The position numbers and the translations under genes were made by a program. From positions 43,320,054 to 43,383,231 of the forward strand of contig NC_068998.1 of the NCBI RefSeq assembly GCF_001194135.2: a DNA stretch of 63,178 bases, in the 5' to 3' direction. Source of the stretch: Octopus bimaculoides (taxonomy: Eukaryota). The stretch's first letter is position 1, and each line of letters begins with the position of its first letter. The notes beneath the pieces were generated by a model. That model ran no database searches. It was given only the letters and a program-made list of their open reading frames with translations, and was not told where the DNA came from. Shown piece by piece: positions 1 through 63,178 of this stretch.

Positions 1-30
1 ATATATATATATATAGATACATATGTATAT

Positions 31-69
<39 letters not shown>

Positions 70-90
70 AACACATACATATAGACATAC

Positions 91-141
<51 letters not shown>

Positions 142-166
142 CCAGTGCCTACATATGTACATATAT

Positions 167-198
<32 letters not shown>

Positions 199-385
199 GT
201 ATACATATATATATATATGTATATGGTGTGATTATATACTTTGGTTGCTTAGTATTTGTGTATTTGTATAAGTGGTCACATACGTAACTATATCTGAAGA
301 CTCAACACACACACACACACCCTCTCACTCTCTCTCACTCTCTCTCTCTCTCTCTCTCTATCTATCTCTCTCTTTCTCTATCTCT
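1..385. repeat. Compound (TA)n/(CA)n/(CT)n microsatellite
   Basis: Direct reading of dinucleotide runs. Confidence 0.95.
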
Positions 386-679
386 CATAAACACACGCAT
401 TTGTTTAAAACCTAGAATTTAGAATATGATGATAGCCAAGATAAAAGAAATATATGAATAGTGTCTATACGCTATAAATTTGGATTGCTTATGCATAATT
501 TGTATCCGTTTTTCTGATATTTGATTTAGTAAAGCTCCAATTTGTTTAGGTCTGAAATTTTCAAACTGTTGCACATCAAAATGCAACAATACATTCATTC
601 ATACAAGCACACACAAATGCACATATGCATATGTCTATCACTCAGCCCACTCTTATTCTTGCTGTTGTTGCTATTGTTG

Positions 680-977
680 TTGTAGTTGATAGTCTCTTAG
701 GTCCAAGTTAAATGAATCTTCGATTTCTTGCTGAAGAGCCAACACAGTTGATCTGTTTAAAGTGATCAGATGTTTGCGCTGTACCTGAGCTTATTCTCTC
801 CCACGGATCGCTAATTCCTGTACAGACACGTAATGTGTCATACATCTTATGTCAAAGTGATCATAGAGCCACATGAAATGAAGCATTTTGCTTAAGAGCA
901 CAATGCACTGCCCACTACAGGAATTAAAACCACAATCTTGTGATTACGATCACACCACCGTAACCACTATACCATGC
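680..977 (-). mobile_element. Degenerate tRNA-derived SINE
   Basis: Minus strand starts gcatggtatagtggtt (A-box-like) ... gttttaattcc (B-box-like), then tgtgctcttaagcaaaatgcttcatttc, resembling other SINE bodies in the window. Confidence 0.55.
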
Positions 978-1203
978 TATCCACTGGTAAAGACTCCCGC
1001 TTACTTTCTATTTTTCTATGAAAATCCTCATCTCATGTCCTCTCCTGCTGCAGCCAAAACTGCAAGGATAATCTGGATCTTGACTGAAGAAAGAAAACAC
1101 CGAATGACCTGTCTGTGCTTTCTTTGTATTATTTATCTGGATGTTTTGTCCCTTTCTTGGATCACCTAACTGTCTGGATGTCTTGTGTTCTTGTCCCATT
1201 CTG

Positions 1204-1247
<44 letters not shown>

Positions 1248-1251
<4 letters not shown>

Positions 1252-1632
1252 AAATGGGAGGTGTTTGTGGACAAGCCATTGCCTGAAAGCATCATTGTGT
1301 CAGCACTTTGGCCTGACCTGGTGTTGGTAGATGAGGGTCAGAGACGTGTGGTCCATGGGGAGGAGAGTATTGCTGAGGCCCATGAGCGGAAGCTGTTGGG
1401 CTATGAAGAGCTGGTAGCTGAGATTTGGGAGAAAGGTTACATCTGTGAGCTGGTTGCATTCAAGTTATGCTGCAGGGGTTTCCCAGCAGCTTCTTTCAGT
1501 AGGTTTCTGAAGTTGCCTGGTGTATCTGCTGTGAGGAAGACCATCAAGGAATGTGGGGAGAAAGCAGTTGGAGGTAGTGCTTGGATTATCAGGAGGTTTG
1601 TGAATGCGTATAAGGCCACAACACTGTCATGA
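1248..1632 (+). mobile_element. 5'-truncated HERO/NeSL-like non-LTR retrotransposon remnant (restriction-like endonuclease C-terminus)
   Basis: Translation WEVFVDKPLPESIIVSALWPDLVLVD..EESIAEAHERKLLGYEELV..CCRGF..GSAWI matches the PD..D / EEAHERK..KY / GCRGF pattern of RLE-type LINEs; the usual ELTVPW motif is missing, so it is decayed. Confidence 0.78.
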
Positions 1633-1657
1633 GTCCAGTTGCAATGCAATATGTCCA

Positions 1658-1730
1658 GCTGCTGAAGGCCCACCGTGTGGAGAGATACTGAGCTTAATGG
1701 GCCGAAATCTTGTTGAAGTACAGCACTCAG
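1658..1730 (+). ncRNA. Degenerate type I hammerhead-like ribozyme fold
   Basis: Stem I gctg/cagc (1658-61/1721-24), core ctgaagg (1662-68), stem II ggccca/tgggcc, GAAA (1704-07), stem III ctt/aag, UA site (1719-20), possible pseudoknot ctgag (1688-92)/ctcag (1726-30). Confidence 0.5.
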
Positions 1731-2984
1731 CTGATGACTGCCACCAGACGAGAAATAGAGCACTTGGTGTTTCCTTCTATATACATATATATATATAGAT
1801 ACACTGGACCTATTGTACCCAGTACATTTTACCTACACCATCCTCTTTTGTAGTACCTATCATCAACCCATTCATTCTGCTGGTCATTATGTCCTTATTC
1901 CTCTCACCCACACAGTCTTGTTGCAGACAACTTCTCTTTCATCATTTCAAAGTCAATAAAAGAAGTACCCATCTAGTATTGGAATTAATTTAATCCACTA
2001 TGACCACCTACCAAAAGTTTTTTGCCCTTGTTCTTGGTTTTGAATCAGTAAGTTCCCTTGGCTGACCCTGGATCACATTTTCAAACTATTGTGGAATTTT
2101 GCTATTAGAATTTTCTTGTTAATTTCATTCTTGTAATATCCAAGGGATATTAATCAATCAAATGTATTTGTTCTGCAAACTTTTCCTAGTTTTGTCTGCT
2201 CAAAGGGAATAGTTTCCCTGTGCTTCCAGTGCTGGAAGCAATAAAATACCAACTTATTGAACTTCTTTTCTACAAACTTGTGCATCTACACACTAGGTGT
2301 CAAATGTCTTGATACATTGCCCCATTAATACATCGCCAACAGATACATCACCGCATTGTGTAATAGGAAGCAAATAATTGGTCCTTCAGTCAAAAGTCTG
2401 ACAATGTTATCAACTCAGCCAAAGATAACATTAACTATTTGCAATAAAGCCCATCTAAACTCTGAATCACATTCCTCAGACTCGTTCCATTATATTTTAT
2501 CATATATATCTACTGTTAAACCAGTGAATAAATCAATCTTAGTGTCTCAATATATTCATATTTGTATTCTCATTCCTTTACCATAAATATTATTCACTAT
2601 TTTATCAAACAAAAATTTATCATTGCCACTAGAGTTTATATTCCATTCACGCTTTCTGGCCATAAATTCTTGAAAAATTGATGAACAAATAAAGATATAT
2701 GGTAATCTCATTTGTTGATTTTTCTGTTTTGTTTTGTTAGTTTATAAATTTTTTTTTTGGTATCTATTATCTAAAGTTCATTTTGAAATTCAATAATCAG
2801 AATGAACAATATGAAAAGGTCTGTAGTTGGCACTTAACTGTTGTCTGTCTGTTCTATCCATACTTAAATATTGTCAGAATCATTGTGGTTGTGACCATTC
2901 TGGGGCAATGTTGTACCCACAGGAAAGATACTCTAGTTGATCAAATAGCTTTAGACATAGGTCAGCCCTGATCAAGTAGATGTA

Positions 2985-3111
2985 CAGGGTGTCCACAAAG
3001 TCTGGGTACATGGGGATTAACACATACTTTAAGAAATTATTATTTCTTATATTTAATTGTTTATGTTATGATTTTATTTACTCCATGTACCCAGACCTTG
3101 TGAACACTCTT
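2985..3111. mobile_element. Tc1/mariner-type MITE
   Basis: ~28-bp TIRs cagggtgtccacaaagtctgggtacatgg / ccatgtacccagaccttgtgaacactctt, TA on both sides, inserted into another repeat. Confidence 0.85.
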
Positions 3112-3989
3112 TATATGATCAAAGATGTTTCATGCTAACTAAAATATGTGGAAAAACAAAGATAATCATTTCAGGTAACATTTGATAGCTAAAGAAATGA
3201 ATTGAGACTACCTGCTTTAGATTTGAACACTAGGTCATCGAGTTGGCAACTATAATATATTGATCCAATCATTTTGCTTCTATACACAACAAAAATAGGT
3301 GATAAACGCCAGTCCAATACTTTGTTAGATCCGTTGTGTACATACCATAAATGTGTGTTTGAGTAGGCCCAATCAGATATGTACACTAAAAGCAATAACA
3401 GCAGCTATTGATTTTTCTCTTAGGACTTATAAATGCTCGTTAAAAATCTTCATCTAATTAGCACAATGCCTTATTACCAGAATTATTGCCTTCTGATTAG
3501 TTACTTCAATTAGCTGTATGCATATCTTGTGAGAAAAATGAAGCAGCAATGAAGTAGTATACAGGTTTCACACATCAACTTGGACAGGTTGTATGTGTAC
3601 CTGCAACAACCAATCATCAATCAACAGATAATAAATTATATGAATATTACACTCTGCATCCATTGGCATACCTATCTCACTTTGGCCTTTATTACTCTCA
3701 AAGTTTCTTCTTTGTACAATATCCATTTCAAGCATCCATTTCGTGTATATATGTATACACACACATAAACATATACATGTGTATGTATACACACACAAAT
3801 ATACATGCACACACACTTATGCACACAAAATTATACTAAGTTACTAATTATACTAATCATAAGTTACTGACTCAAATTGCTAAGTAACTCAAGAGCCAAG
3901 AGGTTTATGCATAGCACTTACTAAATTCTGTAACTTTTGCTGACTAAAGCAATTTATTATGTTTGCTGGAACTGAAAGAAGGAGCAACA

Positions 3990-4420
3990 CCCATAAGCTT
4001 TGCAGCCCCATGGTGTAACTGATGCTGTTAATGCCCCTCTTAACCATTGTAAGTCAACAACTGAGGATAAGATATGAGCAGATAGGGAATCCCAAAGGGC
4101 CAATGTTCTGGGAAGAAAAGAAGAACTGAATGTAGAGATTGTGTGAGGGCTGGAGGGTTGGATGCAGCAAGGGTGATGTGAGGAGGAGAGATGCATTGGT
4201 TGGGAATACCTTAGTGGAGATGGCATCAGTCCCACTAAATCCAAGGAGCCAAGGCCATTATGATACTCGTAGAAAAGAAAGAGAGAAAAAACTATATTTA
4301 AGTCAGAGGTTTGATTGCTGTTGTGAATGGCTTTAATAATCAGTAGGGTGGTATGATATTTTTTCCTGAATAAGGAGCAGGACGTCTGCCTTTGCAGTAA
4401 TAACATTGTCTCAGATGGGG
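3990..4420 (-). mobile_element. CR1/L2/Jockey-group LINE 3' remnant
   Basis: Translation LFYEYHNG..HPCCIQPSSPHTISTFSSSFLPRTLALWDSL..DLQWLR resembles the terminal SSFFPRT..LWNSLP motif of these ORF2 proteins. Confidence 0.68.
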
Positions 4421-4478
4421 AAAACAATACTCACCTAGATTTATAGTGTGTCAAATATTGTTGTGGGCTGATATATAG

Positions 4479-4572
4479 CTTCTGGCCCTGACGAGAAAGG
4501 TAAATCATTGGGATAGTCCTAGCTATGATCAAAATGTGCTGTTACCAGAAGAGCTCAACAATGCTCTTCTGG
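4479..4572 (+). ncRNA. Highly degenerate hammerhead-like motif with competing hairpin
   Basis: cttctgg/ccagaag stem, CTGACGA at 4488-94, atcat/atgat stem, caaaa where cGAAA is expected; 10-bp hairpin ccagaagagc/gctcttctgg. Confidence 0.3.
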
Positions 4573-4619
4573 AGGGGTCAAGCTGAATGCTGACTGTGAT
4601 TAAATGGTGTGTGATATCA

Positions 4620-4790
4620 TCATCATCATAATTATTAATTACTGTCTATTTTCCATCTTGGCATGAGTTGGTTGGTTCGACAGGGGCTAGCTAGGCAGAA
4701 GACTGTACCAGGCTTCACTGTCTGTTTTGGGAGGGTTATTATGGCTGGATGCCTTTCCTAACACCAGACACCTTACAGAGTGGACTATGA
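4620..4790 (-). mobile_element. Family B SINE fragment ((GAT)n tail)
   Basis: Degenerate match to the ttccatgctggcatgggttgg...ggatgcccttcctaa segment shared by all B copies. Confidence 0.6.
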
Positions 4791-5147
4791 TGATGTCTCC
4801 CAAAACATAACAAGCAAATATATTACTAACAATAGTGTTTCTTTCTCATCACAATGGTTTATTAATGAAGCATTGTACCAGGTCTATTGATATCCACTGC
4901 ACCTCTCAATTTATCCTTATGAGTTGTCTGCCCTTACTCCCTTTCCCTCTTCCTCAGATAATTAAGCTATTGATATTTATTATTCTCTTTCTATTGTCAT
5001 CACGACTAGACTACTACACATTGTTTGTGCCATCCCTTGTCAGCTAATATGATTTTCTCTAATGCTAGTCATCACTTTCTTACTCCCTCATTCCCAAGTC
5101 ACTCAATGTGGACATCCACTTTTCAAGACAACAAAATTATGCCAGTG

Positions 5148-5251
5148 ACCCTGTGTGTGTGTGTGAGACCCTGTGTGTGTGAGACCCTGTGTGTGTGAGA
5201 CTCTGTGTGTGTGAGACTCTGTGTGTGTGAGACCCTGTGTGTGTGAGACCC

Positions 5252-5278
<27 letters not shown>
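5148..5278. repeat. 16-bp minisatellite (GACCCTGTGTGTGTGA)n grading into (TG)n
   Basis: About 7 tandem units read directly. Confidence 0.9.
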
Positions 5279-5283
<5 letters not shown>

Positions 5284-5490
5284 GAAAATAAGCTAAGAGA
5301 AATAGTTTGTGCCTGTGGCCTGAATTAGAACAACAAAGCCTAATTAATTACCATACTAATTATCCTGCAAAATAATTTCCTGATTTATTGGTTTAAGGGT
5401 GGGGGGTGGGGGGCAATGTGATTGTCATCCCTCAGAACTGCTGGCCTTGTGCCAAAATTAGAGAAATTATTATTGTTATTATTGCCTATT

Positions 5491-6127
5491 AGGTATCAAG
5501 CTGGCAGAACCACAGAACCATTAGCAAGCCAGACAAAATGCTTAGCTGCATTTCATCCATTGCTGAGGTTGACTTTGCCTTTCATCCTAAAATAAATACC
5601 AGTCATGTACTGGGGTCAATGCAATTTACTTAACCCCCCTCTTCAAAATCTGCTGGCCCTTTGCCAAAATTTTAAAACCATTTTTATTTAAGATGGCGAG
5701 CTGGCAGAATGTTTAGCATGCTGGGAGAAATACTTAGCAGCATTTCATCTGTCTTTATGTTCAGAGTTCAAATTCAACTGGGGTCAATTTTGCCTTTTAA
5801 CCTTCAGGGGTCAATAAAATGATTATTGGTGGAGTACTGAGGTCGATGTGGTCGACTGTCTTCCTCCCCACAAAATCCAGGCCTTGTGCCTATAGTAGAA
5901 AGAATTGTAAACTTTATTATTATTATTATTATTAGGGAGGTGAGCTGGCAGAATTAGTGGTATTTCATCTGTTTTTTCGTCCCGAGTTCAAATTCCGCCT
6001 AGGTCAACTTTGCCTTTCATCCTTCTGCAGTCAATAAATTAAGTACCAGCTGCATACTGGAGGTCAACCTAATTGACTGGCTTCCTCCCGCAAAAGTTTC
6101 AGGGCCTTATGCCTGTAGTAGAAAGGC
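5491..6127 (+). mobile_element. Three head-to-tail family A tRNA-SINEs (Meta-domain-like core)
   Basis: Repeated gagctggcagaat head, gagttcaaattc B-box, gactttgcctttcatcc..gtcaataaaa.aagtaccag core, ggccttgtgcc tail, separated by (ATT)n. Confidence 0.85.
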
Positions 6128-6134
6128 TGATTCA

Positions 6135-6492
6135 TCATCATCATCATCATCATCATCATTTAACGTCAGTTTTCCATGCTGGCATGGGTTGGACGGTTTT
6201 GACTGAGGTCTGAAGAACCAGCAGCTGCACCAGGCTCCAATCTGATCCGGCAAGGTTTGTACAGCTGGATGTCCTTCCTAATGCCAACCCCTCTGAGAGT
6301 GTAGTGGGTGCTTGTTACCTGCCACCAGCACAGGAGCCAGCCAGGCGGGCCTAGCATCAATCACGTTCGGATGGTGCTTTTTATGTGCCACCGGCACAAG
6401 AGCCAGTCAGCAGGTACTGGCATCGGCCATGATTTGTTGGTGCTTTTTACATGTCACCAGCACGGGAGCCAGTCAGGTGTCACTGGCCACAG
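6135..6492 (-). mobile_element. Family B SINE with internal ~66-bp tandem units
   Basis: (CAT)n + ttaacgtcagttttccatgctggcatggg; three ggtgcttttt..tgccaccggcac..gagccagtcagg units. Confidence 0.85.
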
Positions 6493-6493
6493 C

Positions 6494-6536
<43 letters not shown>

Positions 6537-7193
6537 GTTGTTCTTGTTGTTGTTGTTATTGCCTATATAAGTTTTTGGTTCATGAAGCACATCTCAGCAT
6601 TTTGCTTAAAAGCATGTCTTGTTCCTTGCAATAGTTAGTTTCAAATGATATTGATCAAATATTTAGTGGAGCACTGTCATAGTTAGAATTATTGATAGAA
6701 TTACAAGTAAACAAACACCCACCAGTGTTTAAGACGCTTATTATATAGTAGTTCCACATGTTGGTTCTTCACCTTATTAGTGTTGTTGTTATTGTTGTTG
6801 TTGCTGTTTTATCTTTCTCTAATTGTGATAAGGTATTCCTCAACCCTCACCACTCTCTTTCTTTACCTATCGTTCTATTTGCTGAATGATAGGTAAAAAA
6901 AAGAAGAAAGAAAAAAGAAAAGGCAAGCAAAAAAACCCCCTAGAACAATACAAACGTAAAGCAACAACAAAAACACTCTCTGACTCCGATGAGCATCAAA
7001 TGACAGACAGACATAAAAGAATTACTTAAAAAAGAAGAGGTGACTGCTGGAAAAGAACAAGCAGTTTGTTCTTATTTCTTTTTAATGTCATTTCTCCACC
7101 ACCACCACCACCACCTCTCTCAACGTCTCTCCTTTATTTTCTCTTTCTCCCTTGCGTTATATTCCTACTTCAGTCTATGTATGTCTCATTCAT

Positions 7194-7230
<37 letters not shown>

Positions 7231-7481
7231 GTGTGTGTGTGTGTATAAACACATGTATTCTCTCCAAACACACTCTAAAGACACCTATTGTCATGGCGCT
7301 TATTATTCATGGCTGTCTACAGAAGCTAAATGAAAAGATGACATCGTAACATAATGTAATCTCGTATCTGTCACACTCATTCTTTCTTCATCCTAGTCTC
7401 TTTATTTCTACCATCTTTCATACATGCATGCACACACACACACATGTATATGTATATACATACACATACACACACACACAC

Positions 7482-7552
<71 letters not shown>

Positions 7553-8094
7553 TACACATACATATACATACTCTCTCTCTCCTTCTCTCTGGTGTCAGTA
7601 ACAGTGGCTGTTGCTTATTTAGTTTTGCTTCAGAAAAGGATGACTCTCTATGTTGGTGGAGCCAGTGAACAATATTTTCTTCTATAGTTTTAGCTTCATT
7701 GTTTAAAGCTTTTCTAGCTGTTATTCGTCCAATTTAATGTGGTAATAAAATTAAGCAATCTCCTTCACGTATATCCTTAATCCATAATTTTCACTCATAC
7801 TAATATCAGGTAAATAACATCATGCTCAATGGTGACTGCCAGTGGTTCAGTTCCATACCCCCGTTCATCTTTAACATTTCTTGCAATAGATAGTTGCCAT
7901 TGAGCATCATGTTAAATTTGAGTAAACCTATGAGAAATGGCAACTCCAGGGCTAGATTAAAACCCATACAGGTCCAAGCGCTTAAAGGATTTTGGAACAC
8001 CCATCAATACATAATTAAAACTATGAGCATAATAGACCATAAAATAAATTTTTATTTTTTAAAATGAAACAAAACAGTAAGATGGAAAATAATG

Positions 8095-8365
8095 CTCTTT
8101 TACTTGTTTCACTCATTTGACTGCGGCCATGCTGGAGCACCGCCTTTAGTCGAGCAAAGCGACCCCAGGGCTTATTCTTTGTAAGCCTAGTACTTATTCT
8201 ATCGGTCTCTTTTCGCCGAACCGCTAAGTTACGGGTACGTAAACACACCAGCATCGGTTGTCAAGCGATGGTTGGGGGACAAACACAGACACACAAACAT
8301 ATATATATGTATACATATATACGATGTGGTTGGTAAGCAAGCTACTTACCACACAGCTATGCACA
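8095..8365 (-). mobile_element. Family C tRNA-SINE
   Basis: catttgactgcggccatgctggagcaccgcctttagtcga...ccgctaagttacgg...agctacttaccacacagc, shared with more than 10 copies. Confidence 0.85.
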
Positions 8366-8712
8366 TTTTTTTCCAGAAAATAGGACGTTTTATGAGGAAT
8401 TGGCTGCTATTTCTAGCATTGAACAAATATGCAGCAATGCTTTTATTGGGTTGTTCTTCTGATATTGATGTGAAGGAGTGAGGTGTGCGAAAGAGTCAAT
8501 GGAAAAAAAGTACCAAAGTTCATTCACTTATCGATAGTCTTCTATTGTAATTAAGAAAGTGGTTTAGCACCCAGTCAGAATCAATCTATATTATTGATGA
8601 AGTTATTAATCAACCTATCTTTTTTAACTAATTATTGTTTTGATTTTGTTTCATTAATGGTATTGAGAGAAAGAACCCAGAAAAGAGTATATTATTATTT
8701 GATTATATAATA

Positions 8713-8840
8713 TATAATCCTTCCTATTATAAGCACAAGGCCTGAAATTTTGTAGGAGGGTGGACTAGTTGATCACATCAACCCCAGTACCCAACTGGTA
8801 CTTGTTTTATCAACTTCGAAAGGATGAAAACCAAAGTTAA
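8713..8840 (-). mobile_element. Family A SINE, 5'-truncated
   Basis: caaggcctgaaattt..accccagta..ctggtactt..aaggatgaaa core in reverse. Confidence 0.75.
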
Positions 8841-8849
8841 TGATGATGA

Positions 8850-9172
8850 TCATCATCATCGTTTAACGTCCGCTTTCCATGCTAGCATGGGTTGGACGAT
8901 TTGATTGAGGACTGGTGAAATTGGATGGCAACACCAGGCTCCAATCTAATTTGGCAGAGTTTCTACAGCTGGATGCCCTTCCTAGCGCCAACCACTCAGA
9001 GAGTGTAGTGGGTGCTTTTACGTGTCACCCACATGAAAACGGCCACGCTCAAAATGGTATCTTTTGTGTGCCACCCGCACAAGAGCCAGTCCAGGGGCAC
9101 TGGCAACGATCTCACTTGGCTTGCCGGGTCTTCTCACGCACAGCACATTTCCAAAGGTCTCGGTCAGTTCGC
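8850..9172 (-). mobile_element. Family B SINE
   Basis: catcatcgtttaacgtccgctttccatgctagcatgggttggacg, near-identical to copies at 32590 and 59010. Confidence 0.88.
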
Positions 9173-9270
9173 AGTTGAATTTGACTTTGACTTCCATCCA
9201 TTATAATATACACAGTGGAGTTTATTATTTTGGATGATGGAAGGAATATAAAATTTAGTGCCTCATGAAA

Positions 9271-9571
9271 TACCCCATGCCAGTGCCTCGTAAAAGCACC
9301 CAAGCTGGTGCCATGTATAAATTATTCATGACGGTGCCACATAACAGCACTGGTGGTTTTGCAATGTTAAAAGCAACTAGTACACTCTGTAAAGTAGTTG
9401 GCATTAAGAAGGGCATCCAGTTGTAGAAACCAAGCCAAAGCATACTGTGGAACTTAGTATGGGCCCTGGTCTTGCCAGCTCCTGTCAAGCCATCCAACCC
9501 ATGCCGGCAAGGAAAACAGACATTAAACGATGATAGTGATGATGATGGTGATGGTGATGATGATGATGATG
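9271..9571 (+). mobile_element. Family B SINE
   Basis: aagggcatccagttgtagaaac..ccaacccatgcc..gacattaaacgatgat tail. Confidence 0.8.
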
Positions 9572-9724
9572 AAGTAGAAAGTTTGAAATGATTGACTGTT
9601 TTATCCCTCGAAATGTGTAGCATGACAGTTAACAACATATTTTAAGAAAATATCCAAATTTCCAACAAATATTTCCTCTTCTGCCTATTGTAGCCTTTAG
9701 ACATAATAGAAATATTATTCATAA

Positions 9725-9862
9725 GAGAAATATTGACCAGTACCTCTAATAAAAACTCCAAATAAGTACCGATTATGCACTGGGGTCGATGTAATTAACT
9801 TAATCTCGTCCCCCAAATTTGAGACCTTGTGCTTCCAGTAGAAAGAATTATCATCATCATCA

Positions 9863-9899
<37 letters not shown>

Positions 9900-10280
9900 C
9901 ATCATTACGCTGAGAAAAATGCTTAGCAGCATTTTGTCTGCCTTTATGTTCTGAGTTCAAATTCTGCTGAGGTCAGCTATGCCTCTCATCCTTTCAGGGT
10001 CAATCAAGTAAGTTGGGTTGACGTAATAGACTAGCCCCTCTTAAAAATTTCAGGTCTTGTGCCTATAGCAGAAAGGATTAGTATTATAATTATCATTATT
10101 AATATTATTATTTTTTTTATTATGGTTGTTGGAATTTAGCCCTGTATTCTGAGTTCAAGTTCTGCTGAGGCCAACATTGCCTGTAATACTTTCAGAGATG
10201 ATAAAATAAGTACCAGTTGAGCACTGAGGTCGATATGATTTACAAACCCTCATCCCAAAATCACTGGCTTTGTGCCAAAA
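9725..10280 (+). mobile_element. Cluster of three family A SINE fragments
   Basis: Repeated gagttcaa(a/g)ttctgctgagg and aagtaccag cores separated by (ATT)n/(CAT)n. Confidence 0.78.
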
Positions 10281-10286
10281 TTATTA

Positions 10287-10322
<36 letters not shown>

Positions 10323-11010
10323 TATTATTATTATTAGTGTTGTTGTTGTTGTTACGAATGATATAATGATATAGGAGCCAAATGATTGTCAGAGGAAGTG
10401 ATAAAATTGACTGCTCATCTTCCTGNNNNNNNNNNCAAAAGTTAGAAATTCTTATTCTCCTCCTTCTCCTCCTCTTCCTTCTTCTTCTTCTTCTTCTTCT
10501 TCTTCTTCTTCTCATTATTATTATTATTGTTTGTCTTACATTCTCTGACTGTGAGACAATAATTGTTACTATTCATACCAAAGTGAAACTGAAAGTCTCT
10601 CAAATATTGCAAAGCACCCAGCACACATATATCATTCTAATAAGCAATCATCTCTATCAGTCTGTCACTCTCTCCTCCACCCTCTCTCTCTCCCCTCTCT
10701 CTTTTTCTCTTAATTTTTCTTCTTCTTTACTTAAGAGATTTCTGCTAAATTCTGTGGTACATTACTACTTGCCACAATTCCTTATTTCTTTTTTTCTTTT
10801 TCATTTTCGTATAGCTTTTTTTTTGTTTTCTACAAGAAAGCTATACACTCACTCTTTACAATACAATTTCTTGACTCTCATTTTTTTTTTTCTTTTCTTT
10901 CCATCCTTCTCATTTTTCCTCATCTTGTGTATTTTTTGACACTTGCTACTTTTCATTGCTACTATCCCCCCTCATTAGACAAATGTAAATGTATTTCGTT
11001 ATTTCGTAAA

Positions 11011-11189
11011 CTAATTGCATCTTGCACAAAAAGTCTCATTCATACAAGCTTGCCAGACTGCTGCATGTGCTGCTGCAGATACTGATGCTGCTGATGCTAC
11101 CGAAAGTGATGCAGCTGCTGCTTGCATCGCTGCTGCTTGCATCGCTGCTGCTTGCATCGCTGCTGCTTGCATCACTGCTGCTTCACTTT
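11011..11189 (-). CDS. Candidate terminal coding exon (SEAAV-MQAAAx4-ASLSVASAASVSAAAHAAVWQACMNETFCARCN*), host gene unknown
   Basis: Acceptor ttatcttgcacAG at 11191-11190, phase 1; open Ala-rich frame with elevated GC; TAG at 11013-11011; followed by A-rich UTR-like sequence. Confidence 0.5.
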
Positions 11190-11239
11190 CTGTGCAAGAT
11201 AACTTTGGAAAACAAATGTAGTTCATACTTATTCTTTTG

Positions 11240-11490
11240 TTCTTTTACTTATTTCGGTCATTTGACTGTTGCCATGCTGGGGCATCGCCTTGAATGGTTT
11301 TAGGTGAAGAAATTGACCCAGGACTTAGTTGTTTTTTTTTAAGCCTAGTACTTATTCCATTGGTTCCTTTTGCTGAACCGTTAAGTTATGGAAACAAAAA
11401 CTCACCAACACCTGTTGTCAAGCAATGGTGATGGGGTGTGGACAAACAAACACACAAAAGCACACATGCATACATACACACACACACACT
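11240..11490 (-). mobile_element. Family C SINE, 3' half
   Basis: catttgactgttgccatgctggggcatcgcc..aagcctagtacttattc..ctgaaccgttaagtta. Confidence 0.8.
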
Positions 11491-12780
11491 GTTTGTTTTG
11501 GTAAATGTGTAAAAAAGTGAGAATTTGAAATCTGAGTAAAAAGTCATGTCAAAATTTCTGTAGGTTTGTTTTTAAAGTTTTTGACATAAAATAATTTATC
11601 TCATTTCACTTTTACAATATTTAAATTCTAAAAAAGAAACAGCTTATTATTCATAATCAAACAATGGATGAATATACATACAGCTGAAACGAATTTTGAT
11701 TTCACATTGGCTGGAATAAAATGTATCTAATAGAACAGTATTCAAAAGAATTTTGGTCAATCAAGAATGATTATGGACATTTTAGTAGACCAAATCATTT
11801 TTTCCTGAATGCCTATTTTATTTGGTAATATTGTTCCATTTTGTATCAAGAACAGCAATTATGTGGTGAATCAAAATTCACCATTTACTCCTGTTTATTT
11901 TTAAAATTCATCTCTTATCAATGTTGGCGTTAGGAGCAACCTGTGAAATCCAACAAGATATGTTTGTAATGTAATATTTGCATTTTGAGAGCATGTATGA
12001 AGCATTGCAAATGGGAAATTTGAATAAAAGAAGCCCTAACAATTTAGTTTCTATTTTTTGTTTCTTTTTTAATGAAATAAATGGTAGTTATTATTCTCTT
12101 AGCATATTGTTAGGCAACAAGAACTCTTATTCAAAATGAAAGAGAAGATTAGGACAGAGTTAAAATAGATTTTGAATTAATTTTGATTGGGGTATTTTGC
12201 ATGTAACACATCATTATATTCAGAAGAATTGAGATTTGTGAATGAATAAGAGCTTTTAATATGAAAATATTGGGAGAAAAAATTATTTCAGTAATTTTTA
12301 GGGAAATAAAAATTGCATTTCTACAGCTTCTTTTATTCAAATTTTAAAATGAAGATAACCCATAGTTTTTCAAAACAAGTATATTAAATTACATGATTCG
12401 GTTCCTGAGAAATTACTTGGATTTTGTAGTTTTGTAGTTTAACCCATAACACCTAGATAGATACATGAAATTGGTGGAATTCCTTGCATTGAGAAAAAAA
12501 GGATATCTTTATTAGACACATATTGTAAGTGTCCAATAAGAATGGATTTCTGAAAAGTTAACCCGTACAAAACAACAATCCCACGTAGCTCATAATCTGA
12601 AATGAGGTAGAGATTCAGATGACTTTTGGATAAAATTGTTTAAGGACACCAAATTGAGACTGAACACAAGAAAGATTTCTTGTAGCCCTGTCAAATACAT
12701 ACCCTTAAGAATGTTTGATCTCAAGAACAAAAATGTGACAATCTACACATTTTAGTAGAGCACTTTATGGTACATTTTAA

Positions 12781-13393
12781 CCCTTTGGCATTTAAACTGG
12801 CCATATCCAGTCCCAAACAGGTCTTTTTTTGGCGGGTGGGGTATATTCTCAATCAAGTGAAGTATAGGAACTAGGCTGAAGTTTGGCTTGCAGTAGAAAT
12901 TTTAAAACCATTTATCTGGGCACTTATTTATTCACAAATTTAGGTGAAATGGAATGAATGGAGATATGTTGTAGTGCACCTGAGCAGTTGTAGTGCACCT
13001 GAGCACTGTATACAATAATTTCATTATATTATATATTGAAGTAAAAAAAAATATTTCTTGCGAAGAAAAATATGCAAATGAATAAATCATATCAAAAATT
13101 AATTTTTAAATGTAAATGAACGAACCTGAGTTTATCCATTAAGCAGTTTTCAAAGATTCTCCATTAAAAAAATTAGATATATATAAAGATATAAAATAAA
13201 ATAGAGTGAACAATTAAATTAGATTAAGATAATGAAAATAACCATTTTCCTATTAAATGTTCAGCCTGGCCAGCTCCACGTTCTTACATGTTCCCTACAA
13301 TGTCCTTCTAAAAATATATAATCACATCATTGTAATCTTGAAGCTATAAGATAATGCATGATTGATTGGCAGAGTAATCTGAATGCTATAGGG
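12781..13393 (-). mobile_element. piggyBac-like MITE interrupted by about 420 bp of other DNA
   Basis: TTAA-ccctttggcattt at left and gaatgctataggg-TTAA at right; both halves match the intact copy at 55620-55824; the insert includes a LINE-like tail (gttgtagtgcacctgagcactgtatacaataa, also at ~27283). Confidence 0.6.
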
Positions 13394-14118
13394 TTAAGCG
13401 TAGGAGGACGGAGAGACAGTCGAGATCAAATTCTTTCTTCGCCAGTGTCAGTATATATTGCCAGTAGTCGGATATGAACTTCTGAATCTGTGGCAGGAAG
13501 TGCTTCATCCAATCAATTTTGATGAATAAACGAGTCTGTTTTTGATCATACTAAATTCTTTTAACAATGTCTAAAATTTTGGATAATTGTTGTTTTCTTT
13601 TGGTTTTTTGTTTTTGATACATTTTTTGTTTATTTAAGTAGATCTAAAATGAACAAGAAAAATAATTTAATAAAATTGCTTTCATTTACATTAAAAGAAT
13701 TTTCAAACAGGAATCTCAGTTCTTTTTTGTTTCTCTTTTTTATTTTTGAAGTTGAAAGTTGAAGATTGAGAATGTTGGTAATGCCAACCTCCTTTAGTTT
13801 TACACTCTTACATACATTCTGTTTATGCTTTGTTTTCTTTCTTCCATTTTTTCTTCTTTTACTTTTATTTTTGGTTTCATTTCTAGGCAGGAAACCAGCA
13901 TTAAGTTACAGACAGGAAAATAAATTTAAAAATTTAAAAAATCGGTAATTAAGTAACATATGAATTAATCATATTGCTGTTGTCATGGCTACTGTATACA
14001 GAAAAAAGACTGTGTTATTGTTTCTTAATTCAGCCTATTGGTAAACTCTTTGCTTCCATTTAGTCAATGTATATATAGAACACCTCCCCACCCACACATG
14101 TGAACATATAAATTTTAT

Positions 14119-14158
<40 letters not shown>

Positions 14159-14166
14159 ATATATAA

Positions 14167-14203
<37 letters not shown>

Positions 14204-14231
14204 GTTATATTTTATGTGTGTGTATATATAA

Positions 14232-14273
<42 letters not shown>

Positions 14274-14602
14274 CTTGATGCATATGTATACATACACATA
14301 CTTATATATACAAACATATGTACATGCATGCATGCATGCACACACATGCATACAAACACACACACACATATAGTTATATAGTTATGTGAAGGTCAGTGAT
14401 TTGTTGCTGTTTCAGTTGTTGTTGTTTGAATGTTGGAACTACATATAAAAAGATGTTGCTTTGTTTGTCATGTGATTTTGATGTCAAATTTACTGAACAG
14501 AATAGAGGAAAAAAATATATAACTCTTAGTTCTGATTGCAATTATGTAAATTAAAATTTTATAGAAAATTATGTATCCGTTATATATGTATGTGCACAAA
14601 GA

Positions 14603-14657
<55 letters not shown>

Positions 14658-14871
14658 TGTATGTGCGTGTGTGTGTAAGTGCATCTATACATTTACGTAT
14701 TTGCTTCTATANNNNNNNNNNNNNNNNNNNNNNNNNNNNNNNNNNNNNNNNNNNNNNNNNNNNNNNNNNNNNNNNNNNNNNNNNNNNNNNNNNNNNNNNN
14801 NNNNNNNNNNNNNNNNNNNNNNNNNNNNNNNNNNNNNNNNNNNNNNNNNNNNNNNNNNNNNNNNNNNNNNN

Positions 14872-14923
<52 letters not shown>

Positions 14924-15091
14924 TGTATGTGCGTGTGTGTGTAAGTGCATCTATACATTTACGTATTTGCTTCTATAAACTAGTTCATGTGTACCATAAA
15001 AAAAAAGTATTGCCATCCCAATTAAGCTTAATTAAATTTTATGATAGATGCCTGAAGTGCTTCTTAGATTTATATTTAAAAAAAATTAACT

Positions 15092-15500
15092 AGGCATAGC
15101 TGTGTGGTAAGAAGCTTGCTTCCCAATCACATAGTTCAAGGTTCAGTCCCAATGTATGGCACCTTGGGCAAATGTCTTCTACTATAGCCTTGGGCCAAGC
15201 AAACTCTTATGAGTGGATTTGGTAGACAGAAACTGAAAGAAGGTCATTGTATGTATGTATGTATGTATGTATGTATGTATGTATGTATGTATGTTTGTTC
15301 CCCCATCACTACCTGACAACCAGTTTTGGTGTGTTTGCATCCCCATAACTCAGTGGTTTGGCAAAAGAGACCGATAGAATAAGTACTATGTTTAAAAAAT
15401 ATATAAAGTAAGTCCTGGCACTGATTTATTTGGTTAAAACTCTTGAAGATGATGCTCCAGCATGGTCACAGTCATATGACTGAAACCACTAAAAGAATAA
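15092..15500 (+). mobile_element. Family C tRNA-SINE, near full length
   Basis: aggcatagctgtgtggtaagaagcttgc head, ggttcagtccc B-box, internal (TATG)n, ccagcatggtcacagtc..gactgaaac tail. Confidence 0.85.
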
Positions 15501-16486
15501 ATGATATCCATTAGGTTTGACCTCTTTTGTCTCTATGTTAAGTTTGTTTATTTTCAATACCATAATAACATCTAAATTGCTGGAAACATAAGATTTAATT
15601 AAAAATAATTTCTTAAAAATTATAGTTGTTTATTTATCTTAATTTTATTCTGATAATTCATATATTTGTATCATTTTTAGGTATTGGTCTGGCAAAAATA
15701 AATTTAAAAAATAATTTGATTTGAAGAATTATCTCCCTTAAAATCTATCCTCTCACTTTTGATTCTGTTGTAATTTTGTTATTATTGTATGTGGAATTTA
15801 TTTTCAAGCAGTTTATGTGGAGTCAGGAAATCAAATGTTGAAAATTTGGTCCTGTTTGTAAATAAATTTCTGTAAATAAAATTCTTCTACATCAAGATGC
15901 ATAATAATATACCAATGCATAACTGAGAGTACACACACACACACACACACATATTGATTGCCAGAATTTAAACATATAAACGTATCAATATTCATGTATG
16001 TGTGCATGTGCGCACATAGATAAATATGTGTGTGTATCTGTACAGATCTTTATTTTTTTCTGATTCTTGGTTTATAATTAATAGATAGATAGCATGTTTA
16101 TCATTCCAGTATTCCATAAATAAATGCCCAGAGCAGTCTTTATAGAAACCACCTAATAAGTAAATAATTAAGTACATGAATGAAAATTATCCTGATTCTA
16201 AGTAATCTTTCCTTTTTAATGTTGAAAATTGATATATGTACACAATTTACTTATTTTGGTTATGATATCCTTTTGATATTCTTAAATTTTATCTTTATAC
16301 AACATAACAATGTTGTTTATAAACAATCACCCATAGTTCCCCATGATAAAATTTCTTCTGTATTAACATCATAGGTTTTATTAGCATCTTGTCCCTTTAA
16401 CTGCTAATTAACATCATGATTTAGGATCGTCCCCTACCCAGACTCCTTTATCGACAGCTACTTTATACCCAATTTGAACTCAGAAC

Positions 16487-16640
16487 ATGTTCTGAGTTCA
16501 AATTCCACCATGGTTGACTTTGTCTATCATCCTTTCGGGGGTTGATAAATTGAGTACCAGTTATGTACTGTGGTTGATGTAATCGACTGACTCCCTCCCA
16601 CTAAATTTCAGGCCTTGTGCCTATATTAGAGGGGATTATT
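16487..16640 (+). mobile_element. Family A SINE starting at a fold-back palindrome
   Basis: gttctgagttcaaattcc..cctttcggggttgataaattgagtaccag..caggccttgtgcc. Confidence 0.82.
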
Positions 16641-16990
16641 ATAATTATTACATGTTAAGTGTTGTTGTCACTGTTTATCATCGAACCAATACTGAAACCA
16701 ACACATTAGTGATCAAAGATGACTCAAACATGACTATTTTTATTAAAAAATACTGCACACAGGTGCCCAGCATCAAATATATTCTTCCTTATCCCATATG
16801 TTACAGTGCTGGGAAAATTCTGTTGCTTTTTTTTTTTTTTTTTGGCAGAGGGTTTAATTTAGTAGAGATGCTTTCATTGTCTTGGACAACCTTGTAGAAA
16901 ATCCTTTAATGCATTGAATAACAGTGTAGAGGCTCATTTAGTGACCCAGATTTAGAATATTTTATTTCTATATATGTCACGTGCAATATT

Positions 16991-17370
16991 CATCATCAAC
17001 ACCATCATCATCATCACCGTTTAATGTCTGCTTTCCATGCTAGCATGGGTTGGACGATTTGACTGAGGACTGGTGGACCAGGTAGCTACACCAGGCTCCA
17101 ATCTGGTTTGGCAGAGTTTCTACAGCTGGATGCCCTTCCTAACACCAACCACTCTGAGATTGTAGTGGGTGCTTTTACGTGCTACCGGCACAAAGGCCAG
17201 TCAGGTGGTACTGGCAACGGCCATGCTCAAAACGGTGTATTTTACGTGCCATCTGCACAGGAGCCAGTCCAGCGGTACTGGCAACGATCTCGCTTGAATG
17301 TCTTTTCACGTGCCACTGGCACAAGTGCCAGGAAGGCGACGTTGGTAACGATCACGCTCAATTGGTACTA
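16991..17370 (-). mobile_element. Family B SINE with 3 internal tandem units
   Basis: Same body as 8850-9172. Confidence 0.85.
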
Positions 17371-17492
17371 CTTGCTGTAAATTTAAATGTAACCTCCTAC
17401 TGAGTCAAAGCAGAAATTACTGCTTGAAATTTTTTATTGCAGACAATATATTTTAGATTTCATAAGTTTTAATGAAGTAATATATAATTTAA

Positions 17493-17830
17493 TGGAGGCA
17501 CATGGCTCAGTTGTTAGAGCATCAGGTTCACAATCATGAGGTAGTGAGTTCGATTCCCAGACTGGGCTGTGTGTTGTGTTTTGAACAAGACCGTTTATTT
17601 CATATTACTCCAGTTCACTTGGCTGTAGAAATGAGTCGTGATGTCACTAGTGTCAAGCTGTATTGGACTTTGCCTTTCCCTTGGATAATATCAGTGATAT
17701 GGAGAGAGGAGGTTGGTATGCATGGGCGATTGCTGGTCTTCTATAAACATCTTTGCCTGGACTTGTCACCCAGAGGGTAACTCTCTAGGTGCAATCCCAT
17801 GGTCATTCTTGACAGAAGGGGTTCTTTGCT
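17493..17830 (+). mobile_element. Family D tRNA-SINE (CORE-like central segment)
   Basis: A-box tggctcagttg, B-box gagttcgattcc, then tgtgtttttgaacaagac..ctccagttcac..gctgtagaaatgagt; same head at 55258. Confidence 0.75.
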
Positions 17831-19014
17831 TTACTTTAATATATAATTTAAGAGAAATTTGGTTACAATTTCTAGCAAGTTATGTGACCACATAATGGCT
17901 TACCTGTTAGTTTATCTGTTGTTCTATAATTTGATATAACTCTTCTTTTTCAGAAAAATTACTCCACATATATCAACAGGTGCCTTGTGTTTATAAATGT
18001 AGATCAATTTGAACAGGATTCACACTCACTCTAAAGATAGTTTTTTATTTCCTGTAAAAAAATCCGTTGTACATATACACTAAATTGGTTTCCTGCCAAA
18101 ACATTTTGTGTAGTAGGCCTAACACATGACCGAATTCAATACAACCACCTAGTTTTCAAGTGTTGCTGGTGGCAGAAAACAATCTGTTGAAATCATTCAA
18201 AACAAACCTTTTTGGATCCTCCTCCTCTATTTATTTCTTTTTTTCACTTTTTATTTCTATTCTTATTTCTATTTTCCATTGAGATTGACTTACAGATGTT
18301 TAGACTGGCATCAGCCTCATTAGTCTCATCACTTTGGTAGAGCTGCCTTCATCATCAACACCTCTTTTTCCCCCTGTTTAACTTGTGTAGTAAAATAAAG
18401 GTAACAAGTTGGAAAAAAAAAAAAATTCATGCATCAATATTAATATTGATTGCCAGAATTTAAACATATAATATACATTTAATACTCATTGTAAATACCA
18501 CATTGCTAAATGTAATAACAGCGAGTCAAGCTACTGACAAAGTTTCAATTAACAGTCATGTCCATTTCATTTTGCTTGCAATTCTGATTTTGTTGGGAAA
18601 AGCACAAATGCAAAAATTTCCTATTTTTCATCTCTGTTAAAATTATAGGGTCTTTGTGCTAATTCTAAAATAAACTGACATTTCTCATATCATCAAAGGC
18701 TATCATTATCGTTATCTTCATCATTGTAAAAGATTTTTTTTTTTGTTTCCATTTTCGGAAGCATTTAGAATGATCTCAGTATTTAAATTCAATCATAAGG
18801 AACTAAACATTAACAATGCATTCATTAAATTACATTGAAAGCAACAATGCTGTAGTTTTTTAACCTTTTTATTCATATTTCATTTAATTGAACTGTCGTA
18901 TAGAAAAAAAAGAAAACGTGATGATGATGCTAATCATAATGATTACAATAACCAGTAGAGACAAGCGTAAATTTGAAAACTTGATAACAGTAAATACATT
19001 ACTGATATTCTAAT

Positions 19015-19398
19015 ATTCTTTTATTTGTTTCAATCATTTGACTGCAGCCGTGCTGGAGCACCGCCTTTTTACATCAAACAAGTTGACCCCAGAACTTAGT
19101 CATTGTAAGCCTAGTACTTATTCTATCGGTTTCTTATGCTGAACCGCTAAGTTACAGGGACGTAAACACAACAGCATAGTTGTCAAGCAATGATGAGGGG
19201 ACAAACACAGACACACAAACATATGTACTTACATACGACGGGCTTCTTTCAGTTTCCATCTATCAAATCCACTCACAAGGCTTTGGTCAGCCTGAGGCTA
19301 TAGTACAAGACACTTACCCAAGGTACCATGCAGTGGGACTGAACCCAGAGCCATGTGGCTGGTAAGCAAGCTACTTACTACACAACCACTCCTACACT
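19015..19398 (-). mobile_element. Family C tRNA-SINE, full length
   Basis: Both the tail and the gggactgaaccc..agctacttactacacaaccactcct head are present. Confidence 0.87.
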
Positions 19399-19522
19399 TT
19401 AATAATTATAATATGATAATTGTAGAAATAATATTAGACATTTGGAACTGGCACAGGTATATAGAAACATGATATTACAGTTGCAGAAATAATTAGGAAA
19501 TGGAAACTATAATAATAATAAT

Positions 19523-19558
<36 letters not shown>

Positions 19559-19830
19559 TATCATCATCATCATCATTATCATCATCATCATCATTATCAT
19601 CATCATCATCATCATTATCATCATAAACATCATTTAACGTCTGTTGTCCATGCTGGCATGGGTTGAACTGTTTAACCAGAGCTGGGGAGCTGCACCAGAC
19701 TGCAGTCTGATTTCACATCCTAACACCAACCACTTTACACAGTGTTCTGAGGGCTTCTACAAACTTGCTACAAGGCAACACTTCTCTCTCCTCCCTCAAC
19801 TTCATTTTCAAGTGAAACTTAAAAAAAGTT

Positions 19831-20201
19831 CAGTTCTATATTTAAGAGATGAGGAATTATTTACATTATTTACATTATTTACATTTGACGGATATTTGTC
19901 CTCATCTTGTTTGTTAACATGCCCACGGGCATATGGCGTATGCCCACGAGCATATGGCATAGTGGTTAAGAGCGCGGGCTACTAACCCCAAGATTCCGAG
20001 TTTGATTCACGGCAGCGACCTGATTAATAATAAAAATTTAAAAAATAATAATAATAATATAATAATAGTAACATCGTTAGGAATGAGAACCCAGGTTCGA
20101 AATTTCCCCAAGACACCCGACGAAGGCTGGAGGGTATATCAGCCGAAACGTTGTGTTAACAAACAAGATGAGGACAAATATCCGTCAAATGTAAATAATG
20201 T
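19831..20201 (+). mobile_element. Family F: tRNA-headed SINE with hammerhead ribozyme and 5' inverted copy of its own 3' end
   Basis: A-box tggcatagtgg (19955-65), B-box gagtttgattc (19998-20008), (TAA)n, hammerhead at 20112-57; perfect 48-bp inverted repeat 19872-19919/20154-20201; second copy at 41075-41341. Confidence 0.82.
20112..20157 (+). ncRNA. Minimal type I hammerhead ribozyme (Penelope-type, U4C variant in this copy)
   Basis: Stem I gacac/gtgtt, core cCGACGA-A, stem II ggctg/cagcc, GAAA, palindromic stem III AACGTT, predicted cleavage after 20152. Confidence 0.72.
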
Positions 20202-20545
20202 TAAAAAAAGTTGATGAGGGCTTGGCCAAAGAGGAAAGTGTCTGTCTTTAGCTCTTTCAAATGGGTCCACCAAACCACCTCTTTCACTACAGCCACTAGA
20301 CAAATAAAAATTGCCTGCCCCTCTCGGCCAAAAGAGGGCAGCAGGGCAATCTTCACAATGGATTCAGCTGATAGCCAGATCAGTTCTACATGTGACAGCA
20401 AGTGTTCAACATAAACCCACAGGTCAGCAATACTCGGGCACTGGACTAGGGTGTTCAGAATGGTTTCATCATTCTGGGCACACCTCGGGCAGGCCTGGCT
20501 GAGGGAACTTCTGTGCCTGTAAAGTTTATCTTGAACAGGCAGCAC
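20202..20545 (-). mobile_element. L1/Tx1-clade LINE ORF2 C-terminal remnant (zinc-binding region)
   Basis: LPVQDKLYRH..CPRCAQNDETILNTLVQCPSIADLW: CxxC..ET..(H)..C..W motif of L1/Tx1 ORF2 ends. Confidence 0.8.
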
Positions 20546-20599
20546 CCCTCAGTAGCACTGCCAAGCAAGGGATTTCTGGAAGTTATCCAAAGGCCTAGC

Positions 20600-21097
20600 T
20601 TAGGAGAGGTGGGGATGAATCGACCCCAGTGTTCAACTGGTACTTATTTTATCGACCCTGAAAGGGATGCAAGGCAAAGACGACCTTAGCAGAATTTGAA
20701 CCCAAAACATAAAGACAGACAAAAAGCCACTAAGCATTTTGCCTGGTGTGTTAATGATTCTGACTTATCAACAATAATGATAATGATGATAGTAGCAGTA
20801 ATAATAATAGTGATAATAAGAACAATAATCCTTTCTACTAAATGCACAAGGCTTGAAATGTTTGGGGAGGGAACTAGTTGATTACATCAACCCCCAGTGT
20901 TTCACTGATATTTAATTCATTGACCCCAAAAGGATAAAAGGCAAAGTCGACCTTGGCGGAATTTGAACACAGAACATAAAGACGGATGAAATGCCGCTAA
21001 GCATTTCATCCAGCATGCTAATGATTCAGCCACCTCACCACCTTAATAATAATAATAATAATAATAATGATAATAATAATAATGATAATAATAATGA

Positions 21098-21128
<31 letters not shown>

Positions 21129-21260
21129 AATAATATTGATAATAGGAATAATAATAAAAATAATAATAATGATAATAATAAAAGTAATTACTAACATAGG
21201 TTCATAACTTCAGATGTAGTGGGAGGATAAAGTCGATTATATTGATCCCAGTGCTTGACT
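20600..21260 (-). mobile_element. Cluster of three family A SINEs
   Basis: Repeated ctggtacttattttatcgaccc..aaggcaaagtcgacctt..gaatttgaac cores separated by (AAT)n. Confidence 0.82.
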
Positions 21261-22241
21261 GAGTTTTAAGTTTTTAATTTTATCAGCTCCATAATAATGA
21301 TGAGGATAGCCATGATGATGATGATAACAAACTCTCACTCCAAAATTTGTGAATAGAGAGTTAAATAAATGCAGTTAAAGAAATTTTTGTGATTTTTTTT
21401 TTTCCTTTTTTTTTTTTGTCTTTTTCCGTAGAAAGTTGCTAAAGAACCATAAACAGAATAATGCACTAAAAACGTGGCTTCCACCCCCGCCCCACCCCCG
21501 CCACACTCTTCTTTTAATGAAATAAGATTTAGTCTTAAAGATATTCTCTTTTTATTTGCTTCTTTAGTTAAAGACTTGTTCTCTTGGAACCGCCCACATG
21601 TAGTAAGTGTGGCAGCCATTTTCATCTAGATTTTTCTTTTTATCATTATCAAACATCATTATTATTATCATTACTACTACTATAATTATTAATGCTATCA
21701 TCATCATCATTATTATTGCTATTGTTATTATCATTATTTAGGTCTTTATTGAAAAAAAAATTAGTAAATTACACTAAATTCTTGTCAAAATTTTTACTTT
21801 TCTTATATCATATTTAAAAATCTTTTTGCTTCAAGTTTAAAACCAGCTTCTTATTAACCAGGATTGTTTGAATGGTGTCTCATATTATCCAGTGTAGTTA
21901 CTCTCTCCTCATTCTACGTTTGGGATTCATTCTGTTAGTTATTTTGTCCTATTTTGTTATAACTATTTATTACCTATTTCTTCATGTATCGTCACTATTA
22001 CGATTGATGTCAGATTTTTACTCAGTGTAAATCTACTTCTATTTTTTGGCTTGTTATTTCAGTTTTATACTTTGGATTTGCCCTATTCCCGATGCCTTGG
22101 GTCCTTTTAGTTAACATAATGAGTCATTATTGCTGTTTCTGTTAGATTTTTATTTTTTCAAGCTTGAAAAGTTTATTATTATTATTATTATTATTATTAT
22201 TTATTATTATTGTTCACTAGTTCTATTTTTATAACGTGCTT

Positions 22242-22552
22242 TCACTTCACTACCGAGCGCAGCTCTGTGTGACTTGGGTATGTGCTGTGGTTTGCCGTGA
22301 TGCTCTTATGGTTACTATATTGAAAGTGTTTTGCATAGAATGTGTGCAGTGCCCAGTAGTGCAATTTTCTGTATGTTATATATACTTGTAAGTCCTGGTG
22401 TTTTTCATCCACTCTATTGCAGATGTGGCACAGCAGAGACACATGCTCAATCCTCAGGTTGACCATCCAGTTTGTGGTCAGAGCTTAGTCCTGCACTGCC
22501 AGTATAGTGCTCTCGGTCTCTCCTTTTAGGGTTCCTTTTGTCAGTTCCTTTC
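22242..22552 (-). mobile_element. R4/Dong-clade non-LTR retrotransposon remnant
   Basis: Translation KELTKGTLKGETESTILAVQD*ALTTNW..LCHICNRVDE matches the LKxETE..AxQDQAL..CxxC..ET motif of R4/Dong ORFs; in-frame stop; (AAT)n on its 3' side. Confidence 0.78.
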
Positions 22553-22579
22553 AAATAATAATAATAATAATAATCTTTT

Positions 22580-22817
22580 TTTTCTTTTTACTTGTTTCAG
22601 TCATTTGACTGTGTCCATGCTGGAGCACCGCCTTTAGTCGAATCAAATCGACCCAAGGTCTTATTCTTTGTAAGCCTAGTACTTATTCTATTGGTCTCTT
22701 TTTGCCGAACCGCTAAGTTACAGGGACGTAAACACACCAGCATCGGTTGTCAAGCGATGTTGGGGGGACAAACACAGATACATAACATATACGCACACAT
22801 ACATATATATATATATA
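22580..22817 (-). mobile_element. Family C SINE cut by an assembly gap
   Basis: Same tail and body as 8095-8365. Confidence 0.85.
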
Positions 22818-24439
22818 NNNNNNNNNNNNNNNNNNNNNNNNNNNNNNNNNNNNNNNNNNNNNNNNNNNNNNNNNNNNNNNNNNNNNNNNNNNNNNNNNNN
22901 NNNNNNNNNNNNNNNNNNNNNNNNNNNNNNNNNNNNNNNNNNNNNNNNNNNNNNNNNNNNNNNNNNNNNNNNNNNNNNNNNNNNNNNNNNNNNNNNNNNN
23001 NNNNNNNNNNNNNNNNNNNNNNNNNNNNNNNNNNNNNNNNNNNNNNNNNNNNNNNNNNNNNNNNNNNNNNNNNNNNNNNNNNNNNNNNNNNNNNNNNNNN
23101 NNNNNNNNNNNNNNNNNNNNNNNNNNNNNNNNNNNNNNNNNNNNNNNNNNNNNNNNNNNNNNNNNNNNNNNNNNNNNNNNNNNNNNNNNNNNNNNNNNNN
23201 NNNNNNNNNNNNNNNNNNNNNNNNNNNNNNNNNNNNNNNNNNNNNNNNNNNNNNNNNNNNNNNNNNNNNNNNNNNNNNNNNNNNNNNNNNNNNNNNNNNN
23301 NNNNNNNNNNNNNNNNNNNNNNNNNNNNNNNNNNNNNNNNNNNNNNNNNNNNNNNNNNNNNNNNNNNNNNNNNNNNNNNNNNNNNNNNNNNNNNNNNNNN
23401 NNNNNNNNNNNNNNNNNNNNNNNNNNNNNNNNNNNNNNNNNNNNNNNNNNNNNNNNNNNNNNNNNNNNNNNNNNNNNNNNNNNNNNNNNNAAAGTGTGAA
23501 GACAACAACAAAATAACAGAAGCTTCAGCAAATCACATGTGAGAAAACTACTGAATCTTAAGGGTTTTTTAATGTTTTGTTGAATTTTATTGCTTTTTTT
23601 TTGTTAAACAATTTTTTTTTATTTATTTTATTTTTGCTTAAAAATTTTTTTAAAATTTTATATTTTGTTTAAAATTTTTTTATTTATTTATTTTAATTTT
23701 TTGTGAGACAAATTTTTTTATTTATTTATTTAAATTTTTTGTGAGACAAATTTTTTTATTTTTTTTATTTTATTTTTTTTCTGTTTCGTAAATTTTGTTT
23801 TTTTTTATTCTATTTATTTTACTCTACAAAATCAAGATGAAAGAACATTTTAATTCCATTTTGTCTCTGAGACCATTTAGAAAAACAAGAACAAAAAAAA
23901 TAAAAATCAGTTTGTTTTCCATCTTTCTATACTTTTTCTTCCCATCTCTTCCTTCTCACTGAAATGACAGAAAAAGAAACAAAAAAAATTATATTTGTTT
24001 CTACAACAAAACATTGATTTGCGTGTATATGTGCATGTATATGCGTGTATATGTATGTATGGATAGATGGATGGATGAATGGATGGGTGTGTGTGCATAT
24101 GTATGTCAGTCTGTGTACGCGTGTTTCCGTGTTTATATGGCTGGTCAGTGAATATGTGTATCATGTATATCCGATTTTCTAAGTCTGTTTCTGTGTCTTC
24201 TGTTTCTTTATCCATGTTTCAATGATTGTGTATCCTTGTGCATGTATGTCAATATTGCATGTGTGCGTGAGTATATCTGTATTATTTCAGTTTGCAAGAT
24301 GTTTTACCTAATTCCACAAATAAAGTCACAGCAACATCGATCAAACTTCCTCCATTCAAATTGTGTTTTTATGAAAAGGTTTCCATTGTTTCAAATATCA
24401 CAAAATTAGCCAAAGGGAATTTGTATTACAATATTCTCT

Positions 24440-24476
<37 letters not shown>

Positions 24477-24490
24477 TTTTTTTTTTGCAG

Positions 24491-24556
24491 ATTATTGCCA
24501 GATCTTATGAAGCAACACTGCAGCTGCTTTGTTGCTTCATAAGATCTAACGGTAAT
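24491..24556. other. Perfect 18-bp inverted repeat with 12-nt loop, extendable to about 27-29 bp
   Basis: agatcttatgaagcaaca (24500-17) / tgttgcttcataagatct (24530-47); flanks attattgcc/aacggtaat pair with 2 wobbles and 2 mismatches. Confidence 0.9.
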
Positions 24557-24780
24557 CTCTTCAGAAACAGTATGATGCTTGTTAATAGTGATAAATATTT
24601 AATTTCTTGTTCTGCAAAAGAATGGATCAATTATTTATAACATGAAATTCCAAAATAAAAGACAGTTTTGTGTGCTGTTAGGACAGGTGTGTCCTGATAG
24701 TTGAAGCAGGTCCCATGAGATGAGTACTGATGTTTTTTTTGGAACAGCTTTCCTAAACATGTAAAAAAACTTATTCTTTT

Positions 24781-25006
24781 TCACAATGCATTAGGTTAAA
24801 AAAACGTGTCTCTCCTTATCATCACCATCGTCGTCGTCGTCGTCGTCATCATCATCATCATCATCATCACCACCACCACCACCACCACCATAATCATCAT
24901 CATCATCACCATCATCATCATCACTACTGCCATTATCATTATCATCATCATCGTCGTCGTCATGATAATCATCAACATCATAATCATCATCATCATCACC
25001 ACCACC

Positions 25007-25040
<34 letters not shown>

Positions 25041-25123
25041 TCACTATCATCATCATTGTCATCATCATCATCTCACAGTGCATTAGCTGAACATAGATTA
25101 AAAACATGTCTCTCCTTAACACC

Positions 25124-25157
<34 letters not shown>

Positions 25158-25170
25158 TCATCACCACAGC

Positions 25171-25201
<31 letters not shown>

Positions 25202-25275
25202 TCACAGTGTGTTAACTGAACACAGCTTAAAAAAAACATGTCTCTCCTGATCACCACCACCGTCATCATCATCAT
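24781..25275. repeat. (CAT/CAC/CGT)n array punctuated by three copies of a 40-50-bp spacer
   Basis: tcaca(g/a)tg..tta..aaaa(c)(a/g)tgtctctcct at 24781, 25073 and 25202. Confidence 0.85.
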
Positions 25276-25282
25276 TGTTAAG

Positions 25283-25720
25283 ACAGTGTGCTGACAGAAT
25301 TGTTAGCATGCTGAGCAAAATGCTTTGCATCATTTTGTCCATCTTCACATTCTGAGTTCAAATTCTGCCAAGTTTGGCTGAATCTGCTGGGTATTTATCA
25401 TGTGCCACGAACATGGGTGCATCTATGCAGTACCAGCACAGGTGCATTTTACATGGCACTAGCACCTGTATAGCAATCAAGTCAAAGCTGTTTGTATTTC
25501 AGTGATAGGGTGGCAGGCTGGCAGAAAAGTTAGCACATCGAGTAAAATGCCTAGTAGCATTTTGTTCCCATTTATGTTCTGAGTTCAAATTCTGCCGATG
25601 TCAACTTTGCCTTTCACCCATTTAGAATCAATAAAATAAGTACCAGTTGCGCGCAGGGGTCGATGTAATTGACTCCTTCTCTCCTCTGAATTTACTGGCC
25701 TTGTGCCAAAATTTGAAATC
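25283..25720 (+). mobile_element. Two family A SINEs
   Basis: ctg(a/g)cagaa heads and ttctgagttcaaattctgcc B-box at ~25350 and ~25577. Confidence 0.78.
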
Positions 25721-26130
25721 TGTATTTTTACATGAGTGTTTCAAATGGAAATTTTATTGCATGAAGGGTCATGTGATTTTAATGACCATCTGTCTCTGCC
25801 CTAGCTACATTGTAAATACCAACTTAGGATTCTTATAAATTACTTGAGCCAATGGGGAGAGGAGCCTCAAACAATAATTCAACCTTCCCAGCTTGACAAC
25901 CAGATCTCTTTCTAATTACACCTTGCTGTCTTAGATAAAGGATATATTGGACAAGGTAGTCCCTCACACAAATACATAGGTGTGTCACAAATCAAAGATC
26001 TGCTGGTTGAAGGTTGACTAGCGAATACAGCAGTAATGAATTACATGATTGAACAAGTGGGGCACAGCCCTCAGAATAGGTAATTTGTTAGAATTATCTG
26101 TGAAATTTCTATCAAATATCCTTCTACCTA

Positions 26131-26337
26131 ATACAAATAATAAATGAGTATATGCATATATATGTACATGTATGTACATACCTACATCTACATGAATATA
26201 TCGATGCATATCTGGGTACAGGATATTGCAAAAAAAACGTGGACAAAATGATAAACAGAGTACAGAAAACACACAGGCCACAATAGAGAACATTTCCTTC
26301 ATCAGCTGCCACCATTCTAAAACTAAGCGTTTCGAAG
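26131..26337 (-). repeat. Dispersed repeat R (four copies in the window; possibly Penelope pLTR-derived)
   Basis: Matches 53758-53963 (same orientation) and 52270-52440, 52850-52995 (opposite); shared end catttccttcatcagctgccaccattctaaaactaagc.tttcgaag. Confidence 0.75.
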
Positions 26338-26997
26338 TGTTTACCTAGTTTGACAGGGCAAAAAAAAAATGGATAATATAATATTTGCTACATCTTATGA
26401 AAGGTAAAATGAAAGCATCACATCTTTCATCAGAAATCTGCTAGATCAGAAGCTAAATAATAACACTTGCAGGCAAGTATGTTGGTGTTTGATCTACACA
26501 AAATAGCAAACAAATGTCCTTCAATCACATTACAAAGGAGAATCACATTGGACAATAAAGCCCTAAATTTTTAAGAGAATTAGCAGATGTTTCTTAGCCA
26601 TTAGTAAGCCCTGATAGAGCAGGGCTTACTAAGCCCTTCCAACCAAGATTATTCTGTCATCTTAAGAACATGCAAGACTGTATATCATTTGATGTTCTAT
26701 TTGCTTACTGAAAATTGTAAAGCAAGATTTGATGTTGATTTGGCTGCTATTTCTAACAGGTTAAGAGACAACATAAACGCTTCTTTGTTGATCTTACTCC
26801 CTGTAGCAGTTTGCTTTGGCAAACATAGATGAAAACAAAACCCCTGTTAATGAAGTGGGTTAGAAAGATGTAATAAAAAAAAATTATACTTTGTGTAATT
26901 ATTTCATGAGAAAATGCTAGGATCTGCTTGTAATGTTAAATACCCTCCCTTGTGGTGATATCAAATCTCATTATCATATTCTTTTCCACTGTTCTCT

Positions 26998-27067
<70 letters not shown>

Positions 27068-27351
27068 AATTGATTCAATTGCTATAATCTTTATTAAATC
27101 ATTATTATTATTATTATTATTGTTGTTATCAAAATTATATTCTCGTATAATATATACATGAATAAGTGGCAAACATCTTAGTCAAAAATGTTTCCTTATA
27201 CCATCTCGTTCCTTATTAGTTTGAAGTTTCTGCAAACTTGTTAGATTATTCCAATTACAACTGCTTTTGATCATGCAGTCATAGTGCACCTGAGCACTGT
27301 ATACAATAACCTCATTATTATTATTATTATTATTATTATTGCTGTTGTTAT

Positions 27352-27590
27352 TAGAGGCTTAGTGGTTAGGGTGTTGGACTCATGATTGTAAGATTGTGGC
27401 TTTGATTTCCGGACTAGCTGATGCATCATGTTCTTGAGCAACACACTTCATTTCATGTTGCTCCAGGCCACTTATATGGCAAAAATGAATCATGCCACAG
27501 TGGACTGGCATCCCATCCAGGTGTGACTGGAATATATACACGACAGAAACTGGGAAACTGACACTATGAGTCTATATAACTCAGGAAGGA
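27352..27590 (+). mobile_element. Family D-like tRNA-SINE
   Basis: ggcttagtggttagg head, tgttcttgagcaacacacttcatttcatgttgctccag core, ggactggcatcccatccagg..cagaaactgggaaac tail. Confidence 0.72.
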
Positions 27591-27599
27591 TCTTTATCT

Positions 27600-27632
27600 T
27601 ATGTTGTTGTTGTTGTTGTTGTTCTTCTTCTT

Positions 27633-27663
<31 letters not shown>

Positions 27664-27699
27664 TCATCATCATCATCATCATCATTATTATTGTTATTA

Positions 27700-27760
<61 letters not shown>
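27600..27760. repeat. Compound trinucleotide microsatellite (TGT)n(TCT)n(CAT)n(TAT)n
   Basis: Direct reading. Confidence 0.95.
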
Positions 27761-27762
<2 letters not shown>

Positions 27763-27769
27763 GAATGCA

Positions 27770-27956
27770 GCAAGCTGGCAGAATGGTCAGCATGCTAGGC
27801 AAAATGCTTAGCAGCGTTTTGCCTCTTGCTATGTTCTGAGTTCAAATTCTGCCGAGGTTGACTTTCATCCTTTCAGAGTCGATAAACTAAGTACCAGTGA
27901 GACTAGTCCCCTCCCACAAAATTTCAGGCCTTGTCCCTTTAGAAGAAAGGGTTATT
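27770..27956 (+). mobile_element. Family A SINE
   Basis: gcaagctggcagaat..gttctgagttcaaattctgccgagg..aagtaccag..caggccttgtccc. Confidence 0.82.
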
Positions 27957-28721
27957 ATTATCATTAGATTGTACTTGACAAATAATACAGTACTTGAAAG
28001 TTATTTCATTTTTGAATAATTCTCTCCTTCTTTCTAATATTATTTTACTCTCTCTCTCTTCCAACGATATACAACTCCAATTATTTGCTTATTTGATTGA
28101 TAATACTTCAACAGGAAGTGTGATATAAGTTTAGTTGATGATTGTTAATTAGTATAAATACTCAGATTTATATCCTGTACTTGCCAATGAAATAAAAAGG
28201 CAAAACTGAAATGGAAATAACTAATTCGATCTTTGCTACTTTTATAATTTTTCTATATACATGACGTTACTGTAAAATGCTTTGAACATTCAGAATATCA
28301 AAAATATTTTTATCTACACATTTCCATTCCAGATATAATTTACAAGTGGTTTGGCAAATTAATTATAATTGGTTCATTGATTGAAAGAAACTTATTAAAA
28401 GTTTTGGGATAGCTTATCTAAGATTGTTTCTGTTGATATATATATATATATATGCGCACACATACACCGTCACACACACATGTGGGCCTTCTCTGGCAAT
28501 GGCCATTAATATAAGGGAGCATGAGACAAGTTTTAAATTGAAATTCAGTAATACAAGGAAAAGGTTGTTACAGTTCATGTGTAGCACTATTTCACTCTTG
28601 TTAGAAATCTTTAGCATTATATAACCTAAATATATTACAAAGTGAGTCATTCCATTAAAATTAAAGATGAAATGAATTACAACTTGGAGGAAACTCATGG
28701 AATGTTTAATATATACATACA

Positions 28722-29066
28722 CAGTGTCGCCTTACTGGCACTTGTGCCGGTGGTACGTGGAAAACAACATTCGAGTGAGGTCGTTGCCAGTGCCACTGGA
28801 CTGGATCCTGTGCAGGTGACACATAAAAACATCATTTGAGCGTGGCCGTTGCCAGTACCTCCTGACTGGCCCTTGTGCCAGTGGCATGTAAAAGCACCAC
28901 CTACACTCTTAGAGTGGTTGGCATTAGGAAAGGCATCCAGCTGTAGAAACTCTGCCAGATCAGATTGGAGCCTGGTGCAGCCATCTGTCTCATCAGTCCC
29001 CAGTCAAACTGTCCAACTCATACCAGCATGGAAAGCGGACATTAAACGATGATGATGATGATGATG

Positions 29067-29068
<2 letters not shown>
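28722..29068 (+). mobile_element. Family B SINE with tandem units
   Basis: gtgccggtggtacg/gtgccagtggcatg units, aggcatccagctgtagaaactctgccagatcagattggag, gacattaaacgatgat tail. Confidence 0.85.
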
Positions 29069-29120
<52 letters not shown>

Positions 29121-30116
29121 ACTATAATATTATATTTATTCATTAAATGTATAAGTTACTTTACTTATTTCTATCTATCTTAATGATCTGTAATTACATT
29201 TTCATAATTAATATAATTACAAATTTTTTTATATATTTAAAAATTCTTTTTAATATCCCCTTATTATATTACGTTTAATTCAATGTGACTTTCAAATATG
29301 AAAATATTCTCCACCCCTTGATCTATTTGAATTCTTGGTTTGTTTTATAAAGAAAAAAATACAACCAAAACACCTTCGAAAAACTGTGAGTTTAATAGTC
29401 CAAATATGTATTATATTAGTTTAAATATGTATTATATTGGCACTATGCCAGTATTTGCGCTATGTCAGTAAGTTCAAGATTTACTGCCTAAATCCATGAA
29501 ATTAAGTCTCCTGTCCTAAAATTTAACAAAATCTTTCCAGTGGATTTGAATTCAACAAGTATAAAATAGTATTCTAATGTTTTTAGCCAGTAAACTATTT
29601 AATTTCTATATTTACACATACATGCAAGTGGCCAGCAAAAACCAATCGCCAACATTCTGCTGTTTTAGTAGAAGGGCATTTGAATGTGCAGTGAAGAATT
29701 AAAGATATTATGAAAACTATTTTTCTAATAACATTTGAACTTGTATGAGTTTGAATTGCATTCTCTCATGCTTGATGGAAACTATGGCTAATGCATAGAT
29801 CTTTTATATAGTTATAACTAAGTGCACAAGACTCTCCGACTGATCTCTTCTTCTACCCAGCAACAGACTTAATGCATATCGCTCGGGGAATCCAATCTTT
29901 AACTAGATTAGCGAATCTTGTTGAAAGAACAATATTTGCATGAATAGACGGAAGAGAAAAGCGAGTGAAATAGCAGAGGGAAGCACATATGTACCCTAAC
30001 ACTGACTGTTCACGTTTCTGACCTCGATCTGTTTATTTGTACAGAACCAGCTACTGTCTGCCTCACCCAGTTCTACCCAGCAACAAATCAATGCATCTTC
30101 TCTTTGATCCAGTCTT

Positions 30117-30163
30117 TCACAGAATTAACAGATCCAACAGAAAATGCAGATTGTATAAATCAT
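30117..30163 (-). CDS. Candidate short terminal exon (DDLYNLHFLLDLLIL*)
   Basis: Strong acceptor ttttattgacattgcAG at 30165-64 closes an 86-nt T-rich intron; phase 1 continues the upstream exon; TGA at 30119-17. Confidence 0.35.
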
Positions 30164-30249
30164 CTGCAATGTCAATAAAAAGCCATAACAGAAACAAAAA
30201 TATAAAAACAAATTTAAAGAAAAAAAGAATGTGATGCAAACATGCACAC

Positions 30250-30544
30250 CCTGAGCTTTACATTTGACCTTTGGGTCTTCTCTTGTATTTAGGGATACAC
30301 TGAAATTATAGAGATTTTTGGGTAAAGATTTTGGTGGGATTATATCAATATTTCTTGGTTCTTTGACATGTGTATAATCAGCCACGGCTTCGTCCTCTGT
30401 GTTATCAATTTTATAACAATTAGCATCACTACTGTTTGCAACACCATGTTCGTGATGTTGATGATTATCATCATTTGCGTTGCTACCATCATCGTTTGTA
30501 TCATTATCATCATCATCGTCATCATCGTAATCATCCCTTATAAT
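30250..30544 (-). CDS. Candidate coding exon (acidic/low-complexity, ..HEHGVANSSDANCYKIDNTEDEAVADYTHVKEPRNIDIIPPKSLPKNLYNFSVSLNTREDPKVKCKAQ)
   Basis: Open frame, ~70 aa non-repetitive; acceptor AG at 30546-45 or 30538-37; weak donor G|GTGTGC at 30249. The Asp-rich start derives from (GAT)n. Confidence 0.4.
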
Positions 30545-30689
30545 CTTTTTGACATAGGAAAAAAAATTTATCAGAAGCATAGAAATATTCTGGAATGTAC
30601 AAATAATCATAGAAACAGAAACACACACACACAGATGTACGTTTGCACACACAAGCAAATAGTTTACTTACACATATGCATGCTTGGAT

Positions 30690-31050
30690 AGTCTTACACA
30701 TACACACACACACACATACATGCACACCATATATATATATATATACATACATACACACTTACACACACATGCACACTCACACAAACACACACTCACACAC
30801 ACGCACACAGTCTTTCACACTCTCACACACACGTGCACACACTCACACACATGCACACACTCACACGCACACACTCACACACACACTCACACGCACATAC
30901 ACTCATACACACATGCACACACTCAGACACACACACACACCATTCACACTCCATTCACACTCACACACTCACACACACCACTCACATACACACCACTCAC
31001 ATACACACACACTCACACACACATACCCTCATACACACACGCACACAACT
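30690..31050. repeat. Cryptic (CA)n/CACT low-complexity tract
   Basis: Direct reading; source of the His/Thr ORFs. Confidence 0.93.
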
Positions 31051-31933
31051 AACTGCAATACCAACTATGGCTAAAATGGGAGAAACTATTCTGACTTGTA
31101 AGAAATATCGACTAAATCTCTATGTTCTAACATGTTTATTGAGAAATGAAGGACACACTGAATGATGTAGTCCTTGATACACTATATCTGAAAATAAGTG
31201 TGTGTGTGTGTGTGTATCAGTGGCAGAGAGATTTATAAACCATCTTTAGACGTACAGCATGATGAAAAACATTTTGAGAATGAGTACAATGACCCTCTAG
31301 ATCTGCTGAAGTCTCTATATAGCTGTTTCGCCTGCTAGAAATAATAGCCTATCTCACAGATTAAATTATTTAGTTTTAAGTCTGTTAAAAAGACCGAATT
31401 GTTGTAAACTTGAATGCCTTTCACTGTATACTTGCTCAATCAGGTTTGACCTGAGCTAATCAAAAACAGCAAACAACAACAACAGCAACAACAATACCAA
31501 TTACATTTTATCTGTGTCACATCATTTTATCAAGTTACTTCATTTTAGCCAGAGGAAAGTACAAAAGATTTTAGTCAATTTTATGTTGAAGATAATCATG
31601 TGATGTCTTAGCATTGATGCGAGATGCAACGATTGTTGATGTTCGACTTGAATAACTTAATATTTCCTTTTAGTCTTTTAATCTGTCAGGCTTTTAATGT
31701 TTCATTGTAAGAGGAGGTTGATGATGTAACTTAGTCTTTCGATTGATTGATAGCAGAAGCTTTAAACTGGTTAATTGGAGAAAATTTGAATATACTCAGG
31801 GTTCAATTACTTTGCTATCTCTCTAGTATTCTTAACGATGTTTTTATACGATGTGGAGTAATATCTTTACTAACATTTAACCATTTAGTATTCTTCATTT
31901 TGATGGTATTAAATATGTTAATATATAGAAGCA

Positions 31934-32080
31934 GGAAGGTGGCGAGTTGGCAGAAATGTTAGCATGCTGGGAAAAATGCTTATCGGTATTTTGTCTGAGT
32001 TCAAATTCCGCCGAGGTCAATCTAATCGACTGGCCCTCTCCCCCAAAATTTCGGGCCTTGTGCCTAGAGTAGAAAAGAAT
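31934..32080 (+). mobile_element. Family A SINE with internal deletion
   Basis: ggtggcgagttggcagaa..gagttcaaattccgccgaggtcaa joined directly to tctaatcgactggcc; the core is missing. Confidence 0.8.
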
Positions 32081-32345
32081 ATATAGATGCAGGCATAACT
32101 GTTAGGTAAGAAGCTTCCCAACCACAGCCATTTTACTGTGTGGACTGCATGATTTTTAAGTGGTTCCAGCACTGGCAGGGTCACCAAGTAACTGTGACAG
32201 ACAAAGATCTTTTGAGAGGAGAGGGGGAATCAGAGGGTGGGGGGGGGTCTTGTGTCAGATGATGAAAGGTTTCAGTGTAACTACAATTATGCTTTTAGTC
32301 TGTTGCTCCATAATTTCTACCCACAAACCAAATGAACATCTAGCT

Positions 32346-32973
32346 CAGGGTTGGCCAACCTGAGGCCCACGTGCCATATGTGGCTTGCAGACTTTTATCT
32401 TGCGGCAGACTAGATACTTTCTGGACATGTATTTACGTAAACAAACATTTAAAAAATTTTACCAAAAATTAAAGATTTTAATGAAAAGTAAAAAAGAAAG
32501 ATACTACTGTTTATGCAACAATAACATTTCATGTTGAATCAACGATCATTCATTCATCATTATCATCATTATCATCATCATCATCATAATCATTTAACGT
32601 CCGCTTTCCATGCTAGCATGGGTTGGACGATTTGACTGAGGACTGGCGAACCAGGTGGCTGCACCAGGCTCCAATCTGATCTGGCAGAGTTTCTACAGCT
32701 GGATGCCCTTCCTAATGCCAACCACTCCAAGAGTGTAGTGGGTGCTTTTACGTGCCACCAGCACAAGGGTCAGTCAGGCGGTACTGTCAACAGCCATGCT
32801 CAAGGTCCCCTTCTCTTATGCCTCCTCTACTCTCAAATAATACGGTGTTATTTTATTGTAATAATAGCATGAGAAAGCAAAATGCTTTCAATTCTGCCGG
32901 TATACAAGTGGCCCCTCAAAAAACTTCCTGTGATTAAAGTGGCCCACTATGTATTTCGAGTTGGCCAGGCCTG
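32346..32973. mobile_element. hAT (Charlie-like) MITE with nested family B SINE
   Basis: TIRs cagggttggccaac / gttggccaggcctg; perfect 8-bp TSD atctagct at 32338-45 and 32974-81. Confidence 0.9.
32555..32805 (-). mobile_element. Family B SINE inside the hAT MITE
   Basis: (CAT)n + ttaacgtccgctttccatgctagcatgggttggacg. Confidence 0.88.
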
Positions 32974-33390
32974 ATCTAGCTGGACGTTTTATTTGCTAGA
33001 AATAGAAGCCAGATCTATCTTAAGTCATAGCTACTGTCTCAAAAATGGAGGACACATTTGATAGTACTGGATATATTCTCAGTAAAAAAAAAATATAAGT
33101 GGAGGCTGGAATTATTCCAGCTAAACAACAATTCTTGAATGATATTTCTATCCATTTATAGTAGACATGTAATTTACTCCTGTCTTGATATTACTCAGCT
33201 AATAACATGTTTGTTACAAATATATTTACTGCTATAATGTAATAGTCTATAATTTATAAATATTATTTAGCCTTTGAAGATTACTTCACGTAAAAACATG
33301 ATTTAGAGAATGAGATTACATAATTCTGCAGTAAGTCTCTCAGCAGGACTCCTGTACTTTAGTGATGTACTCTTTTAATTCAAGGATTGA

Positions 33391-33647
33391 CACCCTTTAA
33401 GGTTTTTATTGTTCATCAAAAAGTATGGTGTTACTTTCACAAAAAATATTTTAGGTTCAGGCACCTTATAAACAATATTGTTTAACACATAATATGGTGT
33501 TATTTTATTGAAAATGTATTATAGATGCAGCCACCTTGTAAATATTATTCTATTCACTACAAGGAATGGTGTTAGTTTAATAAATAAAGATTAATGGTAA
33601 AGACACCTTGTAAATAATATTTCTGTTAAACACAGCATGTGGCATTA
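33391..33647. repeat. Diverged ~71-bp tandem repeat, about 3.6 units
   Basis: CACC at 33391, 33462, 33532, 33604; atGGTGTTA with GGTG at 33427, 33496, 33568. Confidence 0.72.
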
Positions 33648-35061
33648 CATTATCATAAAGATAACAAAATAAAATAAAAAAATGTTACCAACGCAGGTGC
33701 AGGTGTGGCTGTGTGGTAAGAAGTTTGCTTTCCAACCACACTGTTCTGGGTTCAGTCCCACTGTGTGTCACCTTGTGCAAGTATCTTCTACTATTGTTCC
33801 TTGTGATACTTGTTTGGAAATATGGTAAACCTATAACCACAAATGCTATTAATTAATAATTTAATTGTATCATTATACTTGGGGGGCTGTCAATTTTGTC
33901 AATTAAACATACACACTGTATGTTTGGTCTTTACTTCAGCTTTATTATTATCATTGTTTTAATGTCCTTTATAAAAACTCTTTCATTACACATCCTGTGA
34001 CTTCTTCACCGACTCCTTATTCCATGTGTCTCCTCTTATTTTGCTTAATCCAAAATATGACCATCACTAAATTTAACGATATCTGTTTCAACACACACTT
34101 TCACATCAAGAATCTAGAAAAACAAATACATAAATGTAATAATTTAATTATAAAATGAATAAAAATGAATATCTAAAGCCATTTAACTAACAATTTAATA
34201 AATTTACTATGCAGTACCAACTCCTGAAGAGTTTACCATTTGCTCTGTAACTAAGATCAAGAATTTGTGATGGGCTTGTCTTTTTTCATTCCATTTGTTA
34301 TGCAAATAATGCAAAATAGCTTCAACTGGAGATTAAAACTCATTGATAGATCAATTTGCTGTGTTGCACTCACCGCACTCATTCAGAAAATATCGATTGA
34401 TTGATTGATTGATTTATTATTGTTATATGATTTTTTTAGTTGCTTGTTTACTTAAATTTTTATGAGCTTCTGTTGTATTTTATTTATGTCCTTAGAAGAG
34501 TGTCGAATGAGAGACTTTCATAAATATTATGGATGGGTGATACTGGAAATAAAGTCAATACCAAGTTTTTATAGTAGAACAGGTCAACAGCCAGGAATCT
34601 GACAATCTGTTGTCCAAGTTTCAATGTTTGCCTGGAATTAATTTTACATTTATAGTTAAGTGAAAATGCGAGCCAAAAGAGAGACATTGTGTGTAAGCTT
34701 TTGAAATGAAGGTTTTATGGATTAAGCACTGAATAAACAAAGAATATTTATTCTTTAAATGACAAGGTTATGAGGAAATAGATGAAGAATTATAACACTC
34801 ACTCCTACTTTTTTTGTATTTCTTTTTAGTTTTTTTTTATTATAGGAAATAAACATCGAAAATCAGTGGTTTATGCATTATATAAGTGTCCGTGTGTGCA
34901 TTAGCCTTGGTTGTGGGGTTAAGAAGGTTGCTTCTCAAAGACTTTATTCCTGATTCAATCCTACTCTGTGGAACCTTAGCTTAGTACCTTCTATTGTAGT
35001 TTTGAGTCAACTAAAACCTTCTCAGTAGATTTGGAGGATGGAAACAAAAAGAAGCCTTTTG

Positions 35062-35101
<40 letters not shown>

Positions 35102-36031
35102 NNNNNNNNNNNNNNNNNNNNNNNNNNNNNNNNNNNNNNNNNNNNNNNNNNNNNNNNNNNNNNNNNNNNNNNNNNNNNNNNNNNNNNNNNNNNNNNNNNN
35201 NNNNNNNNNNNNNNNNNNNNNNNNNNNNNNNNNNNNNNNNNNNNNNNNNNNNNNNNNNNNNNNNNNNNNNNNNNNNNNNNNNNNNNNNNNNNNNNNNNNN
35301 NNNNNNNNNNNNNNNNNNNNNNNNNNNNNNNNNNNNNNNNNNNNNNNNNNNNNNNNNNNNNNNNNNNNNNNNNNNNNNNNNNNNNNNNNNNNNNNNNNNN
35401 NNNNNNNNNNNNNNNNNNNNNNNNNNNNNNNNNNNNNNNNNNNNNNNNNNNNNNNNNNNNNNNNNNNNNNNNNNNNNNNNNNNNNNNNNNNNNNNNNNNN
35501 NNNNNNNNNNNNNNNNNNNNNNNNNNNNNNNNNNNNNNNNNNNNNNNNNNNNNNNNNNNNNNNNNNNNNNNNNNNNNNNNNNNNNNNNNNNNNNNNNNNN
35601 NNNNNNNNNNNNNNNNNNNNNNNNNNNNNNNNNNNNNNNNNNNNNNNNNNNNNNNNNNNNNNNNNNNNNNNNNNNNNNNNNNNNNNNNNNNNNNNNNNNN
35701 NNNNNNNNNNNNNNNNNNNNNNNNNNNNNNNNNNNNNNNNNNNNNNNNNNNNNNNNNNNNNNNNNNNNNNNNNNNNNNNNNNNNNNNNNNNNNNNNNNNN
35801 NNNNNNNNNNNNNNNNNNNNNNNNNNNNNNNNNNNNNNNNNNNNNNNNNNNNNNNNNNNNNNNNNNNNNNNNNNNNNNNNNNNNNNNNNNNNNNNNNNNN
35901 NNNNNNNNNNNNNNNNNNNNNNNNNNNNNNNNNNNNNNNNNNNNNNNNNNNNNNNNNNNNNNNNNNNNNNNNNNNNNNNNNNNNNNNNNNNNNNNNNNNN
36001 NNNNNNNNNNNNNNNNNNNNNNNNNNNNNNN

Positions 36032-36093
<62 letters not shown>

Positions 36094-36778
36094 CACACTC
36101 TGCAATATATTGAATTTTCAGTTCCATGTTGTCTTCAGTGTAAGAGTTTATGAGTTAGTCAATACGAATATTTGCTACCAACATTCGTTTTTTTCTTTGA
36201 ATATATTAGTATGTACAGGAATGGCTGGGCAATGAAGATGTTGTTTAATTCTATGTAGTTCCCGTGTACACCATCTTGGGTGTTCTGTTGTATAACCTCA
36301 ATTTGAGTGAGTGGAATTTGGTTGACAAGAACTGTGTTGAAGCCTACTGTACACACACATATGAATATATGTATGAATATATGTATCTATGTGTGTGTGT
36401 CTCATTAGCTTTATTCATATATATACATGTGTGTGTGTGTGTGTGGAGAGAAAGGGAGGAGGGATAGAGGAGGAGGAGGATAGGGAGGAGGGAGAGAGAT
36501 AACAAAGTTGATAAACACAGGTAAGTTTGAGATGTATATTTACATGGAGTGCAAAACACAGATTACAGAATGAAGAAAGAAGAGAGCAAAAAAGAAAAAA
36601 ATTATGTAAAGTCTTATCTTGGCAAACTGCCTCCCCCATATATATATATATATATATATATATACACCATAGTTGTGATGGTCACCATGTGTGTTTGGAA
36701 ATGTTTTATTTTTATCTTTACATATCTGAACCTCTTATTACTCAAGAGGATTGCAAGGAGAAAGGAAGCTAAATACTA

Positions 36779-36818
<40 letters not shown>

Positions 36819-37558
36819 TGATATTAATAATAATAAATGGTAAAAAAGCAAACGAAGAAACAGTAATCAGTTATTACAGCTCGGCGCAGTTCCCCAAGTT
36901 TTCCAAAATTTCGCTCTATACCTGTAATTGAATGCAGTGGTGTGCTGTGTTGAAGATGTAAAAGAAAAATACTCTCTCATATTGCTTCAGGAATTGTTTT
37001 GAAATAAACATAAAGCGAAGTGATGCATCAATGCATTATTTCTATTGCTATTTGCATTTGTTTTGTGTTGCATTGCATACCATTGCATTGGAGCAACGTT
37101 TGTTCTTTTTAACAGTCTGCATAGTTTTTTTTTTATATGCTGCACTTAGCCAAAGTAAAAAGATGAAGAAGTAAGCAAAAGATAAAGAAAGCAAAAAAAA
37201 AAAAAGACTTTAAAAAAAAAAAAAAAATTAGGTTTTAGAATTCACCAGTCAATATAGATAAAGCCTACCAGCCGAAAATTGAAAAGTAAAGCAGAAAAAT
37301 AACAATACAGCATGATGTTTCACTTATCAAATATTTATTCAATGCTGTTGCTTTTACGAAATTTTAATTTTTTTAATTTTTGTGTGTAACCTTCACTTTG
37401 TTTTTAAATATTTTCTTTCATGTTTATCTAAGATTCAAACAATTTGCATTGATTTGTTGCAAGTAGGGAATTTTTAAGTACACATGTGCTCTTTCATCCC
37501 CCAATATACACATATACATACCCACACACATACATGCATACATACATACATATATATA

Positions 37559-37591
<33 letters not shown>

Positions 37592-38065
37592 ATTATTCAA
37601 TCAATCTAACATATGATAAAAAGCCTCTGTTTTTTTCTTTTAACTGTGTTACGCCTGAAAAACAAAGAAGCATGTTGCAGATTATTGTAATGTGGAAGAA
37701 CTGAGAAGAAAAATACACTTTTAAAAAATAAATTGTGCAAATATTATGAAGTATATCGCTTCTAGTAGCAACAGCAAATAATAAATATAACCTCTCTTTG
37801 ATGATAATAGTAAAAATAATAATGATGATAGCTGTGAGTGTAATGATGATTTTTTTGTTTGATTTTTTTACAATGCTTTTGTATTGGTTAAAGTCAAGTT
37901 TGCTTAAACAAATTGACCTAATATAATTCAAGTACATATAATTCACTGAACCTAGAATAACAAATGGAAAGTGGGCTGTGACAGAATTTGAACTTAGAAT
38001 CAGTAGTTATGTAACTAACAACTGTTCTGCATTTTGGTTTGGCCTTTCTACCACTTCACAACCCA

Positions 38066-38285
38066 GGGTGGAGGAGGGGAGGGAAGGGGAGGGTAGGAGG
38101 AGGAAGGGGGAGGAAGAGGAAGGAGGGAAGGGAAAGTGGAAAAGGGGAAGTGGAGGAGGGAGATGGGAAGGGAAGGAGGAAGAAAGGAAGAAGATGAAGT
38201 GTGAAAAAGGAGGAAGAGGAGAGGAAGATGAGGGTGATGGTTGGAGTGACTATGAGGATGATGATGGTGATGATGACGAATATGA
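38066..38285 (+). repeat. Purine-rich (GGA/GGGA)n and (GAT)n low-complexity tract containing a canonical G4 motif
   Basis: GGGG-A-GGG-AA-GGGG-A-GGG at 38076-38093. Confidence 0.85.
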
Positions 38286-39240
38286 TATAAATAGGGAAAT
38301 AGACATTTAGACACAAGACTGCAATTTTTAATGTGAAGTGTGGTTGATGAAATTATTACAAGTTCTGAAGTGAGACTAACTTTAGCCAGAAGGATGAAAA
38401 GTAAAGTTGAATACACAAGGATTTGAACTCAGAAACATGAAAAAACAACAGATGACAAGATATTTAATCCAGCATTTGCATTATTTCTGTCATTCACTAC
38501 ACCTTGCATAAAATACGCTTTCTTCCAGGCATACAACTAGAGGTAATAAATTCAAAGCTATAAATATAGCTGAATATATCAACCCTAATTCTTGACCATA
38601 GTCTAACACATTGTTATAATCTGCAATTCACTACTTTTTGTTATAATATGTACTAATAATATATAAAATTTTGAAGAAATATGTAGATTAAAACCAATCC
38701 CAGTGCATGACTGGTATTTTATATTATCAATCTCAGAAAGGATAAATGGCAACATTATCATCAACAAAAGGTTGACTTTGTTCCAGAATATAAAGTGTCA
38801 TAAATACATACTGCAAAGCATTTTTGTCCAAGGCTCAAAGGTTTCTCATAAGATTCCCAATGCTAAAAGTCAAGCTACATCAGCCAATGGTATTTATTTT
38901 TCCAGAGAAGTGGGTTAGCAGAATACATGTTTGTGAAAATAATATTTTTTAAAAATGGAAAGATAAATTCAGTGAATGAAACATTGTGCATTTTTCCCCA
39001 TTTTCTTTTTAATTTTTCCATTTATTTTTATTATTGAATCAAGTTTATTTACATTGCATAGAAATAACAAAACTAAAAGTGAAATTATTGGAAGTCCATC
39101 GTTTAGTCAGTTCTCTTATCTATCAGTCTTGGTTTATATGGATTGGGGATAAAGATTTATGGTTCGAATAGAAATTTTGATAATGGATAGATTTGCCTTA
39201 AAGACAACCAATTGAACCACATGTTTATTGGATGGGATAC

Positions 39241-39286
<46 letters not shown>

Positions 39287-39353
39287 GTATGTATAGATGG
39301 ATGGATATATACCTCTCTGTGTGTATGCATTTTCTTTGCTTGTGTATGCATGT

Positions 39354-39400
<47 letters not shown>

Positions 39401-39485
39401 AATACATACACAAATAGTGTGTAGTCATACACATGCATGTGTATGTGTATATGCATGCCTGTCTGTCTGTCTGTCTGCCTGTATG

Positions 39486-39517
<32 letters not shown>

Positions 39518-39759
39518 TGTATGTGAGTAATAGACTTTATTCATTTCTTCAGCAAGTATCTTTTAACACCTTCATGCTTTAGCATGTGATAACATAAACA
39601 TGACAAACAGAAGCACAAACACACACACACACACACATACATGCACACACACAGAGGAACGCATGTGTTTGCATATATATATCATCATCATTTTATATAT
39701 ATGTATATATATATATGTATATATATAAATATATAATTATATATGTGTGTGTATGTTCA

Positions 39760-39801
<42 letters not shown>

Positions 39802-39811
39802 NNNNNNNNNN

Positions 39812-39850
<39 letters not shown>

Positions 39851-40173
39851 ATATTCATGTATGCATTTATTTTCTATTTTCTTATATTTGCATTTGCGTT
39901 TAATGCCTCATAAAAGAAACTACAAATCGACCGCAAAAATCTAAAAGAGTCTGTGAGGAAAAGAACATTACTGTTAAGATTTACATTATCTTGAATAATA
40001 TCTGTAGATTGGTAATAGATTTCACAGGAATAAATTGCCAGATGGATTCAATGGAATTATGGCTGAGTTAGGTTTTGATGAAAACTAATGGGTCAAATTT
40101 GAACATAAAACAATTTTTTAGAAAGCTTCATAGAAAAATATGAGAATATTTTCTTTTATTGTGTATATATTTA

Positions 40174-40213
<40 letters not shown>

Positions 40214-40435
40214 GTGTGTTTAGTTGTGTTTACAAATATATGCTTATATATTTGTATGTGTGCAGCGTGTGTACTTTTACGTAGTATTCAATATGTGCTA
40301 ATGCCTTTTTGAAAGCATGTGTGTATAAAGGTGTGAAGAACTGAGAGTGCTTATATGTTATTCAATATCTGTATTTATTAGGGTGTTATTTGTGCATCCT
40401 TATCGATGTAATATTGTGTGCGTCTTATGCATATT

Positions 40436-40493
<58 letters not shown>

Positions 40494-40642
40494 AGTGTGT
40501 CCTTACACTTGAGCTTGCATGTGTGTGTGTGTGTGTGCTTATGTTTGTGTTGATTATTGTGGAGTTGCAAGTGTGCAACTAAATAGACTGTTGCACGACT
40601 GTTATCATTAAAGGCAAGCAATGTTACTCTTATGCGTTCTGC

Positions 40643-40681
<39 letters not shown>

Positions 40682-41074
40682 TATAGAGAAACAGATTTAT
40701 GTGTATCTGCACTTACGTGTTTACATGTTTGTGTTGTGAACAAAGTGTATCTCGTCATATTATAACGATGAATGCCCAAGCAGGACGAGATTTTTACACT
40801 AGATTGTACAGCTGCATACACCAACCATCACATATATGCTTCATTCATCCCGATAAATGGGGGAAGAAGACTTTAACTGCTGGAAATAAGGACCAAATTT
40901 CCCTGAAATCACACTTTACTATCTAAATAAAGAAAAATGTATAATGTTACATTATATCCTGATACAGTATATCCCCCCAAAAAGTTCGTGGGTTTGGGAC
41001 CAGAATGCATTTTATGGTTGAGATGTGGATCAGAGATGAGCTACATCAAAACAACATTGGCAACTACATGCATA

Positions 41075-41341
41075 CAGTTCTATATTTAAGAGATGAGGAA
41101 TTATGTACATTATTTACATTTGACAGATATTTGTCCTCATCTTGTTTGTTGTTAACACGTTTCGGTTGATATACCCTCCAGCCTTCATCAGGTTTCTTGG
41201 GAAAATTTCGAACCTGGGTTCTCATTCCTAAGGTATTTTTCGATGTTGCTATTATTATTATTATTATTATTATTCAGGTCACTACTTGGAATTGAACTTG
41301 GAATTAGTAGCTTGTGCTCTTAACCACTACGCCATATGCCC
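41075..41341 (-). mobile_element. Family F hammerhead-SINE, second copy
   Basis: Minus strand ggcatatggcgtagtggttaagagc head, agttcaattcc B-box, (AAT)n, ttaggaatgagaacccaggttcgaaa, CTGATGAAGGCtg..GAAAcg, tail ending cttaaatatagaactg. Confidence 0.85.
41154..41197 (-). ncRNA. Hammerhead of family F copy 2 (intact CUGAUGA, cleavage triplet deleted)
   Basis: CTGATGA at 41191-41185, GAAA at 41163-41160; lacks the ttg present in copy 1. Confidence 0.68.
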
Positions 41342-41619
41342 ATGGACCTGTCAAAATTTTAAGTACCAGTCAAGCACTGTGGTCGATGTAATTGACTAGC
41401 CCCACCCCACGCACCTACCACTCCCACAAAGTTTCAGACCTGATGCCTATAGTAGAAATGGTTATTATTATGATTATTGTTATGATATTTATGCATGCAT
41501 TAGTTGTTCAGAATTATGTGAAATTGCTGATACCACATGTAGGACAATTTTAGCTGTGAACAAAACCCACTATGAGCATTACCCTTCACTTTCCTTTGTT
41601 TGAGAGAAAAGTAGACATT

Positions 41620-41835
41620 ATTTCTTAATGTGGTGGTTTTGGACAAAGAGATTGAATGATAGTCAAGATTGAAGCAACTGAAGACAGACACTTTCCATTT
41701 TGGCCAAATCTTCACTGACCTTTTTAGGTTCCACTTGAAGAAGGTGTAGATGGAAGAAAAGTAGTTCTCTCCAGTGAATTTGGTAAAAGTTGATGAGGGT
41801 GGTGAGAAAGGCCCAACTTTCAACATGAGCCTGTA
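41620..41835 (+). mobile_element. L1/Tx1 3' remnant, same family as 20202-20545
   Basis: SRLKQLKTDTFHFGQIFTDLF aligns to THLKELKTDTFLFGQALINFF. Confidence 0.72.
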
Positions 41836-41879
41836 GGTTGAATAATATAGATGTAAGCAATCACTTGCCCAGGGTAGCC

Positions 41880-42010
41880 AGCTTATTCATTGTAAGCCTA
41901 GTACTCATTCTATCAGTCTCTTTTGCCGAACTGCTAATTTATGGGGACATAAATACACCAGCATCGGTTGTTAATTGATGTTGGGGTGACAACCACAGAC
42001 CACAAGCATG

Positions 42011-42041
<31 letters not shown>

Positions 42042-42182
42042 GCAACATACCAAATCCACTCACAAGGCTTTGGTCGGCCCGAAGCTATAGTAGAAGACAC
42101 TTGCCCAAGGTGCCATGCAATGGGACTGAACCCAGAACCATGTGGCTGGTAAGCAAGCTACTTACCACACAGCCACTCCTAT
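41880..42182 (-). mobile_element. Family C SINE
   Basis: aagcctagtact..caaggctttggtcggcccgaagctatagtagaagacacttgcccaagg..gctacttaccacacagccactcct. Confidence 0.87.
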
Positions 42183-42943
42183 CCTTTGTTTTTCTGTTGT
42201 TGTTTTAAACAAAAATCTCACCATCATCATTATCATCGTTTAATGTCCATTTTCCATGCTGGCATGGGTTGGACAAAATATAGAATCTACCTCCAACAGG
42301 ACTTGGTTCAACAATCCCCAGCTTAGGAGGCCGGTACCTTATCTATTGGGCCATGGAGGTGCTTGCCCCAGTAATGTTCTTCCATTCTTCACCCTTGTGA
42401 CAAACAGAATAAATCATCATTATTATTTCTCCCATTACAATTTAAATTCTCCTGGGAGTCTGCCTTACCTTTCAACCTCCTAGAATACAATATGTGAAGT
42501 GTTAAGCATTGATCTCATTGCTTCCAACACTTCTAAAATTAGTGGACATGTGCCAAAGTTTGAAATCATAACCATTATTGTAATTTCTATTATTGCACAA
42601 AGAAATGATTTTTTTAATGCAAGAATTCCTAAAGAGAATAATGATTATTATGCTACTGATATCAGCAATAGTAATTTATTATATATTGACTAATTCTAAG
42701 TAGTTGTATATAATATTTTGTATTTGCCTTTTACACCACTATCTCCAACAATTTGGTAAAACAAAAAAAAAAAAAAAANNNNNNNNNNAAAAAAAAAAAA
42801 AAAAAAAAACGAACAAAAAAAGCAACAATTGTGAAATTTTCCAAGCTAATATTTAGTAATAAAATAAATAACTCATTATTTTAATTAAATTACATTTCCT
42901 GTTTTCTCCTTCTTCTTCCACTCAGCCACACATTCGAGTATAA

Positions 42944-42974
<31 letters not shown>

Positions 42975-42975
42975 C

Positions 42976-43021
<46 letters not shown>

Positions 43022-43399
43022 TTACATACAGCTGTTCATACACACATATGTATAGTCTTATTTTTTTACATTCCATTTATCTGATTATTGCTATTATCCA
43101 TTTTATTAGGATTCTTTAAATGTATTCTAAGAAATCAATTCATTTTTCAAATTTCTATATTTATTAATATTGCAATGATTTATGTTTTAATCTGTTCTAT
43201 ATTATTTGTTTCCATTTGACACTGCTATGGACAGTTTGGCATGTTTGTTTTATTCACATTGAATTTTACATCAGTTTCCCCACAGAATGGTACAGTACAT
43301 CATTATTTCCATTACGTTACAGGCCCCTGGGAGGCCTTGCATGAATAGATCACATGTTGGATTTGATAAATATATGTCAAATCAACCTTTGAACATTCA

Positions 43400-43541
43400 G
43401 CCTCATGGAGAGGCAAAGTGGTTAAGTTCCTTTCTAGTGTTGGGCCTGACAGAGGCAAAGTGGTTGAGTTCCTTTTGAGTGTTGGGCCTCACGGAGGTGA
43501 GGTGACTGAGTTCCTATCGAGTGTTGGGCTTCATGGAGGCA
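43400..43541. repeat. 42-bp tandem repeat, about 3.4 units
   Basis: gcctca(t/c)ggagg(c/t)aaagtg(g/a)(t/c)tgagttcct..gagtgttgg units. Confidence 0.88.
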
Positions 43542-44409
43542 ATGACCAAGACCTTTGGCATTATGCTATGCTTGAGAAGAAGACCTACAAAATGTGAATA
43601 AAAAAGCATTACATTTGAGAAAGTATTCTGCATAATAAAGGGTTAACATTATATTGTTTTAGACATGCTATGTAAGAAATAATGGTAGGATAAATGATGG
43701 ATGGTTAAGTCTTTTAGAGCTTGTTTACATTATTGTTTCATTTTTTCTCCTTTTATGTGTTGCTGTATGTTTTTAAATTAGAATTTGTAATTTTAACATA
43801 AATTAAAATTGAAAGGAATTTAAAATGGTGAAAGATTGACAAAAGATCTTTTTTTAAAGAATAAATACATGATATAGGAGAAATTAGATGCTTGAAAATA
43901 AATGGGACGTAGCTACGAAATTTAATTCTAAACATAATTGATAATTTCTTTTCACTTTTTAATAACTAATGAGATTGAAAATACTGTACTGCAATTAATT
44001 TGGTGCTTAAAAAGTAACATATGGCATTCTAATGAAAATGATATTAGTTATTTTGTTTCAATGGCCCTCCTGAGATATAAGATATTTGATATTATAAACG
44101 GCAATTTGAAGCTGACAAAAGTCATTCACTCACTGACAAGACTTAACTACAGGTCTATCACTTCTTGTTTTCAGTTTATGTTCTCTTTTGTCAACCTGTA
44201 TCCTCTTTATTTTAATTCCCTCATTAGCAGAATGATTAGGGGACAAGACAAAATACCTGTGGCATTTTTTTTTCTTTTTTCTTTTAGTAAAGAAGTTTTC
44301 TTAAAGACTTTTTAACTCATTCTATTGGTCTCTTTTCCCAAACCACTATACAAACACACACAAACATCTATTGACATATAGATATGTATATGTGTTTGTG
44401 TGTGCATAT

Positions 44410-44917
<508 letters not shown>

Positions 44918-46334
44918 ACAAAAGAAAAAAAAAACAGAATATATTTAGATTTATGTGGACATTTGCAGACACAAACACTAAAGTAATGTTTTCAAATATA
45001 TGTTTAAGTCAAAACCTACATATGTGTACACATGATTGTACTGTAAACACTGCATTTGTATGTTAAGTTGATTTCCATTTCAACTAAATCAGCAGAATGT
45101 AAGTATTCTGTCATGTAATTAGCTTCACCTAGTTTTGAGAGTGGATACCATTCCCAGTTCTTATCACTTAGACCTCTTAACAATCAGTCAATTAGTCTTA
45201 CTCAAAGATATATTGCTTTTCTCTATGCATCTAAAGAAAAAAATAATTCAAAGATTATTCACCTGATAAGTAAAGATTCATTGAACATTAGTATTTTCTC
45301 CCATTTTCCAACCATCACCTATCCTGCTGTGTCCTCTCTCTGTCTCTTTCTCTACTGGTACTTAGATTCTTACTCTGTTGAATTTACTGATTATATATAT
45401 CATCTCAAAGTAAACCCAACAATTTAACTCAACTCTCCTTTTGCTTGTAATCGTTTTAGTCTCTTGATTCCTGGAAACATACAGACAAAGCACATTTTAC
45501 CAACTTTTCCCTTTTCAGATTTCAACCGTCTAGAATTTAATCTTTGTTTATGTTTTATTCCCTTCGACCAAAATGAATATTAACCATGACAATGTCTCCT
45601 TGTTATCCACTCTAACTCTGCATTAAAAGAAGAAAAAAAATGAAATGGACTGCTTCATTTTTTAATGGCTTTGTCAGAAGAAGGCAAACAACCATGGTCT
45701 TTTGTCAGAGCTTCACTGATTGGTCTTATGTTGATGCAGTTGTTGTTTTTGTTTAACCCTCGTTAGTTCTATATGTGTGTATATATTCACCAGCTTAAAA
45801 ACTAGTCTTGTTCTCTATGTTGTATCCCTTTCTCTACTATAATTTAACACTTAAAATACGGACTGCTTAGAGATAAATTTGCATGCTGTTCTTTCTAGCA
45901 GTCCAAGTAGCCAGTACACACACCTGGTAAAATGCTAAGCATCATCTCATCCAGCTTTGCATTCTAAGTTCAAATTCCCCTGTGATCAACTTTGCATTTC
46001 ACCCTTTTGAGGGCCAATAAAATAAATACCAGTTGAGCACAGTTGACCATAATCTTGAAATCTTATTTGGTTTAGAACATCAAAATTAATTTTGTTTCCT
46101 CTCTTTTCATCTATTTATTGGAAGTTATTTGTTTATTAGAATTTGGAAATCTAATAAACATTATGTATGCTAGAATTCCAAATATCTTCTTTTCTTACAG
46201 AAAATTTTTGCTTTATTTTGCTTTGAAAAATAAAATAACTATATTGATTTTACATATTGGTACAAAGCCACTTCTTGAAATTACGCTATATGTGTTACTG
46301 GTACTTACTTTGGCATCCACAGAGAGAAGACTGA

Positions 46335-46582
46335 GGTTAGTCCACATGACTCTGTAAGAAGCATGGGGCTGGTTTCCTGGTTTCTCTGACAGATACATTC
46401 CTCCCAGAGCAGGATGTTGGTCTGTCACAGCATTACAAATTTTTATCAGCTGAGTGGACTGGAGTAGCATAAAATGAAATGTTTTGCTCAAGAACACAAC
46501 ACATCACCTTGTCCAGGGATTGAAACCACAGTCTTACTATCAAGAGTCTAATACCCTGTCCACTAAGCCATGTACCTCCACT
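46335..46582 (-). mobile_element. Family D tRNA-SINE
   Basis: Minus strand gtggaggtacatggcttagtgg..gtttcaatccc..tgtgttcttgagcaaaac..ccagtccactcagctg. Confidence 0.75.
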
Positions 46583-46750
46583 GAGAAGACTAATATGACA
46601 TTAATTGACACGAGTCAACATTAGGGAATTGAAACCATTATTCAAAAGAGTACTAAACACTACATGTCCAATTTATTTTAGAGCTTAACTATTTCTGCTA
46701 AGTTGATGTTGTCTTTCATAAATAACGATGATAATTTTATTAAATAATAA

Positions 46751-46781
46751 CTTTTCTTTTTCTTTCTAATTTCAGGTAAGT
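46751..46781 (+). promoter_or_regulatory. Candidate recursive splice site (zero-length exon / ratchet point)
   Basis: cttttctttttctttctaatttCAG|GTAAGT; no other AG from 46703 to 46773; lies outside any recognised repeat. Confidence 0.6.
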
Positions 46782-47142
46782 GAAGGTTTTTATCCCATCA
46801 CTCTAACAAAGGAGAAATGAACAACAATAGAAATTTTTTAAACAGGAAATAAAAGAAAATATACAGGGAAGTATTAAAGCAAATATTTTATTATGTTTAT
46901 TCCATTATGCAAATGTGAGGGTTAGGTTTGAAAGGTGTTAGTGTAGACCAGTGTTTCTTACAGTGGGTTCCATAGAAAAATTTTGTGGAGTCTTTTCATA
47001 AAATGTAATAAAAATTGATTTTATTTAAAAAGAATGGTATTAACTCTTTGAAAATAATGTTATGTGATATTTTAATGTGAATAAATTCACTCTGTATGCG
47101 ATTTCTGTTTTACTAAATGTCTTCTTAATATTAAGGTAATAT

Positions 47143-47362
47143 AAGGTACCAAGCTGGCAGAATAGTTACTGTGCCGGGCAAAAGGCTTAGCAGCATTCCG
47201 TCAGTCTTTATGTCCCGGGTTCAAATTCTGGCGAGGTCAGCTTTGCCTTTCATCCTTTTGAGGTCGATAAAATAAGTACCAGTTGTATCCTTGAGTCATG
47301 TAATCAACTTACTCCTCTCCCCTAAAATTGTTGATCTTGTGCCAAAATTTAAAGCCAATATT
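47143..47362 (+). mobile_element. Family A SINE, full length
   Basis: ccaagctggcagaat..gggttcaaattc..ctttgcctttcatccttttgaggtcgataaaataagtaccag. Confidence 0.85.
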
Positions 47363-47898
47363 AAAGTAATGTAAGGCAGGGAACTGGCAAAAATGGGGCT
47401 AATGCAGTTTCACATCTCTCCTTCTAAAATGCATTTTTAAAAACAAAAATTTCTGGATTTCTACATTTTAGATGTCAGAGATTAGGAATATGCAAAAAAA
47501 AAAATTTTAATTTAACCCCCACCTCTCCCTCCTCTCAATAAAAATTTTTGATTTTGTTTGCTCTGAAGAGATCGTAGCGAATTGACGAACATATGCAAAC
47601 CAAAATTAAATACATACAAAAACATTAAAGTGAAAAGAATTTGTGTTTTGCTTGTGTTTGCCTTAAATGATATATTTGTCAACTAAATGTGGTTGTCCTA
47701 TAGAGGACGGTGTTACTGTTGGTTTTAGCCTCAGGAAGACATTCATATCTATCTATCTATCTATCTCTTTATACACATATCTATATGCTTATTGAAATAT
47801 AAATATTAAGAACGTAGTTTCTGGCATATTTGGAATTTCCATCATCTAAAACATAGGAAAAAAAAAATTTTGAAAAAGTTCAAAATTTTAAATGGGAG

Positions 47899-47948
47899 AC
47901 TTGTGAGTGGATTTGGTAAGCAGAAACTGAAAGAAGCCTGTTGTATAA

Positions 47949-47994
<46 letters not shown>

Positions 47995-48204
47995 ATGTGC
48001 GTTTGTCCCCCCCAACATCACTTGACAACTGATGCTGGTGTGTTTAGGTCCCTGTAACTTAGAAGTTCGGCAAAAGAGACCGATATAATAAGTACTAGGC
48101 TTACAGAAAATAAGCTCTGGGGTCAATTTGCTCGACTAAAGGCGGTGCTCCAGCATGGCCGCAGTCAAATGACTGAAACAAGTAAAGAGAAAGAGTAAGA
48201 GTAA
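47899..48204 (+). mobile_element. Family C SINE, 5'-truncated
   Basis: ttgtgagtggatttgg..ctcgactaaaggcggtgctccagcatggccgcagtcaaatgactgaaac. Confidence 0.87.
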
Positions 48205-48926
48205 CCCTGCAATGGACCAGCGTCCCATCCAGGAGGAGAACATACAGGCCATGCAAACCAGGAAACCAGCCCTTATGAGTCAGCATGACTCAAAAAGATA
48301 GCTTTTTAATGTCTGACTTGAAAGGGAAAGACTGAAAGTTTGCAGTAGAGAAAACTCTGTTAAGGGTATCTAAAGTTGAAGAAGAGGTGTTAAAGGGACA
48401 AGTATGTTGCTGTGTACCTATCTGTGTGAGTGTAGTTAGTTTTATTGCAGAATGTATATTGTGTAATTAATTTCATTATAGCCTCAAACTAACCCCTAAT
48501 ACAAAATGATGGATAAACCTACTCCATATATTTAATATCAGAATAAGTTGCTAAAATACAAAAATTCTCTGAAAGCAATAAACAAACAAACTATTATATT
48601 ATTTTGCTTAGGAACTATTCAGAGAGAAAATGCAGACATCCAAGCTTGATTGGCTTTGGAAACACCAGAGTGGACACTTAGGAATTCAATTAATCAATCA
48701 AGGAAACAAATATGATAAAAACAGCAGCATCAACTCTTTTTTTTTTTTTTCTGATGATGAATGGATAGATTGGCGGGGTGGGGTGTAACCTCGGGTGGTG
48801 GAAGTGAATAAATAATTATGTAAACATTTTAGTTTTATGAATTTGAAATTATCGAGGGAATGGGCTAACATGAGCAAAATGACGGCCAAATTTCACTTAC
48901 TGTTTAAGTAAAATGATGCAGCAGAT

Positions 48927-49187
48927 CAGTGGTTCTCAACCAGGGTTCTTATGGGCATTAGGGGTCCACATGAGATTTTGTTGTTCAAATTTATGTACTT
49001 TGAAAGCGGTTATACTCCTTACAATACACAAAATATTTTAACAACATTTTTAATACAATTTTTAATAATATTCAATCATAAAAAATGGAATAGGATTTTT
49101 TTAAAGCATTGTATGACTATTAGGGTCCACCTGAGTAGATATAGGAATCAAAGGGGTCCATAGGCAAAAAATGGTTGGGAGCCACTG
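48927..49187. mobile_element. hAT (Charlie-like) MITE
   Basis: TIRs cagtggttctcaacca / tggttgggagccactg; degenerate 8-bp TSD cagcagat / ctgtagat. Confidence 0.8.
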
Positions 49188-49208
49188 CTGTAGATAATGT
49201 GTTCCTAT

Positions 49209-49597
49209 TTGTTGGCACTCCGTCGCTTACGACATCGAGGGTTCCAGTTGATCCGATCAACGGAACAGCCTGCTCATGAAATTAACGTGCAAGTGGCTGA
49301 GCACTCCACAGACACATGTACCCTTAACGTAGTTCTCGGGGATATTCAGTGTGACACAGTGTGACAAGGCTGACCCTTTGAATTACAGGTACAACAGAAA
49401 CAAGAAGTAAGAGTGAGAGAAAGTTGTGGTGGAAGAGTACAGCAGGGTTTTCACCCCCCCCCCCATCCTGCTGGAGCCTCGTGGAGCTTTAGGTGTTTTC
49501 GCTCAATAAACACTCACAACGCCCGGTCTGGGAATCGAAACCGCAATCCTATGACCGCGAGTCCACTGCCCTAACCACTGGGCCATTGCGCCTCCAC
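49209..49597 (-). mobile_element. Family E tRNA-SINE, full length, recent
   Basis: A-box tggcccagtgg, B-box gtttcgattcc, CpG-rich; perfect 11-bp TSD tgtgttcctat at 49198-49208 and 49598-49608. Confidence 0.92.
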
Positions 49598-49863
49598 TGT
49601 GTTCCTATATACACTGACTAAAAGCAGAAAAACTGAAAACCATGATGGTTGCAGCTTGAATATATCTTTATCACAAGTTGGCTTGAGTCAGAGCTGACCG
49701 AGGGCTAAACAACAACTTAGAAGAAAATAGTGCAAAAACAACAACACCAAATAAAAAGGCTGCTGAATTGTAATTTTCATCCTTATTTACTTTCATTCTT
49801 ATTTTACAGTCACAACTAAGACAGAGACTTTATTTATGCAAATATGTTTGTGTGTGTATTTGC

Positions 49864-49901
<38 letters not shown>

Positions 49902-50853
49902 TTGGTGTAACTTAAGGTGATATAGTAGTGATAAGATAACAATAATCATACAGACTGAGTACCGGAACAAGAAAGTAATTTACAAAATGTGTTAGATTAT
50001 CAGCAAAAGACAAACATTGACAGGTGAGAATTCACTTCCCTCTGGAATAAATTTCACGGCTCAGTTGATTCACTTAGCCTAATCAGAAACCAGCAATAAC
50101 AACGCCATTTCTTCAGTGGTTCAGCTCAATAACCTCGCATAACATTTTCTGGTAATTACCAAGGACAAGAATTACAAATAATATTTGTGCTGCAGAGTCT
50201 TTTCGGTTTTTTTCTTTTTTCCATTTGATTTCGTTTCTTTTAGTTTTGTTTTAATTTTGAGTTGGTCTTTCTAACATGATGCATGGGCTGGATCATTAGC
50301 GCCGTCGACAAAATGCCGATGAAAGAGTGATAGACTGGCAGAACCAGTAGAGCGGTGGACAGAATACTAAATATGGGTACTGGATTACCGGAACCGTTAG
50401 AGGAGAGTACAAATTAATATGTAAAGGTGGTAGGTTAGCAGAAACTTCAGAAGACTGAAAAAACTGTCATGTGGTATTTTGTTATGCTCACCACTTCTGG
50501 CTTTTTAAAAAACAAATTTCTTATATTGGTTGTGCAAATTACAGTGCAATACCAAAAACTTATATAGATATAATATTTACTACTACAACTACATCGTTAC
50601 ATATTAATTTCAAATGCTGCCATTGTTAGCATTGCTTCTCATATTTCTGAGATCGATAGAGCAAAGTACCATTTAAATATCAGGCCTGACTCAATCAAAC
50701 ATACACTGTCCACCTCCCAGCAAACATGAAATCGCGTGACAGTGAGAGAAATCAACATATGCTAGCTTTTCGACTTATGTATTTAAAGTCCATTCAAGGG
50801 CCATTTTAGTAGCTTTTTAGGCCTCTGGGACAAATCAATGCACTAGGCCCTAA

Positions 50854-50990
50854 AGAAGGAAACCCAGCAAGATATGGGATGAAGTATTGAAAGCTGATTT
50901 CAAGACACTGATCCTTATGAAGGAAATGGTTAAGAACTGAGATATCTGGTACATTGCTGTACTGAAGCAGACCCATCCACCACAGCAGAA
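50854..50990 (+). mobile_element. RTE-clade LINE 3' remnant
   Basis: RRKPSKIWDEVLKADFKTLILMKEMVKN*DIWYIAVLKQTHP resembles the RGRP.KTW.E.V..D..DR..WR terminus of RTE ORFs. Confidence 0.65.
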
Positions 50991-50994
50991 TTTA

Positions 50995-51493
50995 TACCGG
51001 TGGTGGTGCAATGTTAAAAGCACCCACTATGCTCTGTGGAGTGGTTGGCATTAGGAAGGGTGTCCAGTTGTATAAACCATGCCAGAACAGACAATGGAGG
51101 TTGATATGGTCCCTGGCCTTACCAATTCTTGTCAAACTGTCCAACCGATGCCAGCATGAAAAACAGACATTAACTGATGATGATGCTACATACACACACA
51201 CACACATATATATATAGATATATATACATATATATAAATTTACATACACATATATGTGTATGTGTATTTGTGAGTGTGTGTATATATATGTGTGTGTGTG
51301 TGCATGTGTATGCATGCATGTAAAAATGCACCCAGCACACTCTGTTAAGTGGTTGGTGTTAGTAAGAGTATCCGGCCATAGAAACCAGGCCACAGCTGAG
51401 AGTTAGTCTGGACAGATCCCTGGCTGGACAGCTCCATGTCAAACGGTCCAACACATGCCAGCATGGAGAGCACACGTTAAACAACAATTACAG

Positions 51494-51523
<30 letters not shown>
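50995..51523 (+). mobile_element. Two family B SINE 3' portions
   Basis: aaagcacccacta..ggcattaggaaggg..gccagcatgga..(c)a(t/c)(g)ttaa..(GAT)n occurs twice. Confidence 0.72.
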
Positions 51524-51524
<1 letters not shown>

Positions 51525-52269
51525 TGTGTGTGTGTGTGTATGTGCATGTGAATGTATGCATATCACTTAGGATTCAGCTTTGTATTAAGATGTCCCGTAT
51601 GCTGAATCATTATGTCTGAAATAGAATTATGGTTAAAGTAACACAACTGTGCTTTGAATAACTAAAATATTTTTTTACTCAGTTGAAATTTGTACATAAT
51701 CATAATTGAGATCAATATAAATTGAATTTGACACTTAAAAATGTCTTGAAGCGTGATTTTAAACTAAAAATGATGAGAACAAAATAATCTAATTTTATAC
51801 ATCGTGTAACAATGGATTTATTTGAAGGCGATTCACAAATTGTAACAACTGTTTAATGTAGTTAAAATTTTGTGAAGTTTTAAGCATCAAAAGATATTTT
51901 CTAAAGTGCAATAATGCCAAAGATGGTATTAATGGTAGAAAAGGTACAAAGGATGGAATTTATTTTTTGCTTTATTTTCATTTTATTTTATTTTATCTTA
52001 TTTTTATTTAGATTTTGTGTTTCGGGTTGTGTGTATGTGTTTGAGTAAAATGGGAAATTTTCAGCAGTTTTCAATTGAAATTTGAATTTCATAAACAAGA
52101 TCACGCCAAAATCCATTATGTATATTATCTGTATTTCTGAAAGGGAGTTTATTATTAGAATAAATTTAAATTTTGCCCCTAAAGTGCCATCTTACCTTGT
52201 TACATTTGAATAAGTATCTTTGTGTATTAGTTGATAGATAGATAGATAGATAGATAGATATATATAGAG

Positions 52270-52989
52270 AGAGGAAGGAAATGTTCTCTATGTGGCCTGT
52301 GTATTTTCTGTACTCTGTTTATAATTTTGTCCACGTTTTTTGCAACGTCCTGTACCCATATATGCATCTATATATACATGTAGATGTAGGTATGCACATA
52401 CATGTACGTATATATGCATATACTCATATATTATTTGTATTACATGATCGAGCGCACACGTCATCCTTGCAAGTAAGTTTCAACTTTATTTTTCTGACAC
52501 GACTCTATCTATCTTTGTATCTTTCTCCCCCTCTCATTCTTCCTTCTGTTGTTCTTCGCCTCTCCCCTTCGCTACTATATCTCTCTCTTCCTCCCTGTCT
52601 CTCGTTGCTCACCTTATATTCTACTTCCTCCCCTTTTTCTCCCTCTACCACTCTTTCTCCTTACCCCTTGCTGGTCACGTGTCTGGCTACTACTTTTTTT
52701 CTTACCTTGGCGATCGCCAAGCTCGCACGAACTATTCTTCGTCTCTCTTCCTTCCAGTTCGTCGCTTCACAGCGTTCAGTATACATATATTTTTACACGT
52801 CTGGCCGTATAGCCTTTCTTGTTTGTTTTCCCTGTTTCGTTTTCCTGTGTTGTTTTCTGTACTCTGTTTATCATTTTGTCCACGTTTCTTTTTGCAACGT
52901 CCTGTACCCAGATATGAATCAATATATACATGTAGATGTATGTATGTACATACATGTACGTATATATGCATATACCCATATATTATTTG

Positions 52990-53023
<34 letters not shown>

Positions 53024-53304
53024 NNNNNNNNNNTTGTTTCTTACTGGTGTCAACATAGTCCACGTGGGAGCGTTTTTTTGTGTAGGGACATAATGGCTGT
53101 CTCGTGCGTTGACTTGAATCGTTGGTTGTAGTAGTAGTAGTAGTAGTAGTAGTAGTGACCGTGTTGCAAATGGTTAAACGGGTAAATGGTAAACTACTAC
53201 TACTACTACTGCTGCTGCTACGACCAACAATCACTGCTACTACTGCTATTACGGTCCTACTACTACTACGACCAACAGTCTCTGCTACTGCTGCTATTAC
53301 AGTC

Positions 53305-53337
<33 letters not shown>

Positions 53338-53717
53338 TCCTCCTCTACTACTACAGCCAATTAACTACTGTTGCTTCCACAGACAGACGTCACTTCCGTT
53401 TACCATTACCAACACGGTCACTACAACTGCAGCCAACGATTCAAGTCAACGCACGAGACAGCCATTATGTCCCCCCACAAAAAACGCTCCCACGTGGACT
53501 ATGTTGACACCAGTAAGAAACAATTGTGAACGTTTCTTTTGATTACGTTTTTTTAAAAATATGTATTTTTGATAAGGTTCGTTTTTTTCAAGAATCGAAA
53601 CGTGTAAAATATCCCTGAGAAAATTATAAATTAAAATTTATTTTATATAGTGGCGTTTTCAAACTTCTTTTTTATAAATATATACCCACTTGTATGCTAC
53701 CTACACTTTTTAACAAA

Positions 53718-53755
<38 letters not shown>

Positions 53756-53963
53756 GTATACAAATAATATATGAGTGTATGCATATATACGTACATATAT
53801 GTACATACCTACATCTACATGTGTATATAGATGCATATCTGCGTACAGGTCGTTGCAAAAGAAACGTGGACAAAATGATAAACAGAGTACAGAGAACACA
53901 CAAGTCACATAGAGAACATTTCCTTCATCAGCTGCCACCATTCTAAAACTAAGCATTTCGAAG
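52270..53963. mobile_element. Nested direct/inverted repeat complex, probably Penelope-like pLTR remnants
   Basis: Repeat R twice direct and once inverted; ~130-bp diverged inverted pair 53034-53175/53398-53523; degenerate hammerhead at 53564-53611. Confidence 0.55.
53564..53611 (+). ncRNA. Degenerate minimal type I hammerhead
   Basis: Stem I tattt/aaata, core tTGATaA (C3U, G8A), stem II ggttc/gaatc, GAAA, cgtg (one change from palindromic cgcg), UA site. Confidence 0.5.
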
Positions 53964-54039
53964 ATTTAGGGCAGGTCACATTGTTAGAATGGCTCTTCCC
54001 ACGGATCCCAAATTAAATTAAAATTAAATTTGTAATGTG

Positions 54040-54455
54040 GAGGAATGTAGTGTGTGTATCTATGTGTCTGTATATGTTTATATATGCGTTTGTCCCCCCT
54101 CCCACATCAATTGAGAACCAATGCTGGTGTGTTTGCAACCCCGTAACTTAGTGGTTCGGTAAAAGAGACTGGTAGAACAAGTACTAAGTCTTGGGGTCGA
54201 TTTGCTTGACTAAAGGCGGTGCTCCAGCATGGCCACAGTTAAATGACTGAAACAAGTAAAAGAATGAAGGGATGAAAAAATGCATGCATGTATATATGCC
54301 TCGCACACACAACCCATGGTGCTTCACACTATTTCCATTTACCAAACAGAATTCAAAAGGGTTTGGCCAATCCAAGGTGACTTGCAGTAGGATCGAACTT
54401 AGAAGTACATTGTTTGCAAAGTAAAACTTCTTAATGATGCAGTTTTGCTGTACCA
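54040..54455. mobile_element. Family C SINE 3' half (+) followed by a degenerate head (-)
   Basis: ccgtaacttagtggttcgg..ggcggtgctccagcatggcc; then caaaagggtttggccaatcc..gatcgaactt. Confidence 0.7.
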
Positions 54456-55619
54456 TTCTTGTTATTCTTCAACACTTACATGTTACTGGAAGTTCGTTTT
54501 ATGGATCTTGGAGGGATGAAAAGCGAAAACAATCATATCTGGAGGGAACTATTCGATTAAATTGATCCCACAACTTTCAGATACTTATTTTATTGACTTT
54601 GGTAAAAAAAAAAAAATAAAATGAAGAAGATAAATTCAATCATAGTGAGATTCTGAATTCCAATTGTAACGAAACATAAAAAGCTAGCTACAAGGTGTTT
54701 AATGGTTTGCTATTTCCACCCACCTAATGATGATGACGATAACGATGATCGTAACACTAACAATAATAATAGTAATAAATATTCACTATAACCGTCGGTA
54801 AAATTTAACAAAACCCCAACAACACTACATCCTATAACAATCTATTGATTTCTATTGTATATCCTGCTATCTTTTAGAATGAAGAATATTGAGAAGAGAC
54901 TGGATTTTAATGCCTTCCTCTTTTTCAATTTCTACAGTGAACAATTTACATTTGTTTAGCATTCAAACATTTTATCTATTTGTTTGCTATTCCTACAAAA
55001 ATTCTCAATGTGTGACTTGCTATTAATACTAAAACTGATTGAAAGTATCTCAGACGACTGGTTGAAGTATCTAATGTTTACATCCCATTACCCGAATCAC
55101 TGTGTAGATAACGGAGAATATTACTCTTATTGGCATAATCTGAAATTTCTATGTGGTCGTTTGATGCACTGGAAATAGCAACTAAATCTCTGTTAAATCT
55201 CTGTATTATCTTTAAAAATAATGGAAGGATACATTTAGCAAAGTAGTCTTAGATATATGTGAAGGTGCATGGCTCAGTGGTTAGAGCATCAGGCTCACGA
55301 TCATGAGATAGTGAGTTCAATTTCCAGACCAGGATGTGTGTTGTGTTCTTGAGCAAGAGAGGATCAGTGAGTCAAGTGTGTTATGGAGGACTTCTGGATT
55401 ATATTTCTAGCAGGTCAAGTTACTGCAAAAAATGTCCATCTTTGACTTTTTTTTCTGATGAGGTTGGTGCGAAGAGGATGGCTAATTATAGTTTTTGTTT
55501 CATGTAAATTCTTATATAAATCCTTTGTGATTCATATCAACCACAAAAGGATAACACAGGCTAAATTGTGCCAGTTGTCCCTAATACTGTATAGGATATT
55601 CATATTCAAATAGTTTTAA

Positions 55620-55824
55620 CCCTTTAGCATTCAGTTTTCTCAGTCAAATGTACTGCTTATTTATTCGCATAAATTTGAATTAATCAGGCATTATATCATA
55701 GCATGGATATTTTGATGGTACAACTGTTTTTTTTTTTTTTTTTGTAGAGTAAGTGTGAGAGATCAGATCTGGCCCATTTGAAGATTATGTTGGTTGGATA
55801 AAGGCTGGTTTAAATGCTAAGGAA
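55620..55824 (+). mobile_element. piggyBac-like MITE
   Basis: TTAA-ccctttagcatt ... aatgctaaggaa-TTAA; body homologous to 12781-13393. Confidence 0.75.
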
Positions 55825-56639
55825 TTAAGCTAGTCAACTAATGAGAGTACTTCTGTGCAAGCATTCATTCTGCTTGAAACAGCAGCCAAAATCACCCCTT
55901 ATTTTATCCTTGCTGTCTTAAAGACAAAAAACATATTGGTTAATTTTCTCTGTCAGATTGCATGAAACATGAAATGCTTTACTTCACTATTGAAATATAA
56001 GTATTGAAAGTGGCTTAGTTCTAGAAAATGTTGGAATAAAAACATAGTTACATGAATAAAAAAGTAAATGACAGAATGCAGTACAGAGAGCTGTTAGTTA
56101 CTTTTCTTGGAAACAAATAGTCTCACCTATAAGCACTCACACAAACACACATGCAATCTATCTCTTTCTCTTCTGTCTGTCTTTCTCTATCTCCCTCCCT
56201 TTGTCTCTCTCCTTCCCACTCTCCCTCCCTCTCTCCCTCTCTGTTCCTCCCACCATCTCTCTCTTTTTAAAGACATCTATGAGAAATTTTCTGCTTCATG
56301 TTAGGTAGTGAGACTTATTTATTGAACATGGAACATCTGCAAATGCTGGAGAGAAAATTGTCGAGTTATCTATAGATTTCTAATTAGGGTTGGAATTACA
56401 AAATGTTGTGTTATTAAACTCAAAAAAAAAAAAAAAAAAAATGAATGGTAGAATTCCAGACACCAATATGTTGCCTATGTTTGAAGCAAACTAGCTTTTC
56501 TTGGTACATAATGCAGACTATATGACATATGAATACGTGTGATGTCACAGGGTATTTGGTAAAACATAAAGCTTTGCATTTGAAATATCTGTAAATGCTG
56601 GGGAAAACAAGCATTGAGTATTTTCTGATTAATATGTAA

Positions 56640-56998
56640 TATTGGTTTCAAATTTTGGCACAAGACCAACAATTTCAGGAAAGGGTTAAGTTGATTACAG
56701 TGACACCAATATCCAACTGGTACTTATTTCATTGACCCTGACAGGATGAAAGGCAAAGTCACCTTGGGTGGAATTTGAACTCAGAATGTAAAGTTGGATG
56801 AAATACTGATAAGAATTTTGCCTGGTATGCTAATGGTTCAACCAGCTCACCACCCTGCATTTGATATGTAATGTCAGTTTAGAACTTTGGCACAAAGCTA
56901 GCGATTTCAAACCAAGGTAAGTTGATTACATCAACCCCAGTGTTCAACCGGTACATATTTTATCGACCCCAAAAGGTTGAAAGACAAATTCACCCCAT
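56640..56998 (-). mobile_element. Two family A SINEs
   Basis: aactggtacttatttcattgaccc..gatgaaaggcaaagtc..gaatttgaactcagaa; second core at ~56940. Confidence 0.8.
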
Positions 56999-57420
56999 GC
57001 CAGTAGCATGTAAAAAGCACCATTCAAGCATGGCAGATGCCAGTGCTGGTGGCACATAAAATACACCATTTGAGCATGGTCGATGCCAGTGCTGCCTGAC
57101 TGACTCCTGTGCCGGTAGCATGTAAAAAGCACAATTCAAGTGTGGTCAATGCCAGTGCCACCCGACTGGCTCCTGTTCCGGTGGCACATAAAACGCACCA
57201 TTCAAGCATGGTCGATGCTAGTGCTACCTGACTGGCTCCCATGCCAGTGGCACATAAAAGCACCCACTACATTCACAGTGGTAGGTTTTAGGAAGGGCAT
57301 CCAGCTGAAGAAACCTTGCCAGACCAGACTGGAGCCTTCTGGCTTGCCATTCTTTAGTCAAACCATCCAACCCATGCCAGCATGGAAAGCGGGCATTGAA
57401 CGATGATGATGATGATGATG
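56995..57420 (+). mobile_element. Family B SINE with about 5 internal ~66-bp units
   Basis: Repeated gccagtg..gactggctcc.gtgccggtggcac.taaaa.gcacc units, then aagggcatccagctg..gccagcatggaaagcggg..(GAT)n. Confidence 0.87.
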
Positions 57421-57487
57421 CTCAGCATGCTAAAAGATCTAGCAGCTTGACACCTTATGTTTGATACGTAATATTTACATGAGACTA

Positions 57488-57695
57488 AGATGGTCAGCAA
57501 GCAGAATCATTAGTACATAAAGTAAAATACCTAACTGCATTTCGTCCATCTTTATGTCTTGAATTCAAATTCTGCCGAGGTTGACTTTGCCTTTCACACT
57601 TTCATGGTTGATAGAATAAGTACCAGCTGAACACAGGGGTCGATGTAATCGACTTACCTGCTTCTTCGTAGTTACTGGCTTCAGGCCAAAATTTG
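57488..57695 (+). mobile_element. Family A SINE
   Basis: gaattcaaattctgccgaggttgactttgcctttca..aagtaccag..ggggtcgatgtaatcgactta. Confidence 0.82.
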
Positions 57696-58004
57696 ACATC
57701 AATATTAACATGGAGATAGAGAACACGACAGAGCTGAATCACTACTTGGAACTTTGAAAGTATAAGCTAACATTTGCAGGAATTATGAACTGTACTGCAA
57801 TGGACATCTGTCAAATGATGCTATGCTGCTTCAGCAAGACTATATTAATTAATATTGAATAATGAACATTCAAATCACAATAATGATTATGATGATCATA
57901 TGAATTCATAATATTGATGTGATGCTATATGTTATTAGTTCCTAATTACTTGTTCATAGTAGGTGATGATCTAATGCAACAAATTTGAAATACCTTTGAT
58001 ATAT

Positions 58005-58200
58005 TCTAAGCTTGTTTAGATATGTCATGGGGCTGCAGAATGGCAGATTGTGAAGAGGCAGTGGAAGAGCTCACCTGAACCGATGGTGCTTCTTACTTTG
58101 ATGCTGAGCAGAGAAATCCTAGAAGATGAATGGTCAACATCATGAAGCCCTATCAAGAGATTAACTGCAATGCTACCACAGGGGTGGTGTCCCTGGTTGT
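58005..58200 (+). mobile_element. Possible RTE LINE remnant
   Basis: LSLFRYVMGLQNGRL*RGSGRAHLNRW loosely resembles LRWFGHVMR..RGRP..RW. Confidence 0.35.
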
Positions 58201-58812
58201 GTAATCAGCTAATGAAAGACTCACAGTGACTCAATCTCCCAATTCAAATTCATAATTATGGAATTGGATGGCAACAGAGAGTCATGGGAACTCATAGAAG
58301 CAGTGGAAAGAAAAATTATTTATAACATTGTAAAGTGATAAGACAAGCCAATCTGTCTTACTCGGGCCAAAGGAAACAGATCAGAATATTCTTATCCATT
58401 TTAACGAATATCTTTCAAACTATTCTATTGTTAGTAGTCAAGTGGCTGGTAAATATTTAATGTAGTGATTCAAAACATTTTTTAATGAATTAAAATAACA
58501 GCCATAGTAATGAGAAGAAAAATGATTATTTTAATAAGTGGTTCTCGTTAAGAAATGCAAAGGAAGCCAGAACCGAATTTAAATTGAATTGATTGATTAA
58601 ATATAGAATGCTGTAGGAAGTGAATCTGATCTGTGGTAGTATGCTGTTTCTGGGAATATTTTGGTATCATTACTCTCCACAGTGACTCATAATCTAAATG
58701 TACTGCTAGATTTTAGAAAGACAAGAAAAGATATAGCAGTTTGGGGAATGAGCTGACGGGGAGGATAACTTAAAAGAATAGTGTGTGTGTGTGTGTGTAC
58801 ATACAGGCATAC

Positions 58813-58847
<35 letters not shown>

Positions 58848-58861
58848 CATCCGTCTATCTA

Positions 58862-58998
<137 letters not shown>

Positions 58999-59009
58999 TT
59001 GTATATATA

Positions 59010-59232
59010 TAAGGCCGTTGCCAGTACCTCCTGACTGGCTTTCGTGCCAGTGGTACGTAAAAGCACCCACTACACTCTCTGAGTGGTTGGGGTTAGGAAG
59101 GGCATCCAGCTGTAGAAACTCTGCCAAATCAGATTGGAGCCTGGTGTAGCCATCTGGTTTCACCAGTCCTCAGTCAAATCGTCCAACCCATGCTAGCATG
59201 GAAAGCGGACGTTGAACGATGATGATAATAAT
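59010..59232 (+). mobile_element. Family B SINE, one unit plus tail
   Basis: Near-identical to the reverse complement of 8850-9030. Confidence 0.9.
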
Positions 59233-59312
59233 GATATATATTATCCAAAATGTACAGTATGCACGTCATGTTTTTTTTTCTTGTGTTTGTTCTTAATTTT
59301 TTGGGATTAACT

Positions 59313-59368
<56 letters not shown>

Positions 59369-59927
59369 GAAATGAACAAGCATGTATATATGGTATTATA
59401 TTATCATTTACAAAAAAAGTTGCATAAATCCATAAGTATAACAAGCTAAGCCTAAATTTCTTCTTAGGTAGTTCTTTACAACTGTTTCAAAAATTCAGTG
59501 ACTGTTTGATGCTATAACACGTATTATGTAAATGAATGTGCATACTGATGCCATGATTATACATCAAACAAGCAGAAATTATTATGAACACATAAACATG
59601 AAATCTGAAAATATCTAAGCCAGTGGCTTTGAAATGCTGACTTCTTTTTTCATAAGAAAAAGGAGTGGCAAAAGCACAATTCCTTTAGTAGCAAACTAGT
59701 ATTTAAGAGCATGAACGCATTAAAAGAAAGAGGGAAGATAAAAGGAGAGGAGGTTAGCAATGGCAAGGTGAAAATAGTGATAATAAGAAAGGTTGGGAAG
59801 TCTAAAGTAATAAGATGTAAGAAAATGAAAGAGAAAAGGAAGTGACTTAAATATGATAAAAAAGAAAGATAAAGGAATAGTGAAAAAATCATGAAAAGGC
59901 TATAATCAGTTAGAAGGAATATACATG

Positions 59928-59978
<51 letters not shown>

Positions 59979-60375
59979 GTACTTGAGATTGCAGTGGTGC
60001 AAAGCTAGAGTTGCAAACATACTCTTAGTTTTAGTTCATATATATATATANNNNNNNNNNNNNNNNNNNNNNNNNNNNNNNNNNNNNNNNNNNNNNNNNN
60101 NNNNNNNNNNNNNNNNNNNNNNNNNNNNNNNNNNNNNNNNNNNNNNNNNNNNNNNNNNNNNNNNNNNNNNNNNNNNNNNNNNNNNNNNNNNNNNNNNNNN
60201 NNNNNNNNNNNNNNNNNNNNNNNNNNNNNNNNNNNNNNNNNNNNNNNNNNNNNNNNNNNNNNNNNNNNNNNNNNNNNNNNNNNNNNNNNNNNNNNNNNNN
60301 NNNNNNNNNNNNNNNNNNNNNNNNNNNNNNNNNNNNNNNNNNNNNNNNNNNNNNNNNNNNNNNNCCTTATTAATA

Positions 60376-60417
<42 letters not shown>

Positions 60418-60440
60418 GTGTGTGTATGTATGTATATGTA

Positions 60441-60623
60441 CAAGATGGTGCTGAAAAGTTCCTGGCTTTAAGGGTATTGTGAAAGGTCCAGCCTTCCAAA
60501 TTCTTTTACAGGGCTTAGAAAAAGTGTGTGAATCTGAGAAGGGAATATATTGAATAAAATCACAACAAACTGATCCTTCTGTATTTTCTTTTACCCAAAG
60601 CCAGGAACTTTTTAGCACTCCCT

Positions 60624-60625
<2 letters not shown>
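60441..60625 (+). mobile_element. Mariner-derived MITE
   Basis: TIRs caagatggtgctgaaaagttcctggcttt / aaagccaggaactttttagcactccctca flanked by TA; internal KCVNLRREYIE* resembles the mariner transposase C-terminus. Confidence 0.85.
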
Positions 60626-60661
<36 letters not shown>

Positions 60662-60980
60662 TAGACAAACAGACAGACGGATAGATATTATTTATACATT
60701 ATTATAAATATAAATTCATAGCAGCAAATATCACATGTTACATTCTAATGAGTGAAGTGTAATTTAACAGTCATTTGTCATGGCTAATCAGAAGAAAATA
60801 GTTTTGGCTCATTTCCCACTGAAGATCTGAATACTCTTCTTCCAGTTTATGAGTTCCAAAGAGATTTCGAAAACGAAAAAGCAATGAAAACCTGAAATGA
60901 TTAAACACTAGGCTGGCCATTAGTCCCATCAGATTTATACTACTTAGATTGTCCCTTTAAATCACTGACCTTTGTGTCAG

Positions 60981-61046
60981 CATTCAAATGGTGGTTGTCC
61001 ATCCCAGATTTTGTATGTGGGATTAAGCAAGGACGAGGAGCTAAAG
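60981..61046 (+). CDS. Candidate 66-nt symmetric cassette exon
   Basis: cactgacctttgtgtcAG acceptor with CTGAC branch-like motif; AAG|GTGAGT donor; two frames open (HSNGGCPSQILYVGLSKDEELK or xFKWWLSIPDFVCGIKQGRGAK). Confidence 0.4.
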
Positions 61047-61609
61047 GTGAGTGAAAAGTGTAAAGAGGAGAGAAATAGATGGGTGAGGTGTATTTAAATG
61101 GTGGTATGAGACAAAAACGAAGCTTTTAACAGTCAAATGGGAAAACTCCAGTCCTTACTGCTTGTAAGAAATTGACCAGTTGGTCAAAATATCTTTCTGG
61201 CTATGAGAACAAGAGGAGAAAATTTCATGTCAAGAGTTCAGGAAGGTTCCTGAGTAGCATGAATTATTCATGACAATACTTTTTACCAGTAAACAAAGAA
61301 CACACCTTGTACTGTGGTAGACATGTGGTCCTCACTTTCCCAGGACTCGCCAGTTAGTGTTATAGAGTACTTGATTTTCCTTCAGTAGCCATATGTATCT
61401 TGCCAAAGTTGTGATGTTATGTCTTACCTGGATTATGGAGAAGAAACATGCAATTACTTAGTCTCAACTTGAAAAGAGTTTCCTAAGCGCTACCATATCT
61501 ACGTATATACCTTCCTCCCCCTCCTCATCATCATCATCGCCACCACTACCAATACTACAACTAAGAGTTTACTGCTAGAAAGAGTACATTTTTATAACTA
61601 GTTATTCAC

Positions 61610-61914
61610 AGACGCAGGAGTGGCTGTGTGGTAAGTAGCTTGCTTACCAACCACATGGTTCCGGGTTCATTCCCACTGCTTGGCACCTTGGGCGTCTTCT
61701 ACTATAGTCTTGGGCCGACCAACATCGCTTGACAACCGATGCTGGTGTGTTTATGTCCCCGTAACTTAGCGGTTTGGCAGATGAGACTGATAGAATAAGT
61801 ACTAGGCTTCCAAAGAATAAGTCCTGGGGTCGATTTGCTCGACTAAAGGCGATGCTCCAGCATGGCCACAGTCAAATGACTGAAACAAGTAAAAGAGTAA
61901 AAGAGTAAGAGTAG
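61610..61914 (+). mobile_element. Family C SINE with internal deletion
   Basis: Head and tail near consensus; middle removed at ccaa microhomology (ggccgacc|aacatcgcttgac). Confidence 0.88.
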
Positions 61915-63142
61915 ACTAGAGACAGGGCTCAAATACTTACAGAGAAGAAGTCTTCATGCAACACCCTAAAGGGTTAGTTTGTGGTATTAGATTATATGAT
62001 GGATTAGGTCTACCACCCAAGTACTCTCTACATCAGAAATATTAATGAGAGACTTCAAAACTCCATTATTTGTATGTGAGAATTTACACATAAGATTTTC
62101 TGTTGATAACATATAAAGTTAGAATTTCTCAGTAACTTTTGTTTCGTTTTTGGTCTACTGAGAGCTGTTAACCTGTAATTGCTACTATCTAAAAGACCCA
62201 TGAATTCCTAAATGTGGTTCTAATTCTACTTTTCTTCCCATGCAATATCAAGTTTATCCAGACCAGTTGCAGAACTGAATTATTGAAGACGGCTGGATAT
62301 GAAGTGGGTTGATCTGTAAATATTTTGCAGAAGAGAAAATAACACTCAATAATAATAATAATAATGATAATAATAATAATTATTATTATTATAATAATAT
62401 TATATTTAAAATAAAAAATAAAATAAAAATTCAATTTGGAAAAAACATTTGATATTAGAGTTTCATGTTAATGATTTAGCTTGAGAAAATATCATCTGAT
62501 TAAAAATGTATGATTTATTCTTGAAAGTTTCTCCACTTGAGAACTGACACTTTCCCCATTGTTAATTATACAGAATCAATAGTATAAATAATAAATTTGC
62601 AATTATTTTACAGTTAAAATATATTCATTTGTTTTTTTCCCTTTTATATCTTTGTCCCATCACATGAGAATGTATGTGAGTATATATGTATGCATTTCTA
62701 CCTCAGCTTGCTTTACAAAATCTAGTTGGAGAATTTCAATACAACTTTAAAATTTTCCTTCCAATTATAAAATAACATCATGAGAAAAATTGTCATACAT
62801 TTATGTATTAAAAGAAAAACTTCTTCCTTATGCCATATATTAAGCAATATAGTAGAAACAGTTGAAATTGCAGAATGCCTGATTATAAATGAGTAAACAC
62901 TTAGCATTATTTAGCTTTGTTCATATAGTTTGGGGAAGAATTTTGGTTTAAGAAGCCCATATAATGCCTCGTAACTTTTTTTATGCTTTGGAATTTTCAG
63001 AAAATGTTTGTGAATGTGTATTCTATACATGGGAATACATATGATTATGCTAAATTCTTGTGTGTGCTGACCTTGTGCTAAAATTTGAAACCTATATGAT
63101 TTTGAAACCTATACAGATTTTGAAAGGTAGTGTATAAATATG

Positions 63143-63178
<36 letters not shown>

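What the first reader, a model, noticed from the sequence alone, without database searches (positions are those of the whole stretch)
46703..46781. Strong recursive-splicing ratchet point candidate
Seen: a ~22-nt pyrimidine tract plus CAG followed immediately by a perfect GTAAGT donor, with a 71-nt AG-free zone upstream, in non-repeat DNA. Established: AG|GT ratchet points subdivide very long introns in Drosophila and some vertebrate neuronal genes. Inference: the window lies in a long + strand intron that is spliced recursively; I do not know of this being characterised in cephalopods. A weaker + strand candidate is ttttttAG|GTATTG at 15680/15681.
Basis: partly seen in the sequence, partly recalled or inferred. 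Interest (0 to 1): 0.72.

Follow-up and report, generated by a model that had tools for sequence, protein, structure and literature searches.

The report
Ratchet-point-like splice motif in octopus DNA
A near-perfect "splice acceptor fused to splice donor" motif really is present in single-copy, non-coding octopus DNA and is rarer than chance for one window, but nothing available here shows that the DNA is transcribed on that strand, so its use as a recursive splice site is unproven.

Summary
Window 46751-46781 (+) reads cttttctttttctttctaatttcag|GTAAGT, and a 71-nt AG-free zone lies upstream. Among all sites in the window on both strands, the donor ranks 2nd of 6807 GT and the acceptor 6th of 6671 AG. 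Their combined score of 26.5 bits has no rival in the window (next best 21.7, on the opposite strand). It also has no rival in 249 kb of real Octopus vulgaris/sinensis DNA fetched for calibration (best 22.0).

The expected chance rate is about 0.01-0.03 per window. That still means several hundred such motifs per genome. The motif lies in a 540-bp segment with no other copy found, between two interspersed repeats.

The interpretation could not be tested. I found no coding exon anywhere in the 63 kb, so no host gene or transcribed strand is known. No orthologous DNA or RNA data could be reached. The 15680 candidate is at chance level.

My estimates are about 0.5 for an unused fortuitous motif, about 0.33 for a site used in recursive splicing, and about 0.1 for the boundary of an unannotated exon. 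If real, it would be a new member of a known kind, in a new clade.

The parts
46703..46773 (+). AG-free zone (71 nt) upstream of the acceptor AG
   Evidence: No AG between 46703 and 46773. The previous AG is at 46701-46702. Gaps of 71 nt or more are 3.3% of AG-to-AG intervals in the window.
46745..46751 (+). Best candidate branch point, TAATAAC (branch A at 46750, 25 nt upstream of the acceptor G)
   Evidence: Motif scan. AATAAT (A at 46747) is an alternative. CTAAT (A at 46769) is only 6 nt from the AG and probably too close. This is inferred from consensus only.
46751..46773 (+). Polypyrimidine tract cttttctttttctttctAAtttc (21 of 23 pyrimidines; TT at -5/-6)
   Evidence: The acceptor score of 13.7 bits ranks 6th of 6671 AG. 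It is not a tandem-repeat array.
46774..46781 (+). Composite junction AG|GTAAGT. The acceptor AG is at 46774-46775. The regenerating donor GTAAGT is at 46776-46781. CAG|GTAAGT is fully complementary to the 5' end of U1.
   Evidence: The donor score of 12.85 bits ranks 2nd (tied) of 6807 GT. The combined 26.5 bits is the top of 309 AGGT sites in the window and above all 1323 AGGT sites in 249 kb of other octopus DNA, whose best is 22.0.
46776..46914 (+). Candidate cryptic recursive-splicing exon (139 nt, purine/A-rich, stops in all three frames), ended by the weaker donor aat|GTGAGG at 46915-46920. Alternative donors are at 46921 and 46963.
   Evidence: donor 7.9 bits against 12.85 for the ratchet-point donor; frames closed: VSEGFYPITLTKEK*, and stops within the first three codons in the other two frames. 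A donor of this strength within 150 nt is not unusual, so this part is compatible with the model but not diagnostic.
46420..46584 (-). tRNA-derived SINE-like interspersed repeat directly upstream (context, not part of the motif)
   Evidence: Copies in the window at 27356-27486, 17493-17632 and 55259-55356, and in O. vulgaris loci, for example L005 at 82% identity.
47122..47364 (+). Second abundant interspersed repeat downstream, with a partial copy at 45918-46042 (context). Together these repeats bracket the single-copy segment 46582-47121.
   Evidence: More than 12 copies in the window and about 10 in 204 kb of O. vulgaris DNA.

Best explanation
The element is a genuine, near-consensus composite splice site. 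It has a candidate branch point, a strong pyrimidine tract, and CAG fused to GTAAGT. It sits in single-copy, exon-free, non-coding DNA of an octopus.

My single most likely reading is that it is a fortuitous, unselected juxtaposition that is not used. Either the locus is not transcribed or it is transcribed from the other strand.

Shown: the motif, its rarity per window, its single-copy context, and the absence of any detectable exon in 63 kb.

Inferred: a multi-gigabase, T-rich, low-complexity-rich genome should produce several hundred such motifs by chance. Only a minority of positions lie in sense-strand introns. In lineages with generally long introns (vertebrates), very few strong AG|GT motifs are real recursive sites.
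For: The chance expectation is 0.009-0.03 per 61-kb window on both strands together. For a genome of about 2.7 Gb (size from memory), that is about 400-1300 chance sites.

No coding exon, host gene or gene call was found in the window, so nothing places the motif in a + strand transcript.

The second-best composite site in the window is on the opposite strand at 61429 (ccag|GTAAGAC, 21.7 bits). Good AG|GT composites therefore occur here without strand consistency.

Only one strong + strand site occurs in 63 kb; the next + strand AGGT scores 15.7 bits.

No comparably strong motif occurs on the sense strand of about 104 kb of annotated O. vulgaris gene ranges.

In human, 10.6 million intronic AGGT sites and 1.67 million predicted-good ones reduce to 3,022 with RNA support. 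Sibley et al.'s 434 candidates reduce to 9.
Against: At the level of this one window the motif is improbable by chance (about 1-3%).

Every sequence feature known for fly ratchet points is present: a strong Y tract, TT at -5/-6, CAG|GTAAGT, a plausible branch point at -25, an AG-exclusion zone, and a weaker downstream donor closing an out-of-frame cryptic exon.

It lies in non-repeat sequence.

An exon-free 63-kb stretch is what a giant intron would look like.

If octopus had roughly 500 or more selected sites of this strength, the odds would be even or better for function.
Confidence: 0.5

Rival explanations
1. A recursive splice site (ratchet point) in a very long + strand intron, working in steps. 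(1) The upstream exon's donor is spliced to the AG at 46775, using a branch point near 46750 and exon definition across a cryptic exon of about 139 nt (46776-46914). (2) The junction regenerates ...|GTAAGT. (3) This donor out-competes the weaker one at 46915 and is spliced to the next acceptor downstream. Nothing from the window would remain in the mRNA.
For: The motif matches the fly consensus completely, including TT at -5/-6, which is present in 196 of 197 fly ratchet points. The donor and acceptor are both in the top 0.1% of the window. No equal was found in 249 kb of other octopus DNA. The ratchet-point donor (12.85 bits) is stronger than the candidate cryptic-exon donor (7.9 bits), and the cryptic exon is out of frame with stops, as described for fly sites. 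The context is single-copy. The 63 kb has no detectable exon and so could be one intron.
Against: There is no evidence of a host gene, of + strand transcription, of use, or of conservation. The motif alone predicts poorly outside Drosophila. Only one such site occurs in at least 63 kb, and a near-consensus one lies on the other strand. A weaker downstream donor and closed frames are expected by chance. Recursive splicing has not been described in any mollusc.
Confidence: 0.33
2. An ordinary 3' splice site of an unannotated expressed exon that happens to begin with GTAAGT. The exon could be non-coding, UTR, a poison exon or an alternative exon, or an expressed recursive-splicing exon of the vertebrate type. 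It would be ended by one of the donors at 46915, 46921 or 46963.
For: The acceptor is strong and has an AG-exclusion zone. Donors lie downstream at exon-like distances of 139-187 nt. The exon body is purine-rich. Non-coding exons would escape my protein-based exon screen.
Against: All three frames are closed and there is no protein homology. The downstream donors are mediocre (5.4-7.9 bits) compared with the GTAAGT at the exon start, which should win the competition and cause skipping. There is no transcript evidence.
Confidence: 0.1
3. The splice signals came with a mobile element. The pyrimidine tract would be the antisense copy of an A-rich retroposon tail (AGAAAGAAAAAGAAAAG on the - strand), as in antisense-Alu exonisation, and the AG|GT would be incidental.
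For: The - strand reading of the tract looks like an A/G-rich 3' tail. The site is bracketed by SINE-like insertions. The window is full of retroelement debris.
Against: No other copy of 46582-47121 was found in the window, even with sensitive settings, and none in 204 kb of O. vulgaris DNA where the neighbouring families have 3-12 copies. No target-site duplication or element boundary was identified.
Confidence: 0.05

Closest known systems
Drosophila intronic ratchet points (Ubx, kuz, Bx, osp, fz; Burnette 2005, Duff 2014/2015, Joseph 2018, Pai 2018)
   Same: Juxtaposed acceptor and donor with (Y)n-CAG|GTAAGT, an exceptionally strong Y tract, and TT at -5/-6. A candidate short out-of-frame cryptic exon is closed by a weaker donor. 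The sequence is unique.
   Different: In flies the sites are defined by RNA evidence, lie in annotated long introns, are ultraconserved, and often come several to an intron. Here none of that is known, and there is one site in at least 63 kb. The candidate cryptic exon (139 nt) is longer than the roughly 50 nt typical in flies.
Vertebrate recursive-splicing exons in long neuronal genes (Sibley 2015; Blazquez 2018; Zhang 2018; 2026 preprint with 3,022 human sites)
   Same: A genome with generally long introns. Isolated sites per intron. A recursive-splicing exon of roughly 100-150 nt that is defined first and then skipped through donor competition.
   Different: Vertebrate sites are identified from total RNA or iCLIP and usually have weaker motifs than this one. 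Only a tiny fraction of good AGGT motifs are used. Host gene and expression are unknown here.
Dual-specific AG|GT splice sites (Genome Biol 2024, PMC10809524)
   Same: One AGGT tetranucleotide can serve as both 3' and 5' splice site.
   Different: That paper was only listed in the search and not read in detail. Those sites are described in expressed genes such as polyubiquitin. There is no such context here.
Cryptic 3' splice sites created by antisense A-rich retroposon tails (Alu exonisation; from general knowledge)
   Same: A T/C-rich tract upstream of an AG, in DNA crowded with SINEs.
   Different: No repeat family could be shown to cover the tract.

Membership tests
Zero-nucleotide recursive splice site / ratchet point (Drosophila type) | Acceptor AG immediately followed by a consensus donor (AG|GTAAGT or AG|GTRAGT) | tested here: met
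   CAG|GTAAGT at 46773-46781. The donor ranks 2nd of 6807.
Zero-nucleotide recursive splice site / ratchet point (Drosophila type) | Unusually strong polypyrimidine tract with TT at -5/-6 | tested here: met
   21 of 23 pyrimidines, with T at -5 and -6. The acceptor ranks 6th of 6671.
Zero-nucleotide recursive splice site / ratchet point (Drosophila type) | Lies inside a long intron of a host gene, on the sense strand | tested here: inconclusive
   No coding exon or gene call was detectable in the 63 kb. This is compatible with a giant intron or with intergenic DNA. Strand skews are weak and inconsistent.
Zero-nucleotide recursive splice site / ratchet point (Drosophila type) | Cryptic exon downstream, closed by a donor weaker than the ratchet-point donor, usually out of frame | tested here: inconclusive
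   46776-46914 with aat|GTGAGG (7.9 bits against 12.85), 139 nt, stops in all frames. Such a configuration is common by chance.
Zero-nucleotide recursive splice site / ratchet point (Drosophila type) | Motif far more conserved than its flanks in related species | not testable with these tools
   No way to retrieve orthologous octopod DNA. There is no adjacent ORF. The metagenome scan for the 21-mer gave 0 hits. The octopus loci that could be fetched are unrelated places.
Zero-nucleotide recursive splice site / ratchet point (Drosophila type) | RNA evidence: exon-to-ratchet-point junction reads, saw-tooth intron coverage, lariats from the ratchet-point donor | not testable with these tools
Interspersed repeat / retroposon-derived cryptic splice site | The sequence belongs to a multi-copy family | tested here: not met
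   No copy of 46582-47121 in the window or in 204 kb of O. vulgaris DNA. Low-copy families are not excluded.
Structured or known non-coding RNA | Match to an Rfam family, or a fold more stable than shuffles | tested here: not met
   No Rfam match at E<=1 in 45800-47600. The fold z-score is +0.68. The - strand ACTTACCTG is only the complement of the donor, not a U1 gene.

The most novel reading that the evidence does not exclude
The site is a selected, constitutively used recursive splice site that subdivides a + strand intron of more than 60 kb in an octopus gene. That would be the first ratchet point documented in a mollusc or lophotrochozoan. It would imply that the fly-type (Y)nCAG|GTAAGT solution for giant introns is ancestral to bilaterians, or arose convergently in cephalopods along with their intron expansion.
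Probability: 0.28. Interest if true: 0.5.

Novelty: new member of a known kind. Interest (0 to 1): 0.27.

Why it matters
Cephalopod genomes have very long introns, and their neuronal genes are heavily processed at the RNA level. Nobody has reported how these long introns are removed. The held literature has no study of recursive splicing in a mollusc.

A validated ratchet point would extend a mechanism known from flies and vertebrates to a third major animal lineage. It would also give a sequence rule for finding more sites. The mechanism itself would not be new, though, and one motif without RNA evidence cannot carry that claim.

The practical value of this finding is as a seed for a cheap genome-wide test: the excess of such motifs on the sense strand over the antisense strand in annotated long introns.

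Tried and rejected
1. Host-gene search.
- Translated all stop-to-stop ORFs of 50 aa or more outside in-window repeats and low complexity (133 ORFs, 8.7 kaa). Searched them as two concatenated queries against 5.8 billion proteins: no hit. A first attempt failed on the length limit.
- The ORF next to the motif gave no hit.
- 126 short ORFs (30-49 aa, GC >= 0.36) searched against PDB sequences gave no hit.
- None of 10 ATG-initiated ORFs (about 90 aa or longer) from the window is in the protein collection.
A pasted Pfam query failed on length and was not repeated.

2. Orthologue retrieval.
- No ORF of 20 aa or more spans the motif.
- An exact 21-mer scan of JGI metagenome contigs gave 0 hits.

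3. Repeat test: self-BLAST, sensitive BLAST/nhmmer, and a pattern search allowing 3 mismatches found nothing.

4. U1 pseudogene or other RNA idea: rejected.

5. RNA structure pairing the Y tract with the downstream purine-rich stretch: not better than shuffles.

6. Strand inference.
- AATAAA/ATTAAA counts are 145 on + against 189 on -.
- My arithmetic is that the 2.7% T>A base skew fully explains this: (A/T)^4 = 0.81, against an observed AATAAA ratio of 0.79.
- The skews also change sign along the window, so I rejected this as uninformative.

7. Sense-strand enrichment test in fetched octopus genes. Only about 104 kb of genic DNA from weak, transposon-related gene models was available. There were 0 strong motifs. 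This is too little to decide.

Full report
**Observation**

The + strand at 46751-46781 reads cttttctttttctttctaatttcag|GTAAGT.
- The tract 46751-46773 has 21 pyrimidines in 23 nt, including a pure run of 17.
- Positions -5 and -6 are TT. The -3 to -1 triplet is CAG (46773-46775), followed by GTAAGT (46776-46781).

The coordinates and description are therefore correct. The secondary candidate at 15680/15681 also exists (tcatttttag|GTATTG), but its tract is short and its donor is poor.

**Is it more than chance?**

I scored every AG and GT on both strands with simple acceptor and donor weight matrices. The frequencies were approximate metazoan values from memory and were used only for ranking.
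- The donor ranks 2nd (tied) of 6807 GT.
- The acceptor ranks 6th of 6671 AG.
- Among the 309 AGGT tetranucleotides, the combined score of 26.5 bits is far ahead of the next one. That next one (21.7 bits) lies on the opposite strand at 61429.
- The 15680 candidate ranks 1721st (donor) and 417th (acceptor), which is background.

Estimates of the chance rate:
- Markov simulations of order 1, 3 and 5, trained on the window (20 Mb each), gave 0, 0 and 1 strict sites.
- A more realistic estimate multiplies the observed frequency of pyrimidine-rich 20-mers by that of YAGGTAAGT. This keeps the genome's real excess of low-complexity tracts. It gives 0.02-0.03 per window.
- Calibrated on 249 kb of real O. 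vulgaris and O. sinensis DNA fetched for this purpose, the same estimate is 0.009 per 61 kb. None of the 1323 AGGT sites in that DNA exceeds 22.0 bits.

So the motif is unusual for one window (about 1-3%). For a genome of about 2.7 Gb (size from memory), the same rates predict several hundred to about a thousand such motifs with no function.

**Context**

The window is AT-rich (about 34% GC), carries eight assembly gaps, and is crowded with microsatellites and interspersed repeats.

A transposon-like ORF at 1108-1629 has its closest relatives (65-86% identity) among Octopus vulgaris hypothetical proteins. The repeats next to the motif recur in O. vulgaris loci.

The motif sits in a 540-bp segment (46582-47121) bracketed by two repeats:
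- a tRNA-derived SINE-like repeat at 46420-46584 (- strand);
- a second abundant repeat at 47122-47364.

The segment itself has no other copy in the window, even with sensitive settings. It has none in 204 kb of O. vulgaris DNA either, where the flanking families occur 3-12 times. 'Non-repeat DNA' is thus supported, short of a whole-genome search.

There is no tandem repeat at the tract, no Rfam match, and no fold better than shuffles.

**Host gene and strand**

This is the crux, and it could not be resolved.
- No ORF of 20 aa or more spans the motif. Downstream of the AG, the frames close within the first three codons in two frames and after 14 codons in the third.
- I translated every stop-to-stop ORF of 50 aa or more outside in-window repeats and low complexity (133 ORFs) and searched them against 5.8 billion proteins. 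There was no hit at E <= 1e-3. The ORF nearest the motif also gave none.
- The companion 15-billion-protein collection does contain O. vulgaris proteins, so a coding exon of ordinary size should have been seen.
- Shorter, GC-richer ORFs gave no PDB hit.
- None of 10 ATG-initiated ORFs tested (about 90 aa or longer) is on record as a called gene product.

The 63 kb is therefore either deep inside a giant intron or intergenic, and no strand can be assigned.

The + strand has a small T>A excess. However, GC skew is about zero, and both skews change sign along the window. The lower AATAAA count on + is, by my arithmetic, what the base skew alone predicts.

**How it would work if used**

Following the fly and vertebrate model, the steps would be:
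1. An upstream exon donor is spliced to the AG at 46775. The branch point would be near 46750 (TAATAAC, 25 nt upstream), with exon definition across a cryptic exon.
2. The best candidate exon is 46776-46914 (139 nt, purine-rich, out of frame, closed in all frames). It ends at aat|GTGAGG, which scores 7.9 bits.
3. The regenerated GTAAGT donor (12.85 bits) then out-competes that weaker donor and is spliced onward. No trace is left in the mRNA.

All of these steps are inferred. The cryptic-exon configuration is compatible with the model but common by chance.

**Weighing the readings**

For function:
- Every sequence criterion of fly ratchet points is met, including TT at -5/-6 (196 of 197 fly sites).
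- The site is in unique DNA and is an outlier in about 310 kb of octopus sequence.

Against function:
- There is no evidence for transcription, use or conservation.
- Only one strong + strand site occurs in at least 63 kb, while a near-consensus site lies on the other strand.
- No comparable site occurs on the sense strand of about 104 kb of admittedly weak O. vulgaris gene models.
- In the other lineage with generally long introns, motif strength predicts poorly. In human, 10.6 million intronic AGGT sites and 1.67 million predicted-good ones reduce to 3,022 supported sites. Sibley et al.'s 434 candidates reduce to 9.

Parity between the two readings would need roughly 500 selected sites of this strength in the octopus genome. 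I consider that possible but not the expectation.

My estimates:
- unused fortuitous motif: about 0.5;
- used recursive site: about 0.33;
- acceptor of an unannotated, non-coding or poison exon: about 0.1;
- repeat-borne signal: about 0.05.

**Comparison with known systems and novelty**

The element works like, and looks exactly like, a Drosophila ratchet point or a vertebrate recursive-splicing exon start. Membership cannot be granted, because the defining functional features (sense-strand long intron, RNA intermediates, conservation) were not testable.

Recursive splicing in cephalopods or any mollusc does not appear in the held literature. The only co-occurrence of the terms is incidental.

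If validated, this would be a new member of a known kind in a new clade. That is interesting for intron evolution but not mechanistically new.

**Verdict**

Interest is modest unless the simple follow-ups come out positive: locating the window in an annotated assembly, total RNA-seq, an octopod alignment, and genome-wide sense/antisense motif counts.

Noticed in passing
window 61421-61452 (- strand): Second-best composite AG|GT site in the window, on the opposite strand: catgtttcttctccataatccag|GTAAGAC. Acceptor 10.5 bits, donor 11.2 bits, AG-free zone 27 nt. It cannot be sense to the same gene as the 46776 site.
   Followed up: partly
window 1108-1629 (+): Transposon-like ORF (174 aa, no Pfam match). 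It is 65-86% identical to several Octopus vulgaris 'hypothetical predicted proteins'. It is also 49% identical to the C-terminus of roughly 1000-aa proteins from ENA assemblies. This probably marks the 3' part of a retroelement polyprotein, and it identifies the source as an octopod.
   Followed up: partly
window 20204-20548 (-): ORF fragment matching Pfam zf-RVT (zinc-binding region of reverse transcriptases; E 3e-5, just below the gathering score). This is a LINE remnant.
   Followed up: partly
window 42288-42360 (-): tRNA-like sequence above the Rfam gathering score (35.3 bits) that ARAGORN does not call. It is probably the head of a tRNA-derived SINE rather than a gene. A similar tRNA-like head is visible in the SINE at 46420-46584.
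   Followed up: no
window 43409-43542: Minisatellite: 3.2 copies of a 42-nt unit (82% matches), giving repetitive open frames on both strands.
   Followed up: no
window 10426-10435, 14712-14871, 22818-23490, 35102-36031, 39802-39811, 42779-42788, 53024-53033, 60051-60364: Eight runs of N (assembly gaps, 2117 nt in all), mostly flanked by TA/CA microsatellites. Any small exon hidden in a gap would have escaped the exon screen.
   Followed up: no
window 45918-46042 and 47122-47364, plus more than 12 other places: An abundant interspersed repeat of about 200-240 bp (70-83% identity between copies) that is also frequent in O. vulgaris loci L001, L004 and L005. Two direct copies bracket the roughly 1.1-kb stretch that holds the SINE and the motif. 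These are most likely independent insertions.
   Followed up: partly
whole window: A small T-over-A excess on the + strand ((A-T)/(A+T) = -0.027 overall, -0.031 in unmasked sequence). It fades and reverses beyond about 36 kb, together with a change in GC skew. It is too weak and inconsistent to assign a transcribed strand.
   Followed up: partly
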